From Bacteroidia bacterium (GTDB taxonomy: Bacteria > Bacteroidota > Bacteroidia > AKYH767-A > OLB10): a stretch of DNA of 46,368 nucleotides. Location: NCBI GenBank assembly GCA_039914625.1, contig JBDSOU010000183.1, positions 1 through 46,368 on the forward strand, in the 5' to 3' direction. Shown here in pieces: positions 1-46,368 of the stretch; position 1 is the stretch's first letter; every line of letters begins with the position of its first letter. Under the pieces are notes generated by a model that saw only the letters and a list, made by a program, of their open reading frames with translations, made no database searches and was not told where the DNA came from. Both the position numbers and the translations under genes were made by a program.

Positions 1-3000
1 GTAATAGTTCCTCATCATTGCAATGCTTTATCACTTGCTGCATTTGCGTTGGTTTTTGAGTAGCTGCACCTTTATTTTTTTCAGCAATCATTTTCTGAAC
101 TAATCTGGCTCTTTCTTTTGATATATAGTCACGATTGGCTTTATCTGTTTGTTCATCAAAATAACGAACGCCATCCACATAGGTTTGTAAGACTCTTGCA
201 TAAATTGATAGGGGGTTATCAGACCATACAACAAGATCGGCATCTTTTCCAATTGTAATGCTTCCTGTTGTATTATCTATATGCAGAAGCTTTGCAGGGT
301 TTAGTGTAACAAATTTCAATGCTTCTTCTTCTGATACTCCACCGTACTTCACTGCTTTAGCTGCTTCCTGGTTTAAGCGTCTTGCCATTTCAGGATCATC
401 AGAGTTGTAAGCAACAATAACTCCTACGTCATGCATAATTTTTCCATTATAAGGAATGGCTTCATATACTTCAAATTTATACGCCCACCAATCTGCAAAC
501 GATGATCCGCCTGCTCCGTGCTTTTTCATTTTATCAGCAACTTTATATCCTTCGAGTATATGTGTAAACGTATTTACACGAAAATGAAATGTATCAGCCA
601 CGTGCATCAGCATATTGATTTCGCTTTGCTCGTACGAATGGCAAGTAATGAATCTTTTTGCATTGAGTATTTCTGACAATGCGTCTAACTCTAAATCCTT
701 TCTTGGTTTGATAAATTTTGGATTTGATTTTATAGTGGCACTATAATTTTTCCATGAATTCTCATATTCCCGTGCACGTGTAAAAGCATCCATGTAAACC
801 TGTTCCACACCCATGCGTGTCTGTGGATAGCGTGTAACATTATTATCGCCCCAGTTGCTTTGCTTTACATTTTCTCCCAATGCAAATTTTATAAAACCAT
901 CCCATCCTGCAAATTTCATTTCTTCAGGACTATGTCCCCAACGGAGCTTTATTAATTGTGTTTGCCCTCCAACAGCATTGCAGGAACCATGCAGCAAATG
1001 TGAACAGACAACTCCTCCTGAAAGCTGTCTGTAAATGTCTATATCATCGCATTCTAACACATCACCTATCCGAACTTCAGATGTAACCGACTGGGTACAT
1101 TCATTCACATCACCGCTTATAGCAATATGCGAATGTTCATCTATAATTCCTGATGATACATGTTTGCCTGTACCGTCAATTGTTTGCACATCTTTTAGTG
1201 CAGATACATTTATACTCTTGCCTACACGGGAAATTTTTCCACTTTGAATCAGCACATCTGTATTTTGCAAAATACCATCTGCTTCATTTGTCCACACCGT
1301 TGCGTTTTTTATTAAAACTGTTTTAGCTATTGGCAATTCTTTAAAACCGTAAGCCATGTTCGGATATAGTACATCACCAACAGTTGGCTTTTCTGTTTTT
1401 GCCGTATCCTTTTTTATTTCAGGTTTATATGCAGAAACAAATTTTGTTTTCCATTTTATCCATGTGCCATCAGCCAATTGTCCGTTTCCGATTAATGTTT
1501 TTAAACTGTCATTATCAATTGATCCTGTTAATCTAACTATTCCTTTGGGAGAAAATTTCTTGAGTTCAAACTGCAGATTGTATTGATCAGTAGAATAAGA
1601 AAAATTCACACTTGTTTTTGCAGTATCTCCGTTAATGCTTAATTGAGGATTTGCAATTTCTCCGGTTATATTCAGTTGTAACGAATTTATATTATCCATC
1701 AGCAACTCATAGTTACCTCGAATATCTTCCGGTCCGTAATTCTTAACTATATAACGCTTGCCCTGCACCCAGTTTTCGTAAATCACATTTTCTTTATCGA
1801 AAATATTTTTGGAAGTGATAATGAAATTAGCAATCATTCCTTTATTCAAACTCCCGATCATGTTATCTACACCGAGCAATTCAGCCGGAGATTTTGTACA
1901 GGCTTTCAGAGCTTGTGTCTCGCTCAATCCATAGTGGATTGCCTTAATAATATTTTTAATGAAGTCTTTTTTCTCTTTAATATCAACAGCAGTAAATGCA
2001 AAAGGAATGTTTTCTTTTTCCAAAGCTGCGGCATTGGCAGGAGCCATTTCCCAATGCTTCATTTCTTTAAGCGAAATATTCAATGCATCATAGGGATCAC
2101 TCATGTCATACGGGTCAGGAAAATTTACAGGAATAACTATCGGATCATTTGTTGCTTTGATTTCATTGATACGCTGGTATTCATCCCCGCCTCCTTTAAT
2201 TATATATTTAGTTTGAAACTCATCACCAATTTTATCTGCTCTCAAAATGGAAAGCTTATCTTTTGTTTCAAACAACTGGGGAAGCTTTTGCAAATTGTTC
2301 CATGCATCCAATGAAATGTTATACTCCAATGCTGAACCTCCGTCTTTGTACCATTGCGCATCAAGATACGTTTGGCGCAACAATGCAATGCTTCCCATTA
2401 ATGAACTTGGATAATCCTGAGAGGAGGAACCTTTGTCGAAAGAATAACATGCAGCCGCTTTATCTTTAATCACCAAATCATTTTCTTTTCCGTTTCCCGC
2501 TGAAACCAAAGCTGCGGATCCTCTTGCTATGCCATCCCTGTTTTGCGAAAGCACTGCACCGAAGCCCATGTTCCGCAATTCTTCGGCTTTCTTTTCATCA
2601 GCATTAAAATATTTTACCCCATCAATTTCAGGACGTATTGCCTGGTTCCATCCGTAAGCGCCTTTCGTATTTGATAAGAATTGTGGCGTGCGTTTATCAA
2701 CAATTTTTTTGTCAATATTAATTCCATAGTCGCTGACAATATCAATAAAAGAGGGGTAAATTGTTTTGCCCTGCATATCATACACAACTGCATCTGAGGG
2801 AATCTTTAAATCCCTTCCTGCATCTGAAACTTTTCCGTCACGAATCAGCAGTATTGCTGAATCCAGAACAGTTTTGTAATCAATAAAAATTTTTGCATTT
2901 CGGAATGCATACGTTAAATGACGTTCGTCATTCACTCCGTTAACCGGAAATGTTTTTTGAGAGAAAGAATAAAAAGGAAACAGAAAACAAATCGTTAATA

Positions 3001-3022
3001 AGGGTGTTCGTAATTTTTTCAT
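1..3022 (-). CDS. Large secreted two-domain amidohydrolase-family protein (3' end runs off the window)
   Basis: Not in the ORF track because it has no stop in the window. Hand translation of both ends and internal segments: MKKLRTPLLTICFLFPFYSFSQKTFPVNGV (signal peptide), YAFRNAKI, KTIYPSFIDIVSDYG, GIIDEHSHIA, THILEGYKVA. Start and window-edge codons share one frame. Confidence 0.85.
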   Translation of the reverse strand, partial: MKKLRTPLLTICFLFPFYSFSQKTFPVNGVNDERHLTYAFRNAKIFIDYKTVLDSAILLIRDGKVSDAGRDLKIPSDAVVYDMQGKTIYPSFIDIVSDYGINIDKKIVDKRTPQFLSNTKGAYGWNQAIRPEIDGVKYFNADEKKAEELRNMGFGAVLSQNRDGIARGSAALVSAGNGKENDLVIKDKAAACYSFDKGSSSQDYPSSLMGSIALLRQTYLDAQWYKDGGSALEYNISLDAWNNLQKLPQLFETKDKLSILRADKIGDEFQTKYIIKGGGDEYQRINEIKATNDPIVIPVNFPDPYDMSDPYDALNISLKEMKHWEMAPANAAALEKENIPFAFTAVDIKEKKDFIKNIIKAIHYGLSETQALKACTKSPAELLGVDNMIGSLNKGMIANFIITSKNIFDKENVIYENWVQGKRYIVKNYGPEDIRGNYELLMDNINSLQLNITGEIANPQLSINGDTAKTSVNFSYSTDQYNLQFELKKFSPKGIVRLTGSIDNDSLKTLIGNGQLADGTWIKWKTKFVSAYKPEIKKDTAKTEKPTVGDVLYPNMAYGFKELPIAKTVLIKNATVWTNEADGILQNTDVLIQSGKISRVGKSINVSALKDVQTIDGTGKHVSSGIIDEHSHIAISGDVNECTQSVTSEVRIGDVLECDDIDIYRQLSGGVVCSHLLHGSCNAVGGQTQLIKLRWGHSPEEMKFAGWDGFIKFALGENVKQSNWGDNNVTRYPQTRMGVEQVYMDAFTRAREYENSWKNYSATIKSNPKFIKPRKDLELDALSEILNAKRFITCHSYEQSEINMLMHVADTFHFRVNTFTHILEGYKVADKMKKHGAGGSSFADWWAYKFEVYEAIPYNGKIMHDVGVIVAYNSDDPEMARRLNQEAAKAVKYGGVSEEEALKFVTLNPAKLLHIDNTTGSITIGKDADLVVWSDNPLSIYARVLQTYVDGVRYFDEQTDKANRDYISKERARLVQKMIAEKNKGAATQKPTQMQQVIKHCNDEELL

Positions 3023-3209
3023 ATTTAAGATAAGTGACCGCAACGAAAGTAATACTTTTATCGCCACAACTTTTCCGGCCAGCTACGAACATAATAATGT
3101 GACAAAAAATATAAAGCAGGGAGTAATCGTTTCTATCGTCTAAGGCGGAGATGACGCGGCTCATAGTTTTACCCGGAAACTACAAATTAATTAACTTATG
3201 AATTAATTA

Positions 3210-3701
3210 ATGTCTAAAACATTTTTATCTGTCGAGTATGTCAATATACTCAATCTTCCCAAGGATAAAAACGCTCTTGATTACATAAAGAGAATATTGT
3301 CTTTACAAAGCAGTTCCGAACAAAATGAAGTGATCGGGGAATTATTTGAAATGCACCGCACTTCAACCGGTTTCGATCCGCTGAGCCTGTCAAAAGGTCG
3401 TTTTAAAAGAATAAAGGCAATTGCATTCAGGCAAATTCTTGCCTATATTGATACTGAGATTCCGGCTATTGTCAACTCAGCAGAATATAAAGACTATCTT
3501 AAGAAGCAAAACCGGAGCATGATCATTTTTGAAAAGTTGAAAACGATAAAAACCAAGATGGAAAAAGTTGATTTTGTAAATATTGAAAAAGAAATCGCTG
3601 ACCTGAAGGAACAAATTATCGTTTGCGAAAACAGGGATTTGCTGATTGCATTTGCAAATCTTTTTAACCCGTTAAGCAAGGAGAAGAAAAAGTACAGTTG
3701 A
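3210..3701 (+). CDS. Hypothetical helical protein (163 aa)
   Basis: ATG-start ORF with plausible composition and a coiled-coil-like C-half; no family recognised. Confidence 0.65.
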   Translation: MSKTFLSVEYVNILNLPKDKNALDYIKRILSLQSSSEQNEVIGELFEMHRTSTGFDPLSLSKGRFKRIKAIAFRQILAYIDTEIPAIVNSAEYKDYLKKQNRSMIIFEKLKTIKTKMEKVDFVNIEKEIADLKEQIIVCENRDLLIAFANLFNPLSKEKKKYS

Positions 3702-3706
3702 TTACT

Positions 3707-3802
3707 TTAAGGGCAGTTCTAAAAATTCTCTTTTTTAATTAACCTCACCCTTAGTCCCTCTCCAAAAGAGAGGGAAATGTGAATTTTTAGAACTGCCCTT
3801 AA
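3707..3802. mobile_element. MITE-like element: 18-bp perfect terminal inverted repeats flanked by TTAA direct repeats
   Basis: ttaa-GGGCAGTTCTAAAAATTC (3707-3728) and GAATTTTTAGAACTGCCC-ttaa (3781-3802); internal hairpin TCCCTCTC-caaaa-GAGAGGGA (3755-3775). Confidence 0.65.
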
Positions 3803-3873
3803 GTTAAACTTTCGTATAATTGGTGAAATCAACTTCTGCTTCCTACTTTTGTTTTCTCTAAAAACATAACTTT

Positions 3874-4494
3874 ATGTATACCGGAATGCTTCACACCCAT
3901 ACGTTAGCAGTAATGCTGTTTTTAATTCTTTATCTCGTGAAAACATTTTTGCTGGTGACAGACAAAAAAGACTCACTGCAAAAGTTTTCAGCGAAAATGA
4001 AAGTTCCTGAAATGATCATTGCTACTTTATTTCTTGTCACAGGAATTTTTCTTGCTGTAAAATCAGGAGATCTTGGTCCGTGGTTTTATGCAAAGATGGC
4101 AGCAGTGCTCAGTTCTATTCCTCTTGCAATAATTGCTTTCAAACGAATGAATAAAGCGCTTGCATTAATTGCAATGATATTTTTGGTGTATGCGTACGGA
4201 ATTTCAGAAACAAAAAGCCCGACTTTCAAACAGGAAAGTTCAACAAATGAATTTGCAAGTGTTGCTCCCGATGCTTTGGGTAAAACTATCTTTGAATCAA
4301 AATGTACCGGTTGCCATGGTACAGATGGTAAAACGGGATTAAGCGGAGCAAAAGATTTAACGCAATCATTAAAATCATCTGAACAGAAAGTTGAAATTAT
4401 TTCCAATGGCAAAAATGCAATGATGGCATATAAAAATCAACTGAGCGAAGACCAGATAAAAGCTGTTGCCGGATATGTTGAAACGTTAAAATAA
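3874..4494 (+). CDS. Membrane protein (SirB-like, 4 TM) fused to a C-terminal class I cytochrome c
   Basis: Four hydrophobic segments, then CTGCH heme-binding motif and a distal Met (AMMAY). Confidence 0.85.
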   Translation: MYTGMLHTHTLAVMLFLILYLVKTFLLVTDKKDSLQKFSAKMKVPEMIIATLFLVTGIFLAVKSGDLGPWFYAKMAAVLSSIPLAIIAFKRMNKALALIAMIFLVYAYGISETKSPTFKQESSTNEFASVAPDALGKTIFESKCTGCHGTDGKTGLSGAKDLTQSLKSSEQKVEIISNGKNAMMAYKNQLSEDQIKAVAGYVETLK

Positions 4495-4525
4495 TAAATT
4501 TTCTTTTTTCTAAATCATACACTTT

Positions 4526-5719
4526 TTGAAACAACAACTTCATTCCCATTTACAAAAAACAGAAACTGCAGTTCTGATAGGGTTGATCACTAAAGATCAG
4601 CCTGAAGAACAGGCAAGAGAATACCTGGATGAGTTGGAGTTTTTAGCGCTTACAGCAGGAGCAGAAACAAAAAAACAATTCACTCAAAAAGTGGATCATC
4701 CTGATCCGCGCACCTTTGTCGGGAAAGGAAAGCTGAATGAAATTGCTGCTTATGTAAAGGAACATAAAATTGATCTTGCCATTTTTGATGATGATCTTTC
4801 CCCTTCTCAAATCAGAAATATTGAAAAGGTAACAGGGATAAAAATATTAGACCGTACCAATCTGATCCTTGACATTTTTGCAAAAAGAGCAAGAACTGCA
4901 ACTGCCAAAACACAGGTTGAATTGGCCCAATACAAATATTTAATGCCGCGCCTCACGGGGATGTGGACACACCTGGAAAAGCAAGCCGGAGGTATTGGCG
5001 CACGCGGACCGGGTGAAACAGAAATTGAAACTGACAGGCGTGTTATTCGTGACAAACTTGCTTTGCTGAAAGAAAAATTAAAAACAATTGACAAGCAAAA
5101 TCAGCAGCAGCGCAAGACAAGAGGAAATGTTGTACGAGTTGCATTGGTAGGATATACAAATGTTGGAAAAAGCACCATCATGAATTTGCTGAGCAAGTCA
5201 GATGTGTTTGCCGAAAATAAATTATTTGCAACTTTAGATACTACAGTCAGGAAAGTGGTGCTGGACAACATTCCTTTTCTTTTAACTGATACCGTTGGAT
5301 TTATCCGTAAGCTCCCGCATGATCTTGTTGAATCATTTAAATCAACATTGGACGAAGTGCGCGAAGCAGATATTTTAATTCACGTAGTGGATATTTCCCA
5401 TTCTAATTTTGATGAACAGATCAATGTTGTAAATCAGACATTGATGGAATTAAATTCTTCGGAGAAATCCTCTATTTTAGTTTTCAATAAAATTGATGCC
5501 TACCGTTTTGTTCAGAAAGATCATGATGATTTAACTCCTTCCACAAAAGAAAATCTCTCTCTTGAAGAATTAAAAAACTCCTGGATCGCAAAAGAAAATA
5601 AGCCGGGTGTTTTTATTTCAGCAGCTAAGAATGAAAACATTTCAGAACTGAAAACAAGGTTGATGGAATTGGTGAAGAAGGAGCATTTGAAAAGGTATCC
5701 GAACTATGTTTCCTATTAA
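4526..5719 (+). CDS. hflX: GTPase HflX
   Basis: GYTNVGKS P-loop, FATLDTT, DTVGF, NKID, GPGETEIETDRR. Confidence 0.97.
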   Translation: MKQQLHSHLQKTETAVLIGLITKDQPEEQAREYLDELEFLALTAGAETKKQFTQKVDHPDPRTFVGKGKLNEIAAYVKEHKIDLAIFDDDLSPSQIRNIEKVTGIKILDRTNLILDIFAKRARTATAKTQVELAQYKYLMPRLTGMWTHLEKQAGGIGARGPGETEIETDRRVIRDKLALLKEKLKTIDKQNQQQRKTRGNVVRVALVGYTNVGKSTIMNLLSKSDVFAENKLFATLDTTVRKVVLDNIPFLLTDTVGFIRKLPHDLVESFKSTLDEVREADILIHVVDISHSNFDEQINVVNQTLMELNSSEKSSILVFNKIDAYRFVQKDHDDLTPSTKENLSLEELKNSWIAKENKPGVFISAAKNENISELKTRLMELVKKEHLKRYPNYVSY

Positions 5720-5726
5720 CATCACC

Positions 5727-5778
5727 CTTTCCTCTTTTTTCTTTTTGTTAATTTTTTTACAAAGAGAAAAGAGGAAAG
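5727..5778. terminator. Imperfect inverted repeat between convergent genes; probable bidirectional terminator
   Basis: ctttcctcttttttctttttgt ... acaaagagaaaagaggaaag. Confidence 0.45.
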
Positions 5779-5789
5779 AGAAAAACAAA

Positions 5790-6164
5790 TTATTTCAGGA
5801 TTGCTTTTGCAACCTTCGGATCAACAATAACCTGATCATGTTCAAAATCTAATTTAATGCGCCATTTCTGCAAAGTAGCAGCGCCAATAATGGCATCTTC
5901 TGAAAGAGCAGGCACAACCATAAACTCATCGGAAAGACGAATATCGTTGACATAAAAGTCGCAGCGAATGGCATGAGTTATTACCATAAAATGACCTTCG
6001 CTTGCAGTGGAAATTTGCAAAGGTTTATGAAGCAACTCAGGATTACCTAATTCTGCTGCATGTTTCGGATGAATGCAGGAAAATGTTGCTCCGCTGTCAT
6101 ACAATGCATAAAGCGTTTTTTCACCTTTGCTTCCTTCGAATGGGATCGGATATTTAAGAATCAT
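5790..6164 (-). CDS. Retropepsin-like (clan AA) aspartyl protease
   Basis: ALYDSGATFS catalytic motif and DAIIGAATL flap-type motif. ATG at 6164 preferred over the TTG at 6179, which overlaps the promoter motif. Confidence 0.8.
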   Translation of the reverse strand: MILKYPIPFEGSKGEKTLYALYDSGATFSCIHPKHAAELGNPELLHKPLQISTASEGHFMVITHAIRCDFYVNDIRLSDEFMVVPALSEDAIIGAATLQKWRIKLDFEHDQVIVDPKVAKAILK

Positions 6165-6326
6165 AATACAAAGATACAAAAGTCATCATGAAAGAATACG
6201 TTTTGAGGAAAGGGCAGGAAGTTATTTTTTGATGCAGTAATATTTTTGCTCTGAAGTTATTTCAGACGCAGCAATGATATGAAAGATTTTATAATTTCGT
6301 TTGAAAAATTTCGCTCTCCTTAGATA

Positions 6327-6548
6327 GAATATATTTTTCCTGCAACGCTCACTTTGTTTGGGAATAATTCTTCTGACAGCAAAATACTTGTACTGAAAGC
6401 AGTGGAAAAGTATTATCCGCATTTGCTGTAGAAGTATCAAAAATTCTTTTCATCTTCAAACTAGATGCCGCATTATTACCAAAATGCATTTTATAAAAAG
6501 ACAAAAGAATTATGTGAAGAGTATGAATTGAATGACAGGATAAAATAG
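6327..6548 (+). pseudogene. C-terminal remnant of a probable radical SAM (SplB/photolyase-like) gene with two in-frame TAG stops
   Basis: Translation EYIFPATLTLFGNNSSDSKILVLKAVEKYYPHLL*KYQKFFSSSN*MPHYYQNAFYKKTKELCEEYELNDRIK*. Family call is from recalled resemblance only. Confidence 0.5.
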
Positions 6549-6607
6549 AAAGATGTTCAATTATTTTTAAACAAAAATTTCCCGGATCAAAGAAAAATTA
6601 TTTTATT

Positions 6608-6910
6608 TTATATTTTTTTCAATTTTTCAGGCTCTTGCCTTGAATCGAAAATTGTATCAATGATTATTTGGTTTTCAATAATTCGGTAAATGATTTTATA
6701 ATTTCCTGAAATAAGTTTTCGATAAGATAATTTTAAATACTTCAATGCATCTTCTTCATTACCAATACGGGGATTTTTGCTCAACTTCTTAATGTCGGAA
6801 AGAATTTTCTTTTTTATTGATTTAGCTGAACTAACCGATGCTGTTCGCTTGTAAAAAAGATAAATTTCTTTGAGCTTTTCTTTAGCAAGTTGAGTGAAAA
6901 ATATTTTCAA
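6608..6910 (-). CDS. Type II toxin, RelE/ParE family
   Basis: KIFFTQLAKEKLKEIY...NPRIG...YRKLISGNYKIIYRI...IFDSRQEP. Start is TTG at 6910 or 6931. Confidence 0.85.
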   Translation of the reverse strand: MKIFFTQLAKEKLKEIYLFYKRTASVSSAKSIKKKILSDIKKLSKNPRIGNEEDALKYLKLSYRKLISGNYKIIYRIIENQIIIDTIFDSRQEPEKLKKI

Positions 6911-6924
6911 AAGAAAATTATTTA

Positions 6925-7158
6925 TTACCAAGTAACTGATTCTTTCTCCACATCTTTAATACTTGTCAGCTTACCTCTTTTTCTTTCATTTTCTGATTTC
7001 TGTAAATCACTCAGCAATTCATCAAAATTCATTTTATTCATTGGTATGGATGTATTTCCAACTTTTTTTCTAAATTTATCAAGACTATTAATTAACGTTT
7101 CATCCTTTAAACCAACTAACCATTCGATAAATGAAAGTTTTTTAGATTGTATATCCAT
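6925..7158 (-). CDS. Putative antitoxin (addiction-module component)
   Basis: 77 aa, directly upstream of the RelE/ParE gene; MDIQSKKLSFIEW...SENERKRGKL..W pattern. Confidence 0.75.
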   Translation of the reverse strand: MDIQSKKLSFIEWLVGLKDETLINSLDKFRKKVGNTSIPMNKMNFDELLSDLQKSENERKRGKLTSIKDVEKESVTW

Positions 7159-7177
7159 TTTAGTATTTAATTTTAAG

Positions 7178-7705
7178 TTAATTTAACTTCCCCGGAGGTT
7201 GCATTACCGTTCCGCATTTTTTGCAGGTATGTAATTCAGGAGTGGAATAAAATTTATTAAGTAGAGCAGGTAATTGAACTACGATATCTTTAAGGGCAAA
7301 AACTTCTTCATGCATTTTGTTATTACAGTTTTCACAAAACCAAACGCACGAATCTCTTTCTGCTTCTTTGCGCACACGCTCGATAACTAAACCAATCGTA
7401 TTTGCAGGTCGCTGCGGGCAATGATAAATATGAGGAGGCAATAAGAACATTTCGCCTTCCTTCACGTGCATATCAACAGGTTTTCCGTCCTGCTGAATTT
7501 TAACAGTGATGTCGCCTTCGAGCTGGTAAAATAATTCTTCACCGTCTTCAAAATGATAATCCTTACGGGCATTGGGGCCTCCAACTACCATTACAATATA
7601 ATCTTCGCTGAGCTTGAATACCTGCTGGTTTCCTACGGGAGGTTTGAGCAAATGACGATTTTCGTCAATCCATTTTTTTAGGTTAAAAGGTTGTGCTACG
7701 GACAT
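7178..7705 (-). CDS. nbaC: 3-hydroxyanthranilate 3,4-dioxygenase
   Basis: LKPPVGN, VGGPNARKDYH, EELFYQLEG, HCPQR, and two CxxC pairs (CENC, CKKC). Confidence 0.95.
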   Translation of the reverse strand: MSVAQPFNLKKWIDENRHLLKPPVGNQQVFKLSEDYIVMVVGGPNARKDYHFEDGEELFYQLEGDITVKIQQDGKPVDMHVKEGEMFLLPPHIYHCPQRPANTIGLVIERVRKEAERDSCVWFCENCNNKMHEEVFALKDIVVQLPALLNKFYSTPELHTCKKCGTVMQPPGKLN

Positions 7706-7779
7706 GAGAAGTTTAGAGTTTAAAGTTTAAAGTTGGGGTTCATTCATAAATTCGTAAAGAGTCGCAGTTCGCAGATAAA

Positions 7780-8064
7780 TTATTTTTTGAACATTTCATC
7801 TACTTTCTTTTTAATATCACCTGCAAAATCCTCCGCTTTCTTGCCAAAGTTTTTTGCCGCATCCCCAAGATCATCTTTTAATTCTTCCATTTTCATTTTC
7901 ATGCCATCACTCAGTGTTCCTCCATTGACGAGATTGTCAATCTGCTTGTGAAATACGTAAGGCATTTTTGATTTTAAAGATTCTGCAACCGTTGTGATTG
8001 CAATTTTTGCCTGTTCCGGGTTGATGCCTGCTTTGGATGCAACATCTTTTATTAATTCGTCCAT
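7780..8064 (-). CDS. Small hypothetical protein
   Basis: MDELIKDVASKAGINPEQAK N-terminus with an amphipathic acidic/basic tail. Confidence 0.75.
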   Translation of the reverse strand: MDELIKDVASKAGINPEQAKIAITTVAESLKSKMPYVFHKQIDNLVNGGTLSDGMKMKMEELKDDLGDAAKNFGKKAEDFAGDIKKKVDEMFKK

Positions 8065-8147
8065 GGGAGATGAGTTTGAAGTTTGAAGTTTAAGTTAGCT
8101 TTGCTTTTTATTTTAATCGAGTAAAATTAACTATAATTTTCAAAATT

Positions 8148-8936
8148 ATGAATTTAAGTTTAGAAGGTAAACGGGCAATTGTTTGCGGAAGCACACAGGG
8201 AATTGGAAAAGCTGTTGCAATGGAGCTTGCACGGATGGAATGTAACATTACTCTTGTTGCAAGAAATGAAACCACACTTCAGCAAACAATAAAAGAGCTT
8301 TCAAACAATGGTAAACAAGTGCACGACTTCATTGCAGTTGATTTTAATTTTCCTGATCAGGTAAAAGCAAAAGCTGAAAAACACATAAAAGAAAAAGGAG
8401 CGATTCATATTCTTGTTAACAATACGGGCGGACCAAAAGGCGGACCAATTATTACCGCAGAAACAGATGAATTCATCAAAACATTTAACGCACATCTTAT
8501 CTGCAACCACCTTCTTGTTCAGGCATGCCTTGACGGAATGAAGAAAGAAAAGTATGGCCGCATCATAAATATTATTTCAACTTCTGTAAAAATTCCTTTA
8601 AAAAATCTTGGTGTTTCCAATACCATTCGTGCTGCTGTTGCCAACTGGTCAAAAACTTTAGCCAATGAAGTTGCACAATTCGGAATTACTGTAAATAATG
8701 TTTTGCCGGGAGCAACAAACACCGAACGGTTAAAACAAATCATCAATGACCGGTCAGCTAAAACAGGAAAACCGACTGATGAAATTGCAAAAGAAATGAT
8801 GAGTGAAATTCCTGCCGGGCGGTTTGGTGAAGCGGATGAAATTGCAAATGCTGTTGCTTTTCTTGCCTCGCCTGCTGCTGCTTATGTGACTGGAATTAAT
8901 CTTCCTGTTGACGGGGGAAGGACGGGTTGCTTATAA
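8148..8936 (+). CDS. SDR-family oxidoreductase (atypical active site)
   Basis: CGSTQGIG, VNNTGGP, SNTIRAA in place of YxxxK, VDGG. Confidence 0.92.
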   Translation: MNLSLEGKRAIVCGSTQGIGKAVAMELARMECNITLVARNETTLQQTIKELSNNGKQVHDFIAVDFNFPDQVKAKAEKHIKEKGAIHILVNNTGGPKGGPIITAETDEFIKTFNAHLICNHLLVQACLDGMKKEKYGRIINIISTSVKIPLKNLGVSNTIRAAVANWSKTLANEVAQFGITVNNVLPGATNTERLKQIINDRSAKTGKPTDEIAKEMMSEIPAGRFGEADEIANAVAFLASPAAAYVTGINLPVDGGRTGCL

Positions 8937-10505
8937 GAGCTGCAGCATTTTTCTCACATCGACTTTATCATTCACAATTTTTTCAACCTGTTCAGCTGAA
9001 ATACGTTCCTGCAACATGGAATCCCTTTCGCGTATAGTAACCGTGTTATCTTCCAAAGTCTGATGATCTATTGTAATAGCATACGGTGTTCCGATAGCAT
9101 CCTGCCTGCGGTAACGTTTTCCGATAGAATCTTTTTCATCGTACTGACAATAGATTTCAAACTTTAATTTATCCATGATCTCTCTTGCCTTTTCGGGCAA
9201 ACCGTCTTTTTTCAGTAAAGGCAGCACCGCACATTTTACAGGAGCGAGAAAAGGAGGAAGCCTTAACACAACCCTGTCAGAACCTTCTTCATTTCCTGTT
9301 TCTCCTTCCGCTTTTGGCTTTGCAGGAAGTTTTTCTTCGAGATAACTTTGCGAAAGAATAGCAAGAAACATCCGGTCTAAACCGATGGAAGTTTCCACTA
9401 CATAAGGAACATAACTTTCATTCAATTCAGGGTCGAAGTACTGAAGTTTTTTTCCTGAAAATGCTTCGTGGCTTTTTAAATCAAAATCTGTTCTTGAATG
9501 AATTCCTTCTAATTCTTTGAATCCGAAAGGAAATTGAAATTCAATATCACAGGCTGCGTTTGCATAGTGCGCAAGCTTTAAATGATCATGAAAACGATAG
9601 CTGCTTTGAGGAAAACCAAGCGAGCGGTGCCATTTCATACGTGCTTCTTTCCAGTAAGCGTACCATTCCATTTCCGATCCGGGACGGACAAAATATTGCA
9701 TTTCCATTTGTTCAAACTCGCGCATACGGAAAATAAATTGACGTGCTACAATTTCATTCCTGAAGGCTTTTCCGGTTTGTGCAATACCAAAAGGAATTTT
9801 CATGCGTCCTGTTTTCTGCACGTTCAAAAAATTTACAAAAATTCCCTGCGCTGTTTCGGGACGTAAATAAATGGTGTTTGAATCTTCGCTAACAGAACCC
9901 ACTTGCGTGGAAAACATTAAATTGAACTGGCGGACTTCTGTCCAGTTTCTTGTTCCGCTAACGGGACAAACAATTTCCAAATCAACAATAATTTGGCGGA
10001 CTTCTGCCAGATCATTTTTTTCCATTGCTGTTTTGAAACGATTGTTTATATCTTCAATCTTTTTCTGGTTTTCTACAACCCGAGGATTGGTTGACCGATA
10101 CATTTCTTCGTTAAACGTTTCTCCAAAACGATCTTTGGCTTTGGTAACTTCTTTTTCAATCTTTGCTTCAATCTTTGCAACATAATCTTCAATCAGAACA
10201 TCGGCACGGTAACGTTTTTTGGAATCTTTGTTATCAATTAACGGATCGTTAAATGCATCCACATGTCCGGAAGCTTTCCAAACAGTAGGATGCATGAAAA
10301 TGGAAGCATCAATACCGACAATATTTTCATGCATCTGCACCATTGCCTTCCACCAGTACTCACGAATGTTTTTTTTCAGCTCAGCGCCATACTGACCGTA
10401 ATCATATACGGCACTTAAACCGTCATAAATTTCACTCGATTGAAATATATATCCGTATTCCTTCGCGTGGGAAATAATATTTTTAAAAAGATCTTCGCTT
10501 TTCAT
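8931..10505 (-). CDS. glyQS: Glycine--tRNA ligase (alpha2 type)
   Basis: YLRPETAQG, FRNEI, REFEQME, ELEGIHSR, IGKRYRRQD. ATG at 10505 preferred because the TTG at 10538 lies inside a TATTTTTG promoter motif. Confidence 0.96.
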   Translation of the reverse strand: MKSEDLFKNIISHAKEYGYIFQSSEIYDGLSAVYDYGQYGAELKKNIREYWWKAMVQMHENIVGIDASIFMHPTVWKASGHVDAFNDPLIDNKDSKKRYRADVLIEDYVAKIEAKIEKEVTKAKDRFGETFNEEMYRSTNPRVVENQKKIEDINNRFKTAMEKNDLAEVRQIIVDLEIVCPVSGTRNWTEVRQFNLMFSTQVGSVSEDSNTIYLRPETAQGIFVNFLNVQKTGRMKIPFGIAQTGKAFRNEIVARQFIFRMREFEQMEMQYFVRPGSEMEWYAYWKEARMKWHRSLGFPQSSYRFHDHLKLAHYANAACDIEFQFPFGFKELEGIHSRTDFDLKSHEAFSGKKLQYFDPELNESYVPYVVETSIGLDRMFLAILSQSYLEEKLPAKPKAEGETGNEEGSDRVVLRLPPFLAPVKCAVLPLLKKDGLPEKAREIMDKLKFEIYCQYDEKDSIGKRYRRQDAIGTPYAITIDHQTLEDNTVTIRERDSMLQERISAEQVEKIVNDKVDVRKMLQLL

Positions 10506-10583
10506 CGGGGAACCGCTTTTGTGGTTGACATGCAGCAAAAATAAGGTTTAAGGTTTAGGGTTAGAGTTTAGGATTAAAAAAAA

Positions 10584-10625
10584 TCATTCCTTCAAAAACT
10601 TCTTCACCGTTTTTTCTTTTCCATT
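10584..10625 (-). repeat. Orphan copy of the last 14 codons of the T9SS gene at 12749-13945
   Basis: Reads NGKEKTVKKFLKE*; 38/42 nt identical to 12749-12790 (NGKEKAVKKFLKE*). Confidence 0.9.
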
Positions 10626-10634
10626 TACCCGAAT

Positions 10635-10765
10635 TTGTCATTCAGGAGGAAACCTTTTATGAGTAATCACCGCTTTCTAAATCATAGGTGATAGAAATGA
10701 ATAAGGAATAGCGCTTCAATTTAAATTTTGTTGCAACTCTAAAAAAGTTTCCTCCTGAATGACAA
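10635..10765. repeat. ~130-bp inverted-repeat element (REP/MITE-like), copy A
   Basis: ttgtcattcaggaggaaacctttt ... aaaaagtttcctcctgaatgacaa (23/24 complementary). Confidence 0.85.
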
Positions 10766-10794
10766 CCCAGAGTTATTTTTTCAAAAAAAAATTT

Positions 10795-12438
10795 TTATTC
10801 TTTTACAATTTTCTTAACCATCCGTTCTCCGTCTATATTTATTTCCAACAAATAAATTCCTTTTGATAAAAAATTAAGATCAAGAGCAGTTTGAAAATTG
10901 TTATTTATTATTTGGTAATTCTTCAAATAAACCGTTTGTCCTAAAATATTTTTTACTGTGATGGTTGCTTGTTTTATGTTTTGGTTTTGGATTATAATTG
11001 TAATTTCAGAAATAAAAGGATTAGGAGAAATGGAAATTGGAAGTTGGAAATTGGAAGTTGGATTAATTGAAGTTGTTAACGTGCTGTCGCAGAATTTTAT
11101 GATCCAGTAATCAGGACCTCCCCGGCTTGATTGTGTTTTATCTCCTCCGATTCCTTTGTTTACATAGTTTGCCATAGCATAACATCCATCTTTCGTTTCA
11201 ATTACTAATCCTATATAGGCTCTTCCCGGAGTGTGAAGTGTTTTATCCCACTGCTTGTTGCCAATTGAATCTGTTTTAATTATCCATGTTTGATCGAGTC
11301 CAAGATTGTATTCTGTTTTGTCTCCGCTGCTGTCTGATTCAGAATATCCTCCGAGAATATATCCACCGTCAGAAGTCAATTGAACAGAAGAAAATACATC
11401 TTTACTTCCTCCGCCAAAATCCTTATCCCATTGTTTGTTGCCAAGAGAGTCTGTTTTTACAATCCAATAATCACTATCCAGAAATGATCCCCACGTATTT
11501 TGTGTTTTATCTCCGCTGCTGTCAGAGTTTGATGGTCCTCCGAGGAAATACCCTCCGTCAGCAGTTTGGAGCAAAGAAATAATCCCCTCACCTTCTGTTC
11601 CGCCATAATCTTTATCCCATTGTTTATTGCCAAGCGAATCGGTTTTTACAATCCAGAAATCATAATTTCCCCACGAATTTTCTGTTTTATCTCCGCTGCT
11701 GTCTGATATGGAAGAACCTCCGAGGATATATCCGCCATCAATAGTTTGATGTACAACATAAAGCCCCTCTCGGTTTGTCCCGCCAAAATCTTTATCCCAT
11801 TGTTTGTTCCCGAGCGAATCTATTTTTATAATCCAATAATCAGTCAGCCCCCAATTGATCTGAGTTTTATCTCCCCCGATGTCGGAATAAGAAGTGCCTC
11901 CAAGTATGTATCCCCTGTCTGCAGTTTGCTGCAATGAATTTAGTTCATCACCGTCAAATCCACCGAAAGTTTTATCCCATTGCTTATTGCCAAGAGCATC
12001 AATTTTAACTATCCAATAATCAGAAGGACATCCGGCAGTACAATTAGTATCCTGAGCATCTTGTGTTTTATCTCCGCTGCTGTCAGAAAAAGAAAATCCT
12101 CCGAGAATATATCCTCCATCATCAGTTTGCTCTGCGATAGTAAAAAAATCTCCTTCCGTTCCTCCGAAATCTTTATCCCATTGCTTATTCCCCATCGAAT
12201 CAGTTTTTACTATCCAGTAGTCATTGTATCCCCAGATGTTTTGCGTTTTATCTCCACTGCTGTCGGAATCAGACCACCCTCCTAAAATAAATCCACCATC
12301 AATTGTTTGCTGAAAAGAATAAAGTATATCATTGTCATTGCCTCCAAACCTCTTATCCCACTGTTTCACCAAAGGGTTTTGTGCAAAAAGAAAAACGGAG
12401 GATAAAATTAAAAGAAAGAAGAGAGTAGATTTTTTCAT
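10795..12438 (-). CDS. T9SS type A-sorted beta-propeller repeat protein
   Basis: Signal peptide; seven KQWDK-containing repeats (DYWIVKTDSLGNKQWDKDFGG...DGGYILGG); CTD ISPNP...GIYLL...KKIVKE. Confidence 0.92.
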   Translation of the reverse strand: MKKSTLFFLLILSSVFLFAQNPLVKQWDKRFGGNDNDILYSFQQTIDGGFILGGWSDSDSSGDKTQNIWGYNDYWIVKTDSMGNKQWDKDFGGTEGDFFTIAEQTDDGGYILGGFSFSDSSGDKTQDAQDTNCTAGCPSDYWIVKIDALGNKQWDKTFGGFDGDELNSLQQTADRGYILGGTSYSDIGGDKTQINWGLTDYWIIKIDSLGNKQWDKDFGGTNREGLYVVHQTIDGGYILGGSSISDSSGDKTENSWGNYDFWIVKTDSLGNKQWDKDYGGTEGEGIISLLQTADGGYFLGGPSNSDSSGDKTQNTWGSFLDSDYWIVKTDSLGNKQWDKDFGGGSKDVFSSVQLTSDGGYILGGYSESDSSGDKTEYNLGLDQTWIIKTDSIGNKQWDKTLHTPGRAYIGLVIETKDGCYAMANYVNKGIGGDKTQSSRGGPDYWIIKFCDSTLTTSINPTSNFQLPISISPNPFISEITIIIQNQNIKQATITVKNILGQTVYLKNYQIINNNFQTALDLNFLSKGIYLLEINIDGERMVKKIVKE

Positions 12439-12560
12439 TGGTAATTTAGTAAGTACAAATATATCTAAATCTTAACCGGGTTCCGGATTTATTAACATTT
12501 TAAAAAAAGTTTTCAACTTAAATCATAAGTTAAAACAGGAAACTGCCCGCCTGAAAGTGG

Positions 12561-12600
12561 TTACTCCTTCAAAAAATCTTCGCATCCTTTTCTTTTCCAT
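12561..12600 (-). repeat. Degenerate second copy of the T9SS gene 3' end
   Basis: ttactccttcaaaaaatcttcgcatccttttcttttccat aligns with 10584-10624 and 12749-12789. Confidence 0.7.
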
Positions 12601-12611
12601 CAACCCGCATC

Positions 12612-12740
12612 TGTCATTCAGGAGGAAACCTTTTATGAGTTATCACTGCCATTTAAAACAAAGCTGACAACATAGCATCAGGGATGAGATTTCTATTTAA
12701 GTTTTGTTGCATCTTTTAAAAAGTTTCGTCCTGAATGACA
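12612..12740. repeat. ~130-bp inverted-repeat element, copy B
   Basis: tgtcattcaggaggaaacctttt ... aaaaagtttcgtcctgaatgaca. Ends match copy A; centre differs. Confidence 0.85.
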
Positions 12741-12748
12741 ACGTGGAG

Positions 12749-13945
12749 TTATTCTTTCAAAAACTTCTTCACCGCTTTTTCTTTTCCGTTAGTTACTTCA
12801 ATTAGATAAATTCCACCCGGGAAGTTGGAAATTGGAAGCTGGAAGCTGGAAGCTTTTGTTTCAAGGTGTGCAACATAAACTTTTTTACCCATAACATCTG
12901 TTATAGTTATTCCTATATTTTTTCCGGCAGTGGGCTGCAGACTGATGACTGCATATTCAGAAGCCGGATTGGGATAAACCTGAAGCCCGAAACTTGAAAC
13001 CTGTAACTCATTAACACTTGTAGTACTGTCTTCAGGATGGTATTCCCAAAAATCAAATCTGAAGTTTACGCCATCCCATCCGGTACCGAGATAGCCAAGA
13101 TTGCCAATGGAGAAGCTTACATTCTCTACTCTTACTCCTCCTCCGAAAACAGCTATCGGAGTCCAGCTATCAGTCAGCGGATCATATTTCCAGATCATAC
13201 TTGTCGGAGACGGATTGTAGCCTGTTCCCATGTAACCATAGTTGCCGATATTGAACCCTGTGGCTTCCCAACGGGGGCCTCCGGGAAAAGAAGTTTTCTG
13301 TGTCCATGTATCGCTTTGCTGGTCCCATTCCCAGAAATCAGAAAGACTGCCGCCTGTAACAGTACTATATCCCGTACCTATATAACCTTTACCGCCAACA
13401 AAAAATCCGGCAGCATAGTGCCTTGCCGTTCCGGGAAGGCTTGTTTTTTGGGCCCATGTATTTGCAAGCGGATCGTATTCCCAAAGATCGTCCATTGATG
13501 TTCCTAAAGAAGAAGATGCACCGCTGCATATATATCCTTTACCATTTATTGACCATGATACAGCAGCCTGTCTTTGCTGACCCAAAAAGCTCGCCTGCTG
13601 TGTCCACGTATTAGCAATGGGATCAAATTGCCAAAAATCCAGCCCTGTTGGAGCGGGAAAAATATATCCGTAATTGCCTATTGTAAAAGAAGAATTCTCA
13701 ACACTCGGTTGTCCGCCATAATCTGCTTTTTGCAACCAACTGTTAGTAGAAGGATCATATTCATACCAGTCTTTAGTATATCCGGAAGTGAATCCTGTGC
13801 CGATATAACCTTTGCTGCCAATGGCAAAGCCGCATCCGTCAGCCCTTCCAATGCCGGGAAGGTCGGCTTTCTGTGTCCAGTAATCTGCATAGGTGCTTAC
13901 CGTTAGTGTTAATAAAAATGTTGTGAAGTAAAGTTTTGTGTTCAT
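12749..13945 (-). CDS. T9SS type A-sorted Kelch-repeat protein
   Basis: Signal peptide; six W-x-QK-x-x-(L/F)PG..R-type Kelch blades; CTD VYPNPA...GIYLI...KKFLKE. Confidence 0.92.
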   Translation of the reverse strand: MNTKLYFTTFLLTLTVSTYADYWTQKADLPGIGRADGCGFAIGSKGYIGTGFTSGYTKDWYEYDPSTNSWLQKADYGGQPSVENSSFTIGNYGYIFPAPTGLDFWQFDPIANTWTQQASFLGQQRQAAVSWSINGKGYICSGASSSLGTSMDDLWEYDPLANTWAQKTSLPGTARHYAAGFFVGGKGYIGTGYSTVTGGSLSDFWEWDQQSDTWTQKTSFPGGPRWEATGFNIGNYGYMGTGYNPSPTSMIWKYDPLTDSWTPIAVFGGGVRVENVSFSIGNLGYLGTGWDGVNFRFDFWEYHPEDSTTSVNELQVSSFGLQVYPNPASEYAVISLQPTAGKNIGITITDVMGKKVYVAHLETKASSFQLPISNFPGGIYLIEVTNGKEKAVKKFLKE

Positions 13946-14081
13946 ATGTTTTTAAATTTTATTTTGAAAGGTATGGATTAATTTTGAAATCAAAGCATAA
14001 AGTATTCAGGTAATCAACATAAGACGGATGAACATTTGAAAAAGGCGCATTATAAATAAAAAAAGCATTTTAATGTTTTTT

Positions 14082-14501
14082 CTAAACCGTTGCTATTACC
14101 TTCAGTTCAATTGCTATCGGGGTGGGCAGGCAATTAATTTCAATCGTTGTTCTGCAGGGCGGATGATCTTTAAAATACTCCGCCCACAGTTTATTGTATT
14201 CAGGAAAATCATCTTTCATGTTGGTAAGAAAAACGGTTACATCCACAATCTTATCCCAACTGCTCCCGGCTTCCTCCAAAATGTATTTAACATTTTTAAA
14301 AACCGAATGGCATTGCGCTGCGATATCGTAAGAACTGATATTTCCATTACTATCCAATTCCACACCGGGTATTTTCGCAGCCCCTCTTTCGCGCGGCCCC
14401 ACACCGGAAAGAAATAATAAATTCCCGACTTTGCGCGCATGCGGATATGCTCCTACGGGTTCAGGAGCTTTTTGCGAATGAATGTTTTTCTCTTCTGTCA
14501 T
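14082..14501 (-). CDS. RidA family protein, probably 2-aminomuconate deaminase-like
   Basis: APEPVGAYPHA, FLSGVGPR, PPCRTTIEI..LPTPIAIELK. Confidence 0.88.
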   Translation of the reverse strand: MTEEKNIHSQKAPEPVGAYPHARKVGNLLFLSGVGPRERGAAKIPGVELDSNGNISSYDIAAQCHSVFKNVKYILEEAGSSWDKIVDVTVFLTNMKDDFPEYNKLWAEYFKDHPPCRTTIEINCLPTPIAIELKVIATV

Positions 14502-14552
14502 TGTTTCCAGGTATATTACGGTTATTCCAAATTTTTGAGATGTATCCTGTCT

Positions 14553-16205
14553 TTACCTATTCAAATCCCATTCCTGTTCCAAATCCCAGTTTGCACGAAT
14601 GGTAATGCGCTCCATATAATAAACCACTTTTTCAGGTTGAATTTTTTTCAGATAGTTCCCTGTATCCCACCTGTTATTTTTATTTTCATCTGAAATTATT
14701 TTAAACCGGTAACTGCCGGGATTTAAAAAATCAAAATTAACAACTGCGGATGAGGTAATGCTTTTTTCACGGATCACTTCGTCTTTATCATTCACAAGCT
14801 GAATAATATATTGGGGACTTTTATCATCCGTTTTTAATTTCAACAGCACCGTTCCGTATTCGGTTGCCGGTTTCAGGTGAAAAGAAATTTTTGCCGTATC
14901 ATTTTCTATAGTAAACATATCTTTAAAAGCACCCGGTAAAAATGTCAGTTCATAATTTGAATTTTCCTTCCATTTATAGTTAACTAAAAGATTTCTTTTT
15001 ACAGAATCCGTAAAGCTGTAAATAACTCCCGTTGTAATCACCGAATCTGTTTTAAAAATAATTTTGCTTTCATCTATAGTTTCAACCGGGGTATTAAATT
15101 GCAACAGCAAATCTTTCCCGGCATCAAGAATTCCTCCTGTTGCGCCTGACATGAAAGAAAAAGCTTTTGCCTGCGACCCTCTACCCGATGACTTTCTTTT
15201 TAAAACAAATAAAGCCGTATCAAACGGCTGTTCATTCTGAAGCAGCGCTATACGCAATGAATCTATCGTGGTGTCATTCATCCAAAGCATTAACGTATCC
15301 CTGTTTAACGAATATTCTTCCATTTGCCAGGGATTTTTTGAAAAGGATAATGGCTCTAATGATACGCTATCAGCACGAGTATTAAAAATTATTCTCAGCT
15401 TGCCCGGTGCTTCAACAGCAGCATTTGTTAAATGGATTTTCCCGGGAGGATTTACAAAAAGCTTTAAATTTTCTTGTGCTGAATCGCTCATGGCAATAAG
15501 CGAATCAGAAAATGCAATGGCTTCACCCGGCTGATCAAAAAGGTAATTGCTGTTTTTATCTTTCAAAGCAAAAATCTTAAACAAACCACTGCTGATATTG
15601 CTGATTTTATAATTTCCCGTGCTATCCGTCCTGGAAAAATAATCAGGAATCTTTTTATACGGAACAGAATCGTCATGCTCTTTATAAAGCATTACCATAA
15701 TTCCTTTTTCGGTTTTAAGATTTTCGGCATAGGTTATGTTTCCCGACACAGAAAGCGAATCAAGATAATCACCGGTTGAAAAGACAAGCAGAAAATTTTC
15801 CATGATATTCTTCTCATGCACATCAGCAATAGCGCTTCCGAAGTTGAAGGTATACGTGGTGTTTTCTTTCAGCGGATTTTCAAATCTTATTTTAAGCGTT
15901 CGTTTGTTGGTGGTAACTTCCGGCAACGGATCAATCAGGGGAGAAATAATTAATTGTTTATTTAATTCCTCCAGTTGAATGGATTCGTTAAACTCCACAC
16001 GGATTTCTTTCTTATCGAAATTTATTGAATAATTTTCGGGAGCAGATGAAACAATTTCTGGCGGAATTATATCTTTTATTCCTCCTGACGGGATCACACG
16101 ATTGGCGCAGGAAACAAGAAAAAGCAATAGCGTAAAAAAAACATTTTGCCCGTATAAACGAAAGCGATTAACCGTAATAAATTTGTAATTGAAAGGAATA
16201 TGCAT
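14553..16205 (-). CDS. Ig-like domain lipoprotein
   Basis: Lipobox LVSC followed by ANRVIPSGG.KDIIPP; C-terminal WDTGNY..KIQPE motif. Start uncertain. Confidence 0.85.
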   Translation of the reverse strand: MHIPFNYKFITVNRFRLYGQNVFFTLLLFLVSCANRVIPSGGIKDIIPPEIVSSAPENYSINFDKKEIRVEFNESIQLEELNKQLIISPLIDPLPEVTTNKRTLKIRFENPLKENTTYTFNFGSAIADVHEKNIMENFLLVFSTGDYLDSLSVSGNITYAENLKTEKGIMVMLYKEHDDSVPYKKIPDYFSRTDSTGNYKISNISSGLFKIFALKDKNSNYLFDQPGEAIAFSDSLIAMSDSAQENLKLFVNPPGKIHLTNAAVEAPGKLRIIFNTRADSVSLEPLSFSKNPWQMEEYSLNRDTLMLWMNDTTIDSLRIALLQNEQPFDTALFVLKRKSSGRGSQAKAFSFMSGATGGILDAGKDLLLQFNTPVETIDESKIIFKTDSVITTGVIYSFTDSVKRNLLVNYKWKENSNYELTFLPGAFKDMFTIENDTAKISFHLKPATEYGTVLLKLKTDDKSPQYIIQLVNDKDEVIREKSITSSAVVNFDFLNPGSYRFKIISDENKNNRWDTGNYLKKIQPEKVVYYMERITIRANWDLEQEWDLNR

Positions 16206-16245
16206 TTGAGAAAGCAAAGATGAAAAGAATAATGTGCAGAAAAAA

Positions 16246-16749
16246 TTATTTCAGCATTCCTTCCATTAATTCCACCACTTGCTGAAGGAACCTGCTGTCG
16301 GTTTCATCAAAATTTGAAAGCTGTTCGCTGTCCACATCAAATACCATTACCACTTCATTGTTTTTAAAAACCGGCAAAACAATTTCAGAACGTGACAGCG
16401 AACTGCACGCAATATGACCGGGAAATTTATCCACATCAGGCACAACGATAATTTGTTTTTGTTTCCAGCACGAACCGCAAACTCCTTTCCCATAACCTAT
16501 ACGTGAACAGGCAACGGGTCCCTGGAAAGGTCCGAGAACTAATTCTTTTTCTCCCTTATTATTTTCTTTAACAAAATAAACTCCTGTCCACAAAAAGCCC
16601 ATTCCTTCTTTTAATGCAGCCATTATATTGGCAACACCGGCAATCAAATCATTTTCTCCTTCCACTAAAGCATTAATCTGCGGAATAAGTGATTCATACT
16701 TTTCCTTTTTCGAAAGCTGTTTATCGGGAATAATTATGTCTTCCACCAT
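16246..16749 (-). CDS. GAF-domain protein (free methionine-R-sulfoxide reductase, MsrC-like)
   Basis: LVLGPFQGPVAC, GKGVCG, FPGHIACS, SEIVLP, DVDS. Confidence 0.92.
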   Translation of the reverse strand: MVEDIIIPDKQLSKKEKYESLIPQINALVEGENDLIAGVANIMAALKEGMGFLWTGVYFVKENNKGEKELVLGPFQGPVACSRIGYGKGVCGSCWKQKQIIVVPDVDKFPGHIACSSLSRSEIVLPVFKNNEVVMVFDVDSEQLSNFDETDSRFLQQVVELMEGMLK

Positions 16750-16782
16750 TTTTTACTCTTGTAGATGATAATTTATACTTTT

Positions 16783-17475
16783 CTAATGATACGCATAAGC
16801 AATTGAGGCAACGCTCACCTTTGTACTTTTATGCTTTAGCAAAACTTCTGCGCATGCAACAAGGGTGGAGCCTGTAGTGATGACATCGTCCACTAAAAGA
16901 ACATGCTTTCCTTCAATGTTTGCTTTTTCAGCCAGTGAAAAAACATTACTCACATTCTGCCACCGAGAAAACCGGTTCTTGCGCGTTTGAGTTTCCGTTT
17001 TTTTATTTCTGAAAAGCAGGTTTGTTTCAGCCGGAATATTCATTGCTATAGAAAGCCCATTTGCAATAAAATCGCTCTGGTTATACCCTCTCGTTCTTAA
17101 TCTTGATTTATGCAGCGGCACAGGTATTATGTAATCGGCTGATGAGAATACACTGTTTTTAGCCAGTTCATGCCCGTATAATTCCCCTAATTTCAATCCT
17201 ATTTCTTTTTGTCCTTTATATTTAAGACGGTGGATCAGCTTCTGCACCTTTTGTCCTTTATTAAAAAAATAATAGGATGAGGCAGCAGCAATATTTACTT
17301 TTCCCCAAAAATGCCTGATCACGGGGTTGTCTTCATCCTCATGATAATTTGTTTTCGGCAAATGATACATGCAAAAAGTGCAAATAACATCTTCCCCCTT
17401 GTACAAACCGTTTCCGCATGCCTGGCAAATACGTGGATAAAATAAAGACACAAAATCGAATAGCAGCGTTTTCAT
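16783..17475 (-). CDS. comF: ComF family amidophosphoribosyltransferase-like protein
   Basis: N-terminal CxxC...CxxC zinc ribbon, RGYNQS, LLVDDVITTGST. Confidence 0.92.
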   Translation of the reverse strand: MKTLLFDFVSLFYPRICQACGNGLYKGEDVICTFCMYHLPKTNYHEDEDNPVIRHFWGKVNIAAASSYYFFNKGQKVQKLIHRLKYKGQKEIGLKLGELYGHELAKNSVFSSADYIIPVPLHKSRLRTRGYNQSDFIANGLSIAMNIPAETNLLFRNKKTETQTRKNRFSRWQNVSNVFSLAEKANIEGKHVLLVDDVITTGSTLVACAEVLLKHKSTKVSVASIAYAYH

Positions 17476-17644
17476 ATGTCAAAAATAAAAATTAATTTCA
17501 AACAAAAAATAAACCGTTTTAAAACACGGGTTGATGATATAACTTATTTCAAAATAAACCGTATAAAATAAAATTTGATAAGAATCAAAAATAATATTAA
17601 TTTCGTGCCACTTAATCTTAGATAGCTCTAAACCCAGCAATACT

Positions 17645-18580
17645 ATGGCTGAACAATACACAGACATTGAAAATTTTGATAACAAAGAACAGGATTCCCG
17701 AAAGGTAGTTGTAATTGTGGTTTTTGCCTTTCTTTTCGGTGTTAATGGATTTTTGCTATGGCAGTTCTTTGACAAGAAAACACATCTGGAAGAAGTAAGC
17801 AAAACACTCGATTCCACTGTTGCCGAACGTGACGCTATTTCTGCCGAACTTAAGAAAATGAAAGATGAGTATGAAAAAATTAACCAGGAAAATGCAGGGC
17901 TGCAAAGCCAGTTATCGGCAAAAGACGAAGAAATAAAATCAAAAATTGCCGAAATCCAGCGACTTGTTAATTCGGGAGATGCCGCTCAATTGAGAAAAGC
18001 AAGAGAAGAATTGTCTCAGCTGAAAGCAATGAACCAAAATTATGTGGTCCAGGTTGACTCAATGAAAAAGGTGAACGAGGATCTTAATGAACAAAACCTT
18101 TCTTTAAACGAAACCCTCACCACCGAAAAAGGAAAAGTAGAAAGCCTTACACAGGAAAATTCTTTGCTTGCCAATAAAGTAGCTGTGGGTTCCGTGCTCC
18201 GGACGATGGATGTTACAGCAACGAGTGTACGGTATAAATCCAATGGAAAAGAGAGCGAAATGACCAAAGCATCAAAAGTTCAAAAAATTAAAATATGCTT
18301 TATGGTTCTTGAAAACCATGTTGTGGACAAAGGATCTAAAGATATTTTTATACGTGTCATCAGCCCGGATGGGGCTGTGTTAACTACCACCCAGGAAACT
18401 TTTATGTACAACAGCCAGGCAACGCTTTTCACTGTAAAAGATTCCTTTGATTACAATAACGAAAAAACCAATGTTTGCATTTATTTTGACAAGGGCTCTC
18501 AATACAGCAAAGGAAAATATAGCATTGAGCTTTACAGCGGAGGCACTCAGATTGGTTCCACCTCGCTGTCTTTAAAATAG
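17645..18580 (+). CDS. Membrane-anchored coiled-coil protein with a C-terminal beta domain
   Basis: Single N-terminal TM, long heptad region, beta-rich C-terminus. Confidence 0.85.
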   Translation: MAEQYTDIENFDNKEQDSRKVVVIVVFAFLFGVNGFLLWQFFDKKTHLEEVSKTLDSTVAERDAISAELKKMKDEYEKINQENAGLQSQLSAKDEEIKSKIAEIQRLVNSGDAAQLRKAREELSQLKAMNQNYVVQVDSMKKVNEDLNEQNLSLNETLTTEKGKVESLTQENSLLANKVAVGSVLRTMDVTATSVRYKSNGKESEMTKASKVQKIKICFMVLENHVVDKGSKDIFIRVISPDGAVLTTTQETFMYNSQATLFTVKDSFDYNNEKTNVCIYFDKGSQYSKGKYSIELYSGGTQIGSTSLSLK

Positions 18581-18838
18581 ACCCTGGAAAGAGATATATA
18601 GCTCCGATTCATAATTTTATCATCTTCAAAAAACTCATGTGGAGTACCGGAACGGGTGCGATCCAGTAATTCTTTTACAATACTGTCAACACGTTTTCCG
18701 TGATGAATTGTTTTTTTACTGTTTTCAATTAATACTGCTGCTGCTTTCATTTTATTCTTTTCGCTTCCGGATGACATTACTTCATAGACTAATTCTTCAT
18801 TCAGTTCAGAAAAATTATTAAAATGAAGCTTTTTTTCT
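18547..18838 (-). pseudogene. Histidine-kinase dimerisation (HisKA-like) helix fragment
   Basis: NNFSELNEEL...ENSKKTIHHGKRVDSIVKELLDRTRSG resembles the Bacteroidota HK motif NNFSE...HGKRADSIVK. An in-frame TAA lies just upstream. Confidence 0.45.
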
Positions 18839-19074
18839 GATTATTGTTTTGTTCTTAAAAACAGATTTACATTTCAGCTGAATAATAAGTGTGCGCTTGT
18901 TCATTTTGGTATGCATATTAAGTTAAAATCCGCCATAAAAAATTCCTTACGCATATTCTTCACCTGAGATGTTTTTACATAGTCTTTGAGACCCAACTCT
19001 ATTGAAACTAAAAATGTCTTTTTTCGTAACATGGAAAATAAAATTTAAATGGCCAAAGTAAATTCAGCTCCAAT

Positions 19075-19461
19075 ATGAAAAATCCTTTTTGTGTTAAGCA
19101 ATTCAGTTTGCTGCTTATTTTTATTTCTTGTTTTCATAATAGTTTAATAGCTCAGCAAAATATGCTGGTCACAACAAATCATACTACTCTGGAATTTAAG
19201 ATCCTGAGTAGCATAAATCAATCAGCAGACATTAAACTTGAAAACATTTTACAAAGCTATCCCGGAAAAATATTAAGTTACAAGATCGCTGATGATAAAA
19301 AACAAGTAACTATAAATATCTCTGATAAAACAAATCCAGTGGATATTTTACAGGCACTGAATATGCAAGATATAAAAGCCTGCTATCTTGATGCAGATAA
19401 TAATTATATCACACTCGAACCGGACGGACGATCAACACGTAAACTTTATTTTAAAGAATAG
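19075..19461 (+). CDS. Small secreted hypothetical protein
   Basis: Signal-peptide-like N-terminus; directly upstream of the large T9SS gene. Confidence 0.7.
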   Translation: MKNPFCVKQFSLLLIFISCFHNSLIAQQNMLVTTNHTTLEFKILSSINQSADIKLENILQSYPGKILSYKIADDKKQVTINISDKTNPVDILQALNMQDIKACYLDADNNYITLEPDGRSTRKLYFKE

Positions 19462-19497
19462 TTTTTTAACCATCAGAATATTCCAATCCATTTTATT

Positions 19498-22400
19498 ATG
19501 ATTTTGTCGACTAAAATTAAATTGAAATTAAAACCCAATCTCAGGAATTGCTTTTTTCTTATTGGGATAGTTTTTTTTGCCCTCAATTCTTATGGTCAAA
19601 ATCCTACCGATAATTGTAATACAGGCGGAACGGCACTTACAGTAAGTTGTTCCTGCTCTAAAATTAATTGGGATATCGGAACTAATGCGGGAACGGTGGG
19701 AGCATGTGGCGGTACAGGTGAAGATGGCTGGGGATGGTTTACCGCTACATCAACCTCAACTACAGTTCAATACACTAATACCGACCGCGATGCTGTTTTA
19801 TATGTTTATAAAGATAACGGCTCTTCATGTGGTGGTCTGTTGCCGGCAACCACTGGGCCAATAGGGGGCTGTGTCAATGCTGTTACTGGCACAGGAACGG
19901 AAACTCTTGTAGTAACAACTATTATTGGTAACAGGTATTATGTAAGGGTAGTAAGATTGTCAGGTACGAGTCAGGATATGAACGGTGAATTATGTGTTTT
20001 TAATACTTCTCCTTCTCCACCTGTAAATGATGAGCCGTGTACTGCCGTCAGTTTAGGCACGCCAACTACTACATGCAGTTATACCGGTTATACAAATTGT
20101 GGTGCAACCTCATCTGTCGGACGCTTCACAAATCCCGGATGTGCAAACTATTCAGGAGGTGATGTTTGGTTTAAAGTAATAATGCCTGCCTCAGGTCAGT
20201 TGAGTGTCAATAGTACAACCGGTATTTTGTCTGACGGTGGTATGGCTATTTATACAGCAGTTAACAATTTATGCACTGATACTTTAATAGAAGTTGCCTG
20301 TGATGATAATTCAGGCGCAGGCAGTATGCCAACTCTTTCTATTGCAGCTCCCTCCGGTTCAGTTGTGTTTATTCGTTTCTGGGAAAATGGCAATAACAAT
20401 AACGGCTCTTTTAATTTATGTGTTCAGAATCCGTGCGGAGCAGGCTCAGCACCCGTTAATGATAATCCCTGTACAGCTACAACCCTAACACCGGGAACAA
20501 CATGCAGCTATACAACTTATAATACAAATTGTGCAACAGCAACTCCGGGAATTCCTAATCCATCCTGCGGCATATACGGAGGTGGAGATGTGTGGTTTAA
20601 AGCCACCGTTCCTCCATCCGGTCAATTAATATTTGATTCAGATGTAGGGAATATAACTGATGGCGCTATGGCTTTATACACTGCACCAACATGCAGCAGT
20701 GCTACATTTACTGAAGTATTCTGCGATGATGACGGGAGTGCAAACGGTTTGATGCCTTTTTTGGCTATTGTTCAACCTCCGGGAACAGTATTATATCTAC
20801 GTTTCTGGGAAAATGGCAACAACAAAAAAGGAACATTTATGCTTTGTGTATATGATCCTTGCCCAAGCGGTGCAGGCGTCCCGTCTAACAATTTACCATG
20901 CAATGCCTTATTTGTTCCATTTGGAATTCCTATTTCCGGAAACAATGAGTGCTCAAATAATTCAGGGGAACCTGCTACACCGGGATGTTTTGGTTCAGGA
21001 AACGTAAATTCAGTATGGTATAAATTTACAGCAACCTCTACCTGTGCAAAAATCAAAACAACTATTGGTACAATAACTGATACGCAGATTGCTTTATACT
21101 CAGGAACTTGCGGAAATGGTATGACGATATTTCCCGGAGCTTGCAACAATGATATTACTCCTTGCAACGGTGGCTTTACTTATCAGAATTCTCAGTTGGA
21201 TTTAACTGGATTAAGTATAGGAACGACCTACTATTTATTGGTTGATGGCAGGGGAAATAATGTGGGTTCATTTTCACTATTGATTATTAATGGCTGTGGT
21301 ACACCATTACCTCCAGTTCCGGGGCAGGATTGTTCTTTGCCAATATTAGTGTGTAATGATACGGTTGCTGTTCCCAATCCCGGTTACCAGGCTATCGGGA
21401 ATATTTGTGATTTTCCAGCACCCATCCCGTGTACTGGTGGAACGGCAGGTTGCAATAACTGTGCTACATCATGCTTATGTACCGGTGAAAGAGGCTCATC
21501 ATGGTACACTATTAATATAACTAGTACCGGAGATTTTGAATTTTGGATTGTTCCAAATGATTATCCTACAGCGGTTCCTGAAACAGATTATGATTTTGCA
21601 CTATATGGACCGAATGCATCTTGCGGAAGTTTAAATAATCCTATTCGGTGTGATTGGGATCCTAACGGTGTGACAGGAGTATATGGTGCGGCCGATAATA
21701 CAGCTCCTCCGGGATATGCTGGAAACGGGCAGGCATTTCGTCAAAAAGTTAATGCCATTTCCGGTCAAACGTATCTTCTGAATATTAGTAACTATACTAA
21801 TAGTTCATCCGGATTTAAGCTAATTATTAATTCCGGAGCAACCAATTGTACCATTGCATCCACAGTAGCACCGGGGGGAACTGTAATATGGACAGGTGCT
21901 GCAAGCACCGATTGGTTTGACGTAAATAACTGGGGCGGATGTCAGATACCCGACTGCCAGATTAATGTTGCTATTCCCGGATTTCCTGCTAATCAGCCTG
22001 TGATTTCGGGACAGAATGCGAGTTGCCGCAGTATTAACATTAATATAAGTGCAAGTGTAACTATCAATCCAAACTGGCAATTAATGGTTTGCAATGATTT
22101 TACAAACAGCGGCTCATTCAGTGCAGGAAACAATAGTCTTGTTCTGTTTCAGGATACATGCACCACCTGTCCGGGAGGAATTAATCATAATCAGAGCATG
22201 AGTGGAAATATGACGAATGCTGATAAATTTTGGAACGTAACAGTTAAAAAACCTGTTGGATATACCGTCACAACCTTTCAGAATATAGACATGGCAGGAA
22301 ACTTTCTTGTGGATGGATCGGCAACGTCCGGAGGTGGCTTTAGTGCTGCAAGTCAATATCACAAAATAGAAGGAAACTTTACAATAGAATCAACCCCTAT

Positions 22401-23766
22401 TCTTTCAACTTATACAAGCGGTTCAACTCTTGAATTTAACGGAACTGCACAAACTTATTTGAACCAAGGGCAACTTAACAATGTTTTGATGAATCAAAGC
22501 GGTGTGGGAACCCTTACTTTGCAAGATCATGCCGGAACTATGGCATGGATGAGAACTTCAGTTATCGGAATTCTTACTCTTACTTACGGAAAAATAATTG
22601 CTGCCACAGCAGGTAATAACAGGGTCGATGTTTTTAATCGTGCAGCCAATGCTGTTTCTTCGGGTAACGCCAATAGCTATGTTGAAGGTACTTTAAGAAG
22701 ATATATGTCTAACACGGGAGGAACAGGTTCTTATGACTTTCCTGTTGGAACCTCTTTGAGAGGATATGAGCGCATTAATTTTAATATTACAACTCCACTA
22801 TCTAATACAGTTGATTATTGGAATGTTTATTTTGACAATACTTCCCCGTCAACGAACATTGCAATGAATGCAGAATGTTCAGCCACTTATCATGCTGGTG
22901 GATTGCTTGCTTTAAATCATGGTTATTGGTATATAGAATCTTCTCCTGCATCTCTTGCCAATGGAATCATGAATGTAACAAATTATAACAGAAGCTATAC
23001 AAATCCTTTAGGAGCCGGATGGACAGTTATGTACAATAAAACAACAAATAATATTGCTACAAACTGGTTATTAAATCCATACCCTCCCTCTCCGTGCATT
23101 GCTTCACCAGTAACTGCAGTACAAAGAAATAATCTGAGCGTTCCGGTCTTATTTAACGGAAATCCGGTCTGGTTCGGAACAGCACAATCGCAAACACCTC
23201 TACCTGTAGCGCTTATAAATTTCGAAGCAAAAAACGAAAATTCGTCTGTATTTTTGAAATGGATTACAGCATCTGAAAAAAACAATAAGGGTTTTGAATT
23301 AGAAAGAAGTATTTCACCTCCGGATAATTTTGAAAGGATTGCATGGGTAGATGGGCATGGTTCCACTTCAATAATCAACAATTATAATTTTGAAGACAAG
23401 AATGTTAGAAGCGGAATAAATTATTTTTATCGTTTAAAACAAATTGATTTTAATGGAAATTTTGAATATTCGGGAATTGTTACCGGCAAAATAGCAACCG
23501 ATGTTTTTGATTTCAACATTATGCCCAATCCTTATTCGGGAAATACTAATATCTTTTATACCCTTCCGGGAAGTGCCAACGTGAAAGTTGAAATTTACAA
23601 TGCGATGGGACAAAAAATTAAAACGCTTGTTGATGGCCTTCAGAAAAAGGGGGATCACATTTTGCAATTCAGCGCTCACTCATACGGTTTTTCTGCAGGA
23701 ATATATGAAGTGAAACTTGACATAAACGATCGTTTATATATAAAACGGATTTTGGAAACCCGGTAG
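19498..23766 (+). CDS. Large Cys-rich multidomain T9SS type A-sorted protein
   Basis: Repeated PxNDxPC...GGDVWFK...CDD modules, PLPVALINFEA...W.TASE.NN.GF...YRLKQIDFNG domain, MPNPY CTD. Confidence 0.92.
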   Translation: MILSTKIKLKLKPNLRNCFFLIGIVFFALNSYGQNPTDNCNTGGTALTVSCSCSKINWDIGTNAGTVGACGGTGEDGWGWFTATSTSTTVQYTNTDRDAVLYVYKDNGSSCGGLLPATTGPIGGCVNAVTGTGTETLVVTTIIGNRYYVRVVRLSGTSQDMNGELCVFNTSPSPPVNDEPCTAVSLGTPTTTCSYTGYTNCGATSSVGRFTNPGCANYSGGDVWFKVIMPASGQLSVNSTTGILSDGGMAIYTAVNNLCTDTLIEVACDDNSGAGSMPTLSIAAPSGSVVFIRFWENGNNNNGSFNLCVQNPCGAGSAPVNDNPCTATTLTPGTTCSYTTYNTNCATATPGIPNPSCGIYGGGDVWFKATVPPSGQLIFDSDVGNITDGAMALYTAPTCSSATFTEVFCDDDGSANGLMPFLAIVQPPGTVLYLRFWENGNNKKGTFMLCVYDPCPSGAGVPSNNLPCNALFVPFGIPISGNNECSNNSGEPATPGCFGSGNVNSVWYKFTATSTCAKIKTTIGTITDTQIALYSGTCGNGMTIFPGACNNDITPCNGGFTYQNSQLDLTGLSIGTTYYLLVDGRGNNVGSFSLLIINGCGTPLPPVPGQDCSLPILVCNDTVAVPNPGYQAIGNICDFPAPIPCTGGTAGCNNCATSCLCTGERGSSWYTINITSTGDFEFWIVPNDYPTAVPETDYDFALYGPNASCGSLNNPIRCDWDPNGVTGVYGAADNTAPPGYAGNGQAFRQKVNAISGQTYLLNISNYTNSSSGFKLIINSGATNCTIASTVAPGGTVIWTGAASTDWFDVNNWGGCQIPDCQINVAIPGFPANQPVISGQNASCRSININISASVTINPNWQLMVCNDFTNSGSFSAGNNSLVLFQDTCTTCPGGINHNQSMSGNMTNADKFWNVTVKKPVGYTVTTFQNIDMAGNFLVDGSATSGGGFSAASQYHKIEGNFTIESTPILSTYTSGSTLEFNGTAQTYLNQGQLNNVLMNQSGVGTLTLQDHAGTMAWMRTSVIGILTLTYGKIIAATAGNNRVDVFNRAANAVSSGNANSYVEGTLRRYMSNTGGTGSYDFPVGTSLRGYERINFNITTPLSNTVDYWNVYFDNTSPSTNIAMNAECSATYHAGGLLALNHGYWYIESSPASLANGIMNVTNYNRSYTNPLGAGWTVMYNKTTNNIATNWLLNPYPPSPCIASPVTAVQRNNLSVPVLFNGNPVWFGTAQSQTPLPVALINFEAKNENSSVFLKWITASEKNNKGFELERSISPPDNFERIAWVDGHGSTSIINNYNFEDKNVRSGINYFYRLKQIDFNGNFEYSGIVTGKIATDVFDFNIMPNPYSGNTNIFYTLPGSANVKVEIYNAMGQKIKTLVDGLQKKGDHILQFSAHSYGFSAGIYEVKLDINDRLYIKRILETR

Positions 23767-23907
23767 TAAAATTTAAATTTTAAAAAAAATATTCCTGAAT
23801 TTATAGGTATACTTTTAAAAAAGATTTTTTGATATTTTTCATAAATAAAATTTTTATTCTATATTTGAATCAACTTTCTTATTTTTGAAAAACTAAAAAC
23901 TAAAAAC

Positions 23908-24486
23908 ATGATAAAAAAAATCAACAGTGAACGTTGGAAAGAAATAACCGAAGTTAAAGGGAAATTAAGACTCAGGTATGCAATTTCCGATCATGGAAGG
24001 CTGGTGAGTTTTGAAACAAAAATCCAGGATGGAGAATTGCTTAAAGGCAGCCACCAGGAAAAGTTCAGCATTTGGCGATTCAGACTAAAAGGTAAAAATA
24101 TAGGATTATTAATTCATAAGATTGTAGCTGACTATTTTTTGCCAAAACCTAAAGGAAAAAAAATGCTCGTAATCCACATGGATCATGATCTTCAAAACAA
24201 TCATTACAAAAATCTTAAGTACGTAACCCTTCCTGATCAGCGCCAGCATGCAAGCAAAAGCCCCGCAAGCAAGCTTGCATTGAAAAAATTATTGAAAAGG
24301 AATCGCGAACGTTATACCACTCAAGGCCAGAAGCTCCACGTTAGTCAGGTAATACAGATTAAAAAAATTCTTGCTAATCCGAAGAGAAAACTCACTAACC
24401 GGCAGGTCGCAGAAAAATTTAAAGTAAGCGAAATGCAGATTTACCGTATCAAACGTGGCGAACTTTGGAAAAATGTGAAGATCTAA
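23908..24486 (+). CDS. NUMOD4/HNH-like protein with a C-terminal HTH
   Basis: ERWKEI, YAISDHGRL, IHKIVADYF, IHMDHDLQNNHYKNL, VAEKFKVSEMQIYRIKRGELW. Confidence 0.85.
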   Translation: MIKKINSERWKEITEVKGKLRLRYAISDHGRLVSFETKIQDGELLKGSHQEKFSIWRFRLKGKNIGLLIHKIVADYFLPKPKGKKMLVIHMDHDLQNNHYKNLKYVTLPDQRQHASKSPASKLALKKLLKRNRERYTTQGQKLHVSQVIQIKKILANPKRKLTNRQVAEKFKVSEMQIYRIKRGELWKNVKI

Positions 24487-24534
24487 AAGTGTTTTAAATT
24501 TTCCCGATACCTGTAAATCGGTGGCATTGATGTA

Positions 24535-25443
24535 TTGAAAGCTGAAGACAAATTTCTCCGCTGGTTTTATCTTGCTTTGCTTTCTGTCATTTGGGGAAGT
24601 TCATTTATTTTAATGAAACGGGGATTAATTTCCTTTTCTCCCGACCAAGTTGCCGCCATACGTATGTTTGTTGCTTTTCTGAGTCTTTTTCCTTTCGTGA
24701 TTCAACATGCGAAAAAAATAAAGAAGCATCAATTCATAATTATTTTTACAGCAGGAATCTTAGGTAATGGATTACCTTCATTTCTCTTTACTCATGCCCA
24801 AACACACATTGCAAGCGCTTTGGCAGGAATGCTCAATTCTCTCACGCCTGTTTTTGTAGTCTTAGTTGGCTGGCTTTTGTTTGGAAGCATGTTTAAGGCT
24901 TCACACATTTTGGGGGTGGTGATCGGATTAGCGGGAGCAATTGCTTTGATTCTGATTAATTCAAAAGGAAAAATTGTAAATTCCGATAATTGGTTCGGGC
25001 TTTTAATTGTTATTGCAACAATCAGCTATGCATTTAATATAAATATTGTGCGCAAATATTTACAGGAAGTGAATGCGGTTCATCTCACAGGTTTTGCACT
25101 TTTTTCCGCAGGAATTCCATGCGGAATATTTCTTTTTACCACTGATTTCACCACTCGCCTCAGCACTCAACCGGGTGCATGGGTCAATTTCGGCTATGTG
25201 TCACTTCTTGGCTTGTTCGGAACTGCATTATCCACCATAATATTTAATAAGCTGCTTAAAATTTCTAATGCCCTTTATGCATCGTCAGTTACATATCTTA
25301 TACCGATTGTTGCTATGGCATGGGGTGCCTTGGATGGGGAAAGCCTTAACATTTTTCATTTGCTTGCAATGGGCGTAATATTATTGGGCGTTTATCTCAT
25401 TAATCTTAGTACCATTCGGGAAATGAAATTAAATCGGGAATAA
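24535..25443 (+). CDS. DMT/EamA family transporter
   Basis: IWGSSFIL, ten hydrophobic segments, SSVTYLIPIVA. Confidence 0.93.
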   Translation: MKAEDKFLRWFYLALLSVIWGSSFILMKRGLISFSPDQVAAIRMFVAFLSLFPFVIQHAKKIKKHQFIIIFTAGILGNGLPSFLFTHAQTHIASALAGMLNSLTPVFVVLVGWLLFGSMFKASHILGVVIGLAGAIALILINSKGKIVNSDNWFGLLIVIATISYAFNINIVRKYLQEVNAVHLTGFALFSAGIPCGIFLFTTDFTTRLSTQPGAWVNFGYVSLLGLFGTALSTIIFNKLLKISNALYASSVTYLIPIVAMAWGALDGESLNIFHLLAMGVILLGVYLINLSTIREMKLNRE

Positions 25444-25477
25444 ATCATAATCAGGCAGATAAATTTACTTCCTGCCC

Positions 25478-25507
25478 TTTGCAATAACAATTCTTTTTAT
25501 ACATTTG
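25478..25507 (+). promoter_or_regulatory. Bacteroidota sigma-A promoter for rplU-rpmA
   Basis: TTTG (25478) ... TACATTTG (25500-25507). Confidence 0.7.
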
Positions 25508-25551
25508 CACTCCGTTTCAAAAAATGGGCGGAAAATCAAAACAATAAAATC

Positions 25552-25860
25552 ATGTATGCAATTGTAAATATAGCCGGGCAACAGGTAAAAGTATCTGAAA
25601 ACCAACCGGTGATAGTTCACCGTCTGCAGGCTGAAGAAGGTGCTGTGGTGAATTTTGACCAGGTGCTGCTTATTGAGAACGAAGGTAAGATCAATAAAGG
25701 CAATCCTGTTTCAGGAGCTTCTGTGTCCGCAAAAGTTCTTTCACATCTTAAAGGTGATAAGATTATTATCTTTAAAAAGAAAAGAAGAAAAGGATACCAG
25801 AAATCAAACGGTCACCGCCAGCAATTCACAAAAATTCAAATTGAAAACATTAAGCTTTAA
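25552..25860 (+). CDS. rplU: 50S ribosomal protein L21
   Basis: MYAIVNIAGQQ...KKKRRKGY...GHRQ. Confidence 0.98.
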   Translation: MYAIVNIAGQQVKVSENQPVIVHRLQAEEGAVVNFDQVLLIENEGKINKGNPVSGASVSAKVLSHLKGDKIIIFKKKRRKGYQKSNGHRQQFTKIQIENIKL

Positions 25861-25880
25861 ATTCTAAATCTTAAATCAGA

Positions 25881-26153
25881 ATGGCACACAAAAAAGGAGT
25901 CGGAAGCTCAAAAAACGGACGTGAATCACACAGCAAACGTCTTGGAGTTAAAATATACGGAGGACAAAAAGCAATTGCAGGAAATATAATTGTTCGTCAG
26001 CGTGGCACTGTACATCATCCTGCGGATGGCGTTGGAATTGGAAAAGATCATACATTATTTGCTTTGCGTGATGGCATTGTGATATTCAGAAAAAAAGCAA
26101 ATGAAAAGTCTTATGTGTATGTGAAACCTGCAGAAGCTACTGCACAGGCATAA
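25881..26153 (+). CDS. rpmA: 50S ribosomal protein L27
   Basis: [23 protein letters not shown]. Confidence 0.98.
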
Positions 26154-26173
26154 AAAAATAGTGTTTGCATAGC

Positions 26174-26203
26174 AAGCCTTCCGCTGTCGTGGAGGGCTTT
26201 TTT
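26174..26203 (+). terminator. Intrinsic terminator after rpmA
   Basis: aagccttccg-ctgtcg-tggagggctt followed by a T run. Confidence 0.75.
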
Positions 26204-28034
26204 ATTTCTTATTAACCGAAATATCCAATTCTTTCAACTGCTCTGCTGAAATCGCTGAAGGCGAATCAATCATCACATCTCTTCCGGAATTATTTTTCGG
26301 AAAAGCAATAAAATCACGGATGAATTCTGTTCCCCCAAACAAGGAGCACAAACGATCAAAACCAAATGCAATTCCTCCGTGCGGAGGAGCGCCATATTCA
26401 AATGCATTCATTAAAAAACCGAATTGTGCCTGCGCTTCTTCTTCGGAAAAACCGAGGATGCTGAACATTTTTTGCTGTAACGTTTTGTCATGAATTCTGA
26501 TAGAGCCTCCGCCAACTTCCACTCCGTTAATCACCATGTCATAAGCGTTTGCTTTTATGTTTTCTAAAATAAATTTATATTTTTCATAGAAAATTCCCAT
26601 ATTTTTTGCATTGGGATCATTGCCCGTTTCTTCATTAGTAAAACTCAAATCTTTAAATATCTGTCCTACAATGGAAATTCCTTCTTCATCCGGTGAGGTA
26701 AAAGGATGATGCTTAGCATAAAATCGTTCCTCATTCCATTCCAGCAACGGAAAATCTGTTACCCACAATACTGCATAGGTATCTTTATTTCGCAGTCCGC
26801 AGCGGTTGCCCATTTCCAAACGGAGTTCCGACATGGCTTTACGGGTTTTATTTTTTTCTCCGGCAAGGATCAATATCAAATCACCGTTTTGAGCGTTTAT
26901 TAACGCTTTCCATTTTTTTAATTCATCTTCATTATAGAATTTATCCACTGACGATTTTATAGTTCCGTCATTGTTGCATTTCGCATACACCATTCCATTA
27001 GCTCCTATTTGCGGGCGTTTTACAAAGTCAGTAAGCTCATCCAATTGCTTTCGTGTGTATTCGCTGCAACCGGGCACACAAATTCCAACAACTAATTCTG
27101 AATCATCAAAAACTTTGAATCCTTTTCCTTTTAACACATCGTTCAACTCCGAAATTTTCATTTCAAAACGAATATCAGGCTTGTCATTTCCATAATATTT
27201 CATGGCATCATCATAGGTCATTCTTGGCAATGCCGGCAACTCAATTCCTTTCACATTTTTAAAAAGATGGCGCACCATGCCTTCAAACATCTGAAGAATA
27301 TCTTCCCGTTCAATGAAGCTCATTTCACAATCTATCTGTGTAAATTCAGGCTGCCGGTCGGCACGCAGATCTTCGTCACGAAAACATTTTACGATCTGGA
27401 AATATTTATCCATGCACGCTACCATCAACAGCTGCTTGAATGTTTGCGGTGATTGCGGCAATGCATAAAATTCACCGGGATTCATTCGAGATGGCACCAC
27501 AAAATCGCGCGCACCTTCAGGTGTTGATTTGATGAGGACGGGTGTTTCAATTTCAATGAATCCTTTAGAATCAAGATACTTTCTTGTTTCCTGCGCCATC
27601 TTATGACGCAAAAAAATATTTTGCTGAACAGGATTTCTCCTGATGTCGAGGTAACGGTATTTCATTCTTAAATCGTCACCGCCATCGGTATTATCTTCAA
27701 TGGTGAACGGAGGAGTTTTGGCTGCATTCAGAATTTTTAAATCATCTACGATTATTTCAATTTCTCCTGTCGGAAGTTTTAAATTCTTATTGCTCCGTTC
27801 AGCAACTTTTCCTTTTGCCTGAATAACAAACTCACGACCCAACTTGAGAGCTTCCATGCACAACTCTTTATTGACTTCCATATTAAAAACCAATTGCGTG
27901 ATTCCATAACGGTCGCGTATATCCACAAAGATCATTCCGCCCATTTCGCGTGAGCGCTGCACCCAGCCGCAAAGGGTGACGTGTTGTCCGGCAGATGCAA
28001 TGGTTAATTCACCGCAGGTATGAGTTCGTAACAT
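26202..28034 (-). CDS. aspS: Aspartate--tRNA ligase
   Basis: [48 protein letters not shown]. Confidence 0.97.
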
Positions 28035-28193
28035 GTTTTTAAAAATTTAAGGAGCACGAAAATAAGAAAAGAAATTCAGTGGGCTTTTATTTTTAAGAAA
28101 CAAGGTTGTAACAGAATTACATATTGATGTTGGAAAAAGATAATCCTTCCGGGCAACTATTCTTTATTTTTGAAGCCGGTAAATTTCCGCACT

Positions 28194-29996
28194 ATGAAAA
28201 AATACAATTTGTTACTTCCTGCTTTCCTGTTCATGCTGGTTGCATGCAACCCGGAAATAAAAGAAAAAAATAATGAAACAATGGTTTCTGAAAACAAGAT
28301 CAGCGAATTTTTCCATCATTATTTTGATGAGCGCATGAAACTTTTTCCGCTCGAAGCTACAGCCAATGGCATTAATAAATACAATAATTTAATGCCCATT
28401 GACATCAGCGATTCGTACCGCGATCAGATCAAATTATTTTACCAGAGCACACTCATTGAGCTGAATAATTTCAAACGCGATTCGCTTTCGGAAAATGACA
28501 AGCTGAGCTATGACATTCTCCAATGGGATTTGCAAACGGGTATTGAAGGTTTCGGTTTCCCTGATAATCTTATTCCCATCAACCAGTTCTGGAGCCTGCC
28601 GCTTACGTTCGCTCAGCTTGGTTCGGGAAAAAGCAACCAGCCTTTTAATACGGTTGAGGATTACGAAAATTTTCTTGGCCGTGTCAACAGTTTTCCGGCA
28701 TGGTGCGATACGGCAATTGTAAACATGAAAAAAGGAATTGTAGTGGGAATTACTAATCCGAAAATCTTAATGGAACGTGTGCTTCCGCAAATGAATGCCA
28801 TGCGGGTGAAAGATATAACGCAAAGTGTTTTCTATATGCCGGTAAAAAACTTTCCCGCCACGTTCTCTGACACAGATAAAAAACATTTGGATTCTTTATA
28901 TACCAATGCTATAGTTTCACAAATTAATCCTTCCTACCAAAAGCTATATGACTATATCAAAGACGAATACATTCCGCATTGCCGTACCAGCATTGGTATA
29001 GCAGAATTGCCAGGGGGAAAAGAACGCTATAACTATCTTATAAAATACTGGACCACTACCACGCTTTCATCCGACTCTGTTTTTAATCTCGGCATGAGCG
29101 AAGTAAAAAGGCTGCACGATGAAATGGAAAAAATAAAAACCGAAACCGGGTATAAGGGCAACCTCGTTTCGTTTTTCAAATACATGAACAGCGATAAAAA
29201 GTTTTTCCCTTTTACCACTTCGCAGCAGGTGCTGGATTCATTCAGCATCTTACAAGAGCGCATGAAACCCCAATTGAGTAACCTGTTTGACAAAGTTCCG
29301 CAATCGCGTTTTGAAGTACGCCAGACGGAAAAGTTTCGTGAAGCGAGTGCAAGTGCCGAATATAACCAGGGCACTGCCGATGGTTCGCGTCCGGGAATTT
29401 TTTATGTTCCTATACCGGATGCAAAAAAATTCAACACGTATGCTATGGAAGATTTGTTTTTGCACGAAGCTATTCCCGGCCATCATTACCAGAATATGCT
29501 CACTATAGAAAATAATGACCTGCCGCAGTTCAGGCGGTATCTATGGTATGGCGCTTATGGCGAAGGCTGGGCGTTATATACAGAGTCACTCGGAAAAGAA
29601 TTGGGGCTTTATACCGATCCTTACCAGTATTTTGGCGCGCTGAGCGAAGAAATGCACCGTGCCATCAGGCTTGTAGTGGATGCGGGTATGCATACAAAAG
29701 GATGGACACGAGAACAGGCAATTAAGTTTTCGCTCGAAAATGAAGGCGAAAGCGAAGAAAACATTACTTCAGAAATTGAACGCTATATGGCGATCCCCGG
29801 TCAAGCATTGTCTTACAAAATAGGCCAGTTAAAAATACGCGCGCTGCGCAAAAAAGCCGAAGAAGAACCGGGCGCTGCTTTTGACATCCGCCAGTTTCAT
29901 AATGAAATACTGAGAGACGGTTGCCTGCCGCTTTCAGTGCTTGAAACTAAAATGAACCTGTGGATAGAGAAACAAAAGGTAAATAAAAAGACCTAA
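28194..29996 (+). CDS. DUF885 family lipoprotein (metallopeptidase-like)
   Basis: Lipobox LVAC, HEAIPGHH, EGWALYTE, RLVVD, PGQALSYKIG. Confidence 0.92.
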   Translation: MKKYNLLLPAFLFMLVACNPEIKEKNNETMVSENKISEFFHHYFDERMKLFPLEATANGINKYNNLMPIDISDSYRDQIKLFYQSTLIELNNFKRDSLSENDKLSYDILQWDLQTGIEGFGFPDNLIPINQFWSLPLTFAQLGSGKSNQPFNTVEDYENFLGRVNSFPAWCDTAIVNMKKGIVVGITNPKILMERVLPQMNAMRVKDITQSVFYMPVKNFPATFSDTDKKHLDSLYTNAIVSQINPSYQKLYDYIKDEYIPHCRTSIGIAELPGGKERYNYLIKYWTTTTLSSDSVFNLGMSEVKRLHDEMEKIKTETGYKGNLVSFFKYMNSDKKFFPFTTSQQVLDSFSILQERMKPQLSNLFDKVPQSRFEVRQTEKFREASASAEYNQGTADGSRPGIFYVPIPDAKKFNTYAMEDLFLHEAIPGHHYQNMLTIENNDLPQFRRYLWYGAYGEGWALYTESLGKELGLYTDPYQYFGALSEEMHRAIRLVVDAGMHTKGWTREQAIKFSLENEGESEENITSEIERYMAIPGQALSYKIGQLKIRALRKKAEEEPGAAFDIRQFHNEILRDGCLPLSVLETKMNLWIEKQKVNKKT

Positions 29997-30004
29997 TCTT
30001 TTTC

Positions 30005-30069
30005 CCGCAGATTTCGCTGATACCGCAGATTCTTTTAAAACCTCTCTGCGCAATCTGTGTGATCTGCGA
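30005..30069. repeat. Inverted pair of 9-bp tandem repeats (CGCAGAT family)
   Basis: ccgcagatt tcgctgata ccgcagatt ... tctctgcgc aatctgtgt gatctgcga. Confidence 0.7.
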
Positions 30070-30091
30070 GGGCATTTTTCGCAACAAGGTT

Positions 30092-30192
30092 TTATTCAAT
30101 AACTATCTTCCCGCTCCCTATAATTTTTTCTTTGCTAAGGAGCCGGTAAAAATAAATTCCATCACTCAGCTTTTCCACATTTATTTCTTTTA
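30092..30192 (-). pseudogene. Orphan T9SS CTD-coding fragment
   Basis: Reads KEINVEKLSDGIYFYRLLSKEKIIGSGKIVIE*; 30148-30186 matches 30816-30854 at 38/39 nt. Confidence 0.85.
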
Positions 30193-30202
30193 TATAGAAT
30201 TC

Positions 30203-30526
30203 TCACGGCAATGAAATTAATTTAACAATTTGCTCAATAACTTTTTGATGTTTCGTTATAGAAATTTTTCCGGCAGTGGAAATAATATTAATTCTGTGAG
30301 CAGTAAATATTTTGTTTGGTCTTATATGGCTCTCCAATGGAAGCTTACCGCTTTCAAAATCCGAATCCTCTAATTCAATTTCAAGTCCGTCATATTTTTG
30401 CTTGCTTGTAATCTGGCATAACATACTATCATCACCGCCCTAATCGGCAATGATCAATGCAGGTCTGCGTTTTGCTCCCGATAAATCAGAAAAAAGAAAA
30501 GGAATAATGTCTACTTCGCCTTTCAT
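30203..30526 (-). pseudogene. PemK/MazF-family toxin with a premature TAG
   Basis: MKGEVDIIPFLFSDLSGAKRRPALIIAD*GGDDSMLCQITSK...HIRPNKIFTA; stop at 30440-30442. Confidence 0.88.
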
Positions 30527-30720
30527 AAATTTTTCCAGGCATTATCTTCTTCTTCCGAAAGCCAGTCTTTGGCAAGCGATTTTTCACTCGCAAGCGACAA
30601 CTCTTTCGATTCGTCAAGCAACTCGGATATGATAATCTTTTTTTCCTGGGGTGTGCATTGACGCACCCAGTTTATGATCTGCTGAAGCGTAACAGGTAAA
30701 TTATGTTCAATATTTTTCAT
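30523..30720 (-). CDS. Putative antitoxin
   Basis: LASEKSLAKDWLSEEEDNAWKNL tail; 4-nt ATGA overlap with the toxin start. Confidence 0.85.
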   Translation of the reverse strand: MKNIEHNLPVTLQQIINWVRQCTPQEKKIIISELLDESKELSLASEKSLAKDWLSEEEDNAWKNL

Positions 30721-30759
30721 AAAACAAAAGTAATGAAATTGAATATTATTTTTCTATCC

Positions 30760-32409
30760 TTAATGCTGCACAACAACCTTCTTACTTATCACTCCTTCTT
30801 TCATTTTCACTTGCAAAAAATAAATTCCGTCACTCAGCTTTTCCACATTTATTTTCTTTTCAAATTTCCCTGCTGCGATTTCTTCTTTTTCAACATAAAT
30901 TTGTTTGCCTAACGTATTATATATACGTAATTCAATGTATTGTTTTGATGATGATTGAAATGAAATGGTGAGGGAGGAGTTTGTGGGATTTGGAAATACA
31001 AGAAGTTCATTGGCGAAATTAATTTCCCTGATATCTGTGATTGTCGGACATACTCCACATGTGGTGTCTATAGTATATTTCCAGAGATCATTTCGGGGGG
31101 TAGTTAAACCATTATTAGAACCTCCGAATAAATAAAGATGACCATTATTATCCGTCCATCCTATAGCGCCTCCTCTGCCGTTAGGTTTATTTGTTGGACT
31201 TGAAACCCCTATTGTTCCCCATGAACCCACAGGAGATGGTATATTGGATCCGGATTGCCATATCCATTGATTAGTTGAGATACAATACATCCACAAATCA
31301 TTCCATGTTAGAGGGTACTGCCCCCCGCCAAATAACCAAAAATTTCCGCGTTGATCTTTCCATGCAGCTCTGTTTTCATATCTCGCACCCGGTATATTAG
31401 CAGATGAAGTTACGCATTTTGTTCCATACACTCCTGCTGCATTTACTGTTGTGCTACCCCCCATCCACTTCCAATTGTTTGTAACCGGATTATATTTCCA
31501 AAGATCATTACAGTTAGATGACTGATTACCATAATTAGTATTGCCGCCAAAGAACCAGAATTTTCCATCACTATCTTTCCAATGCCCATAAGATCCTCTC
31601 GCACCAGGTGTATTTGCAGGACTCTCTACTCCCAAAGTACCATATACGCCTATAGCATTTGTCATATTGCTTCCTTTCATCCAAGTCCATTGATTGGAAT
31701 CTATACTATACCTCCATAAATCATTCAGCTGTGTCACTATCGTAGTTGCCCCACCAAATAGCCATAAATTATTAAAATCATCTGCTCCCAGTGCAAGTGT
31801 TTCAGACCGGTGACGAGGATAATTTGCAGTATCAGGTACGCCTTGTATGCCATAAACACCCGGAGCCAGAGAACTATTAGGACCTTTTACCCAAACCCAT
31901 TCGTTTGTTGAAATATCATACTTCCATAAATCGCTGTACATATTGTTAAGGCCTGCACCGCCAAACAGCCACAGGTTATTCTGGTTATCAACCCATGACG
32001 CAATGGCAAAACCGCGTGAAGGTGGATTATTTAATAATGAAGGAATGCCCTGAATACCATAGCTGCCTGAATCATTAGCAATGCCTGGCCCTTTCATCCA
32101 CGTCCATTCATTACTTGATATCTCAAATTTCCAAAGATTATTTAAAGTAACACTGCCTACTACCCCTCCGAATAACCAAAAATTCCCATTCATATCTGTC
32201 CATTCACAAGGTTCATATAATGAAGGAGGATTATTTGTCGGGCTTGGAACTCCCTGCACTCCATAATTACCCGATTGGTTAGGAATACTGTCTCCTTTTA
32301 TCCATACCCACTCCCCCGCCTGCGAAAAACATTCACCAAACAAAAAATAAAAAATAAAAAGCCCCCTAACCCCCAAAGGGGGAATGAGGGATGTGATTAT
32401 TTTTTTCAT
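30760..32409 (-). CDS. T9SS type A-sorted Kelch-like beta-propeller protein
   Basis: Six WxWxxG...W.FGG...NDLW blades; CTD VFPNPT...GIYFL...KKVVVQH. Confidence 0.92.
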   Translation of the reverse strand: MKKIITSLIPPLGVRGLFIFYFLFGECFSQAGEWVWIKGDSIPNQSGNYGVQGVPSPTNNPPSLYEPCEWTDMNGNFWLFGGVVGSVTLNNLWKFEISSNEWTWMKGPGIANDSGSYGIQGIPSLLNNPPSRGFAIASWVDNQNNLWLFGGAGLNNMYSDLWKYDISTNEWVWVKGPNSSLAPGVYGIQGVPDTANYPRHRSETLALGADDFNNLWLFGGATTIVTQLNDLWRYSIDSNQWTWMKGSNMTNAIGVYGTLGVESPANTPGARGSYGHWKDSDGKFWFFGGNTNYGNQSSNCNDLWKYNPVTNNWKWMGGSTTVNAAGVYGTKCVTSSANIPGARYENRAAWKDQRGNFWLFGGGQYPLTWNDLWMYCISTNQWIWQSGSNIPSPVGSWGTIGVSSPTNKPNGRGGAIGWTDNNGHLYLFGGSNNGLTTPRNDLWKYTIDTTCGVCPTITDIREINFANELLVFPNPTNSSLTISFQSSSKQYIELRIYNTLGKQIYVEKEEIAAGKFEKKINVEKLSDGIYFLQVKMKEGVISKKVVVQH

Positions 32410-32445
32410 GGATTAATTTGAAAGGCTAAAGGTAAGGGTTATTTC

Positions 32446-32473
32446 TTGACATGCATATCATTTCATAACTTAC
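32446..32473 (+). promoter_or_regulatory. Candidate promoter reading into the 21-bp array
   Basis: TTG (32446) ... TAACTTAC (32466-32473), a variant of the -7 motif. The divergent candidate TACCTTTA (32427-32434, minus strand) serves the Kelch gene. Confidence 0.4.
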
Positions 32474-32479
32474 AACGTA

Positions 32480-33025
32480 ATTAAAGCCGTTAACACCAAA
32501 AGAAAAGCAACTGACAATAAAATAAGAGTCATTAACAGAACAATTATTAAAGCTCGCATCAAAAGAAGAATCACTGACATTGCAAGAACAATCATTAACA
32601 GGAGCAGAAGGTTCACTGACAGCATCAGAACATTCATTAACGGAACCAGAAGGTTCGTGAACATGACCAGAACATGCGCAGACATTAAAAGAACTGCCGT
32701 TGACAAAGCAGGAACAATCATTAACAGGAGCAGAAGGTTCACTGACAGCATCAGAACATTCATTAACGGCAACAGAAGGTTCACGAACATGACCAGAACA
32801 TGCGCAGACATTAAAAGAACTGCCGTTGACGAAGAAAGAACTATCATCAACAGTTTCAGAAATATCAGTGACAATGTTCCCCAAATCATTAACAGAAAAA
32901 GAAGTAGCATTAACATGGACAGAAGTATAGTTGACAAAGAAAGAACTATCATCAACAGTTTCAGAAGTATCATTAACAATGCACGATGTATCATTAACAA
33001 TAAAAGAACTATCGTTGACAATTGA
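32480..33025. repeat. 26 x 21-bp degenerate tandem array with a 126-bp higher-order duplication
   Basis: Units parse without indels to consensus AGAA-NNN-TCR-YTR-ACA-NNNNN; 32585-32710 is repeated at 32711-32836. Confidence 0.95.
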
Positions 33026-33117
33026 GCTTTCTGATCATCATTATCAATAATTCTTGAAAAAAGGTAACCCGGCAGCCTTTTTTACGTAACATCTGCTAAT
33101 CATTATTAAAAGCACAT

Positions 33118-33816
33118 ATGAAAAACACATCTCTTATCAAAATCAAAAAAGAAACTTCGCTGGTAAAAGTTACAGCTCCAAAGAAATCAAAAGCCGTTTC
33201 TATGGATTCAATTAATTCTGTTGACGAAAAAATCAACAAAATATGGGCAATGTTTGAAAACCAGCTTCAGCGAAATTATGACCTGATGGGTTTTATTGAC
33301 AAACAGCAGCAGGTTATTGAAAAAGTAATGACTGCCGGTTATACAAACATGCTGATTACTAATAATACTCACGAAAATAACGTTCCGGTGAATACTAAAA
33401 AAGAAGAGGAAGAAAAAACTATTGAACTAATGTCGTTCGAAAAATTGAAGAGCTTAACAAACTCGTACAAAAAAATAATTACTTCCTCCAATCGTATTGA
33501 TGCTATTCACAGTTTGCTCCATATCTTGCACACTCTAAACTCTCTCGGAAAGGCAAAACCCGAACAATTATTTATTGCTTGCGGCATGATTGAATCAACA
33601 GGTTTCAGGTTAACCGGAAGGCTCCGGTCTATGGAGCTGATTAAATACAACGGTACTACCCGCGAAGGCGCTTATGCAATGACTGAATTAGGAAAAGATT
33701 TTCTGGATGAAAAAATTAAAGACGCAGACGAATATCGCAACCGTCTAAGTTCACATGCCAAATATTATGTTGAGACGAACATCCGGATGCCTCTTTTCCC
33801 TCAGCAGCAATCTTAA
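33118..33816 (+). CDS. Orphan protein with a C-terminal winged-helix DNA-binding domain
   Basis: ILHTLNSLGKAKPEQLF..CGMIESTGFRLTGRLRSMELIKYNG....GAYAMTELGKDFL fits a wHTH with a YxxTExG wing. Confidence 0.75.
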   Translation: MKNTSLIKIKKETSLVKVTAPKKSKAVSMDSINSVDEKINKIWAMFENQLQRNYDLMGFIDKQQQVIEKVMTAGYTNMLITNNTHENNVPVNTKKEEEEKTIELMSFEKLKSLTNSYKKIITSSNRIDAIHSLLHILHTLNSLGKAKPEQLFIACGMIESTGFRLTGRLRSMELIKYNGTTREGAYAMTELGKDFLDEKIKDADEYRNRLSSHAKYYVETNIRMPLFPQQQS

Positions 33817-33974
33817 AGCATAGCTTAGTTCATCATTCTGCTGGGAAATTTTATTTCTCCATATTTTCCTATTCTTTAAAATTACCCATTCGTTTCTTCA
33901 TAAAATTCCGGATAAGCTTCCCCTGTTTCCATTAAAAATGATTTGAAAGAAATTTCCCTCTTTCAACATGGAAC

Positions 33975-34004
33975 TTTGTACTTTCAACTTTTTTTCTACT
34001 TTTG
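33975..34004 (+). promoter_or_regulatory. Sigma-A promoter for accB-accC
   Basis: TTTG (33975) ... TACTTTTG (33997-34004). Confidence 0.65.
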
Positions 34005-34029
34005 GTAATTCATACTAATCATTTTTTAT

Positions 34030-34521
34030 ATGAACAAAAAAGAAATTGAGGATCTTATCCGCTTTGTTTCAAAAGCAGGCGTGAGCGAAGTGAGCCTTGA
34101 AACCAAGGAAATAAAAATTACCATTGTAAACTCCCCACGCGCTCCTGAACATGTTACCAGCCATGTGCATGCAGCACCGGCACCGGCAACAAATGCCCCG
34201 GTTGCGCCTGTGGCTGCACCATCACCTGCCGCTGTTGCAGCGCCTGCAAATGCTGAGTCTGCCGCAAAAGATGAATCGAATTTACATGTGATTAAATCGC
34301 CCATGATCGGCACCTTTTATCGATCTGCTTCGCCCGACAAGCCCAACTTTGTAAACGTAGGCGATGAAATAAAACAAGGCAAAGTCCTGTGCATCATCGA
34401 AGCCATGAAGCTCTTCAACGAAATTGAAAGCGATGTTTCAGGCAAGATCGTGAAAGTCCTTGTGGACAATGCTTTACCAATCGAATACGATCAACCTTTG
34501 TTTTTAGTCGAACCTTCTTAA
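34030..34521 (+). CDS. accB: Acetyl-CoA carboxylase biotin carboxyl carrier protein
   Basis: SPMIGTFY, EAMKLFNEI, Ala/Pro-rich linker. Confidence 0.97.
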   Translation: MNKKEIEDLIRFVSKAGVSEVSLETKEIKITIVNSPRAPEHVTSHVHAAPAPATNAPVAPVAAPSPAAVAAPANAESAAKDESNLHVIKSPMIGTFYRSASPDKPNFVNVGDEIKQGKVLCIIEAMKLFNEIESDVSGKIVKVLVDNALPIEYDQPLFLVEPS

Positions 34522-34530
34522 AAAGTAAAT

Positions 34531-34613
34531 GGGTAATTGAGGTGATTAAGGTAATTGGTAAAAAACCCCATTTACCTTAATCACCCTAATTACCTCAATT
34601 ACCTCAATTACCC
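34531..34613. repeat. Inverted pair of 9-bp tandem repeats
   Basis: gggtaattga ggtgattaa ggtaattg ... ttaatcacc ctaattacc tcaattacc tcaattaccc. Confidence 0.8.
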
Positions 34614-34618
34614 AAAAC

Positions 34619-35956
34619 ATGTTCAAAAAAATCCTCATAGCCAACCGTGGTGAAATTGCGCTTCGCATTATTCGCACCTGCAAAGAAATGGGCATTAACA
34701 CAGTGGCTGTTTATTCAACTGCTGATAAAGAAAGCCTGCATGTGCGTTTTGCTGACGAAGCTGTTTGCATCGGTCCCCCTCCCAGCCGCGATTCATATCT
34801 CAATATTCCAAGCATTATCTCTGCTGCTGAAATTACCAATGCCGATGCCATCCATCCCGGTTACGGTTTCCTTTCGGAGAATTCACGATTTTCTTCCATC
34901 TGCCAGGAGCATGGAATAAAATTTATTGGCGCCACGCCCGAACAGATTGACGGAATGGGCGATAAATCGAATGCAAAAGCAACCATGCGCAAAGCAAAAG
35001 TTCCTATTGTTCCCGGTTCAGAGGGGTTGCTTGCCGATGTGAAAGAAGGATTGAAAATTGCAAAAAAAATAGGTTTCCCCATAATATTAAAAGCAACTGC
35101 CGGAGGTGGCGGACGCGGAATGCGCATCGTTTGGAAACCCGAAGAAATGGAAGACGCGTGGAACTCTGCCCGCACGGAAGCGGCAGCAGCTTTCGGAAAT
35201 GATGGAATGTACCTTGAAAAATATGTGGAAGAACCGCGTCATATCGAAATTCAGATTGCAGGCGATCAATATGGAAAGGTATGTCACCTGAGTGAGCGCG
35301 ATTGTTCTATTCAACGCAGACATCAAAAACTCATTGAAGAAACTCCGTCACCATTCATGACTCCCAAATTGCGCAAAGCTATGGGGGCTGCAGCCATTAA
35401 AGCTGCCGAAGCCGTTAAATATGAAGGGGTGGGAACAGTGGAATTTCTGGTGGATAAGCACCGCGATTTTTATTTCATGGAAATGAACACCCGTATCCAG
35501 GTAGAACATCCTATTACCGAAGAAGTGATCAATTACGACCTGATAAAAGAACAGATAAAAATTGCGGCAGGTCAAAAAATTTCAGGCAAAGATTATTTTC
35601 CGCAAATGCACGCTATTGAATGCCGCATCAATGCCGAAGACCCTTACAATAATTTTCGCCCTGCTCCCGGTAAAATCACCAACCTCCATATTCCCGGAGG
35701 ACATGGAGTTAGAGTTGATTCGCACATTTATGCCGGGTACACCATTCCGCCCAACTATGATTCGATGGTTGCAAAACTGATCACGATGGCGCAAACAAGA
35801 GACGAAGCCATCCGCACCATGGAACGTGCACTAAGCGAATTTATAATAGAAGGCGTAAAAACCACCATTCCTTTTCACCAGCAATTAATGCAGAACGAAG
35901 ATTTCCGCAAAGGAAATTATACCACCAAGTTTATGGAAACGTTTAAGCTGAAATAA
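34619..35956 (+). CDS. accC: Acetyl-CoA carboxylase biotin carboxylase
   Basis: [34 protein letters not shown]. Confidence 0.98.
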
Positions 35957-35964
35957 AAGTAAAT

Positions 35965-36047
35965 GATTTGAAAATTTGAAAATGAGGAAATTTGAAAATT
36001 CGTACACAAGCTGATTATTCCCTTTAAAATTTTCAAATCTTCAAATT
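35965..36047. repeat. Inverted pair of 8-bp tandem repeats (TTTGAAAA)
   Basis: gatttgaaaatttgaaaatg...tttgaaaatt ... aattttcaaatcttcaaatt. Confidence 0.65.
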
Positions 36048-36053
36048 AAAAAA

Positions 36054-36620
36054 ATGAACATCAGCTTTAAAAACATCATCACCATCTCGATGATTCTTTT
36101 TGCTGTTATTGATATTGTCGGATCTATTCCTGTAATACTTGAAATAAGAAGAAAAGCCGGTAGTATCCATCCTGAAAAGGCAACGCTGGTTTCTCTTCTC
36201 ATTATGCTTGTTTTTCTTTTTTTGGGAGAGAATATTTTAAAATTTATCGGGCTTGATCTTGCATCGTTTGCAATTGCCGGATCGTTTGTTTTATTTTTTA
36301 TTTCTTTAGAAATGATACTGGGAATAAAAATTTATAAAGATGAATTACCCGAAACAGCTTCCATAGTTCCCATTGCATTTCCGTTAATAGCCGGAGCCGG
36401 AACCATGACCACACTTTTATCATTGCGTTCGCAATACCTCCCTATGGAAATAATAATTGGAATTGTTTTAAATTTAATCCTCGTTTATCTTTGTCTTAAA
36501 AATTTAGGATTCTTAGAAAAGCTTTTAGGTCCAACAGGAATCGGAGTGCTCAGAAAAGTATTCGGATTTATTCTGCTCGCCATAGCAGTAAAGCTTTTCA
36601 GAAGCAACCTGGGAATATAA
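36054..36620 (+). CDS. MarC family membrane protein
   Basis: LFAVIDIVGSIP, SIVPIAFPLIAGAG, GFILLAIAV. Confidence 0.93.
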   Translation: MNISFKNIITISMILFAVIDIVGSIPVILEIRRKAGSIHPEKATLVSLLIMLVFLFLGENILKFIGLDLASFAIAGSFVLFFISLEMILGIKIYKDELPETASIVPIAFPLIAGAGTMTTLLSLRSQYLPMEIIIGIVLNLILVYLCLKNLGFLEKLLGPTGIGVLRKVFGFILLAIAVKLFRSNLGI

Positions 36621-36624
36621 ATAA

Positions 36625-36765
36625 AGTAAACAATTGACAACAGACAGTAAACAATAAAAATAAAATTATCATTTTGAAAAATAATCCGCAAAAAAAATTA
36701 AATAATATTTTTTTCTTTTTTTGTTAAATAGTTAACAGGAATTGTTTACTTGTCTATTGTCTATT
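36625..36765. repeat. Inverted pair of 7-bp tandem repeats
   Basis: agtaaac aattgac aacagac agtaaac aat ... attgtttacttgtctattgtctatt. Confidence 0.6.
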
Positions 36766-36768
36766 TAA

Positions 36769-37236
36769 ATGATAACAATCTACACCGATGGCTCCTCACG
36801 CGGCAATCCCGGACCGGGCGGCTACGGAACAATATTAATTTCGGGGAATCACAGCAAAGAACTTTCACAAGGCTATCGTTTAACCACCAACAACCGCATG
36901 GAACTCATGAGTGTGATTACCGGTCTGGAAGCATTAAAAAAGAAAGGAGAACAGGTTGAAATTTATTCCGATTCGAAATATGTGATTGATTCCGTTGAAA
37001 AAAAATGGGTGTTCGGCTGGGTGCAAAAAAAATTTAAAGGGAAAAAAAATGCCGACTTATGGATTCGCTTTTTAAAAATTTACAAAGAACATCATGTAAA
37101 ATTCCATTGGATTAAAGGGCATAACAATCATCCCTATAATGAACGATGTGATGAAATGGCTGTAGCAGCCGCGCTTGGCGGAAATCTTATACCCGACACG
37201 GGTTATGAAACCGAATTTCGTGGCGGATTGCTTTAA
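36769..37236 (+). CDS. rnhA: Ribonuclease HI
   Basis: YTDGSSRGNPGPGG, TTNNRMEL, SDSKYV, WIKGH, NERCD. Confidence 0.97.
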   Translation: MITIYTDGSSRGNPGPGGYGTILISGNHSKELSQGYRLTTNNRMELMSVITGLEALKKKGEQVEIYSDSKYVIDSVEKKWVFGWVQKKFKGKKNADLWIRFLKIYKEHHVKFHWIKGHNNHPYNERCDEMAVAAALGGNLIPDTGYETEFRGGLL

Positions 37237-37292
37237 TAATTTTTTCTATCAAAAATATTTCTACTTTTATTGCCTGAATTATTTCGCCCCGC

Positions 37293-39899
37293 ATGAAAAA
37301 CATTTTTACAATATTGTTTTTGTTTCCATTTTTAGCATCAGCACAGCTTACTGATGATTTCACTGACGGAGATTTTACAAACAACCCGGCATGGGTTGGT
37401 GATATTGCTTCATGGCAGGTGCTGGGCGGTCAGCTCAATTCAAATAATTTAACCACCAACACATCATTTTATCTTGCTACACCTTCATCTTTGGCAACTG
37501 CTGCACAGTGGGAAATATGGGTAAACTTCAAGCAGGCAACTTCAGGTTCAAATTACATGGATATATATCTCACTTCCGATATTCAGGATTTGAACGGAGC
37601 AGGCAACGGATATTTTGTGCGGATCGGGGGCACTCCTGATGAAATCAGCTTGTATGGTAAAATCGCTGGTGTAAATACAAAGATTATTGACGGAACTGAC
37701 TTACGCTCACAAGTAAATTCAACTGATAATTATTTCAGAATAAAAGTTACACGCACAGCTGCAAATCTTTGGACACTTCTTGATGACAATGCAGGAGGAA
37801 CTAATTATTTTACCGAAGGAACCATTACAGATGCAAACTTTACCAGTTCTGCCTATTTCGGAATTTCGGTAACACAATCAACAAATAGTTTTTTTAATAA
37901 ACACTTTTTTGACAGCATTTCTGTCGGCAATATTGTGATTGATGTAACACCTCCTGCTGTTTCTTCCATCAATGTCACAAACGCAAATGAGATCGATGTC
38001 ATCTTCAACGAACCTCTTGAACAGATTTCAGCCGAAACAATTTCCAACTATACCGTCAATAGTACAATCACTCCAAATGCAGCTTCGCTCATTTCTGCAA
38101 ATACAGTGCATGTAACTTTCGCAGCCAATTTTACAAGCGGATTTGTAAATACGCTGAGTGTTTTAAATGTATTGGATATAAGCAACAATCCTATTATAAC
38201 AGCAAGCACAGGGCAATTCACATATTTTGCCCCTGTCACTCCTTCGAAATATGATGTGGTGATCAATGAAATCTTTCCTGATGAAAGTCCGCAGATTGGT
38301 TTACCTGCAGCAGAATATGTTGAAATCTATAACCGAAGCAATAAAACTTTTGATTTAAGCGGATGGAAATTTTCAGACACAGGAACTCCGCAAAATTTGC
38401 CTTCATTTATTTTAACGCCCGGCTCTTATCTTATTTTATGTGATGATGGCAATGCTTCCTTATTTTCTTCTTTCGGAAATGTTCTTGGACTAAGCTCTTT
38501 TCCATCTTTGAATAATGACGGTGACGATTTAAAATTATATGATCCTGCTTCAAATATCATAGATGGCATTGTTTACGATCTGACTTTATATCATGATCCT
38601 GCAAAGCAAGACGGAGGATGGAGCATCGAACGCATCAATCCTGATTTTACATGCACCAATCCGTTAGACTGGAAAGCAGCTGTAAATCCCAATGGAGGAA
38701 CTCCCGGTTCAGTGAACAGTGTTGACGGAGATTTTTCTGATTCGCAAGCTCCTTCATTACTTCGTGCAGTGGCGATTGATGCTACACATATAAAAGTTTT
38801 TTTTGATGAAGCAATGAATGCAGCAACTCTTTCTGATGTTTCAACCTATTCAATTGATAACAACATTGGCTCACCGGCAGCAGTGTCCGCACAAACCGAT
38901 TTTTCTGCTGCTACCTTAACTGTAACAACAAACATTGTGCATGGAATAATTTATACAATCACTATTAATAATTCCATTTCTGATTGTGCAGGAAATATTT
39001 TATCAGGAGCTAATTCTGTTCGCTTTGCCATTCCTGATTCAGTGGCAATTTCTGACATTATCATCAATGAAATTCTTTTTAATCCGTTAACAACAAATGA
39101 TTATGATTTCGTAGAATTATACAACCGTTCTCAAAAAATAATTGACCTCGCTGCATTACGCATTGCAAGCACTGATCCTTTGACAGATTCACTCATTGAT
39201 GTTAAAATAATTACTTCTGAAGGCTATTTGATTTTCCCCGGTGATTATGTTGCATTGACAGCTTCTCCGGAAAATGTAAAAACAATTTATCACACTACTA
39301 ACCCTTCAGGATTTTTAAAAGTTGAAACCATGCCTTCATTCAATGATGATGATGATGCCGTAGTGATTACTAACAGCAGCTTTATACGGATGGATCAGTT
39401 TAATTATTCTCCCGATTTTCAGTTCCCTTTGTTGAATGATGATGCAGGAATTTCACTGGAACGCATCAGTTTCAACCGTCCTACACAGGACAGCAGCAAC
39501 TGGCATTCAGCAGCCGAAACAGTAGGCTATGCAACTCCGGCTTATGAAAATTCGCAACATGCAGAAACAATTGATGACGGCAGTGAAGTTTCATTGGAAC
39601 CGGAAATTTTTTCTCCTGATAATGATGGAAACAGCGATGTGGTGAATATCCATTATCACTTCGGTGAATCGGGGTTTACCGCCAACCTCAGAATTTTTGA
39701 TTCAAAAGGACGGCTAATCATTCATCTCATAAAAAATGAATTGCTCGGATTGGAAGGAACATTTACCTGGAATGGAATTACCAGTGAAAATCTGAAAGCA
39801 AAAGTTGGAATTTATGCTGTTTACCTCGAAGTGTTTAATGAAAAAGGAACGGTAAAGAAATTCAAAAAGCCGTTGGTGCTTGCTTCGAAGTTCCAATGA
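37293..39899 (+). CDS. Secreted lamin-tail-domain protein with a T9SS type B-like C-terminus
   Basis: Two V/IINEI...(E/D)(Y/F)VE(I/L)YNRS lamin-tail domains, Ig-like repeats, FSPDNDGNSD C-terminal motif. Confidence 0.9.
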   Translation: MKNIFTILFLFPFLASAQLTDDFTDGDFTNNPAWVGDIASWQVLGGQLNSNNLTTNTSFYLATPSSLATAAQWEIWVNFKQATSGSNYMDIYLTSDIQDLNGAGNGYFVRIGGTPDEISLYGKIAGVNTKIIDGTDLRSQVNSTDNYFRIKVTRTAANLWTLLDDNAGGTNYFTEGTITDANFTSSAYFGISVTQSTNSFFNKHFFDSISVGNIVIDVTPPAVSSINVTNANEIDVIFNEPLEQISAETISNYTVNSTITPNAASLISANTVHVTFAANFTSGFVNTLSVLNVLDISNNPIITASTGQFTYFAPVTPSKYDVVINEIFPDESPQIGLPAAEYVEIYNRSNKTFDLSGWKFSDTGTPQNLPSFILTPGSYLILCDDGNASLFSSFGNVLGLSSFPSLNNDGDDLKLYDPASNIIDGIVYDLTLYHDPAKQDGGWSIERINPDFTCTNPLDWKAAVNPNGGTPGSVNSVDGDFSDSQAPSLLRAVAIDATHIKVFFDEAMNAATLSDVSTYSIDNNIGSPAAVSAQTDFSAATLTVTTNIVHGIIYTITINNSISDCAGNILSGANSVRFAIPDSVAISDIIINEILFNPLTTNDYDFVELYNRSQKIIDLAALRIASTDPLTDSLIDVKIITSEGYLIFPGDYVALTASPENVKTIYHTTNPSGFLKVETMPSFNDDDDAVVITNSSFIRMDQFNYSPDFQFPLLNDDAGISLERISFNRPTQDSSNWHSAAETVGYATPAYENSQHAETIDDGSEVSLEPEIFSPDNDGNSDVVNIHYHFGESGFTANLRIFDSKGRLIIHLIKNELLGLEGTFTWNGITSENLKAKVGIYAVYLEVFNEKGTVKKFKKPLVLASKFQ

Positions 39900-40052
39900 C
39901 CATAAGGCATTGAAGGATAACAATAAAAAATATTTGTTAAAAAATCTTTGTTGCAATTAAAAAAATCTTTATACCTTGCAGCCTCAATAAAATATAAAAT
40001 CAATTAATATAAATCAAATCAATTAAACAATTAACTCTTTAAAAAAAAAAGT

Positions 40053-41390
40053 ATGAAAAAAAATCTGATTTACACAGGGATGATTGCAGCTTTCCTTGCT
40101 GCTGCAGTAACTGAATCAAAAGGACAAGCATGGACAGTAAACGGAAATGCAGGTACATTAAATACCAATTTTCTTGGTACAACGGACTCAAAAGATCTGA
40201 GAATTAAAACTAAAAACGTTGCAAGAATTTTCGTATCTAAAAGCGGTCCTGTAGGAATAGGAAACACGGCTCCTAAAAGCCGACTTGACATTTTAGGCGG
40301 AACCGGAAACGCTGATACAATTCCTGCAGTTAATGTTATTGTAAAAAAGACAGGAAACTTTGATGTAGTTGGTGTTCATGCAGAATCTCAGCCCGCACCA
40401 GGTTATGGAATCGGTATTGACGGTTTCGGTAATTTTATCGGAGTTTCAGGATTTGGAGCAGAAGGTGGCGATTTTCAATCAGCAGGTGCTGATACGACTG
40501 TTGCTAACACAGGTACTTTGATTGGTTGTGTTGGTGCTGTGAACACTGCTGCAGCAGCAGTTGGAGTATTTGGCGCAGCAGACAATGGAAATTTTGCTTA
40601 CGGAGTTTACGGCACTACTAATGGCGGTGGATTTACCGATACTGCAAGCACAAAGCACTGGGCTTTATATGGTGATGGCGATGTTTTTGGAGTAAGATTT
40701 TTTCAGGCATCTGATGCTAAGTTAAAGGAAAATATCAAGCCTATTACATCTGCTACTGAAAAGTTAATGCAATTGACTCCATCTACTTATAATTTCAAAA
40801 GCAATACCGGCTTAGTACTTCCTTCAGGTAAAGAGTATGGTTTGCTTTCTGATAATGTTGAAAAAGTTTTCCCTGAATTAATTAAAGAAGCAAGGACAGC
40901 TACACGTTTCGATAGAAATCACAACAAAATTGGACAAGAAATTAGCTTCAAGAGTGTAAATTACTCCGGTTTGATTCCTGTATTAGTGGAGTCAGCTAAA
41001 GAGCAACAAACTGCTATTAATGCAAAGAATGCACAGATTGCTGATCTCAGCACAAAAATCACAGCACTTGAAAATCGTTTAGCTGCACTTGAAAATACTT
41101 CATCAGCTAAATTATCTTCTGTATCTTCATCGGATGCTGCCCTTGAGCAAAACAGCCCAAACCCATTCAACCAGTCCACTCAAATCCGTTATTCAGTTCC
41201 TGCTAATTCTTCAGCTCAAATCATCATCACTTCTGTTGATGGAAAATCTGTAAGAAATTATGCTATTTCAGGATCAGGAAAAGGACAAATTACTTTGAAT
41301 GCCAGCGAGCTTTCTGCAGGTTCTTATACTTATTCATTGAATGTTAATGGAAAAGTTATTGACAGCAAAACTATGGTGTTGACTAAATAA
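40053..41390 (+). CDS. T9SS-sorted protein with a peptidase S74 (tail-fibre intramolecular chaperone) domain
   Basis: WTVNGNAGT..NFLGTTD, VGIGNTAP, SDAKLKENIKPI, VNYSGLIPVLV..KEQQ coiled coil, LEQNSPNPF CTD. Confidence 0.9.
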   Translation: MKKNLIYTGMIAAFLAAAVTESKGQAWTVNGNAGTLNTNFLGTTDSKDLRIKTKNVARIFVSKSGPVGIGNTAPKSRLDILGGTGNADTIPAVNVIVKKTGNFDVVGVHAESQPAPGYGIGIDGFGNFIGVSGFGAEGGDFQSAGADTTVANTGTLIGCVGAVNTAAAAVGVFGAADNGNFAYGVYGTTNGGGFTDTASTKHWALYGDGDVFGVRFFQASDAKLKENIKPITSATEKLMQLTPSTYNFKSNTGLVLPSGKEYGLLSDNVEKVFPELIKEARTATRFDRNHNKIGQEISFKSVNYSGLIPVLVESAKEQQTAINAKNAQIADLSTKITALENRLAALENTSSAKLSSVSSSDAALEQNSPNPFNQSTQIRYSVPANSSAQIIITSVDGKSVRNYAISGSGKGQITLNASELSAGSYTYSLNVNGKVIDSKTMVLTK

Positions 41391-41410
41391 TTTTTAAGTT
41401 TAGTTACCTT

Positions 41411-41447
41411 AAAAAACCGTCCCGATTGCAATCGGGACGGTTTTTTT
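41411..41447 (+). terminator. Intrinsic terminator (perfect 36-bp palindrome)
   Basis: aaaaaaccgtcccgattgcaatcgggacggttttttt. Confidence 0.9.
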
Positions 41448-41474
41448 ATTTTCGTTTAAATTGTATTTTTGACC

Positions 41475-42851
41475 ATGGCTGAAAAACCCAACTTTACCGC
41501 TCGACTTTTTCAACCCGTTAATTCTTTTTCAGCCGATGCATTCAGAATGCTTTTCGGGCTTGCCATGATATTTCAATTTATAAGCTTCATAAAATTCGAT
41601 TTTATCCGCGTGGGAATTTTATCTCCACGGTTTCATTTTACTTACGATTTTTTTGATTTTGTAAAACCGCTTTCACCGGCTTTCCTCAACCTGTTGATAG
41701 TATTAATGCTTGCCGGAGCTTTTTTAATAACTATTAATAAATTTTACAAAGCGGGAATTCTTCTTTTCGCTATATCATTTTCTTATCTATTTTTTCTGGA
41801 CCAAAGCTATTATAACAATCATTTTTACCTGATCATTTTACTTTCTATAATTCTATTCTTTTACAAACCTGTTTCAGCAAAAGACGGTAATAGATTAATT
41901 CCTCAATGGTTTATCCGGCTGCTTCAATTTCAGGTCATAGTAGTTTATTTCTATGGAGGACTTGCAAAACTGAATCATGACTGGCTGGTGGATTGCCAGC
42001 CTATGAAAACGTTGCTCGAAGTCAATGCAGCTAATTCCTTGTTCCCTGCCCTGCTCAAAAGTAACTTTGTGGTTTATTACCTGACCTATGGCGGAATTGT
42101 TTTTGATTTGCTGATCGGTTTTCTACTGCTTTACAAACCTGTATTGAAAGTTGCAATCATTCTGAATATATTTTTCCATCTGACCAATTTTTTCATATTC
42201 AATCTTGGCGAAGGGGGAGATATAGGAATTTTTCCGCTGCTTATGATTTTTACCAATGTGTTGTTCATTGAACCCGAAAAGCTGCAGCAATTAGTTTCGA
42301 AATATTTACGTGTAAAGGCTGAAAATGATGCTAAAAAACAAAAAAACAAAAACAAAACATTTTCTCATATTATAGATTTCTCTTCAAAAAAAAATATAGT
42401 GCTTTCCTGTCTTACATGCTATATTTTATTTCAACTGCTGTTTCCTTTCAGACACTTTGCTTATCCCGGCAATACAGACTGGACGGGTAAAGCACAGCGT
42501 TTCTCATGGCGAATGAAGGTATATGTTAAAACGGGGTCAGTGCGGATTACAGCGAAGCAATCTGCAAATGATGAGCCGCTTGAAATGGATTGGAAAAAAC
42601 ATATTAACCAGGTACAGTATGCTGCCATGCGTGATCACCCTGAAATGCTTCTTCAATTTGCTGACTATTTGAAAAAACTTTCCGTACAGCTGGGGTTTAG
42701 AACTATTATTCTCAATGCAGAAGTACAGGTTTCCATGAACGGGCGGCCAAAACAATTTGTGGTGGACCCTTCGCTTGATTTGCTGGCTGTAAAAAGAAAT
42801 CCATTTAAACATGCTGAATGGATCCTGCCTTTAAAAAATAATCCCAAATAA
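41475..42851 (+). CDS. HTTM-domain / vitamin K-dependent gamma-carboxylase-like membrane protein
   Basis: FRMLFG, YYNNHFYL, VYFYGGLAKLNHDW, IGIFP, RFSWRMK, SMNGRP. Confidence 0.9.
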   Translation: MAEKPNFTARLFQPVNSFSADAFRMLFGLAMIFQFISFIKFDFIRVGILSPRFHFTYDFFDFVKPLSPAFLNLLIVLMLAGAFLITINKFYKAGILLFAISFSYLFFLDQSYYNNHFYLIILLSIILFFYKPVSAKDGNRLIPQWFIRLLQFQVIVVYFYGGLAKLNHDWLVDCQPMKTLLEVNAANSLFPALLKSNFVVYYLTYGGIVFDLLIGFLLLYKPVLKVAIILNIFFHLTNFFIFNLGEGGDIGIFPLLMIFTNVLFIEPEKLQQLVSKYLRVKAENDAKKQKNKNKTFSHIIDFSSKKNIVLSCLTCYILFQLLFPFRHFAYPGNTDWTGKAQRFSWRMKVYVKTGSVRITAKQSANDEPLEMDWKKHINQVQYAAMRDHPEMLLQFADYLKKLSVQLGFRTIILNAEVQVSMNGRPKQFVVDPSLDLLAVKRNPFKHAEWILPLKNNPK

Positions 42852-42916
42852 AAACCAACTGCTCACAAGCTGAAAAGTTAAACCTCTGGTGTTGGCATGA
42901 TGGTTTTTAAAATTAA

Positions 42917-42955
42917 TTAAACGTTTGTTTAATTTTAAACATTTGTTTAACTTTG
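42917..42955 (+). promoter_or_regulatory. Promoter overlapped by two palindromic operators
   Basis: TTAAAC-N4-GTTTAA at 42917-42932 and 42935-42950; TTTG at 42924 and TAACTTTG at 42948-42955. Confidence 0.75.
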
Positions 42956-42979
42956 CAGCATATTTAAACCCCCATTTCA

Positions 42980-43594
42980 ATGATTGATAAGCGATCACAC
43001 ATATTGGATGCGGCAGAAGAATTGTTTGCCGAGTACGGCTTTGAAGGCACTTCCGTTCGCGAACTTGCCAGGAAAGCAAAAGTGAACATTGCCATGATTT
43101 CCTACTATTTCGGGTCGAAGGAACAATTGATGAAGGTATTGATTCAGAACCGTGCGGGCGCCTTCAGGGAACAGATAGCAACGCTTAACAAAGAGCAGCT
43201 CACTCCAATGGATAAAATGGATTTGCTGATTGAATATTGGGTGGAACGGATTTTTTCAAATCAGCAATTTCACAGAGTGTTGAACCGTGAAATTTCATTA
43301 CAGCAACGTTCTGCATTTAATAAAACCATTTCGGATATTATGCTTGGCAATTTTGAAGAAGTGAAAAAGCTGATTATTGATGGTCAGAAGAAAAGGGTTT
43401 TTCGCAAAGTGGATGTTGAATTGACTATTGCCTCGCTTATCGGAACTATCTCTAAAGTTGTTCAATCTTCTTACCTGTCTTGTAAAATACTAAACGTTGA
43501 TCCTGATAAGAACTCTATTTTCAATGAGAAACATAAGAACCGTTTGAAATTGCATTTAAAAGATTTAATGCGTGCTCATTTACTTATTAAATAG
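42980..43594 (+). CDS. TetR/AcrR family regulator
   Basis: ILDAAEELFAEYGFEGTSVRELA...ISYYFGSKE. Confidence 0.96.
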   Translation: MIDKRSHILDAAEELFAEYGFEGTSVRELARKAKVNIAMISYYFGSKEQLMKVLIQNRAGAFREQIATLNKEQLTPMDKMDLLIEYWVERIFSNQQFHRVLNREISLQQRSAFNKTISDIMLGNFEEVKKLIIDGQKKRVFRKVDVELTIASLIGTISKVVQSSYLSCKILNVDPDKNSIFNEKHKNRLKLHLKDLMRAHLLIK

Positions 43595-43636
43595 GTCATA
43601 CAGTAATAGAAAAAAATATACTAATCAATAAACACT

Positions 43637-44683
43637 ATGGAAACTCCGGAGAAAAGCAATTCCAAAAAGAAAAAAATTCTTCCTGTTATTCTTGCTTTGA
43701 TTGTGATTGCATCGGTTGCATTCGGAATCAATAAATATATTTATGCGCAGCATCATGAAGACACGGATGATGCGCAGGTAGATGCTGATATCAGTCCGGT
43801 GCTTGCTCGTGTTTCCGGCTATGTAAATGAAATTCGCTTTAGTGATAATCAGCAGGTCATTAAAGGCGACACGCTCATAAAATTAGATGACCGCGATTTG
43901 CAAATTAAATTACAGCAAACGCAGGCAGGGTATGACAATGCAAATGCAAGCATTACAGTGGCACGCGCTAATGCCGGAACAGCGGAAGCAAATCTTGAAT
44001 CGGTAAAATCAAATGTAGAAACGGCAAAAGTCCGTGTCTGGAAAGCGACAGAAGATTTTAAGCGGTATGAAAATTTGATTGCTCAAAACGCAGGTACAAG
44101 GCAACAATTTGATGCTGCCAAAGCCGAAAAAGAAACTGCTGAAGCTGCTTTGAAAACGGCAACTAAACAGCAACAGGCAGCAGTGATGCAAAGCCAGGCA
44201 GCAAAAGAGCAAATTGCACTTGCACAATCACAGCTTTCGCAAAGACAGGCGGAAATTGATTTTGCAAAACTGCAACTATCTTATACAACTATTATTTCTC
44301 CGGCAAACGGAATTGCTTCAAGAAAGAACGTACAGCCGGGACAATTGGTAAGTGCAGGCGCACCTTTGTTTGCTGTTGTTAGCACTGATGATATATGTGT
44401 GATTGCAAATTTTAAAGAAACACAATTGACAAAAATGAAAGAAGGGTTGCAGGTTGATGTGAAATCCGATGCTTTTCCTGATGAAAAGATTGATGGAACT
44501 GTTTATCGTTTTTCTGCCGCGACAGGTGCAAAATTCAGCTTGCTTCCTCCCGATAATGCAACAGGAAATTTTGTGAAAGTTGTTCAACGCATTCCCGTAA
44601 AAATTAAGCTCAGTAGTAATAAAGAAGTTCTTGCTCGTCTTCGGCCGGGAATGAGTGTGAAAGTTTCAGTGAAGCTGGATTGA
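43637..44683 (+). CDS. HlyD/EmrA-type membrane fusion protein
   Basis: TDDAQV, ANFKETQL, FSLLPPDNATGNFVKVVQRIPV. Confidence 0.95.
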   Translation: METPEKSNSKKKKILPVILALIVIASVAFGINKYIYAQHHEDTDDAQVDADISPVLARVSGYVNEIRFSDNQQVIKGDTLIKLDDRDLQIKLQQTQAGYDNANASITVARANAGTAEANLESVKSNVETAKVRVWKATEDFKRYENLIAQNAGTRQQFDAAKAEKETAEAALKTATKQQQAAVMQSQAAKEQIALAQSQLSQRQAEIDFAKLQLSYTTIISPANGIASRKNVQPGQLVSAGAPLFAVVSTDDICVIANFKETQLTKMKEGLQVDVKSDAFPDEKIDGTVYRFSAATGAKFSLLPPDNATGNFVKVVQRIPVKIKLSSNKEVLARLRPGMSVKVSVKLD

Positions 44684-44736
44684 AAAAATGAACGCAGAAG
44701 CGTAATGACGCAGATAAGAAATAAATATTAAGAGCA

Positions 44737-46284
44737 ATGCCCGAAGTCGGTTTTAAAAAATTCATCATTACGTTTACTGTTATTCTTGCAGCGCTGCTTG
44801 AATTGGTTGATACAACGGTGGTTAATGTTTCGCTGCCGCAAATTATGGGTAACCTTGGCGCTACGTTAGAGGATGTTGGCTGGGTAGTAACGGCTTATTC
44901 TATTGCTAACGTTATTATACTTCCTATGTCAGGTTGGCTGGCTGCTAAGTTTGGACGGAGAAACTATTTTACTTTTTCTATTATACTTTTTACTGTGGCA
45001 TCTTTCTTCTGCGGTAATGCTGATAATATATGGGAGCTTGTTGCATTTCGTTTTATACAGGGAATTGGCGGTGGTGCTTTGCTTGGTACTGCACAGGCAA
45101 TTTTAGTGGAAACATGGCCGCGCGAACAGCTTGGAATGGCAACGGCAATATTCGGTCTTGGTGTTGTGGTGGGACCTACTCTTGGTCCGACACTTGGCGG
45201 ATATATAACAGATCATTTTACATGGCCGTGGATTTTTTATATAAACATTCCGCTTGGAATTATTGCTGTGCTGCTTACGTTGCAATATATTAAAGAGTCA
45301 CTACATGTTCAAAAAGTTTTTGATGTTGACTGGCTTGGCATTATTTTTCTTGCTGCGGGAGTCGGGTCGCTGCAGATTGTTCTGGAGCGTGGCGAAGGCG
45401 ATGATTGGTTCAACTCTACTTATATTATTGTGCTTTCCATAGTTTCAGTAGGTGCAATTATTTCTTTTATATGGCGCGAACTAACAACCGATCATCCTAT
45501 AGTTAACCTGCGCATCCTGAAGAACCGTTCATTGTCTATAGGCATGTTCACTACATTTATTCTCGGGTTCGGGTTGTTTGGATCAGTGTTTATTTTCCCG
45601 GTATTTTGTCAGAATCTTTTAGGTTTTTCTGCACAGCAAACCGGGATGCTTTTAATTCCCGGTGGATTGGCAACCATACTGATGATGCCGATGGTGGGAA
45701 AGATGCTTCAGAATAAATTTCCTCCACAGATAATGGCAACGTTTGGCTTTCTTTTATTTTTCCTTTTTACTTATACTTTGTCAAAAGCCAATTTATCATC
45801 GGGCGAAAGTGATTTTTATATTCCGTTAATTTTGCGCGGTATGGGACTGGCTTTATTGTTTGTCCCGTTAACAACTCTTGCATTGGGAAGCCTGCAGCCA
45901 AAGGATGTTGCCCAGGGAACAGGACTCAATAATATGATGCGGCAGCTTGGAGGTTCTTTCGGTATTGCTATTATTACCACACTTATCCATCTTAGGCAGG
46001 GATTTCACCGCAACCGGTTAATTGAACATATAAATTCTTATGATCCTGCTTTTAACGAACGCTTTAATAATTTGACGCAATCTATTATTTCAAAAGGCTA
46101 TGCTTTGGCAGATGCGCAGACGTTAGCTCTCAAAGCCATTGAAGGCACTGTGATAAAGCAAACATACCTGATGAGCTATATAGACGGCTTTTGGTTTGTG
46201 GGTGTTTTTTTTATTTTCTGCATCCCGCTTTTGTATTTGCAGAAAATTAAAAGAGGAACTAAGGTGGCTGTGGATGCTCATTGA
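44737..46284 (+). CDS. DHA2/EmrB-type MFS efflux permease
   Basis: DTTVVNVSLP, RFIQGIGGG, GPTLGGYIT, WPWIFYINIP, RQLGGSFG. Confidence 0.95.
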   Translation: MPEVGFKKFIITFTVILAALLELVDTTVVNVSLPQIMGNLGATLEDVGWVVTAYSIANVIILPMSGWLAAKFGRRNYFTFSIILFTVASFFCGNADNIWELVAFRFIQGIGGGALLGTAQAILVETWPREQLGMATAIFGLGVVVGPTLGPTLGGYITDHFTWPWIFYINIPLGIIAVLLTLQYIKESLHVQKVFDVDWLGIIFLAAGVGSLQIVLERGEGDDWFNSTYIIVLSIVSVGAIISFIWRELTTDHPIVNLRILKNRSLSIGMFTTFILGFGLFGSVFIFPVFCQNLLGFSAQQTGMLLIPGGLATILMMPMVGKMLQNKFPPQIMATFGFLLFFLFTYTLSKANLSSGESDFYIPLILRGMGLALLFVPLTTLALGSLQPKDVAQGTGLNNMMRQLGGSFGIAIITTLIHLRQGFHRNRLIEHINSYDPAFNERFNNLTQSIISKGYALADAQTLALKAIEGTVIKQTYLMSYIDGFWFVGVFFIFCIPLLYLQKIKRGTKVAVDAH

Positions 46285-46317
46285 TTGCAGTGAGCAGGTT
46301 TTTAAAAACAGGTAAGT

Positions 46318-46368
46318 ATGAAAATAATTCCCTGTGAACTACCTTACACAAAGGAACTTCAGCTGTAT
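46318..46368 (+). CDS. Possible start of the next gene (truncated by the window)
   Basis: ATG followed by an open frame to the window end (MKIIPCELPYTKELQLY); too short to judge. Confidence 0.25.
   Translation, partial: MKIIPCELPYTKELQLY

Follow-up and report, generated by a model that had tools for sequence, protein, structure and literature searches.

A phased array of 21-bp repeats upstream of a winged-helix gene family in a Bacteroidia genome: a candidate operator platform within a wider repeat system

The stretch of Bacteroidia DNA analyzed here (46,368 nucleotides, called the window) carries a tandem array of 26 units of 21 bp, held in phase and conserved position by position, upstream of a gene whose product shows a MarR-like winged-helix fold in its structure model, and the genes of this protein family are linked with arrays of 21 or 42 bp at other loci. 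We tentatively favor the reading that the array is a phased operator platform for the neighboring regulator, shared with a divergent gene for a T9SS Kelch protein, and regard it as plausible though still short of probable. This pairing of array and protein accounts for just a fraction of a much larger repeat system in the same genome.

Laid out in 21-bp steps, the sequence gave 26 units with zero indels. On the plus strand the unit reads AGAA nnn TCRYTRACA nnnnn, and the per-position counts over the 26 units place the conserved blocks at unit positions 1–4 (AGAA) and 8–16 (TCRYTRACA) and the variable blocks at positions 5–7 and 17–21, with C15 (26/26) and A14 (25/26) near-invariant. Mismatches to AGAANNNTCRYTRACANNNNN were absent from 6 of the 26 units, numbered at most one in 18/26 and at most two in 23/26, and were most frequent in the first four units (3, 2, 1 and 6). 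Units 6–11 (32585–32710) recur as units 12–17 (32711–32836) with 7 of 126 positions differing, unit 18 equals unit 23 at a separation of 105 bp, and TRF reported periods of 21, 42, 63 and 126 at the array, the last with 2.2 copies and 92% matches. An earlier sequence-only reading had described the indel-free units, the alternation of conserved blocks with variable blocks of 3 and 5 nt, the duplication of units 6–11, the recurrence 105 bp apart and an array end about 90 bp before the gene, and all of these were borne out. The array fills 546 bp, the bulk of a 708-bp divergent intergenic region, and lies 92 bp from the ATG at 33118 (+) and 70 bp from the ATG at 32409 (−) (Table 1). It is therefore about as near to the divergent minus-strand gene as to the winged-helix gene, and the array might serve the former as well. 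The divergent product matched Kelch_4 (E 1.9e-32) and Por_Secre_tail (E 2.9e-17) in Pfam, and a 21-bp array was found upstream in 2 of the 5 paralog places of the Kelch family in the genome.

Table 1. Features of the array locus, in window coordinates
Feature	Coordinates	Strand	Basis or remark
Divergent Kelch-repeat protein, 549 aa, with T9SS C-terminal sorting domain	30760..32409	-	Pfam
Spacer, array to divergent gene start codon	32410..32479	.	70 bp
Tandem array, 26 x 21-bp units	32480..33025	.	Register, position counts, periodicity, TRF, motif mismatches
Higher-order duplication within array, 2 x 126 bp	32585..32836	.	Units 6–11 repeated as units 12–17
Spacer, array to winged-helix gene start codon	33026..33117	+	92 bp, AT-rich
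Winged-helix protein gene, 232 aa	33118..33816	+	ORF, structure model, fold search

The lag-21 identity over the array was 0.59, against a mean of 0.281 (sd 0.024, maximum 0.390) for windows of the same length elsewhere in the 46 kb, and it was 0.23 at lags 20 and 22. The lag-7 identity within the array was also 0.23, under the background, so that the unit has no 7-bp sub-period. This is the longest 21-bp array in the 4.0-Mb genome, and its per-position conservation is over-dispersed (dispersion 3.23, p < 0.003), making it the sole array with p ≤ 0.01 among 79 tested. A 16-nt array motif had 20 matches in the array and at most two on any other contig strand of the genome; with no second cluster of it in the genome, a regulon, if there is one, would be confined to this locus. 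A search for a second copy of the array in the genome gave nothing beyond one 32-bp match (E 1e-3), and terminal inverted repeats bounding a mobile unit were not found. Of 150 pattern stretches matched in a scan of genome contigs for related loci, none was confirmed. The window stretch was present in four DNA metagenome runs, all from one study, with no RNA run listed; the contigs of these four runs break within the array and show no length variant, and their four base differences are the differences between the two 126-bp copies.

In the structure model of the neighboring protein (pLDDT 73.9), the N-terminus is disordered and carries the conserved motif MKNTxLI, residues 29–81 form a long helix of 53 residues followed by a disordered K/E-rich linker, and a single MarR-like winged helix, not two, spans approximately residues 107–205. 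The fold search returned 6pco_A (Z 10.6), 2nnn_A (Z 10.5) and the MarR chain 5h3r_A (Z 10.0), with model residues 105–205 aligning with MarR-family chains at Z 9–10.6 (Foldseek E 4.8e-4). Fold model and fold search thus confirm, at the level of prediction, the C-terminal winged helix-turn-helix proposed from the letters. By sequence, no Pfam or NCBIfam family lay above cut-off; the sole Pfam signal was PF25213 at 15.6 bits (cut-off 35), a distant homolog gave HTH_27 at 14.8 bits (cut-off 22.2), and the MarR, MarR_2 and HTH_27 models gave no match above their curated cut-offs. Pfam, NCBIfam, PHROGs, PADLOC, a PDB sequence search and the ESM Atlas together returned only generic or sub-threshold winged-helix matches. 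Literature searches that paired 21-bp arrays with winged-helix proteins or with Flavobacteria-like groups, or iterons with Flavobacterium, gave nothing on this protein family.

The protein had been called an orphan, which did not hold: the same genome encodes two full paralogs (37% and 30% identity) and one partial paralog, and homologs occur in relatives. The family is nevertheless rare, with 81 clusters in 1.84 billion, and confined to the order of this genome among the genomes searched; f1 was present in 4/82 genomes, with three to four copies in G000 and G081. The family-invariant residues G162 and R164 fall within the helix-turn-helix stretch, and the recognition helix is conserved. Five long forms (P0051, P0092, P0057, P0073 and P0063) translate in-frame N/D-rich heptads between the conserved coiled coil and the winged helix, and in the one locus with DNA examined this heptad stretch is itself a 21-bp array. 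By our reading, a majority of the homolog genes are monocistronic, their stop codons followed by terminator-like hairpins. The neighbors of subfamily B are apparently rRNA methyltransferase-like and gltX-like ORFs, judged by eye from their translations, and offer no functional clue.

Arrays accompany the family closely. The 10 close-homolog loci first examined come from one metagenome contig and from G000, G001, G004 and G081. In each of them, autocorrelation of the 700 bp upstream peaked at lag 21 or 42 (lag-21 z 4.3–8.6), and the arrays end 43–189 bp before the start codon, always 5' of the gene. The sequence-only reading had named the upstream regions of homologs as the place where its proposal could fail, and at these loci it did not. 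The two full paralogs in the same genome are each directly preceded by a different 21- or 42-bp array. As background, 86 of 2828 genes (3.0%, from a crude gene call) had a true 21-bp array in that position. Two loci found later are weaker, with only a faint array in G145 (0.42, z 2.2) and a G143 copy that is a pseudogene with 4 stops and no array. The unit consensus varies between homolog loci, and of nine profiles compared with that of the window array, three reached p < 0.05 (range 0.017–0.64); as these comparisons are mostly non-significant, no common core motif is claimed. Block-wise conservation was significant in 3 of the 10 family-linked arrays, and the L040 array carries TAACTGA-like cores every 21 bp.

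The 21-bp lock corresponds to two helical turns, which would set the conserved blocks of every unit roughly on the same face of the helix. We propose that the winged-helix protein would bind once per unit at the conserved TCRYTRACA and AGAA blocks, that its N-terminal helix may let it spread cooperatively from unit to unit, and that the bound protein would set transcription of its own gene and probably also of the divergent gene. The scheme resembles the action of a MarR-type local regulator between two divergent genes, except that the operator would have grown into a platform of many sites. The closest folds are indeed MarR-family winged helices, and, as with such regulators, the gene is divergent to its neighbor with candidate sites in the shared intergenic region. 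MarR operators are typically palindromes; the candidate operator here, by contrast, is 26 direct repeats at 21 bp rather than one or two palindromes, the protein has no MarR Pfam match, and in the model the dimerization helices are replaced by the 53-residue N-terminal helix and the disordered linker. This reading is favored by the linkage at 10/10 loci against the 3.0% background with arrays always 5', by the DNA-binding fold of the linked protein, by the DNA-level constraint and over-dispersed conservation of the window array, and by the clustering of the 16-nt motif in that array only. It is weakened by arrays that far outnumber the family genes and occur in sampled genomes without the family, by unrelated multi-copy families that are also headed by arrays, by unit consensus sequences that differ between loci despite a conserved recognition helix, by the weaker G145 and G143 loci, and by the small share of family-linked arrays with significant block-wise conservation. 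Among the three options of the sequence-only reading (a binding platform, a processed repeat RNA and a decayed heptad-repeat gene), the platform is the best, with the status of a candidate.

A possible, if somewhat unlikely, alternative is that the array is a generic lineage-wide cis-element, one of many intergenic 7- and 21-bp arrays, which the neighboring protein does not read. Its reader could be a nucleoid protein or the recombination machinery, it could act through intrinsic in-phase curvature, or it could be no more than a product of repeat expansion; in that case the winged-helix family would be just one among several accessory, multi-copy families with arrays in front of them. The genome does contain 135 lag-21 clusters, 91 of them true 21-mers, and its period spectrum peaks at lags 7 (175 clusters), 14 (93), 21 (135), 42 (106) and 63 (72), with 0–5 clusters genome-wide at the control lags 17, 19, 20, 22, 23 and 25. 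Most of the lag-21 clusters (127/135) lie outside ORFs of at least 100 aa, 29 of the 91 arrays abut a contig end, each array has its own unit, and array flanks are common only to a few small groups. Set against these 91 arrays are three full and one partial family genes, and about 90 other arrays have no such winged-helix gene nearby. Among eight other genomes sampled (65–200 kb each), arrays were also present in genomes without the family, with 3 in 200 kb of G003, 1 in 171 kb of G007 and 1 each in the outgroups G146 and G154. At least five unrelated multi-copy families have upstream arrays, in 9/16, 5/7, 3/4, 2/2 and 2/3 places, counts that are biased upward since it was the arrays that led to these families. 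An earlier study already found intergenic heptamer arrays, their function unknown, in a few Bacteroidetes, Cyanobacteria and Beggiatoaceae, and proposed that they act in rearrangement or are recognized by an unidentified binding protein (PMC4679880). For these arrays (TAACTGA and others; cyanobacterial STRR-type) it describes many intergenic tandem arrays per genome and contigs ending in repeats, and the present genome likewise has numerous lag-7 clusters. The window unit differs in being a genuine 21-mer built of conserved and variable blocks, with no 7-nt unit, and linkage to a DNA-binding gene family does not figure in the sections of that study consulted (PMC4679880). BrickBuilt of Porphyromonas gingivalis, a 23-nt minisatellite in a MITE situated 49–591 nt from coding sequences and having promoter activity, is likewise an intergenic tandem minisatellite of approximately two helical turns in a Bacteroidetes genome (PMC4596501). 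BrickBuilt is one sequence dispersed 19 times with a leader, a tail and inverted ends (PMC4596501), whereas the arrays here each have their own unit, lack terminal inverted repeats and rarely share flanks. Because of the 91 arrays genome-wide, the relatives without the protein and the other families headed by arrays, the proposal of a self-contained two-part array-plus-protein system was not sustained, although its core, the recurring pairing, was upheld at the 10 loci first examined. Against a purely generic element stands that same linkage, always 5' of the gene, whereas, genome-wide, convergent genes enclose 11 of the 55 fully flanked arrays; in addition, the linked family is DNA-binding, and the contrast of conserved and hypervariable blocks in the window array points to sequence-specific reading and not to shape alone.

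The remaining readings are less probable, and for an RNA-level element, in which the array would be transcribed as a long leader or separate RNA with units that are processed or serve as sites for an RNA-binding protein, we consider the chances low. A post-transcriptional role has been proposed for heptamer repeats near start codons in Beggiatoaceae (PMC4679880), and no convincing promoter was found between the array and the winged-helix gene, so that the transcript could begin within the array or before it. A scan for sigma-70 sites returned 9 where 5.5 were expected, and one consensus-like match at 33015–33044 does not by itself indicate function; a Bacteroidetes-type −7 motif had no consistent site in the leaders of 10 family loci, and a leader hairpin at approximately 33057–33083 was not significant (RNA fold z = −0.73). 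Rfam matched nothing in the array (best E 0.75, outside it), which leaves the processed repeat RNA of the sequence-only reading without support. Also against RNA, the best profile matches between homolog arrays lie mostly on the strand opposite relative to the gene, so orientation is not conserved, and arrays between convergent genes and variable parts of merely 3 and 5 nt fit it poorly. A CRISPR-like or guide-RNA array was rejected on the short variable blocks and the lack of an Rfam match; the only cas-like signal was an 11.8-bit match, at chance level. That the array is a heptad-repeat coding sequence is, in our view, very unlikely, whether as a small gene of its own or as the decayed remains of an in-frame linker such as the long forms carry. 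Three frames are open across the array, the R/Y variation (positions 10, 11, 13 and 16) reads as synonymous in a plus frame E-x-S-L-T and mostly so in an open minus frame S-x-x-V-N-D, and the V-N-D heptad resembles those that the five long homologs translate. However, the fully synonymous plus frame contains 5 stops, and the two fully open heptad-like frames have no ATG, GTG or TTG near their 5' ends, their first starts lying well within the array at 32657 (+) and 32884 (−); the third open frame, with a TTG start at 33021, would encode 183 aa of almost pure L/M/I/V. The openness itself follows from the fixed bases, as by our reading of the counts only one codon per unit could be a stop in the open frames. 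The information profile lacks 3-base periodicity, with third positions such as C15 most conserved, Pfam gave no match, the 202-aa minus-frame translation had no homolog among 1106 candidates, and the L040 and L017 arrays carry 8–13 and 4–30 stops, closing all gene-strand frames while keeping their phased motifs. The array is thus non-coding DNA with constraint at the DNA level, since the conserved runs cover all codon positions. The decayed heptad gene suggested earlier consequently fails for the window array, with no start, no 3-base periodicity and no homologs for the open frame searched, and survives only in that long family forms do translate such a stretch. Least probable, and in fact highly improbable, is an iteron origin or centromere, that is, an initiator–iteron or partition-site/adaptor module of an integrated element. 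ParR/parC and TubR/tubC, of which TubR is a winged helix, also have short direct-repeat arrays upstream of a gene for a small DNA-binding protein, here a candidate array coat, but no partner NTPase gene is present (accB and accC lie downstream and the Kelch T9SS gene upstream), and neither a plasmid nor a phage carries the locus. Iteron systems, including the lambdoid origin in the O gene, have phased repeats of about 20 bp beside or inside the gene of the putative binder (PMC7466680); the window array (26 x 21 bp) has the form of their 17–22-bp phased direct repeats, the long forms that translate their array parallel the lambdoid case, and each paralog has its own repeat sequence and the family a patchy multi-copy distribution. 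Yet these systems have 4–6 units against 26 here, many similar arrays in the genome lack such a gene, no Rep family was matched in Pfam or NCBIfam, and the model has one winged helix, not two. PHROGs families of replication function gave no match, and most homolog genes appear monocistronic. The context is chromosomal housekeeping (aspS, DUF885, accB, accC, MarC and RNase H) and gives no hint of a mobile element: among the 18 flanking ORFs scanned, all for housekeeping or secreted proteins, there is no integrase, relaxase, ParA/ParM/TubZ or phage gene.

Returning to the operator-platform reading, a bolder extension, which we consider unlikely, is that the order uses 21-bp 'two-turn' arrays as general cis-elements heading accessory cassettes such as T9SS cargo and multi-copy families. 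The coiled-coil winged-helix family would be their dedicated reader, each paralog polymerizing on the phased sites of one array to form a chromatin-like regulatory layer, and some members would carry the array in their own gene, translated as a heptad linker.

If the protein does read the array, it would be a natural bacterial regulator whose operator has grown to dozens of helically phased sites, and the reader family would be one with no Pfam or NCBIfam model, some members of which translate the array within their own gene. Whatever the role of the protein, distinct 21-bp arrays number approximately 90 in this 4-Mb Bacteroidota genome and heptamer arrays about 175; nearly all are intergenic, and many of them precede accessory genes present in several copies. 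Earlier work recorded heptamer arrays and left them unexplained, and a gene family tied to 21-bp arrays offers a testable handle on the function of such repeats.

The array consists of 26 units of 21 bp that stay in register when the sequence is printed in steps of 21. Per-position counts showed conservation at unit positions 1-4 (AGAA) and 8-16 (TCRYTRACA), with C15 present in 26/26 units, A14 in 25/26 and C9 in 23/26, and the counts and information profile showed positions 5-7 and 17-21 to be near random. At most one mismatch to the unit pattern was found in 18 of the 26 units, the first four being the most degenerate. Lag-21 identity (base identity at an offset of 21) was 0.59, with 0.23 at lags 20 and 22, against a background of 0.281 ± 0.024 (maximum 0.390) in windows of the same length taken from other parts of the 46 kb, and TRF reported periods of 21, 42, 63 and 126. 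The indel-free phasing and block-wise conservation noted in the sequence-only reading were thus borne out, as was the 126-bp duplication of units 6-11 as units 12-17, with 7 differences between copies; unit 18 also equals unit 23. This array is the longest of its kind in G000, the genome in which the window is contig C75, and its 16-nt motif forms no other cluster there by motif scan or BLAST. The centres of the two conserved blocks lie ~9.5 bp apart, which, with a unit repeat of two helical turns, places all conserved blocks on one side of the DNA. In a crude over-dispersion test that assumes a fixed register, this was the only one of 79 arrays with over-dispersed per-position mismatches at p ≤ 0.01 (dispersion 3.23); at p ≤ 0.05, 3/10 family-linked arrays stood out versus 3/78 other G000 arrays.

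Three open frames span the array, as a result of the fixed bases of the unit. Two resemble the heptads of the long-form proteins and were rejected as genes, having no start near their 5' ends and first starts well inside the array. The third has a TTG start at 33021, yet its 183 residues are almost all L/M/I/V. Five stops interrupt the frame that would make all R/Y variation synonymous. Conservation lacks a 3-base period, would-be third positions being among the best conserved; array translations had no Pfam match, the 202-aa minus-frame translation had no homologs among 1106 candidates, and Rfam had no match in the array. On these grounds we treated the array as non-coding DNA, and the earlier suggestion of a decayed heptad-repeat gene became unlikely. 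In the arrays of two homologs, L040 and L017, stops close every gene-strand frame and the motifs nevertheless keep their phase, which suggests that the constraint acts on the DNA itself.

The 232-aa protein was modelled (pLDDT 73.9) with a disordered N-terminus, a helix at residues 29-81, a disordered K/E-rich linker and a winged helix at ~107-205 that matched MarR-family structures (Z 9-10.6; Foldseek E 4.8e-4), in agreement with the C-terminal wHTH read from the sequence. Sequence comparison with Pfam, NCBIfam, PHROGs, PADLOC and the solved structures gave no match. The family is rare, with 19 matches in a word-indexed set of 5.8 billion and 81 clusters (E ≤ 1e-3) among 1.84 billion representatives; it occurs at E ≤ 1e-12 in 44/146 genomes of the order and, in an even class-wide sample of 401 genomes, only in G000 and three sister-family genomes. 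The gene is not the orphan it was taken for, since G000 carries two full paralogs and relatives carry homologs. Subfamily A, the type of the window protein, is accessory and multi-copy (about 215-230 aa, N-terminus MKNTxLI), and subfamily C comprises long forms of 270-357 aa. Subfamily B (L008-L035) joins a ENEELYHQYNHLMIRN-type coiled coil to a winged helix. It is a conserved single-copy gene, present in the majority of genomes from sister family f3 (28/31 in one search, 39/54 in another) and usually flanked by rRNA-methyltransferase-like and gltX-like ORFs, named from their translations.

Both full paralogs in G000 are closely preceded by an array of period 21 or 42 bp, a different one in each case. 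Across ten subfamily A/C loci (three in G000, two in G001, one in G004, three in G081 and one on a metagenome contig), lag 21 or 42 was the top lag in the upstream 700 bp at 10/10, with lag-21 z of 4.3 to 8.6, and the arrays stop 43-189 bp 5' of the start codon, always on the 5' side of the family gene. The expectation that upstream DNA of homologs would show 21-bp periodicity therefore held at all ten, with the reservation that kin genomes are not independent. Of two loci found later and used as an out-of-sample test, one (G145) has an intact gene but a phased array that is no more than faint (0.42, z 2.2), and the other (G143) has no array and a pseudogene with four stops. Subfamily B reached z ≥ 4 at only 2/27 loci, both from 7- or 14-bp repeats; at B locus L021, 31 copies of a 7-bp repeat lie upstream. 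By our own reading, terminator-like hairpins follow most homolog genes. With crude ORF calls as genes, a true 21-bp array (one lacking a heptamer sub-period) was found within 700 bp upstream of 86/2828 G000 genes (3.0%) and of 3/3 assessable family genes.

Coordinates of the array, neighbouring features and related loci
Feature	Location	Strand	Description
Array	window 32480-33025		26 x 21 bp
Kelch-repeat gene	window 30760-32409	minus	549 aa, T9SS sorting domain; start 70 bp from array
Winged-helix gene	window 33118-33816	plus	232 aa; start 92 bp from array (~90 bp in the earlier reading); accB, accC next
180-bp tandem repeat	window 11311-11846		2.9 copies, within secreted-protein-like ORF 10795-12438 (minus)
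Similar 180-bp repeat protein	L017 1-1098		downstream of G004 homolog
HTTM ORF	window 41469-42851	plus	HTTM and vitamin K-dependent gamma-carboxylase lumenal domains (E 2e-52, 2e-40)
About-310-aa family	G000 C195:10338-11276, C46:3160-4101, C57:17528-18451, C282:1270-2205, others (L155-L162)
L041	G000 C107:1-459		fourth, partial family member, long-form type, at very start of 1970-bp contig
L016	G001 C312, ORF 937-2010		357 aa, 21-bp array in frame
L040	G001 C497, oriented 1677-1907		array with TAACTGA-like cores every 21 bp
L045	G081 C1:56000-72000		family paralog among ORFs with PAAR-like N-termini

The main correction concerns the proposal of a self-contained array-plus-protein system, since the array type is genome-wide. 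Scanning the whole 4.0-Mb G000 assembly for lag identity of at least 0.52 over 105 bp yielded 135 lag-21 clusters, with 0-5 at lags 17, 19, 20, 22, 23 and 25; the spectrum peaks at lags 7 (175), 14 (93), 21 (135), 42 (106) and 63 (72), with 28 and 35 low. Arrays of both period 7 and period 21 are almost all intergenic and mostly carry a unit sequence of their own. A total of 127/135 lag-21 clusters lie outside ORFs of ≥ 100 aa, and 91/135 have no heptamer sub-period. The consensus units of these 91 are distinct from one another except within a few small related groups, and 29 abut a contig end. The C107 break may lie at or near the array of L041. True arrays also occur in sampled genomes without family members, and the 21-bp arrays are thus independent of the winged-helix family. 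Across all the sampled genomes, control lags gave 0 nearly throughout, with one lag-25 cluster in G001.

True 21-mer arrays in other genomes, sampled at 65-200 kb each
Genome	Family members	True 21-mer arrays
G081	A x3, B	5.5 per 100 kb
G004	A x1	2.5 per 100 kb
G003	none	1.5 per 100 kb
G001	A/C x2	1.5 per 100 kb (65 kb sampled)
G007	none	0.6 per 100 kb
G066	B only	0; 21 heptamer clusters in 200 kb
G146 (other order)	none found (401-genome class sample)	1 in 77 kb
G154 (other order)	none found (401-genome class sample)	1 in 121 kb

In G000, 70 genes are preceded within 700 bp by a 21-bp array, and several unrelated multi-copy families are among them. One group comprises 11 co-clustering proteins, including the window's Kelch protein, whose common part we take to be the T9SS sorting domain. 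The about-310-aa family has a CarboxypepD_reg-like C-terminal domain, an uncharacterised N-terminal part and apparently no signal peptide; smaller families are of about 210 aa, about 255-325 aa and several other kinds. Counting every G000 place, arrays precede 9/16 (the about-310-aa family), 5/7, 3/4, 2/2 and 2/3 members, values biased upward because the families were found via arrays. The Kelch family has an array before 2/5 members, so the window array may serve the Kelch gene too.

The array takes up the greater part of the 708 bp between the two divergent genes, in a window of housekeeping and secreted-protein genes with no mobile-element genes among 18 ORFs scanned. In 7/10 relatives (L080-L089) a FabH-like ORF, named from its translation, lies immediately 5' of accB; in the window, at 28170-34030, that arrangement gives way to DUF885 together with the Kelch gene, array and winged-helix gene. 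If the FabH-like reading holds, the latter three would form an accessory insertion in G000. Elsewhere, the surroundings of L045, as read from translations, suggest a T6SS-type cluster.

In subfamily C the array itself appears to be translated, based on the in-frame array of L016 and the common plan of five long representatives (P0051, P0092, P0057, P0073 and P0063), namely a conserved N-terminal coiled coil, N/D-rich heptads (such as x-x-V-N-D-N-x) and a winged helix, in that order. Lambdoid phages offer a precedent, as the gene of a binder there likewise contains its binding sites (PMC7466680).

Several explanations of the array were weighed, all on computational evidence; no RNA sequencing run contains the locus. 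A coding role is less likely given the frames described. A role at the RNA level is also less likely, and the same holds for an iteron or centromere. The main rival, which we consider possible though doubtful, is a generic, lineage-wide cis-element class or repeat expansion read by something else, under which the winged-helix family would be only one of several behind arrays. Like the heptamer arrays described by MacGregor (PMC4679880), this class would have no assigned function; one such heptamer, TAACTGA, is described as an intergenic direct repeat of Beggiatoaceae, Cyanobacteria and some Bacteroidetes. The one-sided conserved blocks, the DNA-binding neighbor from an array-tied family and the constant 5' position lead us to tentatively favor, as the best-supported mechanism, one in which the 232-aa protein would bind once per 21-bp unit, spread along the array via its long helix, and thereby control the promoter of its own gene and perhaps also that of the Kelch gene.
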